Shown here in pieces: positions 1 to 64,000 of a DNA stretch of 64,000 nucleotides; the stretch's first letter is position 1, and each line of letters opens with the position of its first letter. Source of the DNA: Alphaproteobacteria bacterium (GTDB lineage: Bacteria > Pseudomonadota > Alphaproteobacteria > MPNO01); the NCBI GenBank assembly GCA_964291675.2, contig OZ219866.1, positions 1,280,001-1,344,000 of the forward strand, written 5' to 3'. Made by a program: the position numbers and the translations under genes. The notes below the pieces were generated by a model, which worked only from the letters and a program-made list of their open reading frames with translations, made no database searches and was not told where the DNA came from.

Positions 1-1
1 C

Positions 2-580
2 GGCGACCTCTACGGCGCCGCCGCCTCGCCGGTGGTCAAGGCGCTGTCGCTGGTGCCGGAAGCCAAGCGGGCCTATTGGGACCTCGCCGAGGAGCACTAT
101 TTGCCGGGCAGCGAGATGACCGACTTCGCGACCGGGGTCCGTGCCATCGACCGCATGCAGATGGAGCTGGTCGCGGGCCGGGTGTCGGCGCTCCATCAAT
201 GCGTCTACTGAACCAGCGCCCATGCGTTCATGCTCCGTGCGAGCACAGAGGTTTCGGGCGCCGATTTCGACCTGGGGGCCGTCACCGGCGAAGCGACGGA
301 TGACGGCGGCATCGCCGGCGGGGTGCTGCTGCACGGCTTCGCCGAGGCGGTCACGCTCGGCGACGCGGCGCGGACGGCCGAGCTGAGGGACGCGCTGGTC
401 GACCGGCTGGGCGAGGCGGCGATGATCGACGCGGCGGCGACCGCGGCGGCGTTCCACGGCTTCGTCCGGGTGGTCGACGCCACCGGCGCCCCGGTGGCGG
501 GAGCGGCGGGCGGACGGGTGACCCCCGAATTCCGCCAGGCGCTCGGCATCGACGAGTTCTACGGCGCGCGCAACCCCTGA
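2..580 (+). CDS. AhpD/CMD-like alkylhydroperoxidase-related protein, probable selenoprotein (5' end outside window; TGA 209-211 read as Sec)
   Basis: Frame open from base 2: ...MELVAGRVSALHQCVY*TSAHAFMLRAS... continuing in frame into ORF 230..580. Matches the AhpD core ELxAxxVSxxxxCxYCxxxH with the second Cys replaced by TGA. C-terminal AFHGFVRVVDATG is CMD-like. Confidence 0.85.
231..245 (+). promoter_or_regulatory. Putative bacterial SECIS hairpin
   Basis: Stem TGCTC(231-235)/GAGCA(241-245) with loop CGTGC (G-U in the loop). Loop starts 25 nt after the in-frame TGA, consistent with the bacterial SECIS model. Confidence 0.65.
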
Positions 581-586
581 CGCGGT

Positions 587-1456
587 TCAGAAGAGCGACG
601 GCGCCTCCGGGTCGTGGCGCGCGTGGCGCGCCCTGGCGGCGCGGGGGCTGGCCACCGCGTAGCAGTAGATGCAGCCATGCGGGCAGCTGTCATAGGCGCC
701 GATGTCGCGCGCCTCGTGGCAGGCGCAGCCCGGCCGGTTGCCCTTCTCCCTGGCCGCGATCGGCCGGCCCGCCACGTCGCCGAGCCGCCCCGCGTCGATG
801 CAGCGCGCCTCCCTCGCGCCGCCGGCGGCGAGGTCGGGCTGGGCGCAGATCGTGGCCTGCATCCCGAACGCCCTTGCAGTGGCGGCGAGCTCGGCGACCG
901 TCGCCCGCTTGCGCTCGACCGCGGGGTCCTCCCAGGTCAGCCCCGACGCCCGCCCGGCGGCGGCGAGGTTGCGGCGCGTCTTGCGATAAAGGCTCGCGAA
1001 CGACAGCACCGCCTCGTCGACCGCCCCGGCGAGCGCCTCGGCGAGGCGGGCGAAGCGTTCGACATGGGAGCAGAGCGGCGTGGCGCCGGTCACGATGATC
1101 GGGTCGCAGCGCCAGACCGCGGCGCGCGGGCCGAAATCCCGGGCGATCGCATGCACCTGTTCGGCGGCCCGCGCGGCGTCGATCACCGAGGTTTCGAGCA
1201 GCCGCGGATAGCCGGTGATCGTGTAGTGGACGACGAAGGGGATGCCGTCCGATGCCAGGCGTTCGAGCACCGGGAGGAACGGCGCCGCGTTGCGCGTCCA
1301 GAACACGAAGCCGGAGACCGACTCCCGGTCGAGGCGGACGGTGTAGGGCTTGCCGTAGGGGTTTCGCACCGTGCAAAACCCGGCCGCCAGGCGTCGTTCG
1401 AACCACGCGCCGTAAAAGGCCGGGATATCGGTGCGGTAGCTCGCGGATACGATCAT
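587..1456 (-). CDS. DUF1848 family protein (radical-SAM-like C-terminal Cys cluster)
   Basis: Starts MIVSASYRTDIPAFYGAWF; contains FVFWTRN, WRCDPII and C-terminal CAC...DIGAYDSCPHGCIYCYA. It is the real 3' part of the 1367-aa antisense ORF. Confidence 0.85.
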   Translation of the reverse strand: MIVSASYRTDIPAFYGAWFERRLAAGFCTVRNPYGKPYTVRLDRESVSGFVFWTRNAAPFLPVLERLASDGIPFVVHYTITGYPRLLETSVIDAARAAEQVHAIARDFGPRAAVWRCDPIIVTGATPLCSHVERFARLAEALAGAVDEAVLSFASLYRKTRRNLAAAGRASGLTWEDPAVERKRATVAELAATARAFGMQATICAQPDLAAGGAREARCIDAGRLGDVAGRPIAAREKGNRPGCACHEARDIGAYDSCPHGCIYCYAVASPRAARARHARHDPEAPSLF

Positions 1457-1486
1457 CGGCCATACCCCTGCGGGACGCGGCGAGCG

Positions 1487-1515
1487 GTTGTACCGCCGGT
1501 TCCCCGACCCTATAT
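1487..1515 (+). promoter_or_regulatory. RpoH (sigma-32)-type heat-shock promoter of dnaK
   Basis: GTTG-N18-CCTATAT about 100 bp upstream of the dnaK ATG; close to the alphaproteobacterial CTTG-N17/18-CYTATNT consensus. Confidence 0.65.
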
Positions 1516-1612
1516 ATCCGCAATCGCAGTTGCGTTTCGGGCGTGAGACTTTCGGGGATGCCGCGGGCGCCGTCACGGGCCCTTGGCGTCCGCTGCAATA
1601 ACGGGGATTGAA

Positions 1613-3529
<1,917 letters not shown>

Positions 3530-3628
3530 GCCCGCCTGCGCGCCAGCACGGTGGCTCCGCGTTGAGTTGCCCACTGCGCCCTCGGCCGGGATGCCGCTCC
3601 CGGCGGTCGCGGCAACGGGTCTGACCGC

Positions 3629-4759
3629 ATGGCCAAAGAGGACTATTACGACACGCTCGGTGTGGCCCGCGGCGCCGACGCGGATGCGCTGAAGCAGGCC
3701 TACCGCAAGCTCGCCATGCAGTATCACCCGGACCGCAACCCGGGCGATGCCGCCGCGGAGCAGAAGTTCAAGCAGATCAACGAGGCCTACGACGTCCTCA
3801 AGGACGACCAGAAGCGCGCGGCCTATGACCGGTTCGGCCACGCCGCCTTCGAAGGCGGCGCGGCGGGCGGCCAGCCCGGCGGCTTCGACTTCGGTTCCGG
3901 CTTCGCCGACATCTTCGACGAGATGTTCGGCGACTTCATGGGCGGGCGCCGCGGCGGGCGGGCGCGCGGCGACGACCTGCGCTACAACATGGAGATCTCG
4001 CTGGAGGAAGCCTACAAGGGCTCGGAGACGCGGATCAAGATCCCGGCATCGGTCGGCTGCGAGACCTGCGACGGCTCGGGTGCCGCGCCCGGCAGCGGGC
4101 CGACCACCTGCGCCACCTGCCACGGCCACGGCAAGGTCCGGGCGCAGCAGGGCTTCTTCTCCATCGAGCGCACCTGCCCCGGCTGCCAGGGCGCCGGAAG
4201 AACGATCGAGAACCCGTGCCGCGACTGCGCCGGCACCGGGCGGACCCGCAGGGAGAAGACCCTCGCCGTCACCATTCCCCGCGGGGTCGAGGACGGCACC
4301 CGCATCCGCCTCGCCGGCGAGGGCGAGGCCGGCATGCAGGGGGCGGGCCCCGGCGATCTCTACATCTTCGTCTCGGTGAGGGCGCACCGCCTGTTCGAGC
4401 GCGACGGGACGACGCTGTTCTGCCGCGTGCCGATCCCGATGACCACCGCGGCGCTCGGCGGCACCGTCGAGATGCCGACCATCGACGGCACGCTCGCCAA
4501 GGTGACCGTCCCGCAGGGGACCCAGTCCTCGCGCCAGTTCCGGCTGCGCGGCAAGGGCATGACCGGGCTGCACGGGCGCGGTCGCGGCGACATGCTGGTC
4601 GAGATCCAGGTGGAGACCCCGGTCAACCTGTCGCAGCGCCAGCAGGAGCTGCTGCGGGAGTTCGAGGACGCGGGGAAGGGCGCCAAGCACGCCACCAGCC
4701 CCGAATCGGAAGGCTTCTTCGCCAGGGTCAAGGGGCTCTGGGAAGACCTGACGGATTAG
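3629..4759 (+). CDS. dnaJ: Chaperone DnaJ
   Basis: J-domain with HPD, G/F-rich linker, four CxxCxGxG repeats; follows dnaK. Confidence 0.99.
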
Positions 4760-4770
4760 CCCGGGCCGGG

Positions 4771-5937
4771 ATGGAAGCCAGGCGCGGGCGGATCCTCACC
4801 ACCCATGTCGGCAGCCTGCCGCGCGGCGAGCGGCTGGCCGACCTGCTGGTCGCCAAGGCGCATGGCGAAGCCGTCGACGCCGATGCCCTCGGCGATGCGA
4901 TCGCGCAGGCGCTCGACAGGGTGATCCGGCGGCAGATCGAGGCCGGCATCGATATCGGCAATGACGGCGAGGTCCCGCGCACCGATTTCATCTCCTACGT
5001 CACCGACCGGATCGGCGGGTTCGGCCGGGGCGACGGGCCGGGCCGCCGGCTGCCGCTGGACGCGAAGGCCTTTCCGGTCTGGTTCGAGCTGCTCGGCAGG
5101 AGCGGAAGGCGGCGCATCAGCCCCTACGGGCTGCCCCAGGCGATCGGGCCGCTGGTCTACCGCGATCCCGGCCCCATCGACGCGGAGTGCAGCGGATTCC
5201 GGAAGGCGCTCGCAGCCGCCGGGGACGGCTTTGCCGGGACCTTCATGACCGCGGTCTCGCCCGGCTTCGCCGCGACGGCGATGGTCAATCTCCACTACGA
5301 CCGCTTCGAGGACTACGTCTTCGCCCTGGCGCGGGCGCTCAAGCACGAATACCGGCGCATCGTCGAGCACGGCTTCCTGCTGCAGATCGATTCCCCCGAC
5401 CTCGGCATGGAACGGGCCGGCTTCTACCAGGAGAGCAGCCTCGCGGAATTCATCGCGGCGATGGAGATGCACATCGCCGCGCTGAACGAGGCGATCGCCG
5501 GCATACCGCCCGAGCGGGTGCGCCTGCACGCCTGCTGGGGGAACCGGGACGGCCCGCATGTCCATGACGTGCCCTGCCCGGATGTCCTGCCGGCGATGTA
5601 CCGGGCGAAGGTCGGCGCGCTCGTCCTGCCATTCGCCAATCCGCGGCACAGCCACGAGATCGAGGCCTTCCGCCACCTGCCCCTGCCCGACGGCATGTCG
5701 CTCTGCGTCGGCGCCGTCGAGACCACCAACAACTATGTCGAGCACCCGCAGGTGGTCGCCGAACGGCTGGTCCGCGCGGCCCGCTGCGTGGGCGATGCGT
5801 CGCGCATCGTGGCTGCGACCGATTGCGGCTTCGGCACCTTCGCCGGCGACAGCTTCACCGCCGAGGACGTGGTCTGGGCCAAGCTCGACGCGCTCGCGCA
5901 AGGCGCGCGGATCGCCAGCCGGCTGCTCTGGGGCTAG
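4771..5937 (+). CDS. Cobalamin-independent methionine synthase II-like Zn-dependent alkyltransferase (single-barrel MetE / epoxyalkane:CoM transferase-like)
   Basis: TTHVGSLPR, IGNDGE, LQIDSPDL, Zn ligands HACWGN and TDCGFG, VWAKLDALAQGA. Confidence 0.85.
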   Translation: MEARRGRILTTHVGSLPRGERLADLLVAKAHGEAVDADALGDAIAQALDRVIRRQIEAGIDIGNDGEVPRTDFISYVTDRIGGFGRGDGPGRRLPLDAKAFPVWFELLGRSGRRRISPYGLPQAIGPLVYRDPGPIDAECSGFRKALAAAGDGFAGTFMTAVSPGFAATAMVNLHYDRFEDYVFALARALKHEYRRIVEHGFLLQIDSPDLGMERAGFYQESSLAEFIAAMEMHIAALNEAIAGIPPERVRLHACWGNRDGPHVHDVPCPDVLPAMYRAKVGALVLPFANPRHSHEIEAFRHLPLPDGMSLCVGAVETTNNYVEHPQVVAERLVRAARCVGDASRIVAATDCGFGTFAGDSFTAEDVVWAKLDALAQGARIASRLLWG

Positions 5938-7583
5938 CCGGGGCCGGCCGGGGCCACCGCCTCGCTCTCGCCGCCGGGCGCGGCGACCGCCGAGCTGTCC
6001 TCCGACAGCGACTTCAGGAGCCCCCAGGCCATGAAGACCATGATCACCGAGATCGGCAGCGCCGCCGCGATGGACGCGGTCTGAAGCGCCTTCAGCCCGC
6101 CCGCGAGCAGCAGCACCCCGGCGACCAAGCCCTCGCCCAAGCCCCAGACGATGCGGAAGCGCTGCGGCGGGTCGTCGTCACCCATCGAGAGCATGGTGGT
6201 GATCACCAGCGTGCCGGAGTCCGACGAGGTGATGAACCAGGTGGCCAGCAGGAGCGTGGCGAGCGCCGACATCACCCATTGCAGGGTGGAGAAGTCGGTC
6301 AGGCGCTCGATGGTGCCGTAGAGCGCCGCCGGCAGGTTCCACGCCTTCACCAGCTCGACGATGCCCGCCGTGCCGACGCCGCCCTGGGCGTTGAGCTCCA
6401 TGTAGATCGCGTTGCCGCCGAACATGCAGAGCCAGAAGAAGGCGATCGTGGTGGGGACGAACATCACGCCCACCATGAACTCGCGGATCGTCCGGCCGCG
6501 GCTGATGCGCGCGATGAACAGCCCGACGAAGGGCGCCCAGGAAATCCACCAGCCCCAGTAGAAGATCGTCCAGCCGCCCTGCCAGGCGATCTCCTTCTCG
6601 GTGCCGGCGGTCCAGAACCCCATCGGGATCACGTTCCAGATGTAGTCGCCGAGCGAGGTGACGAAGAAGCCCATCAGCCACTTGAACGGCCCGCCGAACA
6701 GGAAGAAGGCGAGGAGGACGAGCGACAGCCAGATATTCCATTCCGAGATGATGCGGATGCCGTTGCCGACCCCGGACACCGCCGAGACCGTCGCGATGAG
6801 CGAGATGACGACGATCAGGATGATCTGCGTCCATATCCCGGGATCGACGCCGAACAGAACGTTGAGCCCGGTCGCCATCTGGTTGACCCCGAGGCCGAGC
6901 GAGGTGGCGACGCCGAAGATGGTGCCGAACACCGCGAGCAGGTCGACGCCGTGCCCGATGGGACCGTAGATCCGATCCCCGATGATCGGGTGGAGCGCCG
7001 AGCGCATGGTGAACGGCAGCTTCTTGCGGAAGCCGAAATAGGCGAGGCAGAGGCCGACCACCACGTAGACCGCCCAGCCGTGGAATCCCCAGTGGAAATA
7101 GGTGACCCGCATCGCGTGGATCGCGCGGGTGAGATCCATCGAGGTCGCGCCGGCGACATCGGCATGCGGGTTGTTGGGGTAGCCGAAGGCGCCCGAGTTG
7201 TCGAAATAGAAGACCGGCTCGGCGACGCCGAAGAACAGGATGCCGATCCCGACCCCGGCGGAGAACAGCATGGCGAACCAGGAGAAATTGCTGAATTCGG
7301 GGCGCGAATCGTCGTCGCCCAGGCGGATCGAGCCGAATCTCGAGAACATCATGATGAGGCAGAACAGCACCAGCCCCATGACGATGATGATGTAGTACCA
7401 GCTCAGCGACGCCTCGATCCAGCCGCGGATCGCGGTGTAGACGCTGTTGGCGAATTCCACGTTGAGGATCGTGAAGACGACGAAGGCGACCACCATGCCC
7501 TTGGCCGCCAGGCCCATGCCGCTGTGCAGCCCCTGCATAAGCCCGCTTCCGGCGATCAGGTCTTCCCGGTTTCTGGTCGACAA
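5934..7583 (-). CDS. BCCT family transporter (betaine/choline/carnitine/DMSP type)
   Basis: WFAMLFSAGVGIGILFFG, FHWGFHGWAVY, GWTIFYWGWWISWAPFVGLFIARISRGRTIREF; many hydrophobic segments; TTG start. Confidence 0.95.
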   Translation of the reverse strand: MSTRNREDLIAGSGLMQGLHSGMGLAAKGMVVAFVVFTILNVEFANSVYTAIRGWIEASLSWYYIIIVMGLVLFCLIMMFSRFGSIRLGDDDSRPEFSNFSWFAMLFSAGVGIGILFFGVAEPVFYFDNSGAFGYPNNPHADVAGATSMDLTRAIHAMRVTYFHWGFHGWAVYVVVGLCLAYFGFRKKLPFTMRSALHPIIGDRIYGPIGHGVDLLAVFGTIFGVATSLGLGVNQMATGLNVLFGVDPGIWTQIILIVVISLIATVSAVSGVGNGIRIISEWNIWLSLVLLAFFLFGGPFKWLMGFFVTSLGDYIWNVIPMGFWTAGTEKEIAWQGGWTIFYWGWWISWAPFVGLFIARISRGRTIREFMVGVMFVPTTIAFFWLCMFGGNAIYMELNAQGGVGTAGIVELVKAWNLPAALYGTIERLTDFSTLQWVMSALATLLLATWFITSSDSGTLVITTMLSMGDDDPPQRFRIVWGLGEGLVAGVLLLAGGLKALQTASIAAALPISVIMVFMAWGLLKSLSEDSSAVAAPGGESEAVAPAGPG

Positions 7584-7697
7584 TTTTCCCTCCCCGTTGG
7601 GAACGCGCGCTTGCCCGATTCCGCGATCGGCCGAGGAAACCCTAGCAGACGGGACCTAACATGCAAGCGAGGCATGGCCTTGAAGGGCGGGGGTATC

Positions 7698-8561
7698 TCA
7701 GAGACCCGCGACGTCGATCAGCGTCCGGCCCGCTTCGCGCTGACGGCGCTGGTTCTCCTCGACCGACTTCTGAAGCTCCGGCGGCACCGAGACCTCGCGG
7801 GCGAACGCGTCCCGTGCGCGCAGCGGCCCGAACCACGCGAACAGGCGGGGATGCAGCCGCTCCATCGGGTAGCCGCAGCGGATCAGCCGGTTGACGTAGA
7901 TGAACCAGGCGATGTCGGCGATGCTCAGCCGCTCGCCCAGGACATAGGGGCGGTCGGCCAGCTTGCGGTCGAGGTCCTCGAAGGCTCGCCGGAACTTTCC
8001 CGCCGAAACCCGAATCGCCTCGTCGGTGATCCCGTCGCGCGCGATGCGCTCCCAGAAGGCGATCTCGGCGTCCTTGTTGGGGTCGGGCGCGCCCAGCACC
8101 GTGCCGCTTCCGCCGGCGCGGTACTCGGCGAGCGCATCGGCCGATTTGGGCTCGCGCGGCCGCTTATGGGTGAAGCGGAAGGAGATCGTCCGCAGATCGT
8201 GGTGCAGGTCGTCCTCGTGGCGCAGCAGGCCGGCCATCTCGGCTTCGCGCCCCTCCGGGATCAGGCGGGGCTCGGGGAACCGCGAATCGAGCAGCGAGAC
8301 GATATCGTTGCTCTCGATATGCACCGCCCCGTCGATCACCAGCACCGGCACCAGCCCGCGCGGGTTGATGCCGAGAAACCACGCGTTCAGGTTCTCGTCC
8401 CGCGATATGTCGACCGGATGGGGCTGCCAGTCGACGCCCTTGAGGTTGAGCACGATCCGCGTCTTCTGCGAGCACGACGAGTTGTGGAAGTGGAACAGGT
8501 GCAGGCCCTTCCAGCCGAGCACCTCGGTCGTGTGGATATCGCCTTCCAGAAGCTGGACCAT
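7698..8561 (-). CDS. Glutathione S-transferase, PcpC/TCHQD-like class
   Basis: LFHFHNSSCSQKTRIVL, INPRGLVPVL, ESNDI, LSIADIAW; long insertion between the GST domains. Confidence 0.85.
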   Translation of the reverse strand: MVQLLEGDIHTTEVLGWKGLHLFHFHNSSCSQKTRIVLNLKGVDWQPHPVDISRDENLNAWFLGINPRGLVPVLVIDGAVHIESNDIVSLLDSRFPEPRLIPEGREAEMAGLLRHEDDLHHDLRTISFRFTHKRPREPKSADALAEYRAGGSGTVLGAPDPNKDAEIAFWERIARDGITDEAIRVSAGKFRRAFEDLDRKLADRPYVLGERLSIADIAWFIYVNRLIRCGYPMERLHPRLFAWFGPLRARDAFAREVSVPPELQKSVEENQRRQREAGRTLIDVAGL

Positions 8562-8569
8562 GCCGCCCG

Positions 8570-9169
8570 CTACCCCTCCGCGGCCTGCGCCGCCTCGACG
8601 CTCGCGCGGGAGGAGAACCGTTCGTGGAACGCGGCCACGTTGGGGTGCTGGCCGAGGTCGTACTTGGCGGGCCGGGTCCAGTTGAGGATGGCGCCGCAAT
8701 AGACGTCGGCGACGGTGAAGCGGTCGCCCATGAGCCAGTCCTTGCCCTCCAGCGCCCGGTCGAGGAAGCCCAGCCTGAGCTCGATCCGCGCCCGGGCGAT
8801 GGGCCGCATGGCATCCGGAATATGCGGCAGGAACATGGGCGGCAGGCCCTTGTGCAGCTCGCCGCCGACGAAGCTCAGCCATTCCTGCACCCGGTAGCGC
8901 TCGTCCGTCCCGGCCGCCGGCAGCAGGCCGGAATCCGGCACCCGGTCGCCGATCCATTGCAGGATCACCGCGCATTCCGACAGCGTGCTCCCGTCGTCGC
9001 GCTCCAGCAGCGGCACGTAGCCGCGCGGGTTGACCGCGAGATAGTCGCTGCCGTCGGCGAGCGTCTTCTCGCGCAGGTCTACCGACGCAAGGTCGAAGTC
9101 GAGCCCGGCCTCCCTGAGCCCGACATGCGGCGCGAAAGAGCACGTGCCCTTGGCGAAATAGAGTTTCAT
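8570..9169 (-). CDS. gstA: Glutathione S-transferase, beta class (GstA-like)
   Basis: MKLYFAKGTCSFAPH, NPRGYVPLL, ELHKG, FTVADVY. Confidence 0.9.
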   Translation of the reverse strand: MKLYFAKGTCSFAPHVGLREAGLDFDLASVDLREKTLADGSDYLAVNPRGYVPLLERDDGSTLSECAVILQWIGDRVPDSGLLPAAGTDERYRVQEWLSFVGGELHKGLPPMFLPHIPDAMRPIARARIELRLGFLDRALEGKDWLMGDRFTVADVYCGAILNWTRPAKYDLGQHPNVAAFHERFSSRASVEAAQAAEG

Positions 9170-9202
9170 CGCTTCTCCTTGGGTTGGGGGAAGTCCGCCG
9201 GG

Positions 9203-10174
9203 TCAGGCCGCGGCGGCGAAACGGTCCCGGTCATGCGGCCGGGCGAGGTCGACCACGGGGCCGCGCGGCACGACGCCGTTGGCGCCGATCGGCCCGGCGT
9301 TCGAGAAGGTCTGGCGTTTCATCGCCGCCACGTCGCTGACCCTTGCGATGCCCGGCGTCGCGTAGAGATCGCGCAGGTAGTTCGCCAGGTGATGGTAGTC
9401 CTCCAGGCGGCGCAGATTGCACTTGTAGCCGACATAGTAGATGGGATCGAAGCGGAGCAGGCTGGGATAGAGCCGCCAGTCGGCCTCGGTCTGGACGTCG
9501 CCGCAGAGATAGCGCCGATGCGCGAGCAGGTCGTCGAGCCCGTCGAGCGTGCCGAACAGGCGGTCGACGGATCGCTCATAGGCCTCTTGGGCGGTGGAGC
9601 GGCCGCACTCGTTGACGGCGTTGTTGACGCCCCTCAGCACCCTCTCGTTCATCGCGTCGATCTCGCCGCGCAGGGCCGCGGGGTAGAAATCGGGGCTCGG
9701 CTCGGCGATGGCGTCGAATTCGCTGTTGAACATGCGGAGGATCTCGGAGGATTCGTTGCTCACGACCGTCTTGGTCTCGCTGTCCCACAGCATCGGCACG
9801 GTCACCCGCGTGGTGCAGCCGGGCGCGCCCATCGCGTAGATCTGGTGCAGGTAGTCCACCTGCCGGTCGCTGCCCGGGACGGTGTGCGGGCCGTCCGGGA
9901 AGGCCCAGCCCTGCCGGTCGGCCGACTGCTCGGTGTCGACCAGCGCGATCGCGCCTTCGAGCTTCTTGAGCACGCGGAATATCGCCGTGCGGTGCGCCCA
10001 CGGACAGCCGACCGACGAGTAGAGCACATAGCGCCCCGCCCGCGCCGGATAGGGGGAGGACCCGTCGGCGGCGATCCGGTTGCGGAACCGCGCCGGCTTC
10101 TTGACGTAGAGACCGGCTTCGCTCTCGGTGAGAACGTCGTCGAAGGTCCATGTCCCGTTGAGCAGATGACCCAA
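9203..10174 (-). CDS. Glutathionyl-hydroquinone reductase (YqjG/PcpF/ECM4, xi-class GST)
   Basis: GRYVLYSSVGCPWAHRT, VTVPMLWD, VVSNESSEILRMFN, TEADWRLYPSLLRFDPIY; TTG start after a purine-rich RBS. Confidence 0.92.
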   Translation of the reverse strand: MGHLLNGTWTFDDVLTESEAGLYVKKPARFRNRIAADGSSPYPARAGRYVLYSSVGCPWAHRTAIFRVLKKLEGAIALVDTEQSADRQGWAFPDGPHTVPGSDRQVDYLHQIYAMGAPGCTTRVTVPMLWDSETKTVVSNESSEILRMFNSEFDAIAEPSPDFYPAALRGEIDAMNERVLRGVNNAVNECGRSTAQEAYERSVDRLFGTLDGLDDLLAHRRYLCGDVQTEADWRLYPSLLRFDPIYYVGYKCNLRRLEDYHHLANYLRDLYATPGIARVSDVAAMKRQTFSNAGPIGANGVVPRGPVVDLARPHDRDRFAAAA

Positions 10175-10318
10175 GCCTTTTCTCCCTCTTCCCGGACGGA
10201 ACGGAGAACCGTCGCCGCGCCGAACGAGCGCCCGGCAGAATACGCCAGGATCGGGACAGCCGCACGCGCGTGCGGCGGCGCTGTTGACCGGTCCCGGGCG
10301 CGGCACCATGGTCGCGGC

Positions 10319-11545
10319 ATGGTGGGCAAGCCATCCGACATACTCATCGTCGGCGGCGGGATCGGCGGGCTCGCGCTCGCGCTTGCGCTGCACGACCGCG
10401 GCCTGTCGTGCCGGGTCTACGAGGCCGCGCCGGAATTCCAGCCGCTCGGCGTCGGCATCAACATGCTGCCCCACGCGATCCGCGAGCTGACCGCGCTCGG
10501 CCTCCAGCCCGCTCTGGAGTCGTATGGGGTGGAGGCGCGCGAGTTCGCCTATTTCAACCGGCACGGCCAGGCCGTCTTCGCCGAGCCCTGCGGCCGCTTC
10601 GCGGGGTACGAGTATCCGCATTTCTCGATCCACCGGGCGGACCTCCATCGGGTGCTGTTCGACGCGGCGATCGACCGGCTGGGGCCGGGCGCGGTGCATC
10701 TCGGACATCGCTGCGTCGCCGTCCAGCAGGACGCGGCGGGCGTCGAATTGCGGTTCGACGGCGCGGCGCCCGCGACCGGCGCCGTCGCCGTCGGCGCGGA
10801 CGGCTTCCATTCGGCCGTGCGGCGCCAGCTCCACCCCGCGGAGGGCGAACCCCATTTCGGCGGCATCAACATGTGGCGCGGGGTCACAAGGCGGCAGCCA
10901 TTCCTCACCGGCGCCAGCGTCATCCGCGTGGGCACGGTGGCGCGCGGCAAGATGGTGATCTACCCCATCCGGCGGTTCGACGACGGCACCCAGCTGATCA
11001 ACTGGGTGACCGAGCAGCCCACCGACACCCGAAAGCCCAATGACTGGGCGACGCCCGGGCGAATGGCGGATTTCATCGCTCCCTTCGCGGGCTGGAAATT
11101 CGACTGGCTGGACATTCCGGCGCTGATCGCCGATGCCGAGTTCATTCTCGAATATCCCATGGTCGACCGCGACCCGATCCGCCGATGGAGCTTCGGCCGG
11201 GTGACGCTGCTGGGGGATGCGGCGCATCCGATGTACCCGCGCGGCGGCAATGGCGGGGCGCACGCGATCCTCGACGCCGAGGCGCTGGCCAGGCGGCTCG
11301 CCGGGCTCGACGACCCGCCGGCCGCGCTCAGGGCCTATGAGGACGAACGCCTGGACGTGGCCAACCGAATCGTGCTGACCAACCGCGAGCAGCCGCCGGA
11401 TCACATCATCGAGATCGTCGAGTCGCTGACCGGGGGCGAGCCGTTCCACCGGATCGAGGACGTGATCGATCCGGCCGAGCTGGCGGCGATATCCGATCGC
11501 TACAAGCAAATCGCGCGATACAGCCTCGACGCGGTCGGAGACTGA
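10319..11545 (+). CDS. FAD-dependent monooxygenase (aromatic hydroxylase family)
   Basis: IVGGGIGG, GVGINMLPHA, GADGFHSAVR, TLLGDAAHPMYP. Confidence 0.92.
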   Translation: MVGKPSDILIVGGGIGGLALALALHDRGLSCRVYEAAPEFQPLGVGINMLPHAIRELTALGLQPALESYGVEAREFAYFNRHGQAVFAEPCGRFAGYEYPHFSIHRADLHRVLFDAAIDRLGPGAVHLGHRCVAVQQDAAGVELRFDGAAPATGAVAVGADGFHSAVRRQLHPAEGEPHFGGINMWRGVTRRQPFLTGASVIRVGTVARGKMVIYPIRRFDDGTQLINWVTEQPTDTRKPNDWATPGRMADFIAPFAGWKFDWLDIPALIADAEFILEYPMVDRDPIRRWSFGRVTLLGDAAHPMYPRGGNGGAHAILDAEALARRLAGLDDPPAALRAYEDERLDVANRIVLTNREQPPDHIIEIVESLTGGEPFHRIEDVIDPAELAAISDRYKQIARYSLDAVGD

Positions 11546-11547
11546 CG

Positions 11548-12480
11548 CTACTGCCCGGAGAGCGGATCGGCCGCGAGGCCGTACCCCTCGACCCGCAGCC
11601 GCCGCGCGAGCTCCGCCATATGGGCGGGCCCGATCTCGCAGCAGCCGCCCAGGATCGTCGCGCCCGATGCCGCCCAGCGCAGCGCATGGTCGGCGTAGGT
11701 CGCCGGGTCCAGATCCGCGCGCGCCTCCAGCACGTCCGCGGTTCCGCCGGGTTCGAGGACATCGACCGTGACGAACCCGTTGGCATAGGCGCCGAACGGG
11801 ACGCCGGTCCGCGCGAGCGCCGGTAGCGCGTCGGCGGTCGCCTCCGGGCGGGAACAGTTGATCAGCAGCGCCGCCGCACCCGCTTCCAGAGCCGCATGCG
11901 CGCCTTCCGCGACGGGTTCGCCGGAACGCAGCACCGAGCCGTTCGAGTCGTCCACCGTCAGCGCGGTCCACACCGTCCGTCCGCTCTCGCGCGCGGCGAC
12001 GGTCGCGATGCGCGCCTCGGCGACCGAAGCAAGGGTCTCGCAGAGGAACAGGTCCACATGGTCGGCCTGGGCGGCCACGATCCTGCGGTAGTCCGAGAGG
12101 CAGGTTTCCTCCGGCGGCGTCAGATCGGGTCTGTAGCTGTCGACCAAGGGCGGCAGGCAGCCGGCGATCCGGATCTCCCGCCCGCTCTGCTCCCGAGCCG
12201 CGTTCGCCGCGCTCACGGCGGCTTCGTGCACCTCATCGAACATGCCGGCCCGGCCGGCGCGCGCGAGCTGGCTCGGGGTCGCGGTGTAGGCGTTCAACGT
12301 GATCACCCGGGCGCCGGCCTCGATGAAGTCGAGATGGACCGCCTCGACGAGCTCGGGCTCGTCCATCATGACCTGGACCGACCAGAGCGGCGACGGCGGG
12401 AGCGCGCTCCGCCGGTGCAACTCCTGGCCCAAACCGCCGTCCAGGACGACGATTTCCGCGCTGCGCTGTGGAACGGACAT
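11548..12480 (-). CDS. Homocysteine S-methyltransferase family protein
   Basis: VLDGGLGQEL, FIEAGA, Zn ligands INCS and GGCCEIGP. Confidence 0.92.
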   Translation of the reverse strand: MSVPQRSAEIVVLDGGLGQELHRRSALPPSPLWSVQVMMDEPELVEAVHLDFIEAGARVITLNAYTATPSQLARAGRAGMFDEVHEAAVSAANAAREQSGREIRIAGCLPPLVDSYRPDLTPPEETCLSDYRRIVAAQADHVDLFLCETLASVAEARIATVAARESGRTVWTALTVDDSNGSVLRSGEPVAEGAHAALEAGAAALLINCSRPEATADALPALARTGVPFGAYANGFVTVDVLEPGGTADVLEARADLDPATYADHALRWAASGATILGGCCEIGPAHMAELARRLRVEGYGLAADPLSGQ

Positions 12481-12492
12481 CCGGACCTCCGG

Positions 12493-13845
12493 CTAGGAAA
12501 CGAGGCGGGCGACCCTGCGGCGCGCCGTCTCGGCGAGCGCGACCGGATCGACCGTGGTCAAGCCGCCGTCGCGCACCACCGGGCGTCCCTCGACCAGCAG
12601 GTCGCGGACGGCAAACGGGCCGCACAGCACGAGGGCGGCGACCGGGTCCCAGGCCCCGGCGGCGCCGAGCCCCGATACGTCCCAGATCGCCAGATCCGCC
12701 CGCTTGCCGATCTCGATCGAGCCGATCTCGCCGGCGCGTCCGAGGACTTGCGCCCCGCCCAGGGTCGCGATCTCAAGGGCCTCGCGCACGGCCATCGCGT
12801 CCGCGCCATGGAGCGCCCGCTGCATCAGCATCGCCTGGCGGGCTTCCGGCAGGAGGCTCCCCGAATCGTTGCTGGCCGAGCCGTCGACCCCCAGCCCGAC
12901 GGCGATCCCGGAATCGCGCATCGCGCGCACCGGCGCGATCCCCGACCCCAGCCGGCAGTTCGACGACGGGCAATGCGCCACCCCGGTGCCGGTGCGGGCG
13001 AACAGCGCGATCTCGCTCGCGTCGAGCTCGACGCAATGGGCGTGCCACACATGTTCGCCCAGCCAGCCGAGCGACTCGGCGTAGTCGCCGGGCCGGCAGC
13101 CGAAGGTCTCCAGCGAGAAGGCGACATCCTCGGCGTTCTCCGCCAGATGGGTGTGCAGCCGCACCCCCTTGTCCGCGGCCAGCAGGGCGGCATCGCGCAT
13201 CAGCTCGCGCGAGACCGAGAACGGGGAGCAGGGGGCGATGCCCACCCGCACCATCGCGCCGGGGGACGGATCGTGGAAGGCATCGACCACCCGGATGCAG
13301 TCCTCGACGATGTCGGCCTCGCGCTCCACCAGGCGGTCGGGCGGCAGGCCGCCGGCGCTCTCGCCGACGCTCATCGCGCCGCGCGTCGCATGGAACCGCA
13401 GGCCGATCGTGGCCGCGGCCTCGATGGTGTCCTCCAGCCGGACGCCGTCGGGATAGAGATAGAGGTGGTCGGCGCTCGTCCCGCAGCCCGAGAGGGCGAG
13501 CTCGGCAAGGCCGAGCTGGGCGGAGACGAACATGTCCTCGGGCCGCATGCGCGCCCAGACCGGGTAGAGCGCCCCGAGCCAGGCGAACAGCAGCGCATCC
13601 TGGCAGGCCGGCACCGCGCGCGTCAGCGTCTGGAACAAATGGTGGTGCGTGTTGACCAGCGCCGGCGTCACCACGCAGCCGGCGGCGTCGATCGTTTCCC
13701 AGCCGGCGGGGTCCCCGGGACCGGCGCCGAGGGCCGCGATCCGTCCGTCCTCGACGAGGATGTCCACCCCCGCGAGCTCGCTGCGGTCGGCATCCATCGT
13801 GACCACAGCCAAGGCGTCGCGGATCCACCGCTTTTCCGCCGCCAA
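12493..13845 (-). CDS. 8-oxoguanine deaminase-like amidohydrolase
   Basis: NTHHHLFQTLTR, IAPCSPFSVS, HTHLAEN, HCPSSNCRLGSG, GVDGSASND. Confidence 0.9.
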   Translation of the reverse strand: MAAEKRWIRDALAVVTMDADRSELAGVDILVEDGRIAALGAGPGDPAGWETIDAAGCVVTPALVNTHHHLFQTLTRAVPACQDALLFAWLGALYPVWARMRPEDMFVSAQLGLAELALSGCGTSADHLYLYPDGVRLEDTIEAAATIGLRFHATRGAMSVGESAGGLPPDRLVEREADIVEDCIRVVDAFHDPSPGAMVRVGIAPCSPFSVSRELMRDAALLAADKGVRLHTHLAENAEDVAFSLETFGCRPGDYAESLGWLGEHVWHAHCVELDASEIALFARTGTGVAHCPSSNCRLGSGIAPVRAMRDSGIAVGLGVDGSASNDSGSLLPEARQAMLMQRALHGADAMAVREALEIATLGGAQVLGRAGEIGSIEIGKRADLAIWDVSGLGAAGAWDPVAALVLCGPFAVRDLLVEGRPVVRDGGLTTVDPVALAETARRRVARLVS

Positions 13846-13923
13846 CCCGTCCCTCCTGTCCGAACCGAAGCGCAGCCGGGAGTATCGTCCAAATCGGCGG
13901 AGATTTCAGGGTTTCGGGCGGCC

Positions 13924-14835
13924 CTAGACGCAGTCTTCCAGGAAGGCCAGGCAGCTATGCGCGATCGGCCTGTTGCGCCCCCGTTCGGTCAGGTAGCCGC
14001 AATACCGGCTGTGGAACTCGACGAAGTCGTCGGTCACCAGGGTCAGCGCGCCGCGTTCGATATACGGATCGACGAAATGCCGCCAGCCGAGCGCGATGCC
14101 GCGATCCGCGGCCGCGGACTCCAGCACGTAGGCGTAGCTGTCGAAACCCATGAAGCGCGGCCCGCTGTCGGGCCGGCCCACGAGGCGGAACCAGTCGTCC
14201 CAGGACGCCGATCCCGTAGCGCTGCCGATCTGCTGGAGGAAGGTCAAGCCTCCCCAGGAGCTGACCGGCCGCTCCAGGGTTGCCGCATGGGTCGCGGCGT
14301 AGCCGGGCGAGCAGACCGGCGCCACCGCTTCCCCGCAAACCACGACGTAATCCTGCTCCTCCGTACGCGGGTCCCAGGCGAGCACCAGATCGGCGATCGG
14401 ATCGAGCGGGAGCTGGCGCGCGTCGTATTGAAAGGTGAGCACCCGTATCGTGACATTCTCGCCGAGCGCGCCCTGGAGCGCCTCGTATCGCGGCAGCAGG
14501 AAGAATTGCGATGCATCGTGGGAGCAGGCGATCACCACCTGTTCGGCCTGCGGACCGCTGGAGGCATCGACGATCGCCGTGCGGATGATGCCGAGCCCGG
14601 TGACGACGGCTTCGCAAAATCGCCGCCCCGCATCGGTCAGGACCACCCCTTTGCGGGAGCGTTCGAAGAGCTGCGTACCCAGATGCTCTTCGAGGCTCGC
14701 GATATGGCGGCTGATCGCCGGCTGTGTCGCCCCGAGCTCCAGGGCCGCTCGCGAAAAGCTCCCGTGGCGCGCGGCGCATTCGAAAGCGGCCAACGCGCTC
14801 ATCGACGGAACCCGCTGAGGCGATTGTCGAGCCAT
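13924..14835 (-). CDS. LysR family transcriptional regulator (GcvA-like)
   Basis: ALAAFECAARHGSFSRAALELGATQPAISRHIASLE helix-turn-helix; 303 aa. Confidence 0.95.
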   Translation of the reverse strand: MARQSPQRVPSMSALAAFECAARHGSFSRAALELGATQPAISRHIASLEEHLGTQLFERSRKGVVLTDAGRRFCEAVVTGLGIIRTAIVDASSGPQAEQVVIACSHDASQFFLLPRYEALQGALGENVTIRVLTFQYDARQLPLDPIADLVLAWDPRTEEQDYVVVCGEAVAPVCSPGYAATHAATLERPVSSWGGLTFLQQIGSATGSASWDDWFRLVGRPDSGPRFMGFDSYAYVLESAAADRGIALGWRHFVDPYIERGALTLVTDDFVEFHSRYCGYLTERGRNRPIAHSCLAFLEDCV

Positions 14836-14952
14836 AGTGCATCAAATACATGTATAACCAGATCGTTACAACCGAGACGCTTAATTTTGAAGAAATGATT
14901 GGAATATTACTTTATCCTACAAATATATGCCTTTTGGTTATATGCATGAATG
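14836..14952. promoter_or_regulatory. AT-rich regulatory region upstream of the LysR gene
   Basis: Strongly AT-rich stretch in a GC-rich window; TAAC-N6-GTTA dyad (14855-14868) and inverted repeat TATAACCA(14853-14860)/TGGTTATA(14935-14942). Confidence 0.6.
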
Positions 14953-15101
14953 CGTGACCCGTCGCTCGTCCGGGAAATACCCGTGGCTGGCGGACGGGAC
15001 CCGGCCGGCGCGGCGTTTGCCGGGCTTGCCGGGGCGCGGATTTGCGGCGGATTGGACGCCGCCGCGGCCCGGCCCGGGACTCTGACGGAATCCGCCCGCG
15101 C

Positions 15102-16247
15102 TCATCCCGTGAGGTCGGCGAACAGCGCGGCGAAGCGCGGGTCGCGTTCGAAGCCGACGCCGGGCGCATCGCCGGGCCGGGCATGGCCGTCCGAGACTTC
15201 GAGACCCAGCGGAATCGGGCCGAGCGGCGCCGCCTCGTGGCCGCCCAGGCCGAGCCCCGCGGCGACGTTGAAAGCGAGCAGATGCCCGGCATGCGGCAGG
15301 CATTGGCGGCGCGGCCAGCCATGCGCCTCGACGATATCGAGGATGCGCAGATATTCGACGATGCCGTAGCTCAGCGAGATGTCCATCTGCAGCAGGTCAC
15401 GGTCCGGGCGGAGCCCGCCATAGCGCAGGAGATTGAGCGTGTCCGCCGCCGAGAACAGGTTCTCGCCGGTGGCAAGCGGAAGCGGCGAGGATCGGGCGAG
15501 CGCGCTCAGGGCCTCGAAGTCCAGCGGATCGACCGGTTCCTCGACCCATGCCGGATCGCGGCCGGCCACCTCGGAGATGAAGGTCGATGCCTCGGATCGA
15601 CCCATCGCGCCGTTGCAATCGACCGCGAGGGCACCGTCGGCGCCCAGATTGTCGAGAGCGGCGTCGATTCTGCGCAGATCTTCCCGAACGGGCGCCCCGC
15701 CGGCCTTGATCTTGACCGTGCGGAACCCGAGATCGACGCACGCGCGCACCTCGCCCGCGAGCCGCGCGAGGTCGTTCTCCTCGTGGTAGTGGCCGCAGCT
15801 CGCATAGACCGGCACGCGGCCTTCCCCGCCACCGTCGCCGAACCGTTCGGCAAGCAGCCGCCAGAGCGGCTTGTCCTCGAGCTTGGCGGCGAGATCCCAG
15901 CAGGCGGCGTCGATCAGCCCGACCGCGCCGGATCGTTCGCCGTGCCCGCCGGGTTTCTCGTCCCGCATGGCGATTTCCCAGACCCGGAACGGATCGGGAC
16001 CCCGCTCGCCGGCATAGTCATCCGGGTCGGCCGCCAGCACCCGCGGAACAAAGCGTTCGCGCAGCAGACCTCCGTGGCCGTAGCGCCCGACCGAGTCGAA
16101 GGCCAGCCCGATCGCGGGCTTGCCGCCGCGGGTCGCGTCGGAGACCATCGCGAGCGCGCTTGCGGTCATCCCGCGGAAGCCGATACTGGCGTTGCGCACG
16201 CCCGATGAGAGCGCGACGGTCTTTTCCCGTATGGCGACGATGCGCAT
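15102..16247 (-). CDS. Mandelate racemase/enolase superfamily enzyme, D-tartrate dehydratase (TarD)-like
   Basis: MRIVAIREKT...RNASIGF, GRYGHGGLLRERF, EKPGGHGERS, KxK motif VKIKAG, WVEEP, ATGENLFS. Confidence 0.85.
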   Translation of the reverse strand: MRIVAIREKTVALSSGVRNASIGFRGMTASALAMVSDATRGGKPAIGLAFDSVGRYGHGGLLRERFVPRVLAADPDDYAGERGPDPFRVWEIAMRDEKPGGHGERSGAVGLIDAACWDLAAKLEDKPLWRLLAERFGDGGGEGRVPVYASCGHYHEENDLARLAGEVRACVDLGFRTVKIKAGGAPVREDLRRIDAALDNLGADGALAVDCNGAMGRSEASTFISEVAGRDPAWVEEPVDPLDFEALSALARSSPLPLATGENLFSAADTLNLLRYGGLRPDRDLLQMDISLSYGIVEYLRILDIVEAHGWPRRQCLPHAGHLLAFNVAAGLGLGGHEAAPLGPIPLGLEVSDGHARPGDAPGVGFERDPRFAALFADLTG

Positions 16248-16325
16248 GCCGGCAGTGCCCCGGATCAGGCTGGCGTCGCCTCATCGTGCGGCGCGGGGCG
16301 GAGCGCGGCAAGTCGTTGGAAGGAT

Positions 16326-16402
16326 TGGCGCGCCCGGGAAGATTCGAACTCCCAACCTCCTGATCCGTAGTCAGGTGCTCTATCCAGTTGAGCTACGGGC
16401 GC
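16326..16402 (-). tRNA. tRNA-Arg (ACG)
   Basis: Minus strand GCGCCCGTAGCTCAACTGGATAGAGCACCTGACTACGGATCAGGAGGTTGGGAGTTCGAATCTTCCCGGGCGCGCCA; cloverleaf, anticodon ACG, encoded CCA. Confidence 0.98.
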
Positions 16403-16454
16403 ACGGGGTCGCCGATATACCGCCTGTCGGGTGGCGTGGCAACGGCTATTCGGG

Positions 16455-17129
16455 CTACTCGGCCGCTTCCGCCTTGGGCTCGCCGGCCATGCCGCGACGC
16501 AGATGCTCCGCGTCGGGTCCGCCCGGCGCCATGGTGAACAGGCTGTCGACGGCGGTGTAGTCGTGATAGCCGAGCCGCGCCAGCGGGCGCAGCCGGGCGA
16601 TGTCGAGCTTGCCGTCGGCGGTCAGCGCATCGTCGGCGATGTGCACGCCGATCACCCGCCCGACCACCACGTATGAGGTGTTCTCGACCGTGCGGCCGGG
16701 CAGCACCATCGTGGCGTGGTAGAGGCATTCGAGATGAACCGGCGAGGCCGCGACCCTGGGCGGCTTCACCAGCCTCGACGGCGCGGGCTCCAGCCCCGCA
16801 AGCGCCATCTCGTCGACCTCCGCATCGACGAACTGGGCCGTCGTGTTGACCGCCTCGCGCAGCGCCCAGGTCGCCATGTTGCACACGAACTCGCCGGTCT
16901 GCATGGCGTTGCGCGCGCTGTCCTTGGGATCCCCGCCCGGTTTCGGGCTGGCCGAGAACATCACATAGGGCGGGTCGTAGCCCAAATTGTTGAACTGGCT
17001 GTACGGCGCGAGATTGGGCACGCCGTCGGGGTCGAGGGTGGAGACCCAACCGATCGGCCGCGGCACGACGATCGACTTGTAGGGGTTGAAGGGCAGGCCG
17101 TGATCGGTCTTCCCGGGCTCGTAGAACAT
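16455..17129 (-). CDS. Flavin reductase-like FMN-binding protein
   Basis: PFNPYKSIVVPRPIGWVST, NLAPYSQFN, KDSARN, RPLARLGY. Confidence 0.9.
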   Translation of the reverse strand: MFYEPGKTDHGLPFNPYKSIVVPRPIGWVSTLDPDGVPNLAPYSQFNNLGYDPPYVMFSASPKPGGDPKDSARNAMQTGEFVCNMATWALREAVNTTAQFVDAEVDEMALAGLEPAPSRLVKPPRVAASPVHLECLYHATMVLPGRTVENTSYVVVGRVIGVHIADDALTADGKLDIARLRPLARLGYHDYTAVDSLFTMAPGGPDAEHLRRGMAGEPKAEAAE

Positions 17130-17225
17130 GGGGGCATCTCTCCGCCGTCGCCGACCGCCATTCTTCCACATCGCGGCATCCGCAAACAGCAGGGGGGAGG
17201 CGGCGAACCGGGCGGCCGCCTGCGG

Positions 17226-18110
17226 TCAGCCCGGCCGCGATCTCCGTCCCGGGGGCGGCACCGCGACGTTGTCGATCAACCGGGCCTTGCCGAGCCAGGC
17301 GGCGGCGAGCGCCCGCGCCTCCTGCCGGATCGGCGGGTCCGCCGGCCGCAGCGTCTCGCGGTCGACCACGGCGACATAATCGACGCGCCGGAACCCGGCG
17401 GCGAGGATGCTGCGCCCGGCCTCCCCGATCGCCCGGGCGAGATCGGCGCCGGGGGCGACCGCGCGTTCGGCGAGCGCGAGAAGCGCCCGGTGAAGCGCCG
17501 GCGCCGCTGCGCGCTCTTCCGCGCCCAGATAGACATTGCGCGAGGACAGCGCGAGGCCGTCCGCCTCCCGCACCGTGGGCACGCCGTGGACCGCGACTCC
17601 GAGATCGAGGTCCCGGGCGAGCCGGCGGACGACCTGTAGCTGCTGGAAATCCTTCTCGCCGAACCAGGCGGCGTCGGGCCGCACCATGTTGAACAGCTTG
17701 GCGACCACCGTGGCGACGCCCTCGAAATGGCCCGGCCTGAAGGCGCCGCACAGCCCTTCGCTCAGCTCGCCGACGGAGACCGCGGTCGAAAAGCCCTCGG
17801 GATAGACCGCCTCTCCGGGGGGCGCGAACAGGAGGTCTCCGCCGGCCGAGGCGATCAGCTCGGCATCCCTCGCCTGGTCGCGCGGATAGGCGGCGTAATC
17901 CTCGCCCGGCGCGAATTGTTTCGGGTTGACGAACAGGCTCGCGACCACCCGGTCCGATGCCGCCGCCGCTTCCCTGACCAGCGCCAGATGGCCGTCGTGG
18001 ACGGCGCCCATGGTGGGCACCAGCCCGACCGAGAGCCCGTCGGCGTGCCAGCCGGCGACCCGGCGCCGGACGTCTTCGGTCGCGTGCAGGATCTCGAGGC
18101 CCGGGGGCAC
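17226..18110 (-). CDS. panC: Pantoate--beta-alanine ligase
   Basis: VPTMGAVHDGH, FVNPKQF, RPGHFEGVATVV, FGEKDFQQ, LALSSRN, RLIDN; GTG start approximate. Confidence 0.97.
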   Translation of the reverse strand: MPPGLEILHATEDVRRRVAGWHADGLSVGLVPTMGAVHDGHLALVREAAAASDRVVASLFVNPKQFAPGEDYAAYPRDQARDAELIASAGGDLLFAPPGEAVYPEGFSTAVSVGELSEGLCGAFRPGHFEGVATVVAKLFNMVRPDAAWFGEKDFQQLQVVRRLARDLDLGVAVHGVPTVREADGLALSSRNVYLGAEERAAAPALHRALLALAERAVAPGADLARAIGEAGRSILAAGFRRVDYVAVVDRETLRPADPPIRQEARALAAAWLGKARLIDNVAVPPPGRRSRPG

Positions 18111-18142
18111 GTCGTCCTCGTCCGCAAGGGGGCGCGGCGGGC

Positions 18143-18979
18143 TCAGGCGAGCTTGGCGCGCTTGGGCACGCCGAAGCAGTGTTCCGGTCCGGGGAAGCGG
18201 CGCGCCCGCACGTCCTCGGCATAGGCCGCCACGGCCTCGCCGAGAGCATCGCCGAGCTCGGCATAGCGTCGGACGAAGCGCGGCGTGAACTCGGCGAACA
18301 GCCCGGCCATGTCCTCGGTGACCAGAACCTGTCCGTCGCAGCTCGGCGACGCGCCGATGCCGATGGTCGGCACCGGCACGCTGCCGGTGATCTCGCGCCC
18401 GACCGGCTCGATGACGCCTTCCACCACCATCGAGAAGGCCCCGGCCCCGGCGATCGCCCTGGCGTCCTCGACGATGGCGCGCCCGTCCGCCTCGCCGCGC
18501 CCCTGCACCCGGAACCCGCCATAGGCGTGAACCGATTGCGGCATCAGTCCGACATGCCCCATCACCGGGATCGAGCGCTTCACCAGGAATTCGACCGTCG
18601 GCGCCATCTCGACCCCGCCCTCCAGCTTGACCCCGGCGCATCCGGTCTCGGCCATTACCCTGGCGGCGTTGCGATAGGCCTGGGCAGGCGATTCCTGGTA
18701 GCTGGCGAACGGCATGTCGACGATGACGCAGCCATGCCCGGAGCCGCGGACGACCGCGGCGCCGTGCGCGATCATCATGTCCAGCGTCACGCCGAGGGTG
18801 TCCTGGAGCCCGTAGATCACCATGCCGAGGGAATCGCCCACCAGCAGCACGTCGACATGGGGGTCGAGGATCTTCGCCTGCGGCGCGGTATAGGCGGTCA
18901 GCACGACGATCGGCTCGGCGCCCTTGCGGGCGCGGAGCTCGGGCACGGTCACCCGCCGATCCCTGCTCGCCACGCTCAT
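18143..18979 (-). CDS. panB: 3-methyl-2-oxobutanoate hydroxymethyltransferase
   Basis: [38 protein letters not shown]. Confidence 0.97.
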
Positions 18980-19126
18980 CTCGCCCTCTTGCGTCGCCCG
19001 CGCCGCCGCGTGCAATAACCGGCGGGCCGCGACGGGCTAGTTGTAGACCTTTTTCGGGCCGCGCGAAACGTTGTCGGCGGACCGCCGGTTCCGCGGCGCG
19101 CCGGCAAATGCGTTATTGTCCCCGCC

Positions 19127-20338
19127 ATGGCAACGCTCGCGATCGACGATATCGGCGACCGGCCGGCGATCCGCTTGGCGCCCGGACGCCACAAGCGGCT
19201 GCGCGCGGGCCATCCCTGGGCCTATTCCAACGAGGTCGCGATGTCCCGCGAGGCCAGGGCGTTGCCGCCGGGCGCGATCGTCCGCCTGGAAGACAGCGCC
19301 GGCGGGGCGCTGGGCGCGGCGATGTTCAACCCGCGGCCGCTGATCAGCGCCCGGATTCTGTCGCGCGACCCGGATGCTGCGATCGACCGGGACTTCCTCG
19401 CCGCCCGCCTCTCCCGGGCGCTGGCGCTCCGCGAACGGCTCTACGACACCCCCTATTACCGGCTCGCCTGGTCGGAGGCGGACGGGCTGCCCGGCCTGGT
19501 GCTGGACCGCTACGGCCACGCGGCGGCCGCGCAGATCAACACCGCCGGCATGGACCGCCTCGCCGGGGTGCTGACCGAGGCGATATTCGAAGCGATCGGG
19601 CTGCGCTCCATCGTCTGGCGCAACGACACCGCGGCGCGCGGCCTCGAAGGCCTGGAGTCGGGCACGGCGCAGGCGGGTGCACCCATCGACTCCCCGGTCG
19701 AGATCGCGGAGAACGGGGTGCGGTTCCTGGTCGATCTGGGCCAGGGCCAGAAGACCGGCTGGTTCTACGACCACCGCGAGAACCGCGCCCGGGTGGCGGC
19801 GCTGGCGCGCGGCGCGGACGTGCTGGATGCGTACAGCTATCTCGGCGGCTTCGGGCTGCAGGCCGCAGCAGCCGGCGCCCGCTCGGTGCTCTGTCTGGAC
19901 CGGTCGGAGCCGGCGCTCGCGCTCGGCGCCGCGGCGGCGCGGCTGAACGGACTCGCCGGCTCCTGCGCGTTTCAGCGCGGCGAGGTGTTCGCCACGCTGG
20001 AGGCGTTCGCCCGGGACGGGCGAAGCTTCGACGTCGCGGTCTGCGACCCGCCCGCCTTCGTCAAATCGAAGAAGGACCTGGCGGCGGGGCTCAAGGGCTA
20101 CCGCAAGCTGATCCGCCTCGCCGCGGGCTGCGTGCGCCCGGGCGGGTTCCTGTTCGCGGCGTCCTGCTCGCACCATGTCGACGCCAGCCAGTTCGCCGAG
20201 GCGGTGCGCGGCGCGCTGCGCGGGCTCGGGCGTACAGGGCGGGTGCTGCATCGCGGCGGCGCCGGCCCGGACCACCCGGTCCACCCCTTCCTGCCCGAGA
20301 GCGCCTATCTGAAATCGGCGCTCCTGCAACTCGACTGA
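19127..20338 (+). CDS. rlmI: Class I SAM-dependent rRNA methyltransferase (RlmI-like)
   Basis: PUA domain GHPWAYSNE, EADGLPGLVLDRY, GQKTGWFYDHRENR, DPPAF, SCSHH, DHPVHP...YLK. Confidence 0.88.
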   Translation: MATLAIDDIGDRPAIRLAPGRHKRLRAGHPWAYSNEVAMSREARALPPGAIVRLEDSAGGALGAAMFNPRPLISARILSRDPDAAIDRDFLAARLSRALALRERLYDTPYYRLAWSEADGLPGLVLDRYGHAAAAQINTAGMDRLAGVLTEAIFEAIGLRSIVWRNDTAARGLEGLESGTAQAGAPIDSPVEIAENGVRFLVDLGQGQKTGWFYDHRENRARVAALARGADVLDAYSYLGGFGLQAAAAGARSVLCLDRSEPALALGAAAARLNGLAGSCAFQRGEVFATLEAFARDGRSFDVAVCDPPAFVKSKKDLAAGLKGYRKLIRLAAGCVRPGGFLFAASCSHHVDASQFAEAVRGALRGLGRTGRVLHRGGAGPDHPVHPFLPESAYLKSALLQLD

Positions 20339-20351
20339 CACGGAGGAAACC

Positions 20352-20975
20352 ATGCTCAGGATTCTCGGCCGCGCCACCTCGTCCAACGTCCAGAAAGTGG
20401 TCTGGCTGTGCGAGGAGGTGGGCCTTGCCTACGAGCGCGAGGATATCGGCGGGCCGTTCGGCGGCAACGACCGGCCGGACTACCTCGCCCTCAACCCCAA
20501 CGGCAGGGTGCCGACGCTGATCGACGGCGATTTCGTGATCTGGGAATCGAACGCCTGCGTCCAGTACCTCGCCTCCGGCCACGCCGCTGGAAGCTGGTAC
20601 CCGGACGACCTGCAGGCGCGCGCCCGCGCCGTGCAGTGGATGGACTGGTCGCTGGGCACGCTGGCGCCGACCCATGTGCCGGCCTTCCAGGGGCTGATCC
20701 GCACGCCGCCCGAGCAGCGCGACCCCGACGCCATCGCGCGCAGCCGCGACGCCTGGTCGAAGCTGATGGCGATGCTGGATGCCCATCTCGCCGACCGGGC
20801 CTATATCGCGGGCGAGACGATCACCATGGGCGACATGCCGCCGGCGGTGATCGCCTTCCGCTGGTTCAACCTCGACTTCGAGCGCGAGGACTATCCCAAC
20901 GCCAAGCGCTGGTTCGACACCGTCGCGGCGCGCCCCGCCTTCGCCCGGCACGTGGTCGATATCGGCCTCGCCTGA
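20352..20975 (+). CDS. Glutathione S-transferase (GstB/YliJ-like), copy 1
   Basis: GRATSSNVQKV, GGPFGG, LNPNGRVPTL, WESN. Confidence 0.93.
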   Translation: MLRILGRATSSNVQKVVWLCEEVGLAYEREDIGGPFGGNDRPDYLALNPNGRVPTLIDGDFVIWESNACVQYLASGHAAGSWYPDDLQARARAVQWMDWSLGTLAPTHVPAFQGLIRTPPEQRDPDAIARSRDAWSKLMAMLDAHLADRAYIAGETITMGDMPPAVIAFRWFNLDFEREDYPNAKRWFDTVAARPAFARHVVDIGLA

Positions 20976-21595
20976 TGCTCAGGATCCTCGGACGCGACAC
21001 CTCGTCCAACGTGCAGAAGGTGCTGTGGGCGGCGGGCGAGCTCGGGCTCGATTTCGAGCGCGAGGATATCGGCGGGAGGTTCGGCGGCAACGACACGCCG
21101 GACTATCTCGCGCTCAACCCGAACGGCTACGTGCCGACCCTGATCGACGGCGACTACACGCTGTGGGAGTCGAACTCGATCGTCCGCTACCTCGCCGCCA
21201 GCCATGGGGCGGGGACGCTGTGGCCCGCCGATGCGCGCATCAGGGGCAGCGCCGAACGCTGGATGGACTGGCAGATCGCGACGCTGAGCCCGACCATGGT
21301 GACCGTGTTCCGCGGCCTGGTAAGGACCCCGCCCGAAGAGCGCGACATGGCGGTGATCGCCGCCGCGCGCGACCGCACCGCCCGGCTGTTCGCCATGCTC
21401 GATGCCGCGCTCGCGGGATCGGACTTCGTCGCGGGACGGGACTTCACCATGGGCGACATCCCCGTCGGCATCGCGGCCTGGCGCTGGTACCACCTCGACA
21501 TCGAGCGCGAGGACTTCCGCAACCTGCAACGCTGGTACCGCCGGCTCGCGGAACGCCCGGCCTACCGGGAGCACATCATGAAGCCGCTCGCCTGA
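20975..21595 (+). CDS. Glutathione S-transferase (GstB/YliJ-like), copy 2
   Basis: GRDTSSNVQKV, LNPNGYVPTL, WESNSIVRYL; TGATG overlap with copy 1. Confidence 0.93.
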   Translation: MLRILGRDTSSNVQKVLWAAGELGLDFEREDIGGRFGGNDTPDYLALNPNGYVPTLIDGDYTLWESNSIVRYLAASHGAGTLWPADARIRGSAERWMDWQIATLSPTMVTVFRGLVRTPPEERDMAVIAAARDRTARLFAMLDAALAGSDFVAGRDFTMGDIPVGIAAWRWYHLDIEREDFRNLQRWYRRLAERPAYREHIMKPLA

Positions 21596-21609
21596 GCGCG
21601 ACCCCGCCC

Positions 21610-22479
21610 GTGACGGGCTATCCGCCGGCCGTCCGGGGCGCCGTCTACATGACGCTGGCGGCGCTCTGCTGGACGGCGATGATGATTTTGGTCCGCGCGC
21701 TGGGCGGGGGATACTCGGTCTTCGAGATCCTGTTCGTCCGCAACCTGGTCACGGTGGCGGTCATCGTCCCGCTGTTGCTGGGAAGCCCGGGCGCGGCGTT
21801 CCGCACGCGCCGGCCGGGGCTTCACTGCACCCGCGTCGGCTTCGCCTATATCGGCATTTTGGGGCTGTTCTACGGCCTCATCCACATCCCGGTCGCCGAC
21901 GTGGTGGCGTTGAGCTTCACCCAGCCGCTGTTCATCGCCCTGCTCGCCGCCATCCTGCTGGGCGAGGCGGTGGGTATGCCGCGCTGGCGGGCGGTCGCGA
22001 TCGGCTTCGCCGGCGTGCTGGCGATCCTGCGCCCCGGCTTCGCCGAGATCGGCTTGGCCACGCTGGCCGTGCTGGCCTCGGCGGCCGCCTACGGGGCGTC
22101 CAATATCTGCATCAAGAAGCTGATGACCACCGACACCCCGGCCCAGAGCACGCTGTACGGCAACCTCCTGATGCTGCCGCTCTCCGCCCTGCCGGCCGCC
22201 TTCGTCTGGGTCACGCCGGGATGGTGGGACGCGCTGGCGATGATCGGCGTCGGGCTCGGCGGGATGGGCGGGATCTACTTTGTCTCGCGCGCCTATGCGG
22301 CGGCCGATGCGAGCGCGGTCGTGCCCTATGACTTCCTGCGCCTGCCGCTCGCGGCCGGCGCCGCCTGGCTGCTGTTCGGCGAGACCAGCGACGTCTGGAT
22401 GCTGGCGGGCGCGGCGATCATCTTCGCAAGCTCCTACGCGCTGGTCAGGATCGAGGCGCGGGAGGCGAGGGCGGGGTAG
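21610..22479 (+). CDS. DMT/EamA family transporter
   Basis: About ten hydrophobic segments, LSFTQPLF, LLGEAVG, AVVPYDFLRLP, LFGE; start approximate. Confidence 0.88.
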   Translation: MTGYPPAVRGAVYMTLAALCWTAMMILVRALGGGYSVFEILFVRNLVTVAVIVPLLLGSPGAAFRTRRPGLHCTRVGFAYIGILGLFYGLIHIPVADVVALSFTQPLFIALLAAILLGEAVGMPRWRAVAIGFAGVLAILRPGFAEIGLATLAVLASAAAYGASNICIKKLMTTDTPAQSTLYGNLLMLPLSALPAAFVWVTPGWWDALAMIGVGLGGMGGIYFVSRAYAAADASAVVPYDFLRLPLAAGAAWLLFGETSDVWMLAGAAIIFASSYALVRIEAREARAG

Positions 22480-22482
22480 GTT

Positions 22483-23127
22483 CTACCGTGCCGGCAACTG
22501 GCCGCGGAGCTCGTTCAGCGTCTCGGCGAAACGGGCAAGATCGGAGGCGTCCACCGGCATGTTCAAGGACCCGTGGATGAAACGATTTCGATTGTCGGCG
22601 AGCGAGCGGAGGAGATCCGCTTCGTCCGGCGTTATGTTCCCTTCGAAGGCGAGGACCTCGATGAGGCGGCCCGGCGTCTGGGCGCGTTCGAACTTCCCCG
22701 GCAGCAGCTTGCGTCCCAGCGCCTCCAGTGTCGCCCAGGCTCTGAGCAGGGCAAGCTGCTCTTGCCCGTTCCCGCTCAATTTTTCGACTTCGCGGATCGA
22801 GGCATCGATGCTCTCGACCGGCACCGGTTCGACCGGTTCCGCCCTTCCTTTGGGTCGGGCGTAGTAGACCCGCAAGTCCCAGGCGGAGTCCCGCTCGAAG
22901 CGGCGCCGCAGTTCCTCGGACGCCGACTTGCCCTTCATACCTTCCAGGGTCACCTCGATCGCCAGATTCCTGGGCGTTCCGAGCGCGATGGCGTCCGGGC
23001 GGTACTCGCCCACGAAGGGAGGAAGATGCTCGGCCAGCGACTCCGTATGAACCTCGTAATCCTCCGCCTCCAGATCGCGGAGGATCCCGACCAGGAGCAG
23101 CCGGGCCTCGCTGTGGGAACGGATCAT
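22483..23127 (-). CDS. Hypothetical protein: N-terminal restriction-endonuclease-like fold plus C-terminal HEPN-like domain
   Basis: YRPDAIA...NLAIEV motif; helical C-terminus with RNRFIH (Rx4H); GAGGAG RBS upstream; codon usage looks less GC-biased than neighbours. Confidence 0.6.
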   Translation of the reverse strand: MIRSHSEARLLLVGILRDLEAEDYEVHTESLAEHLPPFVGEYRPDAIALGTPRNLAIEVTLEGMKGKSASEELRRRFERDSAWDLRVYYARPKGRAEPVEPVPVESIDASIREVEKLSGNGQEQLALLRAWATLEALGRKLLPGKFERAQTPGRLIEVLAFEGNITPDEADLLRSLADNRNRFIHGSLNMPVDASDLARFAETLNELRGQLPAR

Positions 23128-23160
23128 GTCAGCTCCTCGAACGGGTCGTCGGATACCGCC

Positions 23161-24384
23161 CTACACGATCCCGGCTTCGGCGAGGCGGCTGCGCTCGGCC
23201 TCGTCGATGCCGAGCAGGCCGCCGAGGATCTCCGCGTTGTGCTCGCCGAGCGCGGGGCCGGTCCTGAGCACGGCGCCCGGCGTGTCGGAGAGCCTGGGCG
23301 CGACGTTCTGCATGCGCATCGGACCGAGCACGGGGTCGGCGATGCGCACGATCGCCTCGCGCGCCCTGAAATGGGCATCGGCCAGCATCTCCGGCGCGCG
23401 GTAGATGTCGCCGTTGGGGATGCCGTGCGCGTTCAGCCGCCCGATCAGCGCCGGCGCGTCCAGCGTGGCGGTCCAGGCGGCGATGCGCGCATCCAGCTCG
23501 GCCTGGTTGTTGCCGCGCGCGATGTGGGTGGCGTAGCGCTCGTCCGCCGCGAGCCCGGGCTCGTCCATCGCCTCGGTGAGGCGGGCGAACACGCTGTCCT
23601 GGTTGGCGCCGATCAGCACCATCTTGCCGTCCTTGGTCGGATAGACGTTGGACGGCGCGATCATCGGCAGGATCGAGCCGGTGCGCTCGCGCACATAGCC
23701 GCCGATATCGTATTCGGTGACCAGGCATTCCATCACCGCGAGCACCGCCTCGTAGATCGCGCTGTCGACCACCTGGCCGCGCCCGGTGCGCCGGCGGCTG
23801 TGGATCGCCATCACCGCGCCCAGCGCGGCGAAGGTGGCGGCCAGCGTATCGCCGATCGATATTCCGGTGCGGCTCGGCGGGGTCGCGGGGTCGCCCACCA
23901 CGTAGCGCAGCCCGCCCATCGCCTCGCCGATCGCGCCATACCCGGCGCGCTGCGCGTAGGGCCCGGTCTGGCCATAGCCCGAGACGCGGACCATGACGAT
24001 GCCCGGGTTGAGCTCCGCGAGCCTGTCATAGCCGAGATTCCAGCGCTCCATCGTGCCGGGGCGGAAGTTCTCGACGACGATGTCGGATTGCGCGGCGAGG
24101 CGCCGGACGATCGCCTGGCCCTCGGGCTCGCGCGCGTTCACCGTCACCGACTTCTTGTTGCGCGCCAGCACCGGGAACCAGAGCTTCTTGCCGTGCGGCT
24201 TCTCCGCCCCCCATTCGCGCATCGGATCGCCCTTGCCGGGCTGTTCGAGCTTGATCACCTCGGCGCCGAAATCGGCGAGCAGCTGGCCGCAGAACGGCCC
24301 GGCGATGAGCTGGCCCATCTCCAGCACGCGCAAGTCGTTGAGCGGCCCCTGTCGGTCTGCGGGATCGATCGGCATGGTCACCAT
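23161..24384 (-). CDS. CaiB/BaiF family III CoA-transferase
   Basis: GPLNDLRVLE, AGPFCGQLLADFGAEVIKLE, RNKKSV, VENFRPG, SGYGQTGP, PALGEH. Confidence 0.95.
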   Translation of the reverse strand: MVTMPIDPADRQGPLNDLRVLEMGQLIAGPFCGQLLADFGAEVIKLEQPGKGDPMREWGAEKPHGKKLWFPVLARNKKSVTVNAREPEGQAIVRRLAAQSDIVVENFRPGTMERWNLGYDRLAELNPGIVMVRVSGYGQTGPYAQRAGYGAIGEAMGGLRYVVGDPATPPSRTGISIGDTLAATFAALGAVMAIHSRRRTGRGQVVDSAIYEAVLAVMECLVTEYDIGGYVRERTGSILPMIAPSNVYPTKDGKMVLIGANQDSVFARLTEAMDEPGLAADERYATHIARGNNQAELDARIAAWTATLDAPALIGRLNAHGIPNGDIYRAPEMLADAHFRAREAIVRIADPVLGPMRMQNVAPRLSDTPGAVLRTGPALGEHNAEILGGLLGIDEAERSRLAEAGIV

Positions 24385-24442
24385 TCCTGAACGGGGTCGG
24401 GAATCCTGGTTGCGCCCCGGCGCGGGTGTCAACGGCGCCCGG

Positions 24443-25111
24443 TCAGGCAGCGTTCCCCAGGCGGGAGACGAGAAACCGCCGGCCGATCTCGATCCCCGTC
24501 TCGTCGATGCCGTGGCCGAGCCCGGGCCTGACATGGGCGGCGACGTCGAAACCGTTCTCCGCGAGCGCCGCCTCCGCGTGGTGCAGGATGTGGAGCGGCA
24601 GCAGCTCGTCCGAATCGCCATGCACCAGGACCACCGGCGGGCGCGAGACCGTCTCCGCGGCCAGCAGATCCGCCCCTTCGAGCCGCCCGGAATAGCCGAG
24701 CACGCCGGCGCATTGCTCCGCTCGCCTGGGTGCCACGAACAGCGACATCATCGTCCCCTGGCTGAACCCGAGCAGCGCGAGCCGGTCCTCGGCGATGCCG
24801 AGGGCGGCGATGCGCTCGTCGATGAAGCCGTCCAGGATCGCCGCGGCGCGGCGGATCTCCGCGAGACGGGAGACCGGGTCCTCGTTCCAGACGTTGAACC
24901 ACTGGCGGCCGAACGGCGCCATCTCGCAGCGGTAGGGGGCGTGCGGCGAGACGAAGGCGGTGTCGGGCAGGGCCTGCGCGAAATGCGGCGCGAGACCGAT
25001 CAAATCGTTGCCGTCCGCGCCATAGCCGTGCGCCAGCACGATCAGCGAATCCGGCGTTCCGCCCGATGCCGGCCCCGCCTCCGGCCCTTCCAGCGCGATG
25101 AGATCGGCCAT
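24443..25111 (-). CDS. Phospholipase/carboxylesterase
   Basis: HGYGADGNDL, GFSQG nucleophile motif, HGDSD, GHGI. Confidence 0.92.
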   Translation of the reverse strand: MADLIALEGPEAGPASGGTPDSLIVLAHGYGADGNDLIGLAPHFAQALPDTAFVSPHAPYRCEMAPFGRQWFNVWNEDPVSRLAEIRRAAAILDGFIDERIAALGIAEDRLALLGFSQGTMMSLFVAPRRAEQCAGVLGYSGRLEGADLLAAETVSRPPVVLVHGDSDELLPLHILHHAEAALAENGFDVAAHVRPGLGHGIDETGIEIGRRFLVSRLGNAA

Positions 25112-25248
25112 TCCGCCCCCGTCCCCCCAGTGTCGCCGGGTGTCTACAGCCGCGAGAGGGCCGTTTCAAGCGATACCGCGCCGAGCTCGGATCGGTTAGG
25201 GTCGCTTCCACCGTCCAGAGCGCAGCGACTCAGACGGAAACCCTTGGC

Positions 25249-25893
25249 TTGACCGATCCGGCCGATCCATCCTCGCCGCGTCGACGGGGCCTGCCGCGCC
25301 GAAAGGGCGCCCCGGTTTCGCGCTCGAAGGCGATCCGGCTCGGGTTGATTTGCCTCATCCTGAGCCCGGTCGGCGTATGGGCGATCTACAAGCCCGCCCG
25401 GGTGCTCGCACCGGAATGGGCGGGCGTCTCCTGCGTGAGCGAGCTGATCTGCACCGACGATACGTCCCGTACCGAGGAAGCCGCCGCCCTGTACGACGAG
25501 GCGTATGGCTTTGTCGCCTCCTCGGTCGGAACCATCGAAGCCAGGCCTCGGGTGATCTTCTGCGCCTCGCGGGCGTGCTTCCGGTCCTTCGGGTTCGACA
25601 AGGCGGCCGCCCACACCGTCGGGGTCTCCGGCATCGTGCTGGCCCCGCGCGGCTGGCGGGACTACATCCTGCGCCACGAGATGATCCACCATCTTCAGGC
25701 CGAGCGGCTGGGCGTCATCCGCCAGTGGCGCATGCCCGTCTGGTTCTCCGAGGGCATGGCCTACGCGCTCGGCGGAGACCCGCGGCCCGAGCTCGGCGAG
25801 CCCTGGCAGGGACACCGCGAGCGGTTCAAGCGCTGGTACCGGTCGGTCGGCAGGGAGAATCTGTGGGCGGAGGCGCGCAAGCTCTGGCCGTGA
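25249..25893 (+). CDS. Hypothetical membrane-anchored zincin-like protein
   Basis: N-terminal hydrophobic segment; HEMIH (HExxH) followed by PVWFSEGMA (gluzincin pattern); start uncertain. Confidence 0.6.
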   Translation: MTDPADPSSPRRRGLPRRKGAPVSRSKAIRLGLICLILSPVGVWAIYKPARVLAPEWAGVSCVSELICTDDTSRTEEAAALYDEAYGFVASSVGTIEARPRVIFCASRACFRSFGFDKAAAHTVGVSGIVLAPRGWRDYILRHEMIHHLQAERLGVIRQWRMPVWFSEGMAYALGGDPRPELGEPWQGHRERFKRWYRSVGRENLWAEARKLWP

Positions 25894-25898
25894 ACGGT

Positions 25899-26540
25899 CT
25901 ACGCCGCCGCCCGCCCCCGCCGCTTCGTGTTGAGGTAGTGGTGCCAGAGGATGCGCGCGGCAACCGACCGCCAGGGCCGCCACGCCTCGCCGATGGCCTG
26001 CATCGCCTTCTCGTCGGGGCGGGCATCGAGCTCCTTGATCGCCCGCGCCGCCTCCTGCAGGGCGAGGTCGCGGGCGGGCCATATGTCCGGCCGCTGGAGT
26101 GCGGTCAGCAGGTAGATATCGACCGTCCAGTCGCCGATGCCCTTGATCGGGATCAGGGCGGCGCGCACCGCCTCGTCCGCCGCGCGGCCGAGCTTGTGGA
26201 AATCGATCTCCCCGGAGGCCGCCGCCGCGGCCAGACCATGGACGTAGCGGGCCTTCTGGCGCGACAGCCCGGCCTCCCTCATCCGTTCCTCGCCGAGCGC
26301 GAGGATCGCGCCGGGCTCGATCGTGCCGGCGCGCTCTTCGAGCCTGGCGAAGGTCGCCTCGGCGGAGGCGAGCGAGACCTGCTGTTCGAGGATCAGCAGC
26401 ACCAGGGTGGCGAAGCCCTGCTTCCGCTTCCAGCGCGGCGGGGCGCCGTAGTCTGCCACCACCCGGCCGAGCGCCGGATCGCGCGCGGCGAGCTCGGCGA
26501 TCGCCGCCGCGTAGGATGCGCGGGTGAGGGCCATACCCAT
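25899..26540 (-). CDS. alkA: DNA-3-methyladenine glycosylase II family (HhH-GPD)
   Basis: ILEQQVSLASA, GLSRQKARY, HhH IKGIGDWT, PDIWPARD, WRPWRSVAA. Confidence 0.9.
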   Translation of the reverse strand: MGMALTRASYAAAIAELAARDPALGRVVADYGAPPRWKRKQGFATLVLLILEQQVSLASAEATFARLEERAGTIEPGAILALGEERMREAGLSRQKARYVHGLAAAAASGEIDFHKLGRAADEAVRAALIPIKGIGDWTVDIYLLTALQRPDIWPARDLALQEAARAIKELDARPDEKAMQAIGEAWRPWRSVAARILWHHYLNTKRRGRAAA

Positions 26541-26571
26541 CTCCGGCGCTCTATGGCATAGAACCGCGGCC

Positions 26572-27411
26572 ATGGCAAAACGCGGCGCCGTCACCCGTTT
26601 CGCGCCGAGCCCGACCGGGCTCCTGCATCTCGGGCACGCCCATTCGGCGCTCTTTGCCCACGCGCTGGCCGGAGAAGGCGGCCGGTTCCTGCTCCGCATC
26701 GAGGACATCGACCGCGGCCGCTGCCGGCCCGAATTCGAGGCGGCGATCCACCAGGACCTCGCCTGGCTGGGCTTGCGCTGGGACGCCCGCGTCCGGCGCC
26801 AGTCGGAGCACATGGCGGATTACGCCCGCGCGCTCGATGCCCTCGACGGGATGGGGCTGGTCTACCCGTGTTTCTGCACTCGCGCGGAAATCAGGGCGGA
26901 GATCGCGCGCTCGGGCGCCGCGCCGCACGGGCCGGACGGGGCGCTCTATCCCGGCACCTGCCGCGGGCTCGCCGACGCTGCGGCGCGCGCAGCCGCCGGG
27001 GAGAGCCATGCGCTCCGCCTCGACATGAGCCGCGCCGTGGCGCGCGCCGGCCCGCTCGCCTGGCACGACCGCGAGACCGGCCGGGTCGCGGCGCGGCCCG
27101 AAATCTTCGGCGACGCGGTGCTGGCCCGCAAGGACACGCCCACCAGCTACCACCTCGCGGTCACGGTCGACGACGCCATCCAGGGGGTGAGCCTGGTGAC
27201 CCGCGGCGCCGATCTGTTCCAGGCGACCCATGTGCACCGCCTGCTACAGGCGCTGCTCGGTCTCGGCGTGCCGGAATACCGCCACCACCGCCTGCTCGCC
27301 GACGAGCGTGGACGGCGCCTCGCCAAGCGCCACGACAGCCTGGCGATCCGGCACTTGCGCGAACGCGGCCACACGGCCGACGAGGTCCGCGCGATGGCCG
27401 GATTCGGCTAG
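26572..27411 (+). CDS. gluQ: Glutamyl-Q tRNA(Asp) synthetase
   Basis: RFAPSPTGLLHLGH, RIEDID, YPCFCTR, SYHLAVTVDD, RLAKR; lacks the anticodon-binding domain. Confidence 0.95.
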   Translation: MAKRGAVTRFAPSPTGLLHLGHAHSALFAHALAGEGGRFLLRIEDIDRGRCRPEFEAAIHQDLAWLGLRWDARVRRQSEHMADYARALDALDGMGLVYPCFCTRAEIRAEIARSGAAPHGPDGALYPGTCRGLADAAARAAAGESHALRLDMSRAVARAGPLAWHDRETGRVAARPEIFGDAVLARKDTPTSYHLAVTVDDAIQGVSLVTRGADLFQATHVHRLLQALLGLGVPEYRHHRLLADERGRRLAKRHDSLAIRHLRERGHTADEVRAMAGFG

Positions 27412-28865
27412 GTGGGCAGCCCCCCGCGCTCGATCAGTTGGCGCAGGGCGCGCCGGTCCGCCTTGCCGGTGCGCCCGGTCGGCAGGGCATCGCCGACATG
27501 GACGGCGTCGGGGCGCTTATAGCCGTCGATGCGGCCCTCGGCCCAGGCGCGGAGCTCGCGCGCGGTCGGCGCGGCGCCCGGAAGCGGGACGATCAGCAGG
27601 TGGATCGCTTCGCCGAGCCGCGCGTCAGCGACGCCGGTCGCCAGCGCGTTGCCGACATCGGGGTGCTCCAGATAGAGCCGTTCCACCTCGAGCGGCGAAA
27701 TCTTGTGGCCGCCGCGGACGATCAGCTCCTTCGCCCGGCCGATCAGCTCGACGAGCCCGTCGGCGCGTTCCCGCGCCAGGTCGCCGGTGAGGAAATAGCC
27801 GTCCGCGTCATAGCTCGCCGCGGTCAGCTCGGGCTCATCGAGGTAGCCGAGCATGTGGTAGGGCGAGCGCAGCGCGAGCTCGCCGTCCGCCGCGATGCGG
27901 TACTCGATGCCCTGGCCGGGCCGGCCGATGCTGCCGGCGGCCGCGTCGTAGTCGTCGGGCCGGACGTAGAAATCGCCGGTCCCGCACTCGGTCATGCCGT
28001 ACACGTCCCAGAGCCGCACGCCCGGAAAGGCGCGGCGCAGCCGGCGTGCCAGAACGGCGGGCAACACCTCGCCGCCCGACATCATGTGTCCGGCCCAGGG
28101 ATGAAGCGCCGCGCCCCGCTCCGCCAGCATCGCGCGCAGCATCGTCGGCACGAACGGCGCCCGGTCGATGCCGCCATCGGCGAGATCGCCCAGCAGACCG
28201 GCCGCGTCGAAGCGCTGGCGCAGATGGACGGTGCCGCCGTGGCGCAGGGTGATCTGCGCCACCCATTGGGCGAAGGCGAAGTTGAGCTGCAGCGGCACCA
28301 GGCTCCGCGTGCCGTCTTCGAAGCCGAGCTCGCCGTCGATCCGGTCGAGCTTGGCGGAAAACCGCCGGTGTCCGACCACCATGGCCTTGGGCTCGCCGGT
28401 GGTGCCGGAAGAGAACAGGATGAAGCCCGCACCTTCCAGCAGCGGCCGTGCGGGCGGCGGCTCCGGGCCGAGCAGCCGGACCGTGGCCGGGGCTTGCAGG
28501 GAGGCCGGCGCGGCAAGCTCCGGGTTGGCGTTGACGACGATGCGCGCGCCGATCTTGCGCAGCGCGCCCGCGGCCGAAATCTCCACCGAATTTCGATGAA
28601 CCGGCGCCGCGACGCCGCCCGCGAGCCAGACCGCGAGAAGGGCGATCACGTCGCGCGCCCGGTTGGAGGTCGCGACGGCCGCCGGCTCGTTGGGCGCGAG
28701 GCCCGCCGCCCGCAGCTCCCCGGCCAGCGTTTCGGCCCCGGCCCGCAGATCGGCATAGGCGAACACCTCGGCCCCGTCATCGAGCGCGGGCCGGTCCGGA
28801 TAGGCGCGGCAGGCCTCCAGGAGTCGGGCCGCCAGCGCGCCCGGAACCGCATGCTCCTTCGCCAC
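27408..28865 (-). CDS. Class I adenylate-forming enzyme (acyl-CoA ligase family)
   Basis: FSSGTTGEPK, YGMTE, TGDLA, GRAKELIVRGG, TGKADR; start approximate. Confidence 0.9.
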   Translation of the reverse strand: MAKEHAVPGALAARLLEACRAYPDRPALDDGAEVFAYADLRAGAETLAGELRAAGLAPNEPAAVATSNRARDVIALLAVWLAGGVAAPVHRNSVEISAAGALRKIGARIVVNANPELAAPASLQAPATVRLLGPEPPPARPLLEGAGFILFSSGTTGEPKAMVVGHRRFSAKLDRIDGELGFEDGTRSLVPLQLNFAFAQWVAQITLRHGGTVHLRQRFDAAGLLGDLADGGIDRAPFVPTMLRAMLAERGAALHPWAGHMMSGGEVLPAVLARRLRRAFPGVRLWDVYGMTECGTGDFYVRPDDYDAAAGSIGRPGQGIEYRIAADGELALRSPYHMLGYLDEPELTAASYDADGYFLTGDLARERADGLVELIGRAKELIVRGGHKISPLEVERLYLEHPDVGNALATGVADARLGEAIHLLIVPLPGAAPTARELRAWAEGRIDGYKRPDAVHVGDALPTGRTGKADRRALRQLIERGGLPT

Positions 28866-28947
28866 TGCTATAGTCTCCGTCGAAGCGGCGACACCGGCGC
28901 GGGAGCTTCCCACCCGACCGCCGGACGCGCAAGCGAGGGGCGAGACC

Positions 28948-29775
28948 GTGGCCTACCGGCACCTGATCCTCGAACGGCGGGACGACGTGGCCGTCATCAC
29001 GCTCAACCGCCCGGCGCGCGCCAACGCGATGCACCGGCCCCTGCTGGGCGAGATGGCGGATGCCTGCGCCAAGGTCGAAGCCGATGACGGCGTCCGCGTC
29101 GTCGTGCTGACCGGCGCCGGCAACGCCTTCTCCTCGGGCTTCGACCTGAAGGAGCAGGCCGAGAACCCGCCGGTGGGCGTCGCCGGCTGGCGGGCCGTAT
29201 TGCGGCAGGATTTCGACGCGGTGATGCGGTTCTGGCACCTGGGCAAGCCGTCGATCGCCGCCGTGCAGGGTCCGGCGCTGGCCAGCGGCTTCGAGCTCGC
29301 CTGCGCCTGCGACATCACCATCGCCGGCGAAGACGCGGTGTTCGGCGAGCCGGAGCTGAAATTCGGCGCCGGCATCGTGGTCATGCTGCTGCCGTGGCTC
29401 GCCGGCCCGAAGCTCGCCAAGGAGATATTCTTCACCGGCGCCGACCGGATCCCGGCCCGGCGCGCCTACGAGATGGGGCTGGTCAACCGCGTCGTGCCGG
29501 CGGGCGAGGAGCTCGAGAGCGCGCTGGCGATGGCGCGCGAGATCGCCGTCATCGACCCCAACCTGGTGCGCCAGACCAAGCTCGCCGTGAACCGCTCGAT
29601 GGAGCTGATGGGCATGGGCGAGGCGCTGGAAATGGCGCTCGACATCGACCTGCACATCGAGGCGGAGGGCTCGCCGGACAAGCGCGCCTTCCTGGAGGTC
29701 GCCCGCCGCGACGGGCTGCGCGCCGCGCTCGCCTGGCGCGACGCCCGCTTCGCGGCGGCGCGCGGGGCCGGCTGA
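28948..29775 (+). CDS. Enoyl-CoA hydratase/isomerase family protein
   Basis: ITLNRP, AFSSGFDL, GFELACACD, FGEPE, GLVNRVV. Confidence 0.93.
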   Translation: MAYRHLILERRDDVAVITLNRPARANAMHRPLLGEMADACAKVEADDGVRVVVLTGAGNAFSSGFDLKEQAENPPVGVAGWRAVLRQDFDAVMRFWHLGKPSIAAVQGPALASGFELACACDITIAGEDAVFGEPELKFGAGIVVMLLPWLAGPKLAKEIFFTGADRIPARRAYEMGLVNRVVPAGEELESALAMAREIAVIDPNLVRQTKLAVNRSMELMGMGEALEMALDIDLHIEAEGSPDKRAFLEVARRDGLRAALAWRDARFAAARGAG

Positions 29776-29807
29776 CGGCGCTATCGCGTGCGTTGCAGCG
29801 GACCCGA

Positions 29808-30608
29808 TTAAGGTGTCTGGCGCCGCAGCCAGTCGACGATCGTGCGCATCGCCTTGTCGGCTTCCTCGATCAGGAAAAAGTGGCTGCTACGCTCGAAGAC
29901 GACGGTCTCGGCGTCGGGCATCCGTTCCTGCATCCAGCGCGTCGCGGTCATCGAGCAGACCGGGTCCAGCGCGCCGGCCATGATCAGCGTGGGACAGGCG
30001 ATCTCGCCCAGGCGGTCCAGCGTGTCGTGCGCGATGCAGGCCTTGTTGAGGTTGACGTATGAGATCTTGCTGCGCGCCTCGTCGCCGATGATCGCCGTCA
30101 TCTGGGCGACCGCCTCGGGGTTGTCGTTGTAGAACCCGGGTGCGAAGAACAACCATGCGCCGTGCCGCGCCCAGTCGGCCCAGTTGTCGCGCCATTCCAG
30201 GATCTCGCGCATATTGGTCAGGACGCGCGCGCCAAGCGGGTCGAGCCTGGCGAACGAGGCGGCCATCGCGATGGACTGCACCTTGTGCGGCGCGAGCAGG
30301 GCCATGTGCTGGGCGATCGACCCGCCCATCGACCGCCCGACCACGTGAGCGCGCTCGATGCCGAGCCCGTCCATCAGCGACAGCGTCGCCCGCGCCAGCT
30401 CCTCGGTGGTCGCCGGCGCGTCCACGTCGCTGCTCTCGCCCGAGCCCGGATTGTCGAACGCGACGACCCGGTAGTCGACTTTGAGCGCGGCGATCTGCGG
30501 CATCCATGCCCTGTGGTCCCCGGCGAGACCGTGGATCAGCACGACCGGGAAGCCTGTCCCCTCTTCGACGTAGTGCAGCTTGAAACGGCCGGTGTCCAGC
30601 GACGGCAT
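29808..30608 (-). CDS. Alpha/beta hydrolase (RutD/enol-lactonase-like)
   Basis: LIHGLAG, FDNPGSGES, GRSMGG, PTLIMAGALD, SSHF; GAGGAGG RBS. Confidence 0.88.
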   Translation of the reverse strand: MPSLDTGRFKLHYVEEGTGFPVVLIHGLAGDHRAWMPQIAALKVDYRVVAFDNPGSGESSDVDAPATTEELARATLSLMDGLGIERAHVVGRSMGGSIAQHMALLAPHKVQSIAMAASFARLDPLGARVLTNMREILEWRDNWADWARHGAWLFFAPGFYNDNPEAVAQMTAIIGDEARSKISYVNLNKACIAHDTLDRLGEIACPTLIMAGALDPVCSMTATRWMQERMPDAETVVFERSSHFFLIEEADKAMRTIVDWLRRQTP

Positions 30609-30634
30609 TTCCACCTCCTCCCCGGAGCGGCGAC

Positions 30635-31363
30635 TCAGTCGTTGAGCGCGCGCCCTTCCTCGAGCTTCTGCTTGAATTCCTCGTTGGTCAGCACCCAGCC
30701 CAGGCAGCGCGAGACCTGCTGCAACCCGAAGACATGCAGGTCGTCGCCGTACATGCTGGCCACGCAGTCCGAAAGCACGATCGTGCGGTAGTTGTTGTTG
30801 AAGGCGGTGAACGCGGTGTTGAGGATGCAGGTATTGGTGTTGATGCCCATCAGGCAGATCGTCTTGGCGCCGACATTGCGCAGCAGCAGTTCGAGGTCCG
30901 TGCCCATGAAGCAGTCGAGCCGCTTCTTGTTGTTGATGACGTAATCGCCCTCCGCGTAGAGCTCGGGGATGATCTGCGTCTGCGGCGTCCCTTCGATGTT
31001 GTGGTCGTTGACCGTGCTCTTGCGGCCCGGGGTGAGGCGGTTCTCCGCCTCGGTGATCTCGGTCATGCAGACCCAGAACGGCTGGGTCATCCATTCGCTG
31101 CCGAGGCCCGGGATCTTGCGCAGGATGAGGATGACGTGGATCACTGGAACGCCTTGGCTCCGCGCGTGATCGAGGAGGTCCTTTCCGCTGGCGATAACCC
31201 GCGCGCAGTCCTCGCGGCTCGCCGGCAGCGTCGCGATCTCGGGATCGAGATGGCCGCGATGCATGTCAATGGCGACGATCGCGGTCTCGCGCGGCCGGAG
31301 TTCCAGCATGTCCATCATCTTGCTGGTCATGTTGGAGCGATCGACGATTTCCACCGTGGTCAT
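30635..31363 (-). CDS. Isochorismatase/cysteine hydrolase family amidohydrolase
   Basis: TAIVAIDM, KKRLDCF, GINTNTCI, VLSDCVAS (Asp-Lys-Cys triad pattern). Confidence 0.88.
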   Translation of the reverse strand: MTTVEIVDRSNMTSKMMDMLELRPRETAIVAIDMHRGHLDPEIATLPASREDCARVIASGKDLLDHARSQGVPVIHVILILRKIPGLGSEWMTQPFWVCMTEITEAENRLTPGRKSTVNDHNIEGTPQTQIIPELYAEGDYVINNKKRLDCFMGTDLELLLRNVGAKTICLMGINTNTCILNTAFTAFNNNYRTIVLSDCVASMYGDDLHVFGLQQVSRCLGWVLTNEEFKQKLEEGRALND

Positions 31364-31474
31364 GGCTGGCTTCCCTCTCTCGTTGCGCCGTCGGCATCTC
31401 GACGTCGAAACCGCGGCCTCGCGGGCGGGCCGAAGCGCGGGATACGCCGGTTCGACGGCTCGCGGGACCGCGCC

Positions 31475-31504
31475 TTGACCGGCACGATTCCCGGCCTTTA
31501 GCAT
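31475..31504 (+). promoter_or_regulatory. Sigma70-like promoter of TRAP operon (copy 1)
   Basis: TTGACC-N18-TAGCAT, retained in both duplicate copies while flanks diverge; GGAGGAG RBS downstream. Confidence 0.6.
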
Positions 31505-31541
31505 AGCCCGCCAGACAACGAAATAAACAGGGGAGGAGAGG

Positions 31542-32702
31542 GTGATACACAAGAGGAGCCCGGCAATTGCGCTGGGCGCAATCTTCGCCGCATCGATCCT
31601 GGCGCTCTCGGCGCCCGCGGGCGCGAAGAGCATGGTCGAGCAATGGCTGGATGGCGAGCTGGCCCAGGCCGGCCCGAAGCTGACCTACCAGGGCAAGCCG
31701 ATCACCATCCGCATATCCACGTTTCTCGGCGCCGGCAATCCGCTGACCAGCGTCTGGGCGCGGGCGGTCAAGCGCCTGAATGCGGAGGCCGGCGGCAAGA
31801 TCCGGGTCAAGATCTTTTATGGCAACTCGCTGGCCGACGCCCAGCGCGGCGCGTTCGAGGCCGTCTCCTCCGGTGTGGCGGACGTCTCGAGCTGCTATTC
31901 GTTCATCAACCCGGGGTTCTTCGACCTGCAGCTCGGCTTGCGGCTCCCCTTCCTGTTCGAGAGCACGACCGTCGGATCGCACGCGATCCTTCAGATCTAC
32001 CCCAAGTACTTCAAGAAGAAGTTCGAGTCGAACGGGGTGCTGTTCGCGCGATCCACCGTCACGCCGCCCAACCAGATCCTCAGCCGCGACCGGCCGATCA
32101 AGATGCTGGAGGATCTCAAGGGCCGCAAGGTGGGCGGCAACGTGCAGCCCCAGTTCATCCGGGCGCTCGGCGCGACGCCGGTCGCCTTGACGGTGCCGGA
32201 GTACTACACCGGCTTTCAGACCGGTGTGGTCGATACCATGGCCATGCATGACGCCGGGCTCAAGCTGTTCCGCATGATCGAGCTGACCAAGTACCGCACG
32301 CTCGCCAACCTCAGCTCGGTGCCGATCGAATACTGCATGAACAAGGACTTCTTCCTCGGACTGCCCCGCGACGTGCGCGAGGTCTTCCATGTCTGGCTGA
32401 TGCGGTTGAACCACGCGGAGGCCGAGGTCTATTTCGACAAGGTCTCGGGGATCGGCAGGCGGGACGCCGAGAAGGCCGGCATCCAGACCTATACCCTGCC
32501 CGAGAAGGAATACGCGCGCTGGGTGGCGGCGGTGCAGCCGGGGATCGACGCCTGGGTCGAGGAGATGGAAGGCAAGGGCCTGCCGGCGCGACAGATGCTG
32601 AGCGATCTCAAGGCCAGGGTCGCGGCACTCGCCAAGCTGTCCCATGACGCGCTGTTCAAGAAGATCTACACCGCGCCCTATCCCGGGCTGGTCGACTACT
32701 AG
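31542..32702 (+). CDS. dctP: TRAP transporter substrate-binding protein, copy 1
   Basis: Signal peptide ending APAGA-K, GGKIRVKIFYGNSL, LPFLF, EDLKGRKV, LGATPV, FQTGVVD; adjacent to dctQ. Confidence 0.9.
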   Translation: MIHKRSPAIALGAIFAASILALSAPAGAKSMVEQWLDGELAQAGPKLTYQGKPITIRISTFLGAGNPLTSVWARAVKRLNAEAGGKIRVKIFYGNSLADAQRGAFEAVSSGVADVSSCYSFINPGFFDLQLGLRLPFLFESTTVGSHAILQIYPKYFKKKFESNGVLFARSTVTPPNQILSRDRPIKMLEDLKGRKVGGNVQPQFIRALGATPVALTVPEYYTGFQTGVVDTMAMHDAGLKLFRMIELTKYRTLANLSSVPIEYCMNKDFFLGLPRDVREVFHVWLMRLNHAEAEVYFDKVSGIGRRDAEKAGIQTYTLPEKEYARWVAAVQPGIDAWVEEMEGKGLPARQMLSDLKARVAALAKLSHDALFKKIYTAPYPGLVDY

Positions 32703-32758
32703 GGCGATCGGTCGGGCGCCGCGGAGCAGGCGGCGCCGAGGGGTCGAAATGGGCGACG

Positions 32759-33286
32759 ATGGTGGGTGATGCGCCGAGCGAGCCGGAGCGCCCGGAGCAA
32801 TCGGCGCTCGACCGCTTCACCCGCCACCTGTTCTTCTTCGGATCCCTCGCCTCGTTCATGGCGATGGTGCTGCTCATCGCGCTCGACACGATCCTGCGCT
32901 ATTTCTTCAACGCGCCGATATTCGGTGCGCAGGAAGTCGTCGGCCTCGGGCTCCTGATCGCGTTTCTTGTGGCCCTTCCGCATTCCTGGCATGGCAACTA
33001 CCACGTGCGCATGGACCTTCTCTACCAGCGCTATGGCAGGCGCGCGAAACTTCTGATCGACGGGCTGGCGGGCATCGGGGCGCTGGCGTTCGGCGGACTC
33101 CTGGCCTACCAGGGCTATTTCACGATCTCGCGCTACATGGCCTTCAGGAAGACGACCTCCCTGCTGGAGATCCCCTATTGGCCGTTCTCGATCTGCGTCG
33201 GCGTGTTCGCGACCGTCTTCTGCCTTTCCGTCGTCCTCAACCTGATCCGGGCGTTCCGCACGACCGCATCCGGCGACCCGCGCTAG
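32759..33286 (+). CDS. dctQ: TRAP transporter small permease, copy 1
   Basis: Four TM segments, LRYFFNAPIFGAQE, HVRMDLL, IPYW. Confidence 0.9.
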   Translation: MVGDAPSEPERPEQSALDRFTRHLFFFGSLASFMAMVLLIALDTILRYFFNAPIFGAQEVVGLGLLIAFLVALPHSWHGNYHVRMDLLYQRYGRRAKLLIDGLAGIGALAFGGLLAYQGYFTISRYMAFRKTTSLLEIPYWPFSICVGVFATVFCLSVVLNLIRAFRTTASGDPR

Positions 33287-33492
33287 ATGGAGCCGGTCAC
33301 CCTCGGGGTCATCGGTCTGATAGCTCTCGTGGTGTTGATCGCGTTCGGGGTTCCGCTCGCCTTCGCGATCACGCTGGTCGCGGTCGCCGGCATTTCAATG
33401 GCGACGATCGCGGTCTCGCGCGGCCGGAGTTCCAGCATGTCCATCATCTTGGTGGTCATGTTGGAGTGATCGACGATTTCCACCGTGGTCAT
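33283..33492 (-). pseudogene. 5' fragment of isochorismatase gene fused to antisense dctM
   Basis: MTTVEIVDHSNMTTKMMDMLELRPRETAIVAI matches the N-terminus of 30635..31363, then runs into unrelated antisense dctM sequence. Confidence 0.88.
33287..33469 (+). pseudogene. dctM: Truncated dctM fused to antisense isochorismatase sequence
   Basis: First 35 aa match DctM at 35396 except one residue; sequence then switches at ~33394 to a copy of 31265 onward; stops at TGA 33467-33469. Confidence 0.9.
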
Positions 33493-33583
33493 AATTGGCT
33501 TCCCTCTGTCGTCGCACCGTCGGCGTCTCGACGTCGAAACCGCGGGTTCGTGGGCGGGATTCGCCGGCTCACCGGACCGCGCC

Positions 33584-33613
33584 TTGACCGGCACGATTCC
33601 CAGCCATTAGCAT
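33584..33613 (+). promoter_or_regulatory. Sigma70-like promoter of TRAP operon (copy 2)
   Basis: TTGACC-N18-TAGCAT, same as copy 1. Confidence 0.6.
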
Positions 33614-33650
33614 AGCCCGCAAGACAACCAAAAGAACAGGGGAGGAGAGG

Positions 33651-34811
33651 GTGACACACAAGAGGAGCCCGGGATTTGCGCTGGGCGCAATCTTCGCCGG
33701 ATCGATCCTGGCGCTTTCGGCGCCCGCCGGCGCAAAGAGCATGGTCGAGCAATGGCTGGATGGCGAGCTGGCCCAGGCCGGCCCGAAGCTGACCTACCAG
33801 GGCAAGCCGATCACCATCCGCATATCCACGTTTCTCGGCGCCGGCAATCCGCTGACCAACATCTGGGCGAAGGCGGTCAAGCGCCTGGATGCCGAGGCCG
33901 GAGGCAAGATCCGGGTCAAGACATTCTATGGCAACTCGCTCGCCGATTCCGAGCGCGGCGCGTTCGAGGCCGTTTCCGCCGGCGTCGCTGACGTATCGAG
34001 CTGTTATTCGTTCATGAATCCCGGGTTCTTCGATCTGCAGCTCGGGTTGCGGCTCCCCTTCCTTTTCGAGAGCACGACCGTCGGATCGCACGCGATCCTT
34101 CAGATCTATCCCAAGTACTTCAAGAAGAAGTTCGAGTCGAACGGGGTGCTGTTCGCGCGATCCACCGTCACCCCGCCCAACCAGATCCTGAGCCGCGATC
34201 GGCCGATCAAGGTGCTGGAGGATCTCAAGGGCCGCAAGGTCGGCGGCCCGGTGCAGCCCGAATTCATTCGGGCGCTCGGCGCGACGCCGGTTGCGTTGTC
34301 GGTACCGGAGTTTTACACCGGCTATCAGACTGGCGTGGTCGATACCATGGCCATGCATGACGCCGGGCTCAAGCTGTTCCGCATGATCGAGCTGACCAAG
34401 TTCCGCACGCTCGCAAACCTCAGCTCGGTGGCGATCGAATACTGCATGAACAAGGACTTCTTCCTCGGACTGCCCCGGGACGTGCGCGAAGTCTTCCATG
34501 TCTGGCTCATGCGGCTGAATCACGCAGAGGCCGAAGTCTATTTCGACAATGTCTCGGAGATTGGCAGGCGGGATGCCGCCAAGGCGGGCATCCAGACCTA
34601 CACCTTGCCCAAGCAGGAGTACGCGCGCTGGGTGGCAGCCGTGCAGCCCGGAGTCGATGCCTGGGTCAAGGAGATGGAAGACAAAGGCCTTCCGGCGCGG
34701 CAAATGCTGAGCGATCTCAAGGCCAAGATCGCCGAACTCGATAAGCTGTCCTATGACGCTTTGTTCAAGAAGATCTACATCGCGCCCTACCCGGGACTGG
34801 TCGACTATTAG
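33651..34811 (+). CDS. dctP: TRAP transporter substrate-binding protein, copy 2
   Basis: Same length as copy 1; 35 of 386 residues differ by manual alignment. Confidence 0.9.
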   Translation: MTHKRSPGFALGAIFAGSILALSAPAGAKSMVEQWLDGELAQAGPKLTYQGKPITIRISTFLGAGNPLTNIWAKAVKRLDAEAGGKIRVKTFYGNSLADSERGAFEAVSAGVADVSSCYSFMNPGFFDLQLGLRLPFLFESTTVGSHAILQIYPKYFKKKFESNGVLFARSTVTPPNQILSRDRPIKVLEDLKGRKVGGPVQPEFIRALGATPVALSVPEFYTGYQTGVVDTMAMHDAGLKLFRMIELTKFRTLANLSSVAIEYCMNKDFFLGLPRDVREVFHVWLMRLNHAEAEVYFDNVSEIGRRDAAKAGIQTYTLPKQEYARWVAAVQPGVDAWVKEMEDKGLPARQMLSDLKAKIAELDKLSYDALFKKIYIAPYPGLVDY

Positions 34812-34867
34812 GGGAGTCGGCCGGGCGCGGCGGAGAGGGCGGCGCCGAAGGGTCGAAACGGGCGACG

Positions 34868-35395
34868 ATGGTCGGTGATGCGCCGAGCGAACCCGAGCGC
34901 CTGGAGAAATCGGCGCTCGACCGTTTCACCCGCCACCTGTTCTTCTTCGGATCCCTTGCCTCGTTCATGGCGATGGTGCTGCTCATCGCGCTCGACACGA
35001 TCCTGCGCTATTTCTTCAACGCGCCGATATTCGGTGCGCAGGAAGTCGTCGGCCTCGGGCTCCTGATCGCGTTTCTTGTGGCCCTTCCGCATTCCTGGCA
35101 TGGCAACTACCACGTGCGCATGGACCTTCTCTACCAGCGCTATGGCAGGCGCGCGAAACTTCTGATCGACGGGCTGGCGGGCATCGGGGCGCTGGCGTTC
35201 GGCGGACTCCTGGCCTACCAGGGCTATTTCACGATCTCGCGCTACATGGCCTCCAGGAAGTCGACCTCCCTGCTGGAGATCCCCTATTGGCCGTTCTCGA
35301 TCTGCGTCGGCGTATTCGCGACCGTCTTCTGCCTTTCCGTCGTCGTCAACCTGATCCGGGCGTTCCGCACGCCCGGACCCGGCAACCCACGCTAG
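34868..35395 (+). CDS. dctQ: TRAP transporter small permease, copy 2
   Basis: 9 of 175 residues differ from copy 1 by manual alignment. Confidence 0.9.
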   Translation: MVGDAPSEPERLEKSALDRFTRHLFFFGSLASFMAMVLLIALDTILRYFFNAPIFGAQEVVGLGLLIAFLVALPHSWHGNYHVRMDLLYQRYGRRAKLLIDGLAGIGALAFGGLLAYQGYFTISRYMASRKSTSLLEIPYWPFSICVGVFATVFCLSVVVNLIRAFRTPGPGNPR

Positions 35396-36697
35396 ATGGA
35401 ACCGGTCACCCTCGGGGTCATCGGTCTGGTAGCCCTTGTGGTGTTGATCGCATTCGGGGTTCCGCTCGCCTTCGCGATCACGCTGGTCGCGGTCGCCGGC
35501 ATTGTCGAGATCTTCGATTTCGCGCGCGCCGCCGTGCAGATCTTCAACATGCTGTTCACCAAGGGCACCAGCTTCATCCTGGCCAGCGTGCCGCTGTTCA
35601 TCTTCATGGGCCAGCTGGTCTCGGAAGGGAACATCGGCAAGGACCTCTACGACTGCGTCCACAAGTGGTTCGGCCGGCTGCCGGGCGGGCTGGCGATCAC
35701 CTCCGTGCTGACCAGCGCCGGGTTCGGCGCGGTCACCGGCGTCAGCGCGGCCGCGGTGGCGACGATGGCGACCATCAGCCTGCCCGAGATGCGGCGCTAC
35801 GACTACGACATCCGGCTCGCGGCCGGCAGCATCGCCTCGGCCAGCACGCTCGCCATTCTGGTCCCGCCCAGCCTCCTGTTGGTGCTCTACGGGGTCTGGA
35901 CCGAGACCTCGATCGGCCAACTCTTCATCGCCGGCATCGTCCCGGCGATCTTCATGTCCACGGTGTTCTGCCTCTACATCTACATCCGCTGCAGGCTCAG
36001 CCCCGCGATGGGGCCGACCGGGCCGCGCTACCCGCTGGACGAGCGCCTTCGCGCGCTCGGCGCGCTGGCGCCGATCCTGACGATCTTCGTCATCGTCATC
36101 GGGGGGATCTATGCCGGCGTGTTCACCCCGAGCGAGGCCGCCGGGGTCGGCTGCTTTGCGGTGCTGGTCCTGCTGATAATGACCGGGCGGCTCGACCGGG
36201 CCGGGTTCATCCGTGCGCTGCTCAGCTCGGCGCGGCTCACGGTAATGATCTTCACCATATTCATCGCCGTAAACCTCTTCACCAGCTTCCTCGCGGTGAC
36301 CGAGATCACGCCCACATTCATCGGGTTTCTCGGCGAATCGGGCCTGAATCGGTACCTGGTGATGGCGATCATCGTGGCGATGTTCGTCTTGATGGGCATG
36401 GTGCTCGACCCGATCGGGATGCTGCTGCTGGCGTTGCCGTTCGTCTTTCCGGTCGCCATGCAGCTCGGCTTTCACCCGGTCTGGTTCGGCGTCATCATCA
36501 CCGTGCTGGTTGAAATCGCCCTGGTGACGCCGCCGGTCGGGTTCAACTGCTATATCCTGAAGCAGATCGCCGGGGACGTCGAGATCGGCGACATCTTCCT
36601 CGGCACCGGCCCGTTCGTCGCCATGTCGCTGCTCCTGATCGCCGGTTTCACCGCCTTCCCTGGCATCGTCCTCTGGCTGCCGCAGGCGATGTATTAG
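35396..36697 (+). CDS. dctM: TRAP transporter large permease
   Basis: SVPLFIFMG, GRLPGGLA, LVPPS, SIGQLFIAGIVP, GVFTPSEAA, TPPVG. Confidence 0.96.
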   Translation: MEPVTLGVIGLVALVVLIAFGVPLAFAITLVAVAGIVEIFDFARAAVQIFNMLFTKGTSFILASVPLFIFMGQLVSEGNIGKDLYDCVHKWFGRLPGGLAITSVLTSAGFGAVTGVSAAAVATMATISLPEMRRYDYDIRLAAGSIASASTLAILVPPSLLLVLYGVWTETSIGQLFIAGIVPAIFMSTVFCLYIYIRCRLSPAMGPTGPRYPLDERLRALGALAPILTIFVIVIGGIYAGVFTPSEAAGVGCFAVLVLLIMTGRLDRAGFIRALLSSARLTVMIFTIFIAVNLFTSFLAVTEITPTFIGFLGESGLNRYLVMAIIVAMFVLMGMVLDPIGMLLLALPFVFPVAMQLGFHPVWFGVIITVLVEIALVTPPVGFNCYILKQIAGDVEIGDIFLGTGPFVAMSLLLIAGFTAFPGIVLWLPQAMY

Positions 36698-36759
36698 CGC
36701 GCTATCCGATCGGGTTGGATCGCGGCCGGCGTCGTGAAGGGCGGGCAGGTGGAACCGCG

Positions 36760-38388
36760 CTACGCCGTCGGCAGGACGTGGTCCTTGTAGTCCTCGCGGA
36801 GCTGCATCTTCAGGAGCTTGCCGGTCGCGGTGTGCGGCAGCTCGTCGACGAACACCACGTCATCGGGCACCCACCAGCGCGCCACCTTGCCCTCGAAATA
36901 GGCGAGCAGCGCCTCGCGGGTGAGCTCGGAGCCCTCGCGCCTGACCGCCACCAGCAGCGGGCGCTCGTCCCATTTCGGATGGCGGACGCCGATCGAGGCG
37001 GCCTCGGCGATCTCGGGATGGCCGATTGCGATGTTCTCCAGCTCGATCGAGGAGATCCACTCCCCGCCCGACTTGATCACGTCCTTCGACCGGTCGGTGA
37101 CCTGCATGTTGCGCCCGGGATCGATGGTGGCCACGTCGCCGGTGGCGAACCAGCCCTTGTCGTCATGGGTGTCGGACCCGCTCTCCCTGTAATAGGACCG
37201 GCACACCCACGGCCCGCGCACTTTCAGCATGCCGAAGGCGACGCCGTCCTCGGGAAGCGGCTTGTCGTCGTCGTCGACGATCTTCATCTCGACGCCGAAG
37301 AAGACGCGGCCCTGCTTGACCTGGCGGTCGCAGAACTGCTCCGGCGTCTCGTCCCCGGTGCCGTGGGTCGGGCTGTTGATGGTGCCGAGCGGCGACATCT
37401 CGGTCATCCCCCAGGCATGGCGCACCTCGACTCCGTGGCGGGCGAGGAAGGCTTCGATCATCGCCCGCGGCACCGCCGAGCCGCCGATGACCAGCCGCTT
37501 GACGGTCGACAGCGTCTTTCCCGTCTCCTCGAGATATTGCAGCAGGCCGAGCCACACCGTCGGCACCCCGGCCGAGATGGTCACCCCTTCGGTCTCCAGC
37601 ATCTCGTAGATCGAGGCGCCGTCGGCGAGCGGGCCGGGCAGCACCAGCTTCGCCCCCATCATCGCCGTGAAATAGGGAAAGCCCCAGGCGTTGACGTGGA
37701 ACATCGGCACCACCGGCATGGTGGTGTCGGTCGCGGCGACGTTGATCACGTCCGGCAGCGCCGCCGACATCGCATGCAGGACGGTTGAGCGGTGGCTGTA
37801 GAGCACGCCCTTGGGGTTGCCGGTGGTGCCCGAGGAATAGCAGAGCGTGGAGGCGGTGTTCTCGTCGAAGGAAGGCCATTCGAAGTCCTCCGACGCGCCC
37901 GCCATCAGCGTCTCGTAGCACAGCGCCCCGGGCAGGCTCGTTTCCGGCATGTTGGCCTCGTCGGTCATGACGACATAGGCCTCGACGGTCTCGAACCGGT
38001 CGGCCAGCTGCTCGACGAGCGGCACGAAGGTAAGGTCGAGGAACAGCACCCTGTCCTCGCCGTGGTTGACGATATAGGCGATCTGCCCCGCGAACAGGCG
38101 CGGGTTGACGGTGTGGCAGACCGCGCCCGAGCCCGAGCTCGCGTAGTAGATCTCGACATGCCTGTAGGTGTTCCAGGCGAGCGTGCCGACCCGGTCGGAG
38201 GGTCCGATTCCGAGCGCGCGGAGCGCGTTGGCAAGCCGCCTCGCGCGGCGTTCGAGATCGCCATAGCCGTAGCGGTGGATCGGCCCCTCGACGCTGCGCG
38301 AGACCACCTCGGTGGCCGCGTGATTGGCCGCGGCGTTCCTCAGCAGGGACGAGACCAGGAGCGGCGTCCCCATCATCAGACCTTCCAT
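36760..38388 (-). CDS. Fatty acyl-CoA ligase (DmdB/AlkK-like)
   Basis: MEGLMM N-terminus, [59 protein letters not shown]. Confidence 0.93.
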
Positions 38389-38501
38389 CGCACTGCCTCC
38401 TTCGCTCGGCTTGCCGGGGGCACTCTATCGCCGCGGAAAAAGGGCGACAATTCGGTCTCGCCGGATACACTCGCCCCCGGTGACGGCGGGGGAACGGGAC
38501 G

Positions 38502-39818
38502 ATGGTCGATGCCAAGCTGCCGAAATTCGACACGCTGAGCCTGCATGCCGGCCAGCAGCCGGACCCGGCGACCGGCGCCCGCGCGGTGCCGATCTACCAG
38601 ACCACCTCCTACGTCTTCCCCGACACCGACTACGCCGCCTCGCTGTTCAACCTGGAACGCGCGGGCCATATCTACACCCGCATCTCCAACCCGACCACGG
38701 CGGTGTTCGAGGAACGCATCGCCGCGCTCGAAGGCGGCGTCGGCGCGGTGGCCACGGCGAGCGGCCAGGCCGCGCTCCACCTCGCGGTGGCGACGCTGAT
38801 GGACGCAGGCTCCCATATCGTCTCCTCGGCCTCGATCTATGGCGGCAGCCACAACCTGTTCACCCACACTTTGCCCCGCTTCGGCATCGAGACGACCTAC
38901 GTCGATCCGCGCGACCCGGCGGCGTTCCAGGCGGCGATCCGCCCGGAGACCCGGCTGGTCTTCGGCGAGACGCTCGGCAATCCGGGGCTCGAGGTGATGG
39001 ACCTGCCGCGCATCGCCGGGGTCGCGCACGCGGCGGGCATCCCGGTGCTGATCGACAACACCTTCGCCTCGCCCGCCCTGTTCCGGCCGTTCGAGCACGG
39101 CGCCGACCTGGTGCTCCACTCGGCGACCAAGTTCTTGGGCGGGCACGGGGTCGCCATCGGCGGGGTGCTGGTCGACGGCGGCATTTTCGACTGGCAGGGA
39201 TCGGGCATGTTCCCGACCCTGACCGAGCCCTACGCCGGCTATCACGGTATCAATTTCTCGGAAGAGTTCGGCCCGGGCGCCTTCGTCATGCGGGCGCGCG
39301 CGGAGGGGCTGCGCGATTTCGGCGCCTCGATGAGCCCGGCCAACGCCTTCTACCTCTTGCAGGGGGTGGAGACGCTGCCGGTCCGCATGGCGCGGCATGT
39401 CGAGAACACGCGCAGGATCGTCGCCTTTCTCGACGGGCACGGTGCGGTATCGTGGGTCGGCTACCCGGAGCTCGCGAGCCACCCCGACCATGCGCTGGCC
39501 GCGCGGCTCCTGCCCAGGGGGTGCGGCGCGGTGTTCTCCTTCGAGATCGCCGGCGGGCGCGAGGCGGGGCGGGTGTTCATCGAACGGCTCGGCCTGTTCT
39601 CCCATCTCGCCAATGTGGGCGACGCCAAGTCGCTGGTGATCCACCCGGCCTCGACCACGCACCAGCAGATGGACGCGGCGGCGCTGAAGGCGGCGGGGAT
39701 CGGCGAGGGTCTGGTCCGGCTCTCGGTCGGGCTGGAGGACCCGGACGATCTGATCGGCGATCTCGACCAGGCGCTCAGGGCGGCGGCGCGCGCCACGGCC
39801 CCGCGCGCGGCGGAGTAG
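38502..39818 (+). CDS. metY: O-acetylhomoserine aminocarboxypropyltransferase (sulfhydrylase)
   Basis: PIYQTTSY, YTRISNPT, ASGQAA, PLP lysine HSATKFLGGHG, HLANVGDAKSLVIHPASTTH. Confidence 0.93.
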   Translation: MVDAKLPKFDTLSLHAGQQPDPATGARAVPIYQTTSYVFPDTDYAASLFNLERAGHIYTRISNPTTAVFEERIAALEGGVGAVATASGQAALHLAVATLMDAGSHIVSSASIYGGSHNLFTHTLPRFGIETTYVDPRDPAAFQAAIRPETRLVFGETLGNPGLEVMDLPRIAGVAHAAGIPVLIDNTFASPALFRPFEHGADLVLHSATKFLGGHGVAIGGVLVDGGIFDWQGSGMFPTLTEPYAGYHGINFSEEFGPGAFVMRARAEGLRDFGASMSPANAFYLLQGVETLPVRMARHVENTRRIVAFLDGHGAVSWVGYPELASHPDHALAARLLPRGCGAVFSFEIAGGREAGRVFIERLGLFSHLANVGDAKSLVIHPASTTHQQMDAAALKAAGIGEGLVRLSVGLEDPDDLIGDLDQALRAAARATAPRAAE

Positions 39819-39822
39819 GCGG

Positions 39823-40626
39823 ATGGAGTTTCTCGTCGACGGGAAGACCGCCTTCGCGGCCACCGGCGGGCGGGCCTTCGATGCCGCGCGCCCGGCCATC
39901 CTGTTCGTCCACGGCGCGGCCAACGACCATTCGGTGTGGCATCTGCCGGCGCGCTATTTCGCGCATCACGGGTTTGCCGTCGCCGCGATCGACCTGCCGG
40001 GCCACGGGCGGTCGGAGGGCGCGCCGCTGGAGACGATCGACGACATGGCGGCCTGGCTCGGCCGGGCGCGGGACGCGATCGGGCTCGGCCGGGCGGTGCT
40101 GGCGGGGCACAGCATGGGCGCGCTGATCGTGCTGTCGGCCGCCGCCGCCGCGCCCGAGAGGACGGATAAGCTGATCCTGCTCGGCCCCGCGTCGGCGATG
40201 CCGGTGCATGACGACCTGCTGGATGCGGCCCGGCGCAACGACCGCAAGGCGATCGACCTGATCACCTATTGGGGGCTCAGCCGGGATTCGCAGATCGGCG
40301 GGCACCGCAGCCCGGGCCTCTGGATGAACGGCGGCGGGCAGCGGCTGTTGGAGAGCGCCGACGACGGGGTGCTGGCGGCCGGGCTCGCCGCCTGCGCGGC
40401 GTTCGCGGACGGTGAGGCGCGCGCCCGCCTCGTGGCGGCGGAGACCCTGCTGATCCTCGGCGAGCGGGACATGATGACACCGGTCAAGGGCGGGCTCGCG
40501 CTCGCCCGCACGATCCCCGATGCGCGTCACGTGGTGCTCAAGGGCTGCGGCCACATGATGCTCGCCGAGCGGCCCAACGAGACCCTGGACGCGATGCGGG
40601 ATTTCCTCCTGCCGGACGCGCTATAA
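39823..40626 (+). CDS. Alpha/beta hydrolase
   Basis: FVHGA, DLPGHGRS, GHSMG, GERDMMTP, GHMM. Confidence 0.9.
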   Translation: MEFLVDGKTAFAATGGRAFDAARPAILFVHGAANDHSVWHLPARYFAHHGFAVAAIDLPGHGRSEGAPLETIDDMAAWLGRARDAIGLGRAVLAGHSMGALIVLSAAAAAPERTDKLILLGPASAMPVHDDLLDAARRNDRKAIDLITYWGLSRDSQIGGHRSPGLWMNGGGQRLLESADDGVLAAGLAACAAFADGEARARLVAAETLLILGERDMMTPVKGGLALARTIPDARHVVLKGCGHMMLAERPNETLDAMRDFLLPDAL

Positions 40627-40632
40627 CGCGGC

Positions 40633-41829
40633 ATGGACTTCACCCTGCCGCCCGAGCTCGACGATTACCGCCGCCGCGTCCGCGGCTTCGTGGAACAGCA
40701 CATCCTGCCGCTGGAGCGGGATGCGGCGAACGCCGACGAGCACGAGAATTTGCGCGACGACGTGCTGCAAGAAATGCGCGCCAGGGTCAGGGCCGCCGGT
40801 CTCTGGGCGCTCCAGATGCCGAGGGAGCGCGGCGGTCAGGGCCTGCCCGTCATCGGCATGGCGGCCTGCTACGAGGAGATGAACCGCTCGATCTACGGGC
40901 CGGTCTGCTTCAACTCGGCGGCCCCCGACGACGGCAACATGATCGTGCTGGAGAAGGTCGCGACCGAGGCGCAGAAGGAGCGCTGGCTGCAACCGATCGT
41001 CGACGGCAAGGTGCGGTCGTCCTTCGCCATGACCGAGCCGATGCCGGGCTCGGGCTCCGACCCCGCGGCGATGCTGACCACGGCGACGAAGGCGGGCGAC
41101 CGCTGGGTCGTCGACGGGCACAAGTGGTTCATCACCGGGGCCGGGGTGGCGCAACACTTCATCCTGATCGCGCGGACCTCGGACGACCGGCGGCGCGGGC
41201 TCACGGCCTTCCTGTTCGATGCCGGCCAGCCCGGCTTCGAGATCGTCCGGCGCATCCCGATCATGGGGCCTGAGGAGCATGGCGGGCATTGCGAAATCCG
41301 CTTCGACGGCATGGAGATACCCGACGAGAACCGGCTGATGGAGGTGGGGGACGGGCTCAAGCTCACCCAGATCCGGCTCGGCACCGCGAGGCTCACCCAC
41401 TGCATGCGCTGGACCGGGATGGCCAAGCGCGCTCTGGAAGAGACGTTTGCCTATGTCGGCGAGCGCGAGAGCTTCGGCGCCAAACTCGCCGACCACGAGG
41501 GCGTGCAGTGGATGCTGGGCGAGGCGGCGATGCAGGTCGATATCGGCCGGCTCTTGACCATGCGGGCGGCGGCGCGGCTGGACGCCGGCGATTTCGCGCG
41601 CAAGGAGGTCTCGATGGCCAAGGTCGTGGTCTCCGAGGCGCTGCACACCGCCGTCGATACGGCGATCCAGCTGCTCGGCGCGCGCGGCTACTCCAAGGAC
41701 ACCAGGCTCGAATGGATGTACCGCTACGCCCGCCAGGCCCGGCTGGTCGACGGGGCGTCGGAAGTCCACAAGATGGTGCTGTCCCGCTTCCTGCTCGAAG
41801 AGGGGGTCGATTTCTGGAGCTGGCCGTGA
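40633..41829 (+). CDS. Acyl-CoA dehydrogenase (ACAD10/11- or LvaC-like)
   Basis: FNSAAPDDGNM, SSFAMTEP, GHKWFITGA, RLGTARLTHCMR, RLVDGASEVH. Confidence 0.92.
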   Translation: MDFTLPPELDDYRRRVRGFVEQHILPLERDAANADEHENLRDDVLQEMRARVRAAGLWALQMPRERGGQGLPVIGMAACYEEMNRSIYGPVCFNSAAPDDGNMIVLEKVATEAQKERWLQPIVDGKVRSSFAMTEPMPGSGSDPAAMLTTATKAGDRWVVDGHKWFITGAGVAQHFILIARTSDDRRRGLTAFLFDAGQPGFEIVRRIPIMGPEEHGGHCEIRFDGMEIPDENRLMEVGDGLKLTQIRLGTARLTHCMRWTGMAKRALEETFAYVGERESFGAKLADHEGVQWMLGEAAMQVDIGRLLTMRAAARLDAGDFARKEVSMAKVVVSEALHTAVDTAIQLLGARGYSKDTRLEWMYRYARQARLVDGASEVHKMVLSRFLLEEGVDFWSWP

Positions 41830-42827
41830 GCGACCGCCTCGCCGCGTTTATCCGGGCGGAAGCCGGCGCGGATTGGGTCGGCATCGCCAACGAGAAGCGG
41901 CTGGCGGGCGGCGCGATCCAGGAGAACCGCGCGCTCGACGTGGACATCGCGGGCGGCCCGCTTGCCGGGCGGCACGAGCTGGTATTGCGGACCGAGGCGA
42001 AATCCTCGGTGCCGCTCAGCCAGCCGGTCGCCCACCAGTTCGCCTGTCTGGAACGCGCCCGCTCGGTGGGGATGACGGTGCCGGAACCGCTCTGGCGGTC
42101 CGACGATCCCGGCATCGTCGGCGCCCCGTTCTATCTGATGCGCCGCATCGAGGGCGAGGCGCTCGGCAACCGCGTGGTGCGGCAGGGGCCGAACCCGGCG
42201 CTTGCCGAGACCCTCGGGCGCGAGCTCGCCAGGCTGCACCGCGTCGTGCCGCCCGACGACGTTCTCGGCTTCCTCGGCGAGCCGCCGGCCGACCCGGCCG
42301 CCTCCGGCATCGCGCTCTATCGCGGCTTTCTCGATGCCGAGGCGATGCCCCACCCGGCGATCGAGTGGGGCCTGCGCTGGCTGGAGACGCATGCAGCGGA
42401 AACCGGCGAGATCGTGCTCTGCCACCACGACTTCCGCACCGGCAACTACATGGTGCAGGACGGCCGGCTCACCGGAATCCTGGACTGGGAGTTCGCCGGC
42501 TGGGCCGACCCGATGGAGGATGTCGCCTGGTTCTGCGCGCGGTGCTGGCGTTTCGGCGCGCATGCGCTGGAGGCCGGCGGAATCGCCGACCGCGCGCCGT
42601 TCTACGCGGGATACGAGAGCGAGAGCGGGCGGCGGATCGACCCGGAAAAGATCCGTTTCTACGAGGTCATGGCGCATGTCCGCTGGGCGGTGATCGCGCT
42701 CCACCAATGCAACCGCCATCTGTCGGGCGCGGAGCGGGACCTGGAGCTCGCGCTGATCGGCCGGCGCCTCCCCGAGCTCGAACACGAGATCCTCGCGCTC
42801 ACGGCGCCGGGAGGGCGCGATGCGTGA
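41826..42827 (+). CDS. APH-family phosphotransferase (LvaA-like)
   Basis: LAGGAIQEN, PFYLMRR, HHDFRTGNY, ILDWEF, DPMEDVAW; GTGA overlap. Confidence 0.9.
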   Translation: MSDRLAAFIRAEAGADWVGIANEKRLAGGAIQENRALDVDIAGGPLAGRHELVLRTEAKSSVPLSQPVAHQFACLERARSVGMTVPEPLWRSDDPGIVGAPFYLMRRIEGEALGNRVVRQGPNPALAETLGRELARLHRVVPPDDVLGFLGEPPADPAASGIALYRGFLDAEAMPHPAIEWGLRWLETHAAETGEIVLCHHDFRTGNYMVQDGRLTGILDWEFAGWADPMEDVAWFCARCWRFGAHALEAGGIADRAPFYAGYESESGRRIDPEKIRFYEVMAHVRWAVIALHQCNRHLSGAERDLELALIGRRLPELEHEILALTAPGGRDA

Positions 42828-43218
42828 CAAGCCGGACATCGCCGACCTGCTGGAGACCGCGCGGACGGCGCTGATGGAAGACCTGCTCCCCAGGCTCGCG
42901 CCCGAGCACCGCTACCGCGCCCATCTGGTCGCCGCGGCGATGGCGACGGCGGCGCGCGAGCTCGCCGCCGGGGACGAGTGGCAGGCTGCGGAACGCGAGG
43001 CGCTGGCAAGGCTCCTCGGCGAGGACGCGGACTTGGAGGCACTCAATCGGAGGTTCGCGGCGAAACTGCGCGCCGGCGCCTTCGACGGCAGCGAGGCGGC
43101 CTACGCCCTCCTCGTCCGCTCGACCGCCGCCCGCCTCGCCGAGTGCAACCCGGGCTACGAGACGGGGCAGGGCGTCAGTCCGGGCGGTAGTGGATCGCCC
43201 GCATCGGCGTCGGGTTGA
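42820..43218 (+). CDS. Small helical protein (DUF6285/LvaB-like)
   Basis: MRDKPDIADLLETAR..., RLAECNPGY; overlaps the phosphotransferase stop. Confidence 0.7.
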   Translation: MRDKPDIADLLETARTALMEDLLPRLAPEHRYRAHLVAAAMATAARELAAGDEWQAAEREALARLLGEDADLEALNRRFAAKLRAGAFDGSEAAYALLVRSTAARLAECNPGYETGQGVSPGGSGSPASASG

Positions 43219-43804
43219 AGGCGTTGCACTTGTTGCGCTCCTGCGGGCAGTTCGACATCGCGACCAGCACGTCGGTCTCGGCGGTGAAGTCGACGTAATC
43301 GCCCGCCTTCGAGCTCGGCAGCTCGATGGTGAAGGTGCCGTCGGGCTGGATCGGGCAGTTCATGAAGACGTTGATGTTATAGGGGATCTGCTTCCATTCG
43401 ATGCCCCAGGGCGCGAGCGCGGCGGCGAAGTTGTCGCGGCAGTTGGGCGTGCCCTCGACGCCGTAGCGGTACCGGTTGGTGAAGCGCGAGCAGGCGCCGG
43501 CGATGATGTCGTGCGTTCCGTTGGTGTCGGCGGTCATGGTCATCAGCTTGCCGGCCTCGTCGGAGAACAGCGTGTAGCCGACCCCCGGGAAGACCTGGTT
43601 GTTCAGCAGCAGCGTGTTGTGCGGCGACAGCTTCTCCTCCAGCCGGTGCAGGTTGAAGCAGAGGAAATCGGCGACCTGCTGGCCCTCGACGTCGACGATG
43701 CGGTAGACCTCGCCCTTCCTCACCTCGCAGGCGTGATGGCCGCGCGGCTCGACGAGCCTGTCCTCGATCACGGCTCCGGGAACCGTAATGACATCGGTGC
43801 CCAT
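43175..43804 (-). CDS. DUF1989 urea carboxylase-associated family protein
   Basis: IVDVEGQQVADF, HDIIAGAC, NCRDNF, INVFMN, SKAGDYVDF, SNCPQ, CNAFNPTP. Confidence 0.9.
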   Translation of the reverse strand: MGTDVITVPGAVIEDRLVEPRGHHACEVRKGEVYRIVDVEGQQVADFLCFNLHRLEEKLSPHNTLLLNNQVFPGVGYTLFSDEAGKLMTMTADTNGTHDIIAGACSRFTNRYRYGVEGTPNCRDNFAAALAPWGIEWKQIPYNINVFMNCPIQPDGTFTIELPSSKAGDYVDFTAETDVLVAMSNCPQERNKCNAFNPTPMRAIHYRPD

Positions 43805-43926
43805 CCCTGCCTCCCTGGCGGTGTGCGATCGCCCAGCGTGGCACGGGCCGGGCGCCGCGTCCATGGGGGCTTTCTCGGCCGCTAGCGTGGTGTAGTCTCC
43901 GGTCTGCGCGCGTCAGGGAGGGGGCG

Positions 43927-45249
43927 ATGGCGGGGCCGACCGAGAGCGAGATCGCCGGGCTGATCCGGCCCGGGCGGGTGCATCGCCGGGTCTATGCCGA
44001 TCCGGCGATCTTCGCGCTGGAGATGGAGCGCATCTTCGCCCGCGCCTGGATCTATGTCGGGCATGAGAGCCAGGTGAAGGCGCCGGGCGACTACGTCCGC
44101 ACCCGGATCGGCCGCCGCCCGATGGTCATGACGCGCCACGAGGACGGCTCGATCCGGGTGATCCACAACCAGTGCGCCCATCGCGGCGCCATGGTGGTGG
44201 CGAAGGACGCCGGCAACGCGAGCCGGTTCGAGTGCTGCTATCACGGCTGGACCTACGCCACCGACGGCAGGCTGATCCACGTGCCGCTCAGGCACGGCTA
44301 TCCGGCCCATTTCGACCCGGACGACCCGGGGACGGCGATGGTCGCGGCGGCGCGGGTCGCGAGCTATCGCGGCTTCGTCTTCGCCTCGCTGGCGACGGAC
44401 GGGCCGCCGCTTGCCGACTTCCTCGGCTACATGACCACCTCCTTCGACGACATGGTCGACCGCGCGCCGGACGGCGAGATCGAGGTCGCGGGCGGGGTGT
44501 TCAAGCACGCCTATGACGGCAACTGGAAGCTGTACCTGGAGAATCTGTGCGACGCGGCGCATCCGATCTTCGTCCACCGCTCCTCGATCGACGCCGCCAG
44601 GGTGCAGGACGATGCGGCGCATTCGACCGGGGCGGGCGAGATCGCGGTGCGCCAGATGCGCCAGAACGGCGCGCCGCACGATTTCTGGCGCGAGCAGGTG
44701 GGTATCTGGACCTATCCCGGCGGGCACGCCTTCCTGGGCGACTACCACGACGACGAGAAGCTGGTCGCAGCCAGCGGCGATCCCCTGTTCGCCGAGTACC
44801 TCGCCGCCCTGGAGGCGAGGAAGGGGGCGGCGGAGGCGAAGCGCGTCATGGAGGTGACGCGCTGGAACTCGAACGTCTATCCCAACCTCTCCTTCATGAG
44901 CCAGTTCCGCCAGCTCCGCGTGGTCCACCCGGTCGCGGTCGACCGCACCGAGGTCCATACCTATGCCTTCCGCCTCAAGGGCGCACCGGCGCAGATGTTC
45001 GAGGACACGATCGCGTTCGCCAACGTCACCAACGGGACCGGCTCGCCGGTGCTGACCGACGACCTGGAGACCTACGGGCGGATCGGCCGGGGCGTCGCCT
45101 CGGCGGGCGCCGAGTGGATCGAGATCGGCCGCGGCTACCAGACCGACCGGCCGGACGGCACGGGCGGCGTCGCCGGCATCGATTCGACCAGCGAGGTCTA
45201 CATCCGCAACATGTACGACGCTTGGCTCGGTTTCATGGCGGCGCCGTGA
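43927..45249 (+). CDS. Rieske aromatic ring-hydroxylating oxygenase, alpha subunit
   Basis: Rieske CAH...CCYHGW; mononuclear Fe ligands ENLCDAAHPIFVH and DDLE. Confidence 0.95.
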   Translation: MAGPTESEIAGLIRPGRVHRRVYADPAIFALEMERIFARAWIYVGHESQVKAPGDYVRTRIGRRPMVMTRHEDGSIRVIHNQCAHRGAMVVAKDAGNASRFECCYHGWTYATDGRLIHVPLRHGYPAHFDPDDPGTAMVAAARVASYRGFVFASLATDGPPLADFLGYMTTSFDDMVDRAPDGEIEVAGGVFKHAYDGNWKLYLENLCDAAHPIFVHRSSIDAARVQDDAAHSTGAGEIAVRQMRQNGAPHDFWREQVGIWTYPGGHAFLGDYHDDEKLVAASGDPLFAEYLAALEARKGAAEAKRVMEVTRWNSNVYPNLSFMSQFRQLRVVHPVAVDRTEVHTYAFRLKGAPAQMFEDTIAFANVTNGTGSPVLTDDLETYGRIGRGVASAGAEWIEIGRGYQTDRPDGTGGVAGIDSTSEVYIRNMYDAWLGFMAAP

Positions 45250-45722
45250 GCCGGCCCGCGCCCGACGAGATCGAGAGCTTTCTCGTCGCCGAGGCGCGCA
45301 TGCTCGACGAGCGCCGCTGGGAGGACTGGCTCGCGCTGTTCGCCGAGGACGGCTGGTACTGGGTGCCGCTGGAGGAGGGCCAGGACAACCCGCGGCAGAC
45401 GGTCTCGCTGATCTATGACGACCGGCGCCTCCTGGAGACCCGCATCCGCCGCCTCGCCGAGGCGGCGCTGCACGCCCAGACCCCGGCCTCGCGCACCAGC
45501 CGCATCGTCGCCAACCCGACGGTGGAGGAGGAGGAGGGCGGCGAGGTCACCGTGCGCGCCAAGTTCCAGATGGTCGAGTCCCGCAACGACGCCCGCCGGG
45601 TCTTCGCCGGCACCACCTGGCACCGGCTCCGGCGCGACGGCGCGGGCTTCCGCATCCGCTGGAAGCGGGTCGACCTGGTCGACTGCGACGCCGTCCATGA
45701 CGGGATCAGCGTCCCGTTCTGA
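45246..45722 (+). CDS. Aromatic ring-hydroxylating oxygenase, beta subunit
   Basis: FLVAEARMLDERRWEDWL, YWVP, SLIYDD, KRVDL; GTGA overlap with alpha subunit. Confidence 0.92.
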   Translation: MSRPAPDEIESFLVAEARMLDERRWEDWLALFAEDGWYWVPLEEGQDNPRQTVSLIYDDRRLLETRIRRLAEAALHAQTPASRTSRIVANPTVEEEEGGEVTVRAKFQMVESRNDARRVFAGTTWHRLRRDGAGFRIRWKRVDLVDCDAVHDGISVPF

Positions 45723-47483
45723 TCAGCGCCGTCCGAACAGGCGCTCGATATCGGCGAGCTTGAGCTCGACATAGGTGGGCCGGCCGTGGTTGCACTGGCC
45801 CGCGTTCGGCGTCGCCTCCATCTGGCGCAGGAGCGCGTTCATCTCGTCCGCCGTAAGCCGCCTGCCCGCGCGTACACTGCCGTGGCAGGCCATGGTGGAG
45901 CAGAGTTCGTCCAGCCGCTCCTTCAAGGCGAGCCCGGTGCCGTGCTCGGCGAGCTCGTCGGCGAGGTCGCGCACCAGCCCGCCGGCCTCGCTGACCCCGA
46001 GCAGCGCCGGCACCGCGCGCACGATCACGGCTTGCGGCCCGAAGCGCTCCAGCACCAGGCCGAGCTCGGCGAGCTCGTCGGCCCGCGCCGCCACCCGGTC
46101 GGCCGCAGTCTCGTCGAGCTCCACCACCTCGGGGATCAGGAGCTGCTGCTGCGCCGCCCCGCCCTCGCCCATCGCCGCCTTGATGCGCTCATAGACGATG
46201 CGCTCGTGCGCCGCGTGCTGGTCGACGATGACGATCCCGTCCCCGGTCTGGGCGACGACATAGGTCGCATGGAGCTGCGCCCTGGCCGCGCCGAGCGGGT
46301 GGGTGTCGCCCTCCGGCGCGGCGTCGTCGGGCGCCGCGGCGGCGGGGGCGAAGCCGTCCGGGGACGGTTGCAGCGGCGCCTGGAAGCGGGCAGCCGTCTC
46401 GGCGAGATGACCCGTGACGGCCGCGCCGGTGCCGGGGCGGAACCGGCCGAGCGTGTGGGCGGCCACGGTGGACGACGCCCGGTGCCCGGCCGCCGCGAGC
46501 GCGTGCTTCAGCGCGCCCACGATCAGCCCGCGGACCAGGGCCGCGTCGCGGAACCGGACCTCGGTCTTGGCCGGGTGGACGTTCACGTCGACCAGGCGGT
46601 GCGGCACGTCGAGCCGCAGCACCACGAGCGGGTGCCGGTCGCGGGCCAGGAGGTCGGAATAGGCCGCGCGGATCGCGCCCGAGAACAGCCGGTCCTGCAC
46701 CGGGCGGCCGTTGACGAAGACGAATTGCGCCTGCGCGTTGCCGCGGTTGAGCGTCGGCAGACCGGCGCGGCCGGTGAGCGTCAAACCCTCGCGCTCGGCC
46801 TCGACGACGACCGAGTTGTCGACGAAATCGGCGCCCATCACCTGCACCAGCCGCCCGGCATCGGCCTCCAGCAGGTCCCCGGTGCCGGCCTCGTAGCGGA
46901 GATGGGTGCGGTCCTCGCCGGCCAGCGTGAACGAGATCCCGGGCTCGGCGAGCGCGAGCCGGCGCAGCGCGTCCACCGCGTGGCGCAGCTCGGACCGCGC
47001 CGATTTGAGGAATTTGAGCCTTGCCGGCGTCGCGAAGAACAGGTCGCGCACCTCGACCCTGGTGCCGGCGGCGAGCGCGACGGGGCGGGGCAGGCCGATC
47101 GCCCCGCCCTCGACCGCGATCGCGTTGGCCGCGTCGGCGCCCCGGGCGCGGCTCGCGATGGAGAGCCGGCTCACCGAGCCGATCGAGGGCAGCGCCTCGC
47201 CGCGGAAGCCGAGCGTGGCTATGCGCGACAAATCTTCATCCGGCAATTTCGAGGTCGCGTGGCGTTCGACCGCCAGCGCGAGCTCGTCCGCCGTCATGCC
47301 ACAGCCGTCGTCGGCGACCGCGATCAGCGTGCGCCCGCCGTCGCGCAGGGTCACGTCGATGCGCCCCGCGCCGGCGTCGATCGCGTTCTCGACCAGCTCC
47401 TTGACCGCCGAGGACGGGCGTTCCACCACCTCGCCCGCGGCGATGCGGTTGACCAGCGTCGCCGGCAGCCGCCGGATCGTCAT
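45723..47483 (-). CDS. mutL: DNA mismatch repair endonuclease MutL
   Basis: [55 protein letters not shown]. Confidence 0.98.
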
Positions 47484-48784
47484 GGTGCGTCCCCCGCCGC
47501 CGCCAGGTAGGACCGGGCGAGCGCCTTCCCCGCCTCCACCGCCGGCTGGTCGAACGCATCGACACCGAGCAGATGCGCGGCGATCACGGTCTCCAGCATG
47601 AAATGCATCATCAGCGCGCCCATCGCCCTTTCGTCGAGCGCGGACAGCCGGATCACGCGGACCGGACGCCCACTGCGCGCCAGCACCTCGGCGGTGGCGC
47701 GCTGTTCGGCGGCCATCAGGTCGCCGACCGTCCTGTCCCGAATATAGGCAAGCGCCGGGTCGGCGGCGAGGGTGGCGGGGATTCGCTGCCCCGTCCCGGC
47801 GCGGTCCAGCACGATCAGGGTGAACAGCTTGTCGGCCGGCCCGTCGAGCCAGAGCTGGAGCTGGCTGTGCTGGTCGATGGTGCCGAGCGCATCGATCGGC
47901 GTGGTTCCGGCGCCGTCCTTGCCGAGGCTCTCGGCCCAGAGCTGGCGGAACCAGCGGCCGAACTCGGCCAGCCGGTCGGCATAGGGCATCAGCACGGTCT
48001 GGGCGATGCCGCGGCTCTGGAGCGCCAGCAGCGCGAGCGCCGCGCCCTCGGCGGCGGGAACCTCGCGAGGCGGCGCGCCGGCGAGCACCGGGTCGAGCAC
48101 GGCGGCGGCACCCGCCCGGATTGCGGCCGCGTCGAGCCCCGCGATCGTCGCCGGCAGCAGCCCGGGGGCGGACAGCGCCGAATACCGCCCGCCGATCCCG
48201 GGATCGCAGTCGAGCACCGGAAAGCCGTGCGCGGCGGCGAGCCGGCGCAGCGTATTGTCGCCGGGCTCGGCGAGCGCGGTCATGCATTCGCCCGCGTCGA
48301 TGCCCTTTGCATCCAGCGCAGCCAGCACGACCAGGAGCTGGGCCAGGGTCTCCGCGGTCTCGCCGGATTTGGAGACCGCGAGCCAGCCGGTGCGGGCGAG
48401 GTCGAGCGCGGCGAACATGGCGCCCATCCCGTCGGGATCGACGTTCTCGGCGAAGTCGATGCGGGGCGCGCCGGGCCGGGGTCCGAAGCCTTGGTCGGCC
48501 AGCGCGCAGAGCGTCTTGCCGCCCAGGCTCGATCCGCCCGTCCCCAGCACGACCACCCGGTCGAACCGGTCCCGGTAACGCCCCGCGATCCGCGCCAGTT
48601 CCGGCAGGTCGCCGCGCATCCCGGGCAGGCGGAACAGCGGAAGGCTGCCGTCGCCATGCGCGGCGCGGATCGCCGCCAGCGCTGGCCTGGCGTCCTCCAG
48701 CGTCACCTCGAATTTCAGCTTGTCCAGCCCGCGCGCACCGATCGCTTCGGCGAAGCAGGCGGTCAGGTCCTGGGCATAGGGCAT
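47480..48784 (-). CDS. pgi: Glucose-6-phosphate isomerase
   Basis: [49 protein letters not shown]. Confidence 0.96.
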
Positions 48785-48791
48785 CGCCGCG

Positions 48792-50111
48792 TCACCGTTC
48801 GGCATCGAGGCCGTCCGGGCTGCCCGCGACGACGACGGTGAGCTTGTCGGGCGAGAGCAGGCGCCGCGCCACGCGGCGGACGTCCCCGACGGTCACCGCG
48901 CCGATCAGCGACGAACGCCTGTCGATATAGTCGATTCCGAGCCGGTTCTCCTGCAGACCGACCAGCATGCGGGCGATGCTGCGCGTCGAATCGAGGCGGA
49001 GCGGGAAGGCGCCGTTGAGATACCGCTTCGCCGCATCGAGCTCGTCCTCGCTCACCCCTTCGCGCGCCATCCGACCCCACTCTCTGCGCAACAGGTCGAG
49101 CGCCGTCTTCACCCGCGCATTCGCCGTGGCGAGCCCGCCGACGATGACCCCGGCCTTCTCGAACGGGGCGAGATGGCTGGAGACCGAGTAGACGAGACCC
49201 CGCTTCTCGCGGAGCTCCCGGTTGAGGCGCGAGTTTTGCCCGACCGCGAGAATGTGGTTCATCGCATAGGCGGCGTAGAAGTCGGGGTCGTGGCGCCCGA
49301 TACCGGCCTGCCCGAAGACGACGACGCTTTGCGGGACCCGCTTCCGGATCACCTTCAGCACGCCGCCTTGAGGCGCCGCCTCGGGAAGCGCGGCGGGCGC
49401 GCCCGAGGCCGGCAGCGGGCCGAACGCCTCGTCGAGCCGCCGGCCGAGCTCGTCGGGCGAGATGTCGCCGGCGACACCGACGACCAGCCCCTCGCGAACG
49501 AGCCGCTCGCGGGCGAAGCGTCTCAAATCCTCCACCGTCACCGCGGCGACGGATTGCGGCGTTCCGGCGAGGGGTCTCGCATAGGGGTGGTCGCCGAACA
49601 CCAGCCGGTACCAGGCGCGCCCCGCGAGCCGGCGGGGATTGTCCTTGCCGCTTTCGAGACCGGCGACGATCTGCCGGCGGATGCGTTCGACCGGCTCGGC
49701 GTCGAAGCGGGGGGCGGTGAGCGCTTTCCGCAAGAGCGCGAAGGCGGACGCCCGATGCTCGCTCAGCGTCCTGAGCGATCCATGGAAGCGTTCGACCCCC
49801 GCATCGAAACCCAGCGAGGCGACGATGTCGTCGAGCGCCTCCTGGAACGCCCGCGAGTCGAGCTCGCCGGCGCCTTCGTCGAGCAGGGCGGCGGCCATGT
49901 TGGCGAGACCCTGCCTGCCCTCGGGATCGAGCGCCCCGCCGACCTTGAAGGCGAAGCGGAAGCTGATCACGGGGATGGAACGGTCCTCTACCAGCCAGGC
50001 CTCGATCCCGCCGGGCGAACGGACGCGCTGGATCTCGGCCGCGGCCGCGGGAAAGGTGAGCGCGAGCGCGAACACCGCCGCCGCCACGCAGGATCGCGCG
50101 CGTCGTCGCAT
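48792..50111 (-). CDS. M16 family peptidase, non-catalytic subunit
   Basis: Signal peptide, SPGGIEAWLVED, LLDEGAG, SRLNRELREKRGLVYSV; no HxxEH. Confidence 0.9.
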   Translation of the reverse strand: MRRRARSCVAAAVFALALTFPAAAAEIQRVRSPGGIEAWLVEDRSIPVISFRFAFKVGGALDPEGRQGLANMAAALLDEGAGELDSRAFQEALDDIVASLGFDAGVERFHGSLRTLSEHRASAFALLRKALTAPRFDAEPVERIRRQIVAGLESGKDNPRRLAGRAWYRLVFGDHPYARPLAGTPQSVAAVTVEDLRRFARERLVREGLVVGVAGDISPDELGRRLDEAFGPLPASGAPAALPEAAPQGGVLKVIRKRVPQSVVVFGQAGIGRHDPDFYAAYAMNHILAVGQNSRLNRELREKRGLVYSVSSHLAPFEKAGVIVGGLATANARVKTALDLLRREWGRMAREGVSEDELDAAKRYLNGAFPLRLDSTRSIARMLVGLQENRLGIDYIDRRSSLIGAVTVGDVRRVARRLLSPDKLTVVVAGSPDGLDAER

Positions 50112-50118
50112 CGCCGCT

Positions 50119-51459
50119 CTAGCCCGCCGGTTCCGGGAGCAGCACCGCGGTCACCGAACGCCGCTCCACGAAGACCGCCCGCGCGGCGTCCTTCACCGCC
50201 GCCGCGTCGACCGCCGCGATCCGCTCCGGCCACGCCTCGACATCGGCGATCGTCCGCCCGGTGGTCAGCGCCCGGCCGATGACGCGGGGCGCCGCGCCCA
50301 GACCGTCGCGGGCGTAGATCGCCGCGGCCAGCAACGCCCGCTTGCTGCGCGCGAGCTCGGCCTCGGTGACCCCGTGCTCCAGGATGCGGGCGATCTCGTC
50401 CCGCAGCAGCGCCTCCACCCGACCGATGTCTCCGCCGGCCAGCGCCGACGCGGATATGGTGAACTCGCCCATGTCGAGCGCGGTTCCGAGATAGCCGGCG
50501 CCGGCGCCGGATGCCGCCTTTTCCTCGATCACCAGGCGGCGGTGGAGCCGGGAGGTCGCGCCGCCGCCGAGGATGTCGTCGAGCAGCAGCAGCGGATAGG
50601 CGTGCCGGGTCTCGCCCGCCGCGAAGCTCGGCGCGCGCCAGGTGATCGAGACGCTCGGCACATGCACCCGTTCGTGCTTCAGCGTCACCCGCTTGGCGGT
50701 CAGCGGCTCGGGCTCGCCGGGACGGACGCGCGCCGGTACCGGGCGCCGGGGGATCCTGCCGTAATGCTTTTCCGCGAGGCCGCGCACGAGCTCCGCGGTG
50801 GCGTCGCCGGCGACGATCAGGATCGCGTTGTTGGGGGCGTAGTGGGTCCGGTAGAAGGCAAGCGCGTCGGCCGCGGTCAGCCCGTCGATCTCGGTCTTCC
50901 AGCCGATCACCGGGATCCGGTAGGGGTGGCGCAGATAGGTCACCGCGCGACGGCGCTCGTAGAGCTGGGCGCCCGGGCTGTTGTCGGTGCGCGAGCGCCG
51001 CTCCTCGCGCACCACACCGCGCTCCGGAGCGGCCTTTTCCTCGGTCAGCCGCAGATTGACCATGCGGTCGGCTTCCATCCGCATGACAAGCTCCAGCTTG
51101 TCGCTGGCGACGCGCTGGACATAGGCGGTGTAGTCCTGGCTGGTGAAGGCGTTGTCGGAACCGCCATTGGCGGCGACGATCCTGGAGAACGCGCCGGACG
51201 GGACCGACGGCGTGCCCTTGAACATCAGATGTTCCAGGAAATGGGCCAGGCCGGACTTGCCCGGCGGCTCGTCCGCGGCGCCGACCCTGTACCAGACCGC
51301 ATGGACGACGATCGGCGCGCGCGGATTCTCGACCACGACGACCCGGAGCCCGTTATCGAGGGTGAAGCTGCCGGGGTTGAACACCCCGGCGGCGGCGGGC
51401 AGTTGGGCCGGCGCCGCCGCCAGCAGGGCGGCGAGGATGGCGCGGCGATGGGCGCTCAG
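50119..51459 (-). CDS. M16 family zinc peptidase, catalytic subunit
   Basis: TLDNGLRV, WYRVGAADE, HFLEHLMFKGT (HxxEH), NAFTSQDYT; start uncertain. Confidence 0.92.
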   Translation of the reverse strand: MSAHRRAILAALLAAAPAQLPAAAGVFNPGSFTLDNGLRVVVVENPRAPIVVHAVWYRVGAADEPPGKSGLAHFLEHLMFKGTPSVPSGAFSRIVAANGGSDNAFTSQDYTAYVQRVASDKLELVMRMEADRMVNLRLTEEKAAPERGVVREERRSRTDNSPGAQLYERRRAVTYLRHPYRIPVIGWKTEIDGLTAADALAFYRTHYAPNNAILIVAGDATAELVRGLAEKHYGRIPRRPVPARVRPGEPEPLTAKRVTLKHERVHVPSVSITWRAPSFAAGETRHAYPLLLLDDILGGGATSRLHRRLVIEEKAASGAGAGYLGTALDMGEFTISASALAGGDIGRVEALLRDEIARILEHGVTEAELARSKRALLAAAIYARDGLGAAPRVIGRALTTGRTIADVEAWPERIAAVDAAAVKDAARAVFVERRSVTAVLLPEPAG

Positions 51460-52031
51460 TTGAGCAGGCCCTCGAGGAAGCCGCGCTCGCGGCGCTCGAT
51501 CATCGGCGTGGCGCCGGCGGCGGGCGGCTTGCCGAGCGCCGCGTTCGACTTCAGGCGCTGCGCCTCCTGCTCCGCATCGACCACCTCGCCGGGCGGATCC
51601 GGGTTGCGCCAGAACACGATCTTGTCGATGAACCCGGTCTGGGCGTCCGCCAGCGCCCGGGACTCGGCGTCGACCTTGGCGCGGATCCCGGGATCCGCGC
51701 CGGCGGCGCCCACCCGCATCAGGAGCGCGTTTTCCGCCGGCGACGCCTCGCCGTCGGGCGATCCGCCGGCCGCCGCGCTCCGGATCAGCGTCTCGCGGAC
51801 CTGGTCCCTGATCTCGGCTTCCTGCGGCCGCCGGGTTCCGGGTGCCGGCGGACGAAGCGCGTAGTCGGGGGGCAGTGCCAGCGGTGCGCGGGTCGCGACC
51901 GCGAACTCGTCCGGCGGCTCGTTCCCGAGACCGATGCGCTGGCGCGTTTCTTCGCCGCATCCCGCCATCCCGGCCATGACGCATGCCGCCAGGACGGCGC
52001 CGAATGCGCGTCGTACCCTCATCGAACACAT
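51456..52031 (-). CDS. DUF3035 family lipoprotein
   Basis: Lipobox-like MAGC, PPDEFAV, PLALPPDYALRPPAPG; typical position after lspA in alphaproteobacteria. Confidence 0.82.
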   Translation of the reverse strand: MCSMRVRRAFGAVLAACVMAGMAGCGEETRQRIGLGNEPPDEFAVATRAPLALPPDYALRPPAPGTRRPQEAEIRDQVRETLIRSAAAGGSPDGEASPAENALLMRVGAAGADPGIRAKVDAESRALADAQTGFIDKIVFWRNPDPPGEVVDAEQEAQRLKSNAALGKPPAAGATPMIERRERGFLEGLLN

Positions 52032-52032
52032 C

Positions 52033-52542
52033 TCACGTCGACCCTCCCCTTGGGCCGGATACGGTACGATCACTCCGCCCGCCGATCAAGCTCCCGTAGA
52101 GGACGATGGCGACGCCGACGGTGATCGCGCTATCGGCAAGGTTGAAGGCCGGCCAATGGTACCCGGCGACATGGAAGTCGAGAAAATCGATCACGTGGCC
52201 GCGGGCGATCCGGTCGGTCCCGTTGCCGGCAGCACCGCCGATTATCAGGCCCAGCGCGACGGTGAGCCCGCGTTCGCCGGTGCGCGTCATCCAGACCAGC
52301 ATGCCGGCGATGACGACGACGGTAAAGCCCGCCAGCAGCCACGGCCCCCACGGCGAGTCGGTCTGGAACATGCCGAAGCTCGCGCCACGGTTGTGGACCA
52401 GGACGAAATTGAAGAACCCGGTCACCGGCAGGCCCCGCCCCACCTCCTCCAGCCAGCCCGCCACGATCCATTTGGTGGCCTGATCGGCGAGCGCGACCGC
52501 CGCGGCGATCGCGAGCCCCTGCCGCAGCCTGGGATTGGGCAC
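52033..52542 (-). CDS. lspA: Signal peptidase II
   Basis: DQATK, NRGASFG, GGAAGNGTDR, VIDF, WPAFNLADSAI. Confidence 0.96.
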   Translation of the reverse strand: MPNPRLRQGLAIAAAVALADQATKWIVAGWLEEVGRGLPVTGFFNFVLVHNRGASFGMFQTDSPWGPWLLAGFTVVVIAGMLVWMTRTGERGLTVALGLIIGGAAGNGTDRIARGHVIDFLDFHVAGYHWPAFNLADSAITVGVAIVLYGSLIGGRSDRTVSGPRGGST

Positions 52543-52547
52543 GGGTT

Positions 52548-55363
<2,816 letters not shown>

Positions 55364-55367
<4 letters not shown>

Positions 55368-56332
55368 TGCGGGGCCCTGGGGTCGCCGGAATCGATGGAT
55401 GCGAGGAGCTCTCGCGCAGCCAGGCTGTCCTTCGCGATCTGGTCGCGGAGCTCGGGCAGCCCGTCGAACCTGCGCTCGGGCCGGATATACTCGACCAGCG
55501 CGACCCTCAGCAAGCGGCCATAGATGTCGCGGTCGAAATCGAAGACATGGGTTTCGAGACCGACCACGCTGCCGCCTATGGTCGGGCGGATGCCGAGATT
55601 GGCGCAGCCGGGGCGCCACACCGTCTCGCCGTCCTCCTCGATCCCGGCCCAGACCGCGTAGACGCCGAGCGCCGGGCGGACGGTGTCGGCCGGCGCCAGG
55701 TTGGCGGTGGGAAAGCCGAGCAGCCGGCCGCGCCTGTCGCCCTCCCGCACGCGCCCCTCGATCTCCCAGCAGCGGCCGAGCTGGAGCGCCGCCGCGCCCG
55801 GCTTTCCGTCGCGCAGGCAGGCGCGGATATTGGTCGACGAGAACACCGTCTCTCCCCAGCCGCTGACCGGTTCGACGATCTCGAACCCGACGCCCGCGCC
55901 TTTCGCCCAGCGCTCCAGCGTCTGGACGTTGCCGCGCCGGTCATGGCCGAACACGAAATCGTAGCCGATCGCGAGATGGCGCGCGGCGAGGCCCTTTGCC
56001 AGAACCGCGTCGATGAACGCCTCGGGCGGGACGCGCGCCATGGCTGCGTCGAAGCGCAGCACCAGCAGGATATCGACGCCGAGGGCTTCGAAGCGGCGCG
56101 CCTTGGATCTGAGCGGCGTGAGCTGGAACGGCGGCGCGTCGGGGCGGAAGAAACGCCGGGGATGCGGCTCGAAGGTGACCACGGCGAGCGGCGCCCGGAG
56201 GCGGCGCGCGGCGTCGGCGGCGACGCCGACCACCGCCGCGTGGCCGCGATGGACGCCGTCGAAATTGCCGATCGTCGCCGCGGCGCCGCGGGCGCTCTCG
56301 GGCAGGTTGGACGGGTGGCGGACGATGCGCAT
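55364..56332 (-). CDS. ribF: Bifunctional riboflavin kinase/FAD synthetase
   Basis: IGNFDGVHRGH, TFEPHP, SSTNIR, GFPTAN, ETHVFDF. Confidence 0.98.
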
Positions 56333-56341
56333 TTGGGCGCT

Positions 56342-56370
56342 TACCTATCGGCGGGCGATTCGGGTGTCAA
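56342..56370 (-). promoter_or_regulatory. Sigma70 promoter of the ribF-ileS-lspA operon
   Basis: Minus strand TTGACA-N17-TAGGTA, ending 9 nt before the ribF ATG; no Shine-Dalgarno. Confidence 0.6.
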
Positions 56371-56457
56371 ACCGTTCGCCGGGGATCGCGCGAATTCTCC
56401 AACCGCCGGGCAAAACCGCTATGATCCGGCGCCCGATGGCAAGCGATGGAGAGCGCG

Positions 56458-56853
56458 ATGTCAGACACCCCGCCGATGACGCCCGGCACGTTCGGCTGGA
56501 ACGAGCTGGTGACCGCCGACACCGAGGCCTGCGAGGCGTTCTTCACCCGGCTGATGGGCTGGACCACCGATACCAACCCGATGGAGGAAGGCGGCGTCTA
56601 CACCTTCTTCAAGCAGGGCGATCGCCCGGTCGGCGGCATGATGTCGATGCAATCGCTCGGCCTTGAGGACGTGCCGTCGCACTGGATGGCCTATCTCACG
56701 GTGGAGGATGTCGATGCCGCCTGCGCGCGGTGTCGGGATCTCGGCGGCAGGATCCTCATGGAGCCGATGGACGTGAAGGGCATCGGCCGCTTCGCCATCA
56801 TCGCCGACCCCTCCGATGCCGCCCTCGGCCTCGCCCAGTACTTTTCGTCCTAG
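56458..56853 (+). CDS. VOC (glyoxalase/bleomycin resistance) family protein
   Basis: GTFGWNEL, VGGMM, HWMAYLTVEDVD, GRFAIIADP. Confidence 0.9.
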   Translation: MSDTPPMTPGTFGWNELVTADTEACEAFFTRLMGWTTDTNPMEEGGVYTFFKQGDRPVGGMMSMQSLGLEDVPSHWMAYLTVEDVDAACARCRDLGGRILMEPMDVKGIGRFAIIADPSDAALGLAQYFSS

Positions 56854-56976
56854 CGGCGGGGCCGATAGGCGTTCCTTTCCCGGGGCGTACCGTGCTATGC
56901 TCACGGCGAATGGCTGCCGGCAGGCGGGTTTCGACCGCCCGGCACGAACCGAAACGACGATGGAGACGGCTGGACC

Positions 56977-57180
56977 GTGGAAGTTCTTGTACGCGACAAC
57001 GATGTCGATCAGGCGCTGAGGGCGCTCAAGAAAAAGATGCAGCGCGAGGGCATCTTCCGCGAGATGAAGATGCGGCGCTCATACGAGAAACCGTCCGAAA
57101 GACGCGCGCGGGAAAAGGCGGAGGCGATCCGCCGCGCGCGCAAGCTCGAGAGAAAACGCCTGGAGCGCGAGGGCTACTAG
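56977..57180 (+). CDS. rpsU: 30S ribosomal protein S21
   Basis: [29 protein letters not shown]...YEKPSE. Confidence 0.98.
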
Positions 57181-57206
57181 GCCGAAGCCCTCGCCTGGCT
57201 GAACCG

Positions 57207-57229
57207 GGGCCGCGGTCTGCGGCCCTTGT
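57207..57229 (+). terminator. Possible intrinsic terminator after rpsU
   Basis: GGGCCGC-GGTCT-GCGGCCC hairpin followed only by TTGT (weak U-tract). Confidence 0.35.
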
Positions 57230-57282
57230 CGCGTGTGGCGTCCCGCTGGCGCGATTTCGCCCGCCACATTATAGTCCCGCCC

Positions 57283-58245
57283 ATGTCCGAGACCGCGGCG
57301 TGGACGCGGGAGGGCGCGCTGGCGCTGCTCTCGCGCCCCTTCAACGACCTGATCTTCGAGGCGCAGGCGGTCCATCGCCGTCATTTCGACCCCAACCGGG
57401 TGCAGGTCTCCACCCTGCTCAGCATCAAGACCGGCGGCTGTCCCGAGAACTGCGCCTATTGCCCGCAGAGCGCCCATTTCGACACCGGCGTCGCCAATGA
57501 GCGCCTGATGAGGCTGGAGGACGTTCTCGACGCCGCCCGCGCGGCCAGGGCGGCGGGCGCGACGCGGTTCTGCATGGGGGCGGCCTGGCGCGGCCCCAAC
57601 GACCGGGATCTGGACGCGGTCGAGGCGATGATCGCGGGCGTCAAGGAGATCGGTCTGGAGACCTGCGCCACGCTGGGCCTGCTGGCGCCGGGCCAGGCGG
57701 AGCGGCTGCGCGCGGCGGGGCTCGACTACTACAACCACAACATCGACACCTCCGAATCCTATTACCGCGAGATCGTCACCACCCGGCGTTACGAAGACCG
57801 GCTGGACACGCTCGCCAGGGTGCGCGCGGCGGGTATCGCGGTCTGCTGCGGCGGTATCGTCGGGATGGGCGAGAGCCGCGAGGACCGGGCCGACATGCTG
57901 CTTGCGCTGGCCGCCCTGCCGGAGCCGCCGGAAAGCGTGCCGATCAACGCGCTCGTGGCGGTGCCCGGCACGCCGCTCGCCGATGCGCCGAAGCTCGACC
58001 CGCTGGAATTCGTCCGCACGGTCGCCGCGGCGCGGATCATGATGCCGCGCTCGATGGTCCGGCTGTCGGCCGGGCGGCTCGAGATGGACGACGCCACCCA
58101 GGCGCTCTGCTTCCTCGCCGGCGCCAACTCGATCTTTCACGGCGAACGCCTGCTGACCACGCCCAACCCCGCGGTCGGGGAGGATCTGGGGCTGTTCGAC
58201 CGGCTCGGGATCGAGGCGATGGAAACGGCCGGCGACGGTGGCTGA
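57283..58245 (+). CDS. bioB: Biotin synthase
   Basis: [56 protein letters not shown]. Confidence 0.98.
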
Positions 58246-59485
58246 GACGCCAGGGAACCCCTGGTTCCCCTACACCCCGATGCGGGGCGTGCCGCCGCCG
58301 CTCGAAGCGGTGGGCACAGAGGGCGCGCGCATCCGCCTCGCCGACGGGCGCGAGCTGGTCGACGGGATCGCGTCCTGGTGGACGGCGTGTCACGGCTACA
58401 ACCACCCCCACATCCTGGACGCGATGGAGGCGCAGCTTCGCCGCATGCCGCATGTGATGTTCGGCGGCATGGTGCACGAGCCGGCCCTGCGGCTCGCCCG
58501 CCGGCTCGCGGCAGTGCTGGGCTGCGGCCTCGACCACGTGTTCTTCAGCGACTCCGGCTCCGTCTCGGTCGAGATCGCGCTCAAGATGGCGATCCAGTAC
58601 TGGCGCAACCGGGGGATCGACGGGCGCGGCCGGTTCGTCTGCTTTCGCGGCGCCTATCACGGCGACACGCTGGGCGCGATGGCGGTGTGCGATCCCGAGG
58701 ACGGCATGCACCGGCTGCTGGGCGGCTACGTGCCGCCGCAGATCGTGCTGGACCTGCCGCTCGGCCGCAGAGCCGCCGCGGCGTTCGAGGACGCCATCGC
58801 GCGCCACGCAAGCGAGATCGCGGCGGTGGTGGTGGAGCCGCTGCTCCAGGCGGCGGGCGGCATGCGCTTCCATGCGCCGGAGACGCTCGCAGCGATCGCC
58901 GGGACCTGCCGCCGCCACGGCCAGCTGCTCGTCCTCGACGAGGTGGCAACCGGGTTCGGGCGCACCGGCACGATGTTCGCCTTCGAACAGGCGGGAATCG
59001 CGCCCGACATCGTCTGCCTCTCCAAGGCGCTCACCGGCGGCACGATGGGGCTCGCGGCGACGGTCGCCAACCGGCTCGTGTTTGCCGCCTTCGACAGCGA
59101 GGACCCGAAGCGGGCGTTGATGCACGGGCCCACCTTCATGGCGAACCCGCTGGGCTGCGCCGCCGCCAACGCCTCGCTCGACCTGTTCGAGCGCGAGCCC
59201 AGGCTGGAACAGGCGCGGCGCATCGAGTCCCGTCTCCGGGAGTCGCTCGAGCCCTGCCGGTCGCTGCCCCGCGTGGTCGACGTCCGGGTGCTGGGCGCGG
59301 TCGGCGTCGTCGAGCTCGACCGGATCGACGATCTCGCCGGCATGCGGATGCGCTTCGTCGAGGAGGGCGTATGGATCCGCCCGCTCGGCAACGCGGTCTA
59401 TCTGATGCCGCCGCTGGTGGTCACCGGCGACGAGCTCGATCTTCTGGCCGGCGCGATCCGCCGCGTGGTGGGATCGCTCAGTTAG
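58238..59485 (+). CDS. bioA: Adenosylmethionine--8-amino-7-oxononanoate transaminase
   Basis: [57 protein letters not shown]. Confidence 0.97.
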
Positions 59486-60843
59486 TCCGGCGGAGGCACG
59501 CCCGCCTTTTTCATCGCCGCCGCCTGGCGTTTCGCCAGGGTATCGGCGTCGAAATCCGCGACCAGGTCGTGGAACATCCGGTGCCAGTTGATCTCGGCCC
59601 TGAGATGCATGAAGACCGAGCCGAGGCCGATGGCGGCGCGGTCCATGAGCACGAACTCGCGCGGCGGACGCACCCCGCCCAGCCGGCGCAGCTCGCGATG
59701 CACCTTCGAGGCCACCTCGGCGCCGTAGACCCGGCTGTTGGCGCCCTCGATCGGCCGGGGCCTGTCCTCCAGCAACGGCGCGTAGAGGAACGACGCCCAG
59801 AGGTTCAGGACGTCGATCGTCTCGTTCGACAGCCCGGTGAACCCCCAGCCCTCATAGGCATCCACCGCAAGCGCACGGTCGTCCCGGTCGATCGCGTGGT
59901 AGAGGTCGATCGCGCCCTTGACGAATCGCGGCGGGAAGATCCGGATACAGCCGAAATCGAGCAGGTTCACCGACCCGTCCGGCCGCACGGTGTAGTTGCC
60001 GAGATGCGGATCGCCGTGGATGACGCCGTAGTCGTAGAACGGCACGTACCAGGCGCGGAACATGTTGTGGGCGACCCGGTTGCGCGCCTCCAGCTCCTCG
60101 CCGGCCAGCTCCAGCAGCCGGCGCCCGTCCAGCCAGGTCATGGTCAAGAGCCGCCCTGTGGAGAGCGCGGGCACCGGGTCGGGGACGTGCACGGCCTCTT
60201 CGTCGGCGTGCATCAGGCGGTAGAGCCGGATATGGCGCAGCTCGCGCGCGTAGTCGACCTCCTCGCGCAGCCTGGCGGCGAGCTCGGCATGGATCTCGCG
60301 CGGGTCGACCGCCTTGTCGTAGCGCCGGTAGATCGCCAGCACGATGCGCAGCTGGCGGAGGTCGGCCTCGACGGCGGACGCCATGTCGGGGTATTGCAGC
60401 TTGCAGGCGAGATCGCTTCCGTCCCGCCCGACCGCGCGGTGCACCTGGCCGAGCGACGCGGCCGCGGCCGCCTGGCGCTCGAAGCTCGCGAAGCGCTTCT
60501 CCCAGCCGGCGCCGAGCTCGGCCGCCATGCGGCGCCTGACGAACAGCCAGCCCATCGGCGGCGCGTTGGCCTGCAGCTCGCCCAGCTGCTCGGAGTATTC
60601 CCGGGGCAGGATGTCGGGGACGGTCGACATGATCTGGGCGACCTTCATCAGCGGCCCCTTGAGGCCGCCGAGCGCGCGGCGCAGATCCCCGGCGCTGCGC
60701 TCCCGGTCCATCTCCAAGCCGAGATAGCGCTCGCCCGCCACGCGGGCGGCGATGCCGCCCACCGCCGCGCCCACGCGGCCGTAGCGCCGCACCCGCCCGG
60801 TCAGCCGGTTGTCCTCGTCGCGGCGTTCCGGCGGCCGCCTCAT
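59482..60843 (-). CDS. AarF/ABC1/UbiB family atypical kinase
   Basis: LKGPLMKVAQ, AAASLGQVH, KLQYP, HGDPHLGN, LLDFGC. Confidence 0.93.
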   Translation of the reverse strand: MRRPPERRDEDNRLTGRVRRYGRVGAAVGGIAARVAGERYLGLEMDRERSAGDLRRALGGLKGPLMKVAQIMSTVPDILPREYSEQLGELQANAPPMGWLFVRRRMAAELGAGWEKRFASFERQAAAAASLGQVHRAVGRDGSDLACKLQYPDMASAVEADLRQLRIVLAIYRRYDKAVDPREIHAELAARLREEVDYARELRHIRLYRLMHADEEAVHVPDPVPALSTGRLLTMTWLDGRRLLELAGEELEARNRVAHNMFRAWYVPFYDYGVIHGDPHLGNYTVRPDGSVNLLDFGCIRIFPPRFVKGAIDLYHAIDRDDRALAVDAYEGWGFTGLSNETIDVLNLWASFLYAPLLEDRPRPIEGANSRVYGAEVASKVHRELRRLGGVRPPREFVLMDRAAIGLGSVFMHLRAEINWHRMFHDLVADFDADTLAKRQAAAMKKAGVPPPD

Positions 60844-62624
60844 GCGGCGTCCTCCAGCTCGTCGATCATCCCCTCGATCACCGCGAGCCCCCGCGCCCAG
60901 AACGCCGGCTCCGCGGCATCGAGCCCGAACGGCGCCAGCAGCTCGCGGTGGCGCAGCGTGCCGCCGGCCTCAAGCATGCGGAGGTAGTTCGCCGCGAAAC
61001 CGGGCGCGCCGCCCTCATGGACCGCATAGAGCGCGTTCACCAGGCAATCCCCGAAGGCGTAGGCATAGACATAGAACGGCGAGTGGACGAAATGCGGGAT
61101 ATAGCACCAGTAGTACCGGTAGTCCCCGCCGAGCCGGATCGCCGGGCCCAGGCTCTCGCGCTGGACGTCGAGCCAGATCTCGCACAGCCGGTCGGCCGTC
61201 AGCTCTTCGCGGCGGCGCTCCTCGTGGACCCGGCTCTCGAAGCGGTAGAAGGCGATCTGGCGGATCACGGTGTTGAGCATGTCCTCGACCTTGGCGGCGA
61301 GCAGCAGACGCCGCTCCGCCGGGCCGGCGCGGTCGAGCAGGGCGCGGAAGGTCAGCATCTCGCCGAACACCGAGGCGGTCTCGGCGAGGGTCAGCGGCGT
61401 CTTCGCCATCAGATGGCCCTGGCGCCCGGCGAGCACCTGGTGGACGCCGTGACCGAGCTCGTGCGCCAGGGTCATCACGTCGCGCGGCCTGCCTTGGTAG
61501 TTGAGCAGGATGTAGGGATGCGCGGACGGAACCGTGGCATGCGAGAAGGCGCCCGGCGACTTGCCCGGCCGGAGCGCGGCATCGATCCGGCGGTCGTCGA
61601 AGAACCGGGCGGCGATCCGGCGCAGCGCCGGCGAGAACGCGCCATAGGCGTCGAGCACGATGTCGCGCGCCTCGTCCCAGCGGATGACGCTGCCGTCGGC
61701 GCCGGGCAGCGGCGCGTTGCGGTCCCAATGCTCCAGCGCATCGACCCCGAACCGGCGCGCCTTCAGCGCGTAGTAGCGGTGCGCGAGACGCGGATAGGCG
61801 TCCGTCACCGCCTCGGTCAGGGCATCCACCACCCCGGCCTCGACCCGGTTGGCGAGATGGCGCGCCGACTGGGGGGTCTGGTAGCCGCGCCAGCCGTCCT
61901 CGATCTCCTTGTCCTTGGCGAGCGTATTGGCGATCAGCGCGAACAGCCGCACGTTCTCCGCGAGCACCCGTCCGATCGATTCGGCCGCTTCCCGGCGGCG
62001 CGCGCCATCGGGATCGGACAGCAGATGAAGCGCCTCCTGGGCGGTCAGGTCCCGGCCCTCGACCGGGAAGCGGAGCGCCGCCATGGTTTCGTCGAACAGC
62101 CGGGTCCAGGCCGCCCGGCCGGTCAGGCGCTTGACATGGAACAGCCGCTCGGCCTCCTCGCCGAGCTGATGGGGGCGGGAGAGGCGGATGTCGCGCAGCC
62201 ACGGCCGGTAGCGCGCGGCACCCGGGTCGGCGAGCTTGCCGTCGAGCGCGTCGTCTTCCATCCGGTTGATCTCGAGCGTGAAGAACAGGATTTCGCCGGT
62301 AATCGCCGTCGCCCGCTCGCGCACCGACTGATGGAACCTGGCCGTAACGGGATCGCCGAGATCGGCCGCGTGCAGAAGCTGGGCGTAGCTCTCCGCGCGG
62401 GCGACGGTTTCGGTGACCGCCTCGTAGGATGCGATCGCGCGCCCGAACGCCGCGCCGCCCGCCGCCGCGAGCCCGCCCTTCCAGCGCTTGCCAAGCGCCG
62501 CGGCGTCGCGTTCCGCGCGGTCGAGATCGGCCGCGAGCGCCGGGCTGTCCGGTGCCGGGTAGAGGTCCGCGAGGTCCCACTCGGGCAGGGCGCCGAGGCC
62601 TCCGGAATTCGCCTGGTCGGTCAT
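60840..62624 (-). CDS. M3 family oligoendopeptidase F
   Basis: WDLADLY, GKSPGAF, TLAHELGHGVH, AETASVFGE, HFVHSPFYVYAY. Confidence 0.93.
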   Translation of the reverse strand: MTDQANSGGLGALPEWDLADLYPAPDSPALAADLDRAERDAAALGKRWKGGLAAAGGAAFGRAIASYEAVTETVARAESYAQLLHAADLGDPVTARFHQSVRERATAITGEILFFTLEINRMEDDALDGKLADPGAARYRPWLRDIRLSRPHQLGEEAERLFHVKRLTGRAAWTRLFDETMAALRFPVEGRDLTAQEALHLLSDPDGARRREAAESIGRVLAENVRLFALIANTLAKDKEIEDGWRGYQTPQSARHLANRVEAGVVDALTEAVTDAYPRLAHRYYALKARRFGVDALEHWDRNAPLPGADGSVIRWDEARDIVLDAYGAFSPALRRIAARFFDDRRIDAALRPGKSPGAFSHATVPSAHPYILLNYQGRPRDVMTLAHELGHGVHQVLAGRQGHLMAKTPLTLAETASVFGEMLTFRALLDRAGPAERRLLLAAKVEDMLNTVIRQIAFYRFESRVHEERRREELTADRLCEIWLDVQRESLGPAIRLGGDYRYYWCYIPHFVHSPFYVYAYAFGDCLVNALYAVHEGGAPGFAANYLRMLEAGGTLRHRELLAPFGLDAAEPAFWARGLAVIEGMIDELEDAA

Positions 62625-62786
62625 GCTGGGCTCCGGCGGTCGTTCTGGATATAGCGTCCGAAGCGGGCCGAAACCACCGATGGCGGGGCCGCGGCGGGGC
62701 AATTTGCATTGGCGCGACCGAGACCGGATGATCTATTTGATCGCACTGGCGGCCACTGTCCGGGAATCAACCGAAGGAGCGACGGA

Positions 62787-63485
62787 ATGGCGGATCGGGA
62801 GAAGGCACTCATCGTCGGGGCCGGCAGCGGGCTCAGCGCCTCGCTGGCGCGGCTGTTCCACGGGGAAGGCATGGCGGTGGCGCTGGCCGCGCGCAATGCG
62901 GACAAGCTGGACGGCCTGTGCTCCGAGATCGGCGGCCGCGCGCATGCCTGCGATGCCTCCGACCCGCAGGCGGTGGCGGCGCTGTTCGAGGCCGTCACGG
63001 CGGATATCGGCGCCCCCGACGTGGTCGTCTTCAACCCGAGCTTTCGCGCGCGCGGGCCGATCGTCGACCTCGACCCGGAGCAGGTGCGAAAGGTCATCGA
63101 GATCAGCTGCTTCGGCGGCTTCCTGGTGGCCCAGCAGGCGGCGCGTCAGATGACGGCGCGCGGCTCCGGCACCATCCTGCTCACCGGCGCGTCGGCGAGC
63201 GTCAAGGGCTATGCCAATTCCTCCTCCTTCGCGGTGGGCAAGTTCGGGCTGCGCGGCCTCGCCCAGAGCCTGGCGCGGGAGCTTCAGCCGCAGGGTGTCC
63301 ATGTCGCGCATTTCGTCATCGACGGCGGCATCGCCAGAGCGGGCGACGCGCGGGTGGCCGAGCGCGGGCCGGACGGCACGCTCGACCCCGACGCCATTGC
63401 CGAGACCTATCTCCACATCCACCGCCAGCACCGCAGCGCCTGGACCTGGGAGGTCGAGGTCAGGCCGTGGGTGGAGAATTTCTGA
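62787..63485 (+). CDS. SDR family oxidoreductase
   Basis: IVGAGSGLS, TGASASVKG, FAVGKFGLRGLAQSLAREL, HVAHFVIDG, WTWEVEVRP. Confidence 0.92.
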   Translation: MADREKALIVGAGSGLSASLARLFHGEGMAVALAARNADKLDGLCSEIGGRAHACDASDPQAVAALFEAVTADIGAPDVVVFNPSFRARGPIVDLDPEQVRKVIEISCFGGFLVAQQAARQMTARGSGTILLTGASASVKGYANSSSFAVGKFGLRGLAQSLARELQPQGVHVAHFVIDGGIARAGDARVAERGPDGTLDPDAIAETYLHIHRQHRSAWTWEVEVRPWVENF

Positions 63486-63519
63486 CCCGGCGGAGGGCTT
63501 GCGCGTGCACGGCAAAGTC

Positions 63520-63990
63520 ATGGCCGCGGCGGGCCGCGCGGGGCTCGTCGCCGTGTTGCTGCTCGCCGGCCTCGCGCCAGCGCTCGGCGAGTCCGGAATC
63601 CGCGTCGTCCCCGCCTATTTGAAGAGCTCCCATCCCGCATCGGACACCCACTACAACACCGATCACCCGTCCCTCGGCGTCGGCGGGCCCGTGCGCGGAC
63701 AATGGCTGCGCTGGCGCGCCGGCATGGTGCGGAACTCCCATTCGCGCTGGGGGCCGTTCGCCGGTCTGTCCGGCACGCTGGAGGTGATCGGCGACTGGCG
63801 CGTGGGGCTGAACGCCGGAATCGCCGGGAACTACAGCCGCAACAACTGGTTTCGCATCGGCGTGCTGCCCATCGTGCAGTGGGAGGACCCGGACAGCGAC
63901 CTCATATGGGAGTTCGGGTTCGTCCGCCGCGAGGACGCGACCTTCGCCGGGGTGGGCGTCCACATCCCGCTTTCGCTGTGGACGAAATGA
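63520..63990 (+). CDS. Secreted/outer-membrane small beta-barrel protein, PagP-like
   Basis: Signal peptide; SSH...YNTDHPSLG, VRNSHSRWGPFAG; alternating Gly/aromatic-rich strands; start could be GTG 63505. Confidence 0.55.
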   Translation: MAAAGRAGLVAVLLLAGLAPALGESGIRVVPAYLKSSHPASDTHYNTDHPSLGVGGPVRGQWLRWRAGMVRNSHSRWGPFAGLSGTLEVIGDWRVGLNAGIAGNYSRNNWFRIGVLPIVQWEDPDSDLIWEFGFVRREDATFAGVGVHIPLSLWTK

Positions 63991-64000
63991 CCCGCGCGGT

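Follow-up and report, generated by a model that had tools for sequence, protein, structure and literature searches.

The first bases of the stretch of DNA analysed here (the window, 64,000 nucleotides, G000:C2:1280001-1344000) raise the question of how a reading frame that meets a TGA codon and continues beyond it should be read. In frame 2 no stop is met from window base 2 until an in-frame TGA at 209-211, after which the same frame runs on to a TGA stop at 578-580, as an earlier note on this DNA had claimed and as re-reading of the frame confirmed. Upstream of the internal TGA the frame reads ...ELVAGRVSALHQCVY-TGA-TSAH..., the full read-through display is ...MELVAGRVSALHQCVY-U-TSAHAFMLRAS..., and the translation around the codon, with TGA as U, is ...MELVAGRVSALHQCVYUTSAHAFMLRAS.... 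The plain ORF list holds two fragments only, 2..211 (open at the 5' end of the window) and 230..580 (116 aa), so that the splitting of the gene described in the same note, with 230..580 as the downstream part, was found there as well. In this study, we consider it very probable that the locus is the 3' portion of one gene of 367 codons that belongs to the NF041238 family (motif C-x-Y-U-T), in which UGA 209-211 is decoded as selenocysteine (Sec). We regard the in-frame TGA, with near certainty, as a true selenocysteine codon of an AhpD-type redox enzyme.

The 5' edge of the window cuts the gene, and only its last 192 codons (residues 176-367, window 2..577 on the forward strand) lie inside, the first 175 codons being located outside. 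An ATG start preceded by GGAGGA was identified 524 bases upstream of window base 1 (L001:977 = G000:C2:1279477), and the complete product has 367 aa with U as residue 245. NF041238 is an NCBIfam equivalog named 'AhpD_rel_CFYUT, alkylhydroperoxidase-related (seleno)protein' with a curated cut-off of 175 bits. The whole protein scored 425.3 bits against this model, with residues 12-362 aligned to profile positions 1-356 of 357, and the window part scored 216.1 bits; the family profile ends (356 of 357) at the true stop codon 578..580. In the genome scan the window copy scored 416.7 bits, and all five copies found in the genome scored between 368 and 497 bits. The score, the full-length coverage and a motif C-x-Y-U-T whose U comes from an in-frame TGA thus all place the protein in this family, with which it also shares length (about 357), the position of Sec and a stem-loop after the UGA. 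The window motif is CVYUT whereas the family name gives CFYUT, and V, F, A, R, T, I, E, L and H all occur at the variable position in relatives.

Models of related but distinct families scored below their thresholds, namely Pfam PF02627 CMD (18.9-20.3 bits, gathering threshold 23), the TIGR01926 peroxidase-related enzyme (34.3 bits, cut-off 81.8) and TIGR00777 AhpD (10.4 bits, cut-off 191.95), therefore 'alkylhydroperoxidase' is to be taken as a family resemblance and the activity as putative. While the CMD score is below threshold, both the profile search of the PDB and the fold match given below nevertheless speak for homology. The label 'AhpD-like' used previously for this gene is right as to the AhpD-type relation but not as to the family, since the classic AhpD-like selenoprotein is TIGR01926/COG2128 and the window gene belongs to the separate family NF041238. 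As described in passages of two marine metagenome studies (PMC1088965, PMC2398784), the TIGR01926/COG2128 selenoprotein carries CxxU on an AhpD-type helix pair with the same relation of Sec to Cys; it is a single domain of ~180 residues, whereas the window protein has an extra N-terminal lobe of ~150 residues. In the Sargasso Sea selenoproteome of 2005, four sequences were described as a new selenoprotein family under the name 'hypothetical protein 1'; they share a conserved CXXU motif and have a stem-loop 3' of the TGA (PMC1088965). A 2026 review equates the NF041238 family with it (PMC13188914). The family has thus been described before, together with its Sec codon and motif, and the window gene is an ordinary member; as the family has been in selenoproteome surveys since 2005 and is curated by NCBI, the locus brings nothing new on the genetic code or on selenium biology. 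Simple ORF callers will split the window gene and each of its four paralogues into two fragments.

Decoding of UGA as Sec requires us to ask what machinery the organism has, and the presence of such machinery, until now assumed, was borne out by selA, selB, selC (tRNA-Sec) and selD, all above curated cut-offs. selA scored 565.5 bits (cut-off 267.9), selB 455.7 bits (cut-off 242.25), selD 314.4 bits (cut-off 125) and tRNA-Sec 76.7 bits (gathering score 47), the last being called tRNA-SeC with anticodon tca (UCA) by ARAGORN. A second Rfam match just over threshold proved to be tRNA-Ser(tga) and not a second tRNA-Sec. selA, selB and tRNA-Sec are found together at G000:C2:2837316-2841709. Here selA adjoins selB, and tRNA-Sec follows on the same strand, ~830 nt past the end of selB and separated from it by one ORF. 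The tRNA-Sec gene is outside selB, unlike the nested arrangement that a passage of the review describes in some Alphaproteobacteria (PMC13188914).

The genome encodes five paralogues, each with a single TGA, always at the same column, in the context C-[V/F/R]-Y-TGA-T; the other four are 35-47% identical to the window copy and are located at G000:C2:580921-581970 (+), G000:C2:2502342-2503397 (-), G000:C1:738871-739923 (+) and G000:C2:951686-952723 (+), all with the same downstream hairpin. Five copies are present in 10 of 11 genomes of the same genus and four in the remaining one. The family was detected in 48 of 61 related genomes, where one TGA is present in 129 of the 132 matched rows; the three rows without it come from the N-terminal part and stop short of the column. 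An even sample of the class yielded the family in 14 of 301 genomes with TGA in 24/24 stretches, and a phylum-wide sample in 0 of 400 other genomes. When the codon was read directly, TGA was found in 56/56 and in 39/39 homologous rows, 95 loci in all, from several phyla; the 39-row set consists mostly of metagenome-assembled genomes titled Defluviicoccus sp., Rhodospirillales, Alpha-, Gamma- and Deltaproteobacteria, Actinomycetota and Candidatus Moanabacter. No Cys codon was found at the column in these 95 rows, nor in the 61 related, 301 class-sample and 401 phylum-sample genomes (roughly 760), although the bracket in the family name '(seleno)protein' suggests that NCBI leaves room for Cys forms. 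Conservation of the protein runs on both sides of the TGA in 28 aligned sequences.

The nearest Cys-bearing relatives came from the profile search of the PDB, in which 6k40 (CVYC) and 3c1l (CYYC) have Cys at the TGA column; these are single-domain AhpD-like proteins of known structure, in whose CxxC motif the second Cys occupies this column. Each of the refuting conditions given in the earlier note was put to the test, and none was borne out. Neither TGC nor TGT occurs at the codon in contigs of two public runs: record 1 of X1 covers window positions 1-220 and record 10 of X2 covers 62-220, with 0 differences over codon 209-211 (X2 belongs to another study, X1 possibly to the source sample). 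Homologues are not pairs of separate proteins but single frames of ~350 codons with one TGA and both flanks conserved, and a Cys does stand at this column in a homologue, D. radiodurans AhpD 6k40, whose CVYC is exactly aligned.

A candidate SECIS hairpin was identified at 231..245 on the forward strand from the fold, the consensus structure and pair counts. Its stem is formed by 231-235 (UGCUC) and 241-245 (GAGCA), and its loop by 236-240 (CGUGC), with a spacing of 24 nt from UGA to loop. The window copy has 5 pairs only, the sixth position being an unpaired A.C, in a family whose stem is 5-6 bp. The hairpin was recovered in the RNAalifold consensus structure, 82.5% of cells were paired across 35 sequences vs 22-49% with the partner slid by 1-3 columns, and its covariation score was reached by 0 of 500 shuffles. 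Among 78 distinct sequences three pairs are invariant, and pair 24:36 is GC in 69, GU in 6 and CU in 3. Compensatory changes are seen at pair 23:37 (UA 33, UG 35, GC 2, CG 1, 7 unpaired) and at pair 22:38 (CG 46, AU 8, UG 3, GC 2, 19 unpaired).

The codons under the hairpin point in the same direction, with the reservation that the conserved peptide L-R-A/E-S accounts for part of the base conservation. All 95 rows have G as the second base of the loop; the Arg codon of the loop is CGT in 54/56 rows and in all 5 paralogues, in a genome of 69.4% G+C where CGT makes up 5.7% of Arg codons; the Leu codon is CTC in 95/95 rows (genome usage 41.9%) and the Ser codon AGY in 95/95. The stability of the hairpin did not exceed that of its shuffles (z -0.98 over 67 nt and -0.25 over 27 nt), thus the case for a SECIS is one of conservation and not of energy. 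When window 150-330 was compared with Rfam (E up to 10), the five matches were weak and unrelated, the best with E 1.9, and no SECIS family was among them. The short stem, the 5-nt loop, the loop G and the covariation at two pairs are those expected of a bacterial selenoprotein stem-loop, and the candidate hairpin presumably binds SelB.

Other explanations of the interrupted frame have to be weighed against these observations. A lone in-frame stop in a conserved frame does resemble a fresh nonsense mutation, and the gene could accordingly be a pseudogene, or the TGA a sequencing or assembly error for TGC or TGT. However, the same TGA column is present in all five paralogues despite their divergence and in every one of the 95 rows from other genomes, the contigs of two runs agree on it, and conservation 3' of the codon is as strong as 5' of it; we therefore give this explanation practically no weight. 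Alternatively, the locus might make two products, a 244-residue N-terminal protein that ends at UGA 209-211 and a second protein from the ORF 230-580. The ORF list does hold 230..580 with an ATG, and Sec insertion is expected to face competition from termination at UGA when selenium is scarce. The break would nevertheless split the catalytic helix between C-x-Y and T-x-x-H, where the AlphaFold model has one helix across residues 243-260 with high confidence; ATG 230 is no conserved start but falls on a hydrophobic column that is M or L in most rows and is occupied by codons of the CTG, TTC and CTC type in the paralogues; and no Pfam family was found for either piece alone, which makes two separate products highly improbable.

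It is also conceivable that the UGA is read through by a near-cognate Trp or Cys tRNA, or under a reassigned code, and not by Sec-tRNA, and sequence alone cannot tell read-through from Sec insertion. TGA is an ordinary stop in this genome, however, and the gene itself ends in TGA; the genome has a complete Sec system; the column aligns with the redox Cys of relatives, a classic Sec/Cys pair; and a conserved hairpin with a loop G follows the codon. Read-through of this kind thus has very little chance of being correct. The reading of UGA as Sec, which had been put forward as an inference, is supported by the machinery, the five paralogues, the invariant TGA and the conserved hairpin taken together.

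With a single Sec-containing chain as the preferred reading, UGA 209-211 would be decoded by the SelA, SelB, SelD and tRNA-Sec of the organism itself, the short hairpin in the coding sequence directing Sec decoding through a loop that is presumably bound by SelB, and the second UGA (578-580), which has no such hairpin 3' of it, would terminate translation. The redox core, E230-x11-C242-V-Y244-U245-T-x2-H249, spans window 164..223 (+), with codons for Glu at 164-166, Cys at 200-202, Tyr at 206-208, Sec at 209-211 and His at 221-223, and E230, C242, Y244, U245, T246 and H249 are invariant in the 28 aligned sequences. Passages of PMC3141380 give the proton relay of P. aeruginosa PA0269 as Glu36/Cys48/Tyr50/Cys51/His55 and that of M. 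tuberculosis AhpD as Glu118/Cys130/His132/Cys133/His137. The spacing in the window protein is that of both relays, with Sec for the second Cys, and the earlier placing of the TGA at the second catalytic Cys, with the His at the expected distance, agrees with the PA0269 relay and with the CVYC of 6k40.

The C-terminal lobe would accordingly hold an AhpD-type active site made up of Glu230, Cys242, Tyr244, Sec245 and His249, with Sec245 in place of the second Cys of the AhpD-type CxxC. Sec245 may attack an oxidised substrate, whether a peroxide, a sulfenic acid or the disulfide of a partner, Cys242 would resolve the intermediate as a selenenyl-sulfide, and a cellular thiol system would then re-reduce the pair. 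To judge by homology, the chemistry is most likely a selenol/thiol oxidoreductase cycle.

The AlphaFold2 model (mean pLDDT 89.8, pTM 0.91) is all-helical and composed of two halves. A Foldseek search by itself returned nothing at E <= 0.001. The profile search of the PDB matched 6k40 with E 8.9e-15, CVYC being aligned to CVYU, and the C-terminal half (residues 159-353) superimposed on this D. radiodurans AhpD with Z 12.8 and rmsd 3.1 over 172 aligned residues; 2oyo (Z 12.6) and 2prr (Z 12.4) also matched this half (residues about 159-355). AhpD proper (M. tuberculosis 1gu9/1knc, PA0269 2o4d, D. radiodurans 6k40) has the same Glu...Cys-x-(His/Tyr)-Cys...His spacing and matches the fold with Z 9.4-12.8 over residues about 159-353. 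The window protein differs from it in having Sec for the second Cys, no ahpC neighbour, and two lobes in one chain where AhpD proper is a homo-oligomer of small subunits.

The best match over the whole chain was human sestrin-2 (5dj4, 5t0n, 5cuf), with Z 16.8 and rmsd 3.4 for 239-242 residues aligned over model residues 1-339, at 9-10% identity; the likeness is one of architecture only, and the sestrin (PA26) family was absent among Pfam matches at E up to 10. We take sestrin to consist of two AhpD-like halves in one chain, with its redox Cys presumably in the N-terminal half, whereas the CxxU of the window protein is in the C-terminal half. The debrominase Bmp8 (6ohi, 6ohj), which has the CMD fold, matched with Z 12.5-12.6 and rmsd 2.9-3.0 over 174-175 aligned residues, as good as the AhpD proteins, at 15-16% identity; it was missed by the sequence profile search. 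Bmp8 acts as a thiol dehalogenase.

A second CxxC was identified in the N-terminal lobe, C52-P-L-C55 (L001:1130-1141, upstream of the window), which is present in 25 of the 28 aligned sequences and missing from the paralogue-5 group, and which may serve as a further site for redox chemistry or metal binding. Comparison of the N half with the C half by hhalign gave a weak match (probability 8.7%, E 0.0038) in which CPLC is aligned with CVYU; an internal duplication of the halves would fit this alignment, which is suggestive only. On our reading, two AhpD-type lobes are fused in this protein, and the catalytic CxxU centre belongs to the C-terminal one.

It may be asked whether NF041238 could instead represent an obligately selenium-dependent, sestrin-like double-AhpD class that acts on some other substrate and is no peroxide-defence adaptor, the five copies being substrate-specialised isoenzymes and C52/C55 an internal relay that recycles the selenenyl-sulfide of Sec245 and Cys242. 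Reductive dehalogenation or another selenol-specific reduction could serve as an example, by analogy with Bmp8 and the deiodinases. This alternative is compatible with the lack of Cys forms in roughly 760 genomes and 95 rows, with the whole-chain match to sestrin-2, with a fold match to Bmp8 that equals that to AhpD, and with the lack of an ahpC partner gene among the neighbours scanned; we nevertheless consider it unlikely. The selenoprotein family assigned here may merit some attention from specialists, being Sec-only in everything sampled, present in five diverged copies in the genus, and sestrin-like and two-lobed in its predicted structure.

The gene neighbourhoods were compared by scanning 20 neighbour ORFs around the five copies, among which neither a common neighbour nor a peroxiredoxin gene was found. 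Copy 1 is flanked by a Rieske oxygenase, an AsnC regulator and TrxB, copy 2 by PanB, GntR and DUF6166, copy 3 by an EamA transporter, the window copy by Peptidase_M78, DsbA-like and DUF1848 genes (the scan reached as far as the gene before the DnaK-like ORF), and copy 5 by a CMD protein, L31 and an ABC transporter. A link to thioredoxin reductase was considered and dropped, the TrxB/AsnC/Rieske neighbourhood of copy 1 being confined to loci of the same genus (11 of 30). The CMD-family protein just downstream of paralogue 5 has 192 residues and is encoded on the opposite strand (L089:7109-7684 (-) = G000:C2:952794-953369); its best NCBIfam match is NF053654 'YciW-related (seleno)protein' with 61.8 bits, far under the cut-off of 310.

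Some further observations were made on the read data and on the surroundings of the window gene. In both X1 and X2 the De Bruijn contigs are interrupted near 220 and 235, and word depth is several-fold higher between 181 and 270, as expected if the motif and hairpin (window about 191-264) form a short repeat that is near-identical among the paralogues. In run X3, labelled as a sponge metagenome, one contig over 25-899 has 53 differences and is about 94% identical to the window, thus a close relative of the organism is present in the X3 sample. Upstream, an ORF for an IrrE/ImmA-like metallopeptidase (Peptidase_M78, 53.9 bits) is located at L001:1-435 (+), ~1,070 to 1,500 bases before window base 1 and on the same strand as the selenoprotein gene, and the interval between the two looks non-coding. 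Downstream, a DUF1848 gene (Pfam PF08902, 270.9 bits) at window 590-1519 (-) converges on the selenoprotein gene, its stop (587-589) lying 6 bases from the stop at 578-580. It is followed by a 648-codon ORF at window 1583-3529 (+), which from its motifs we take to be a DnaK-like chaperone, and then by a 376-codon ORF.
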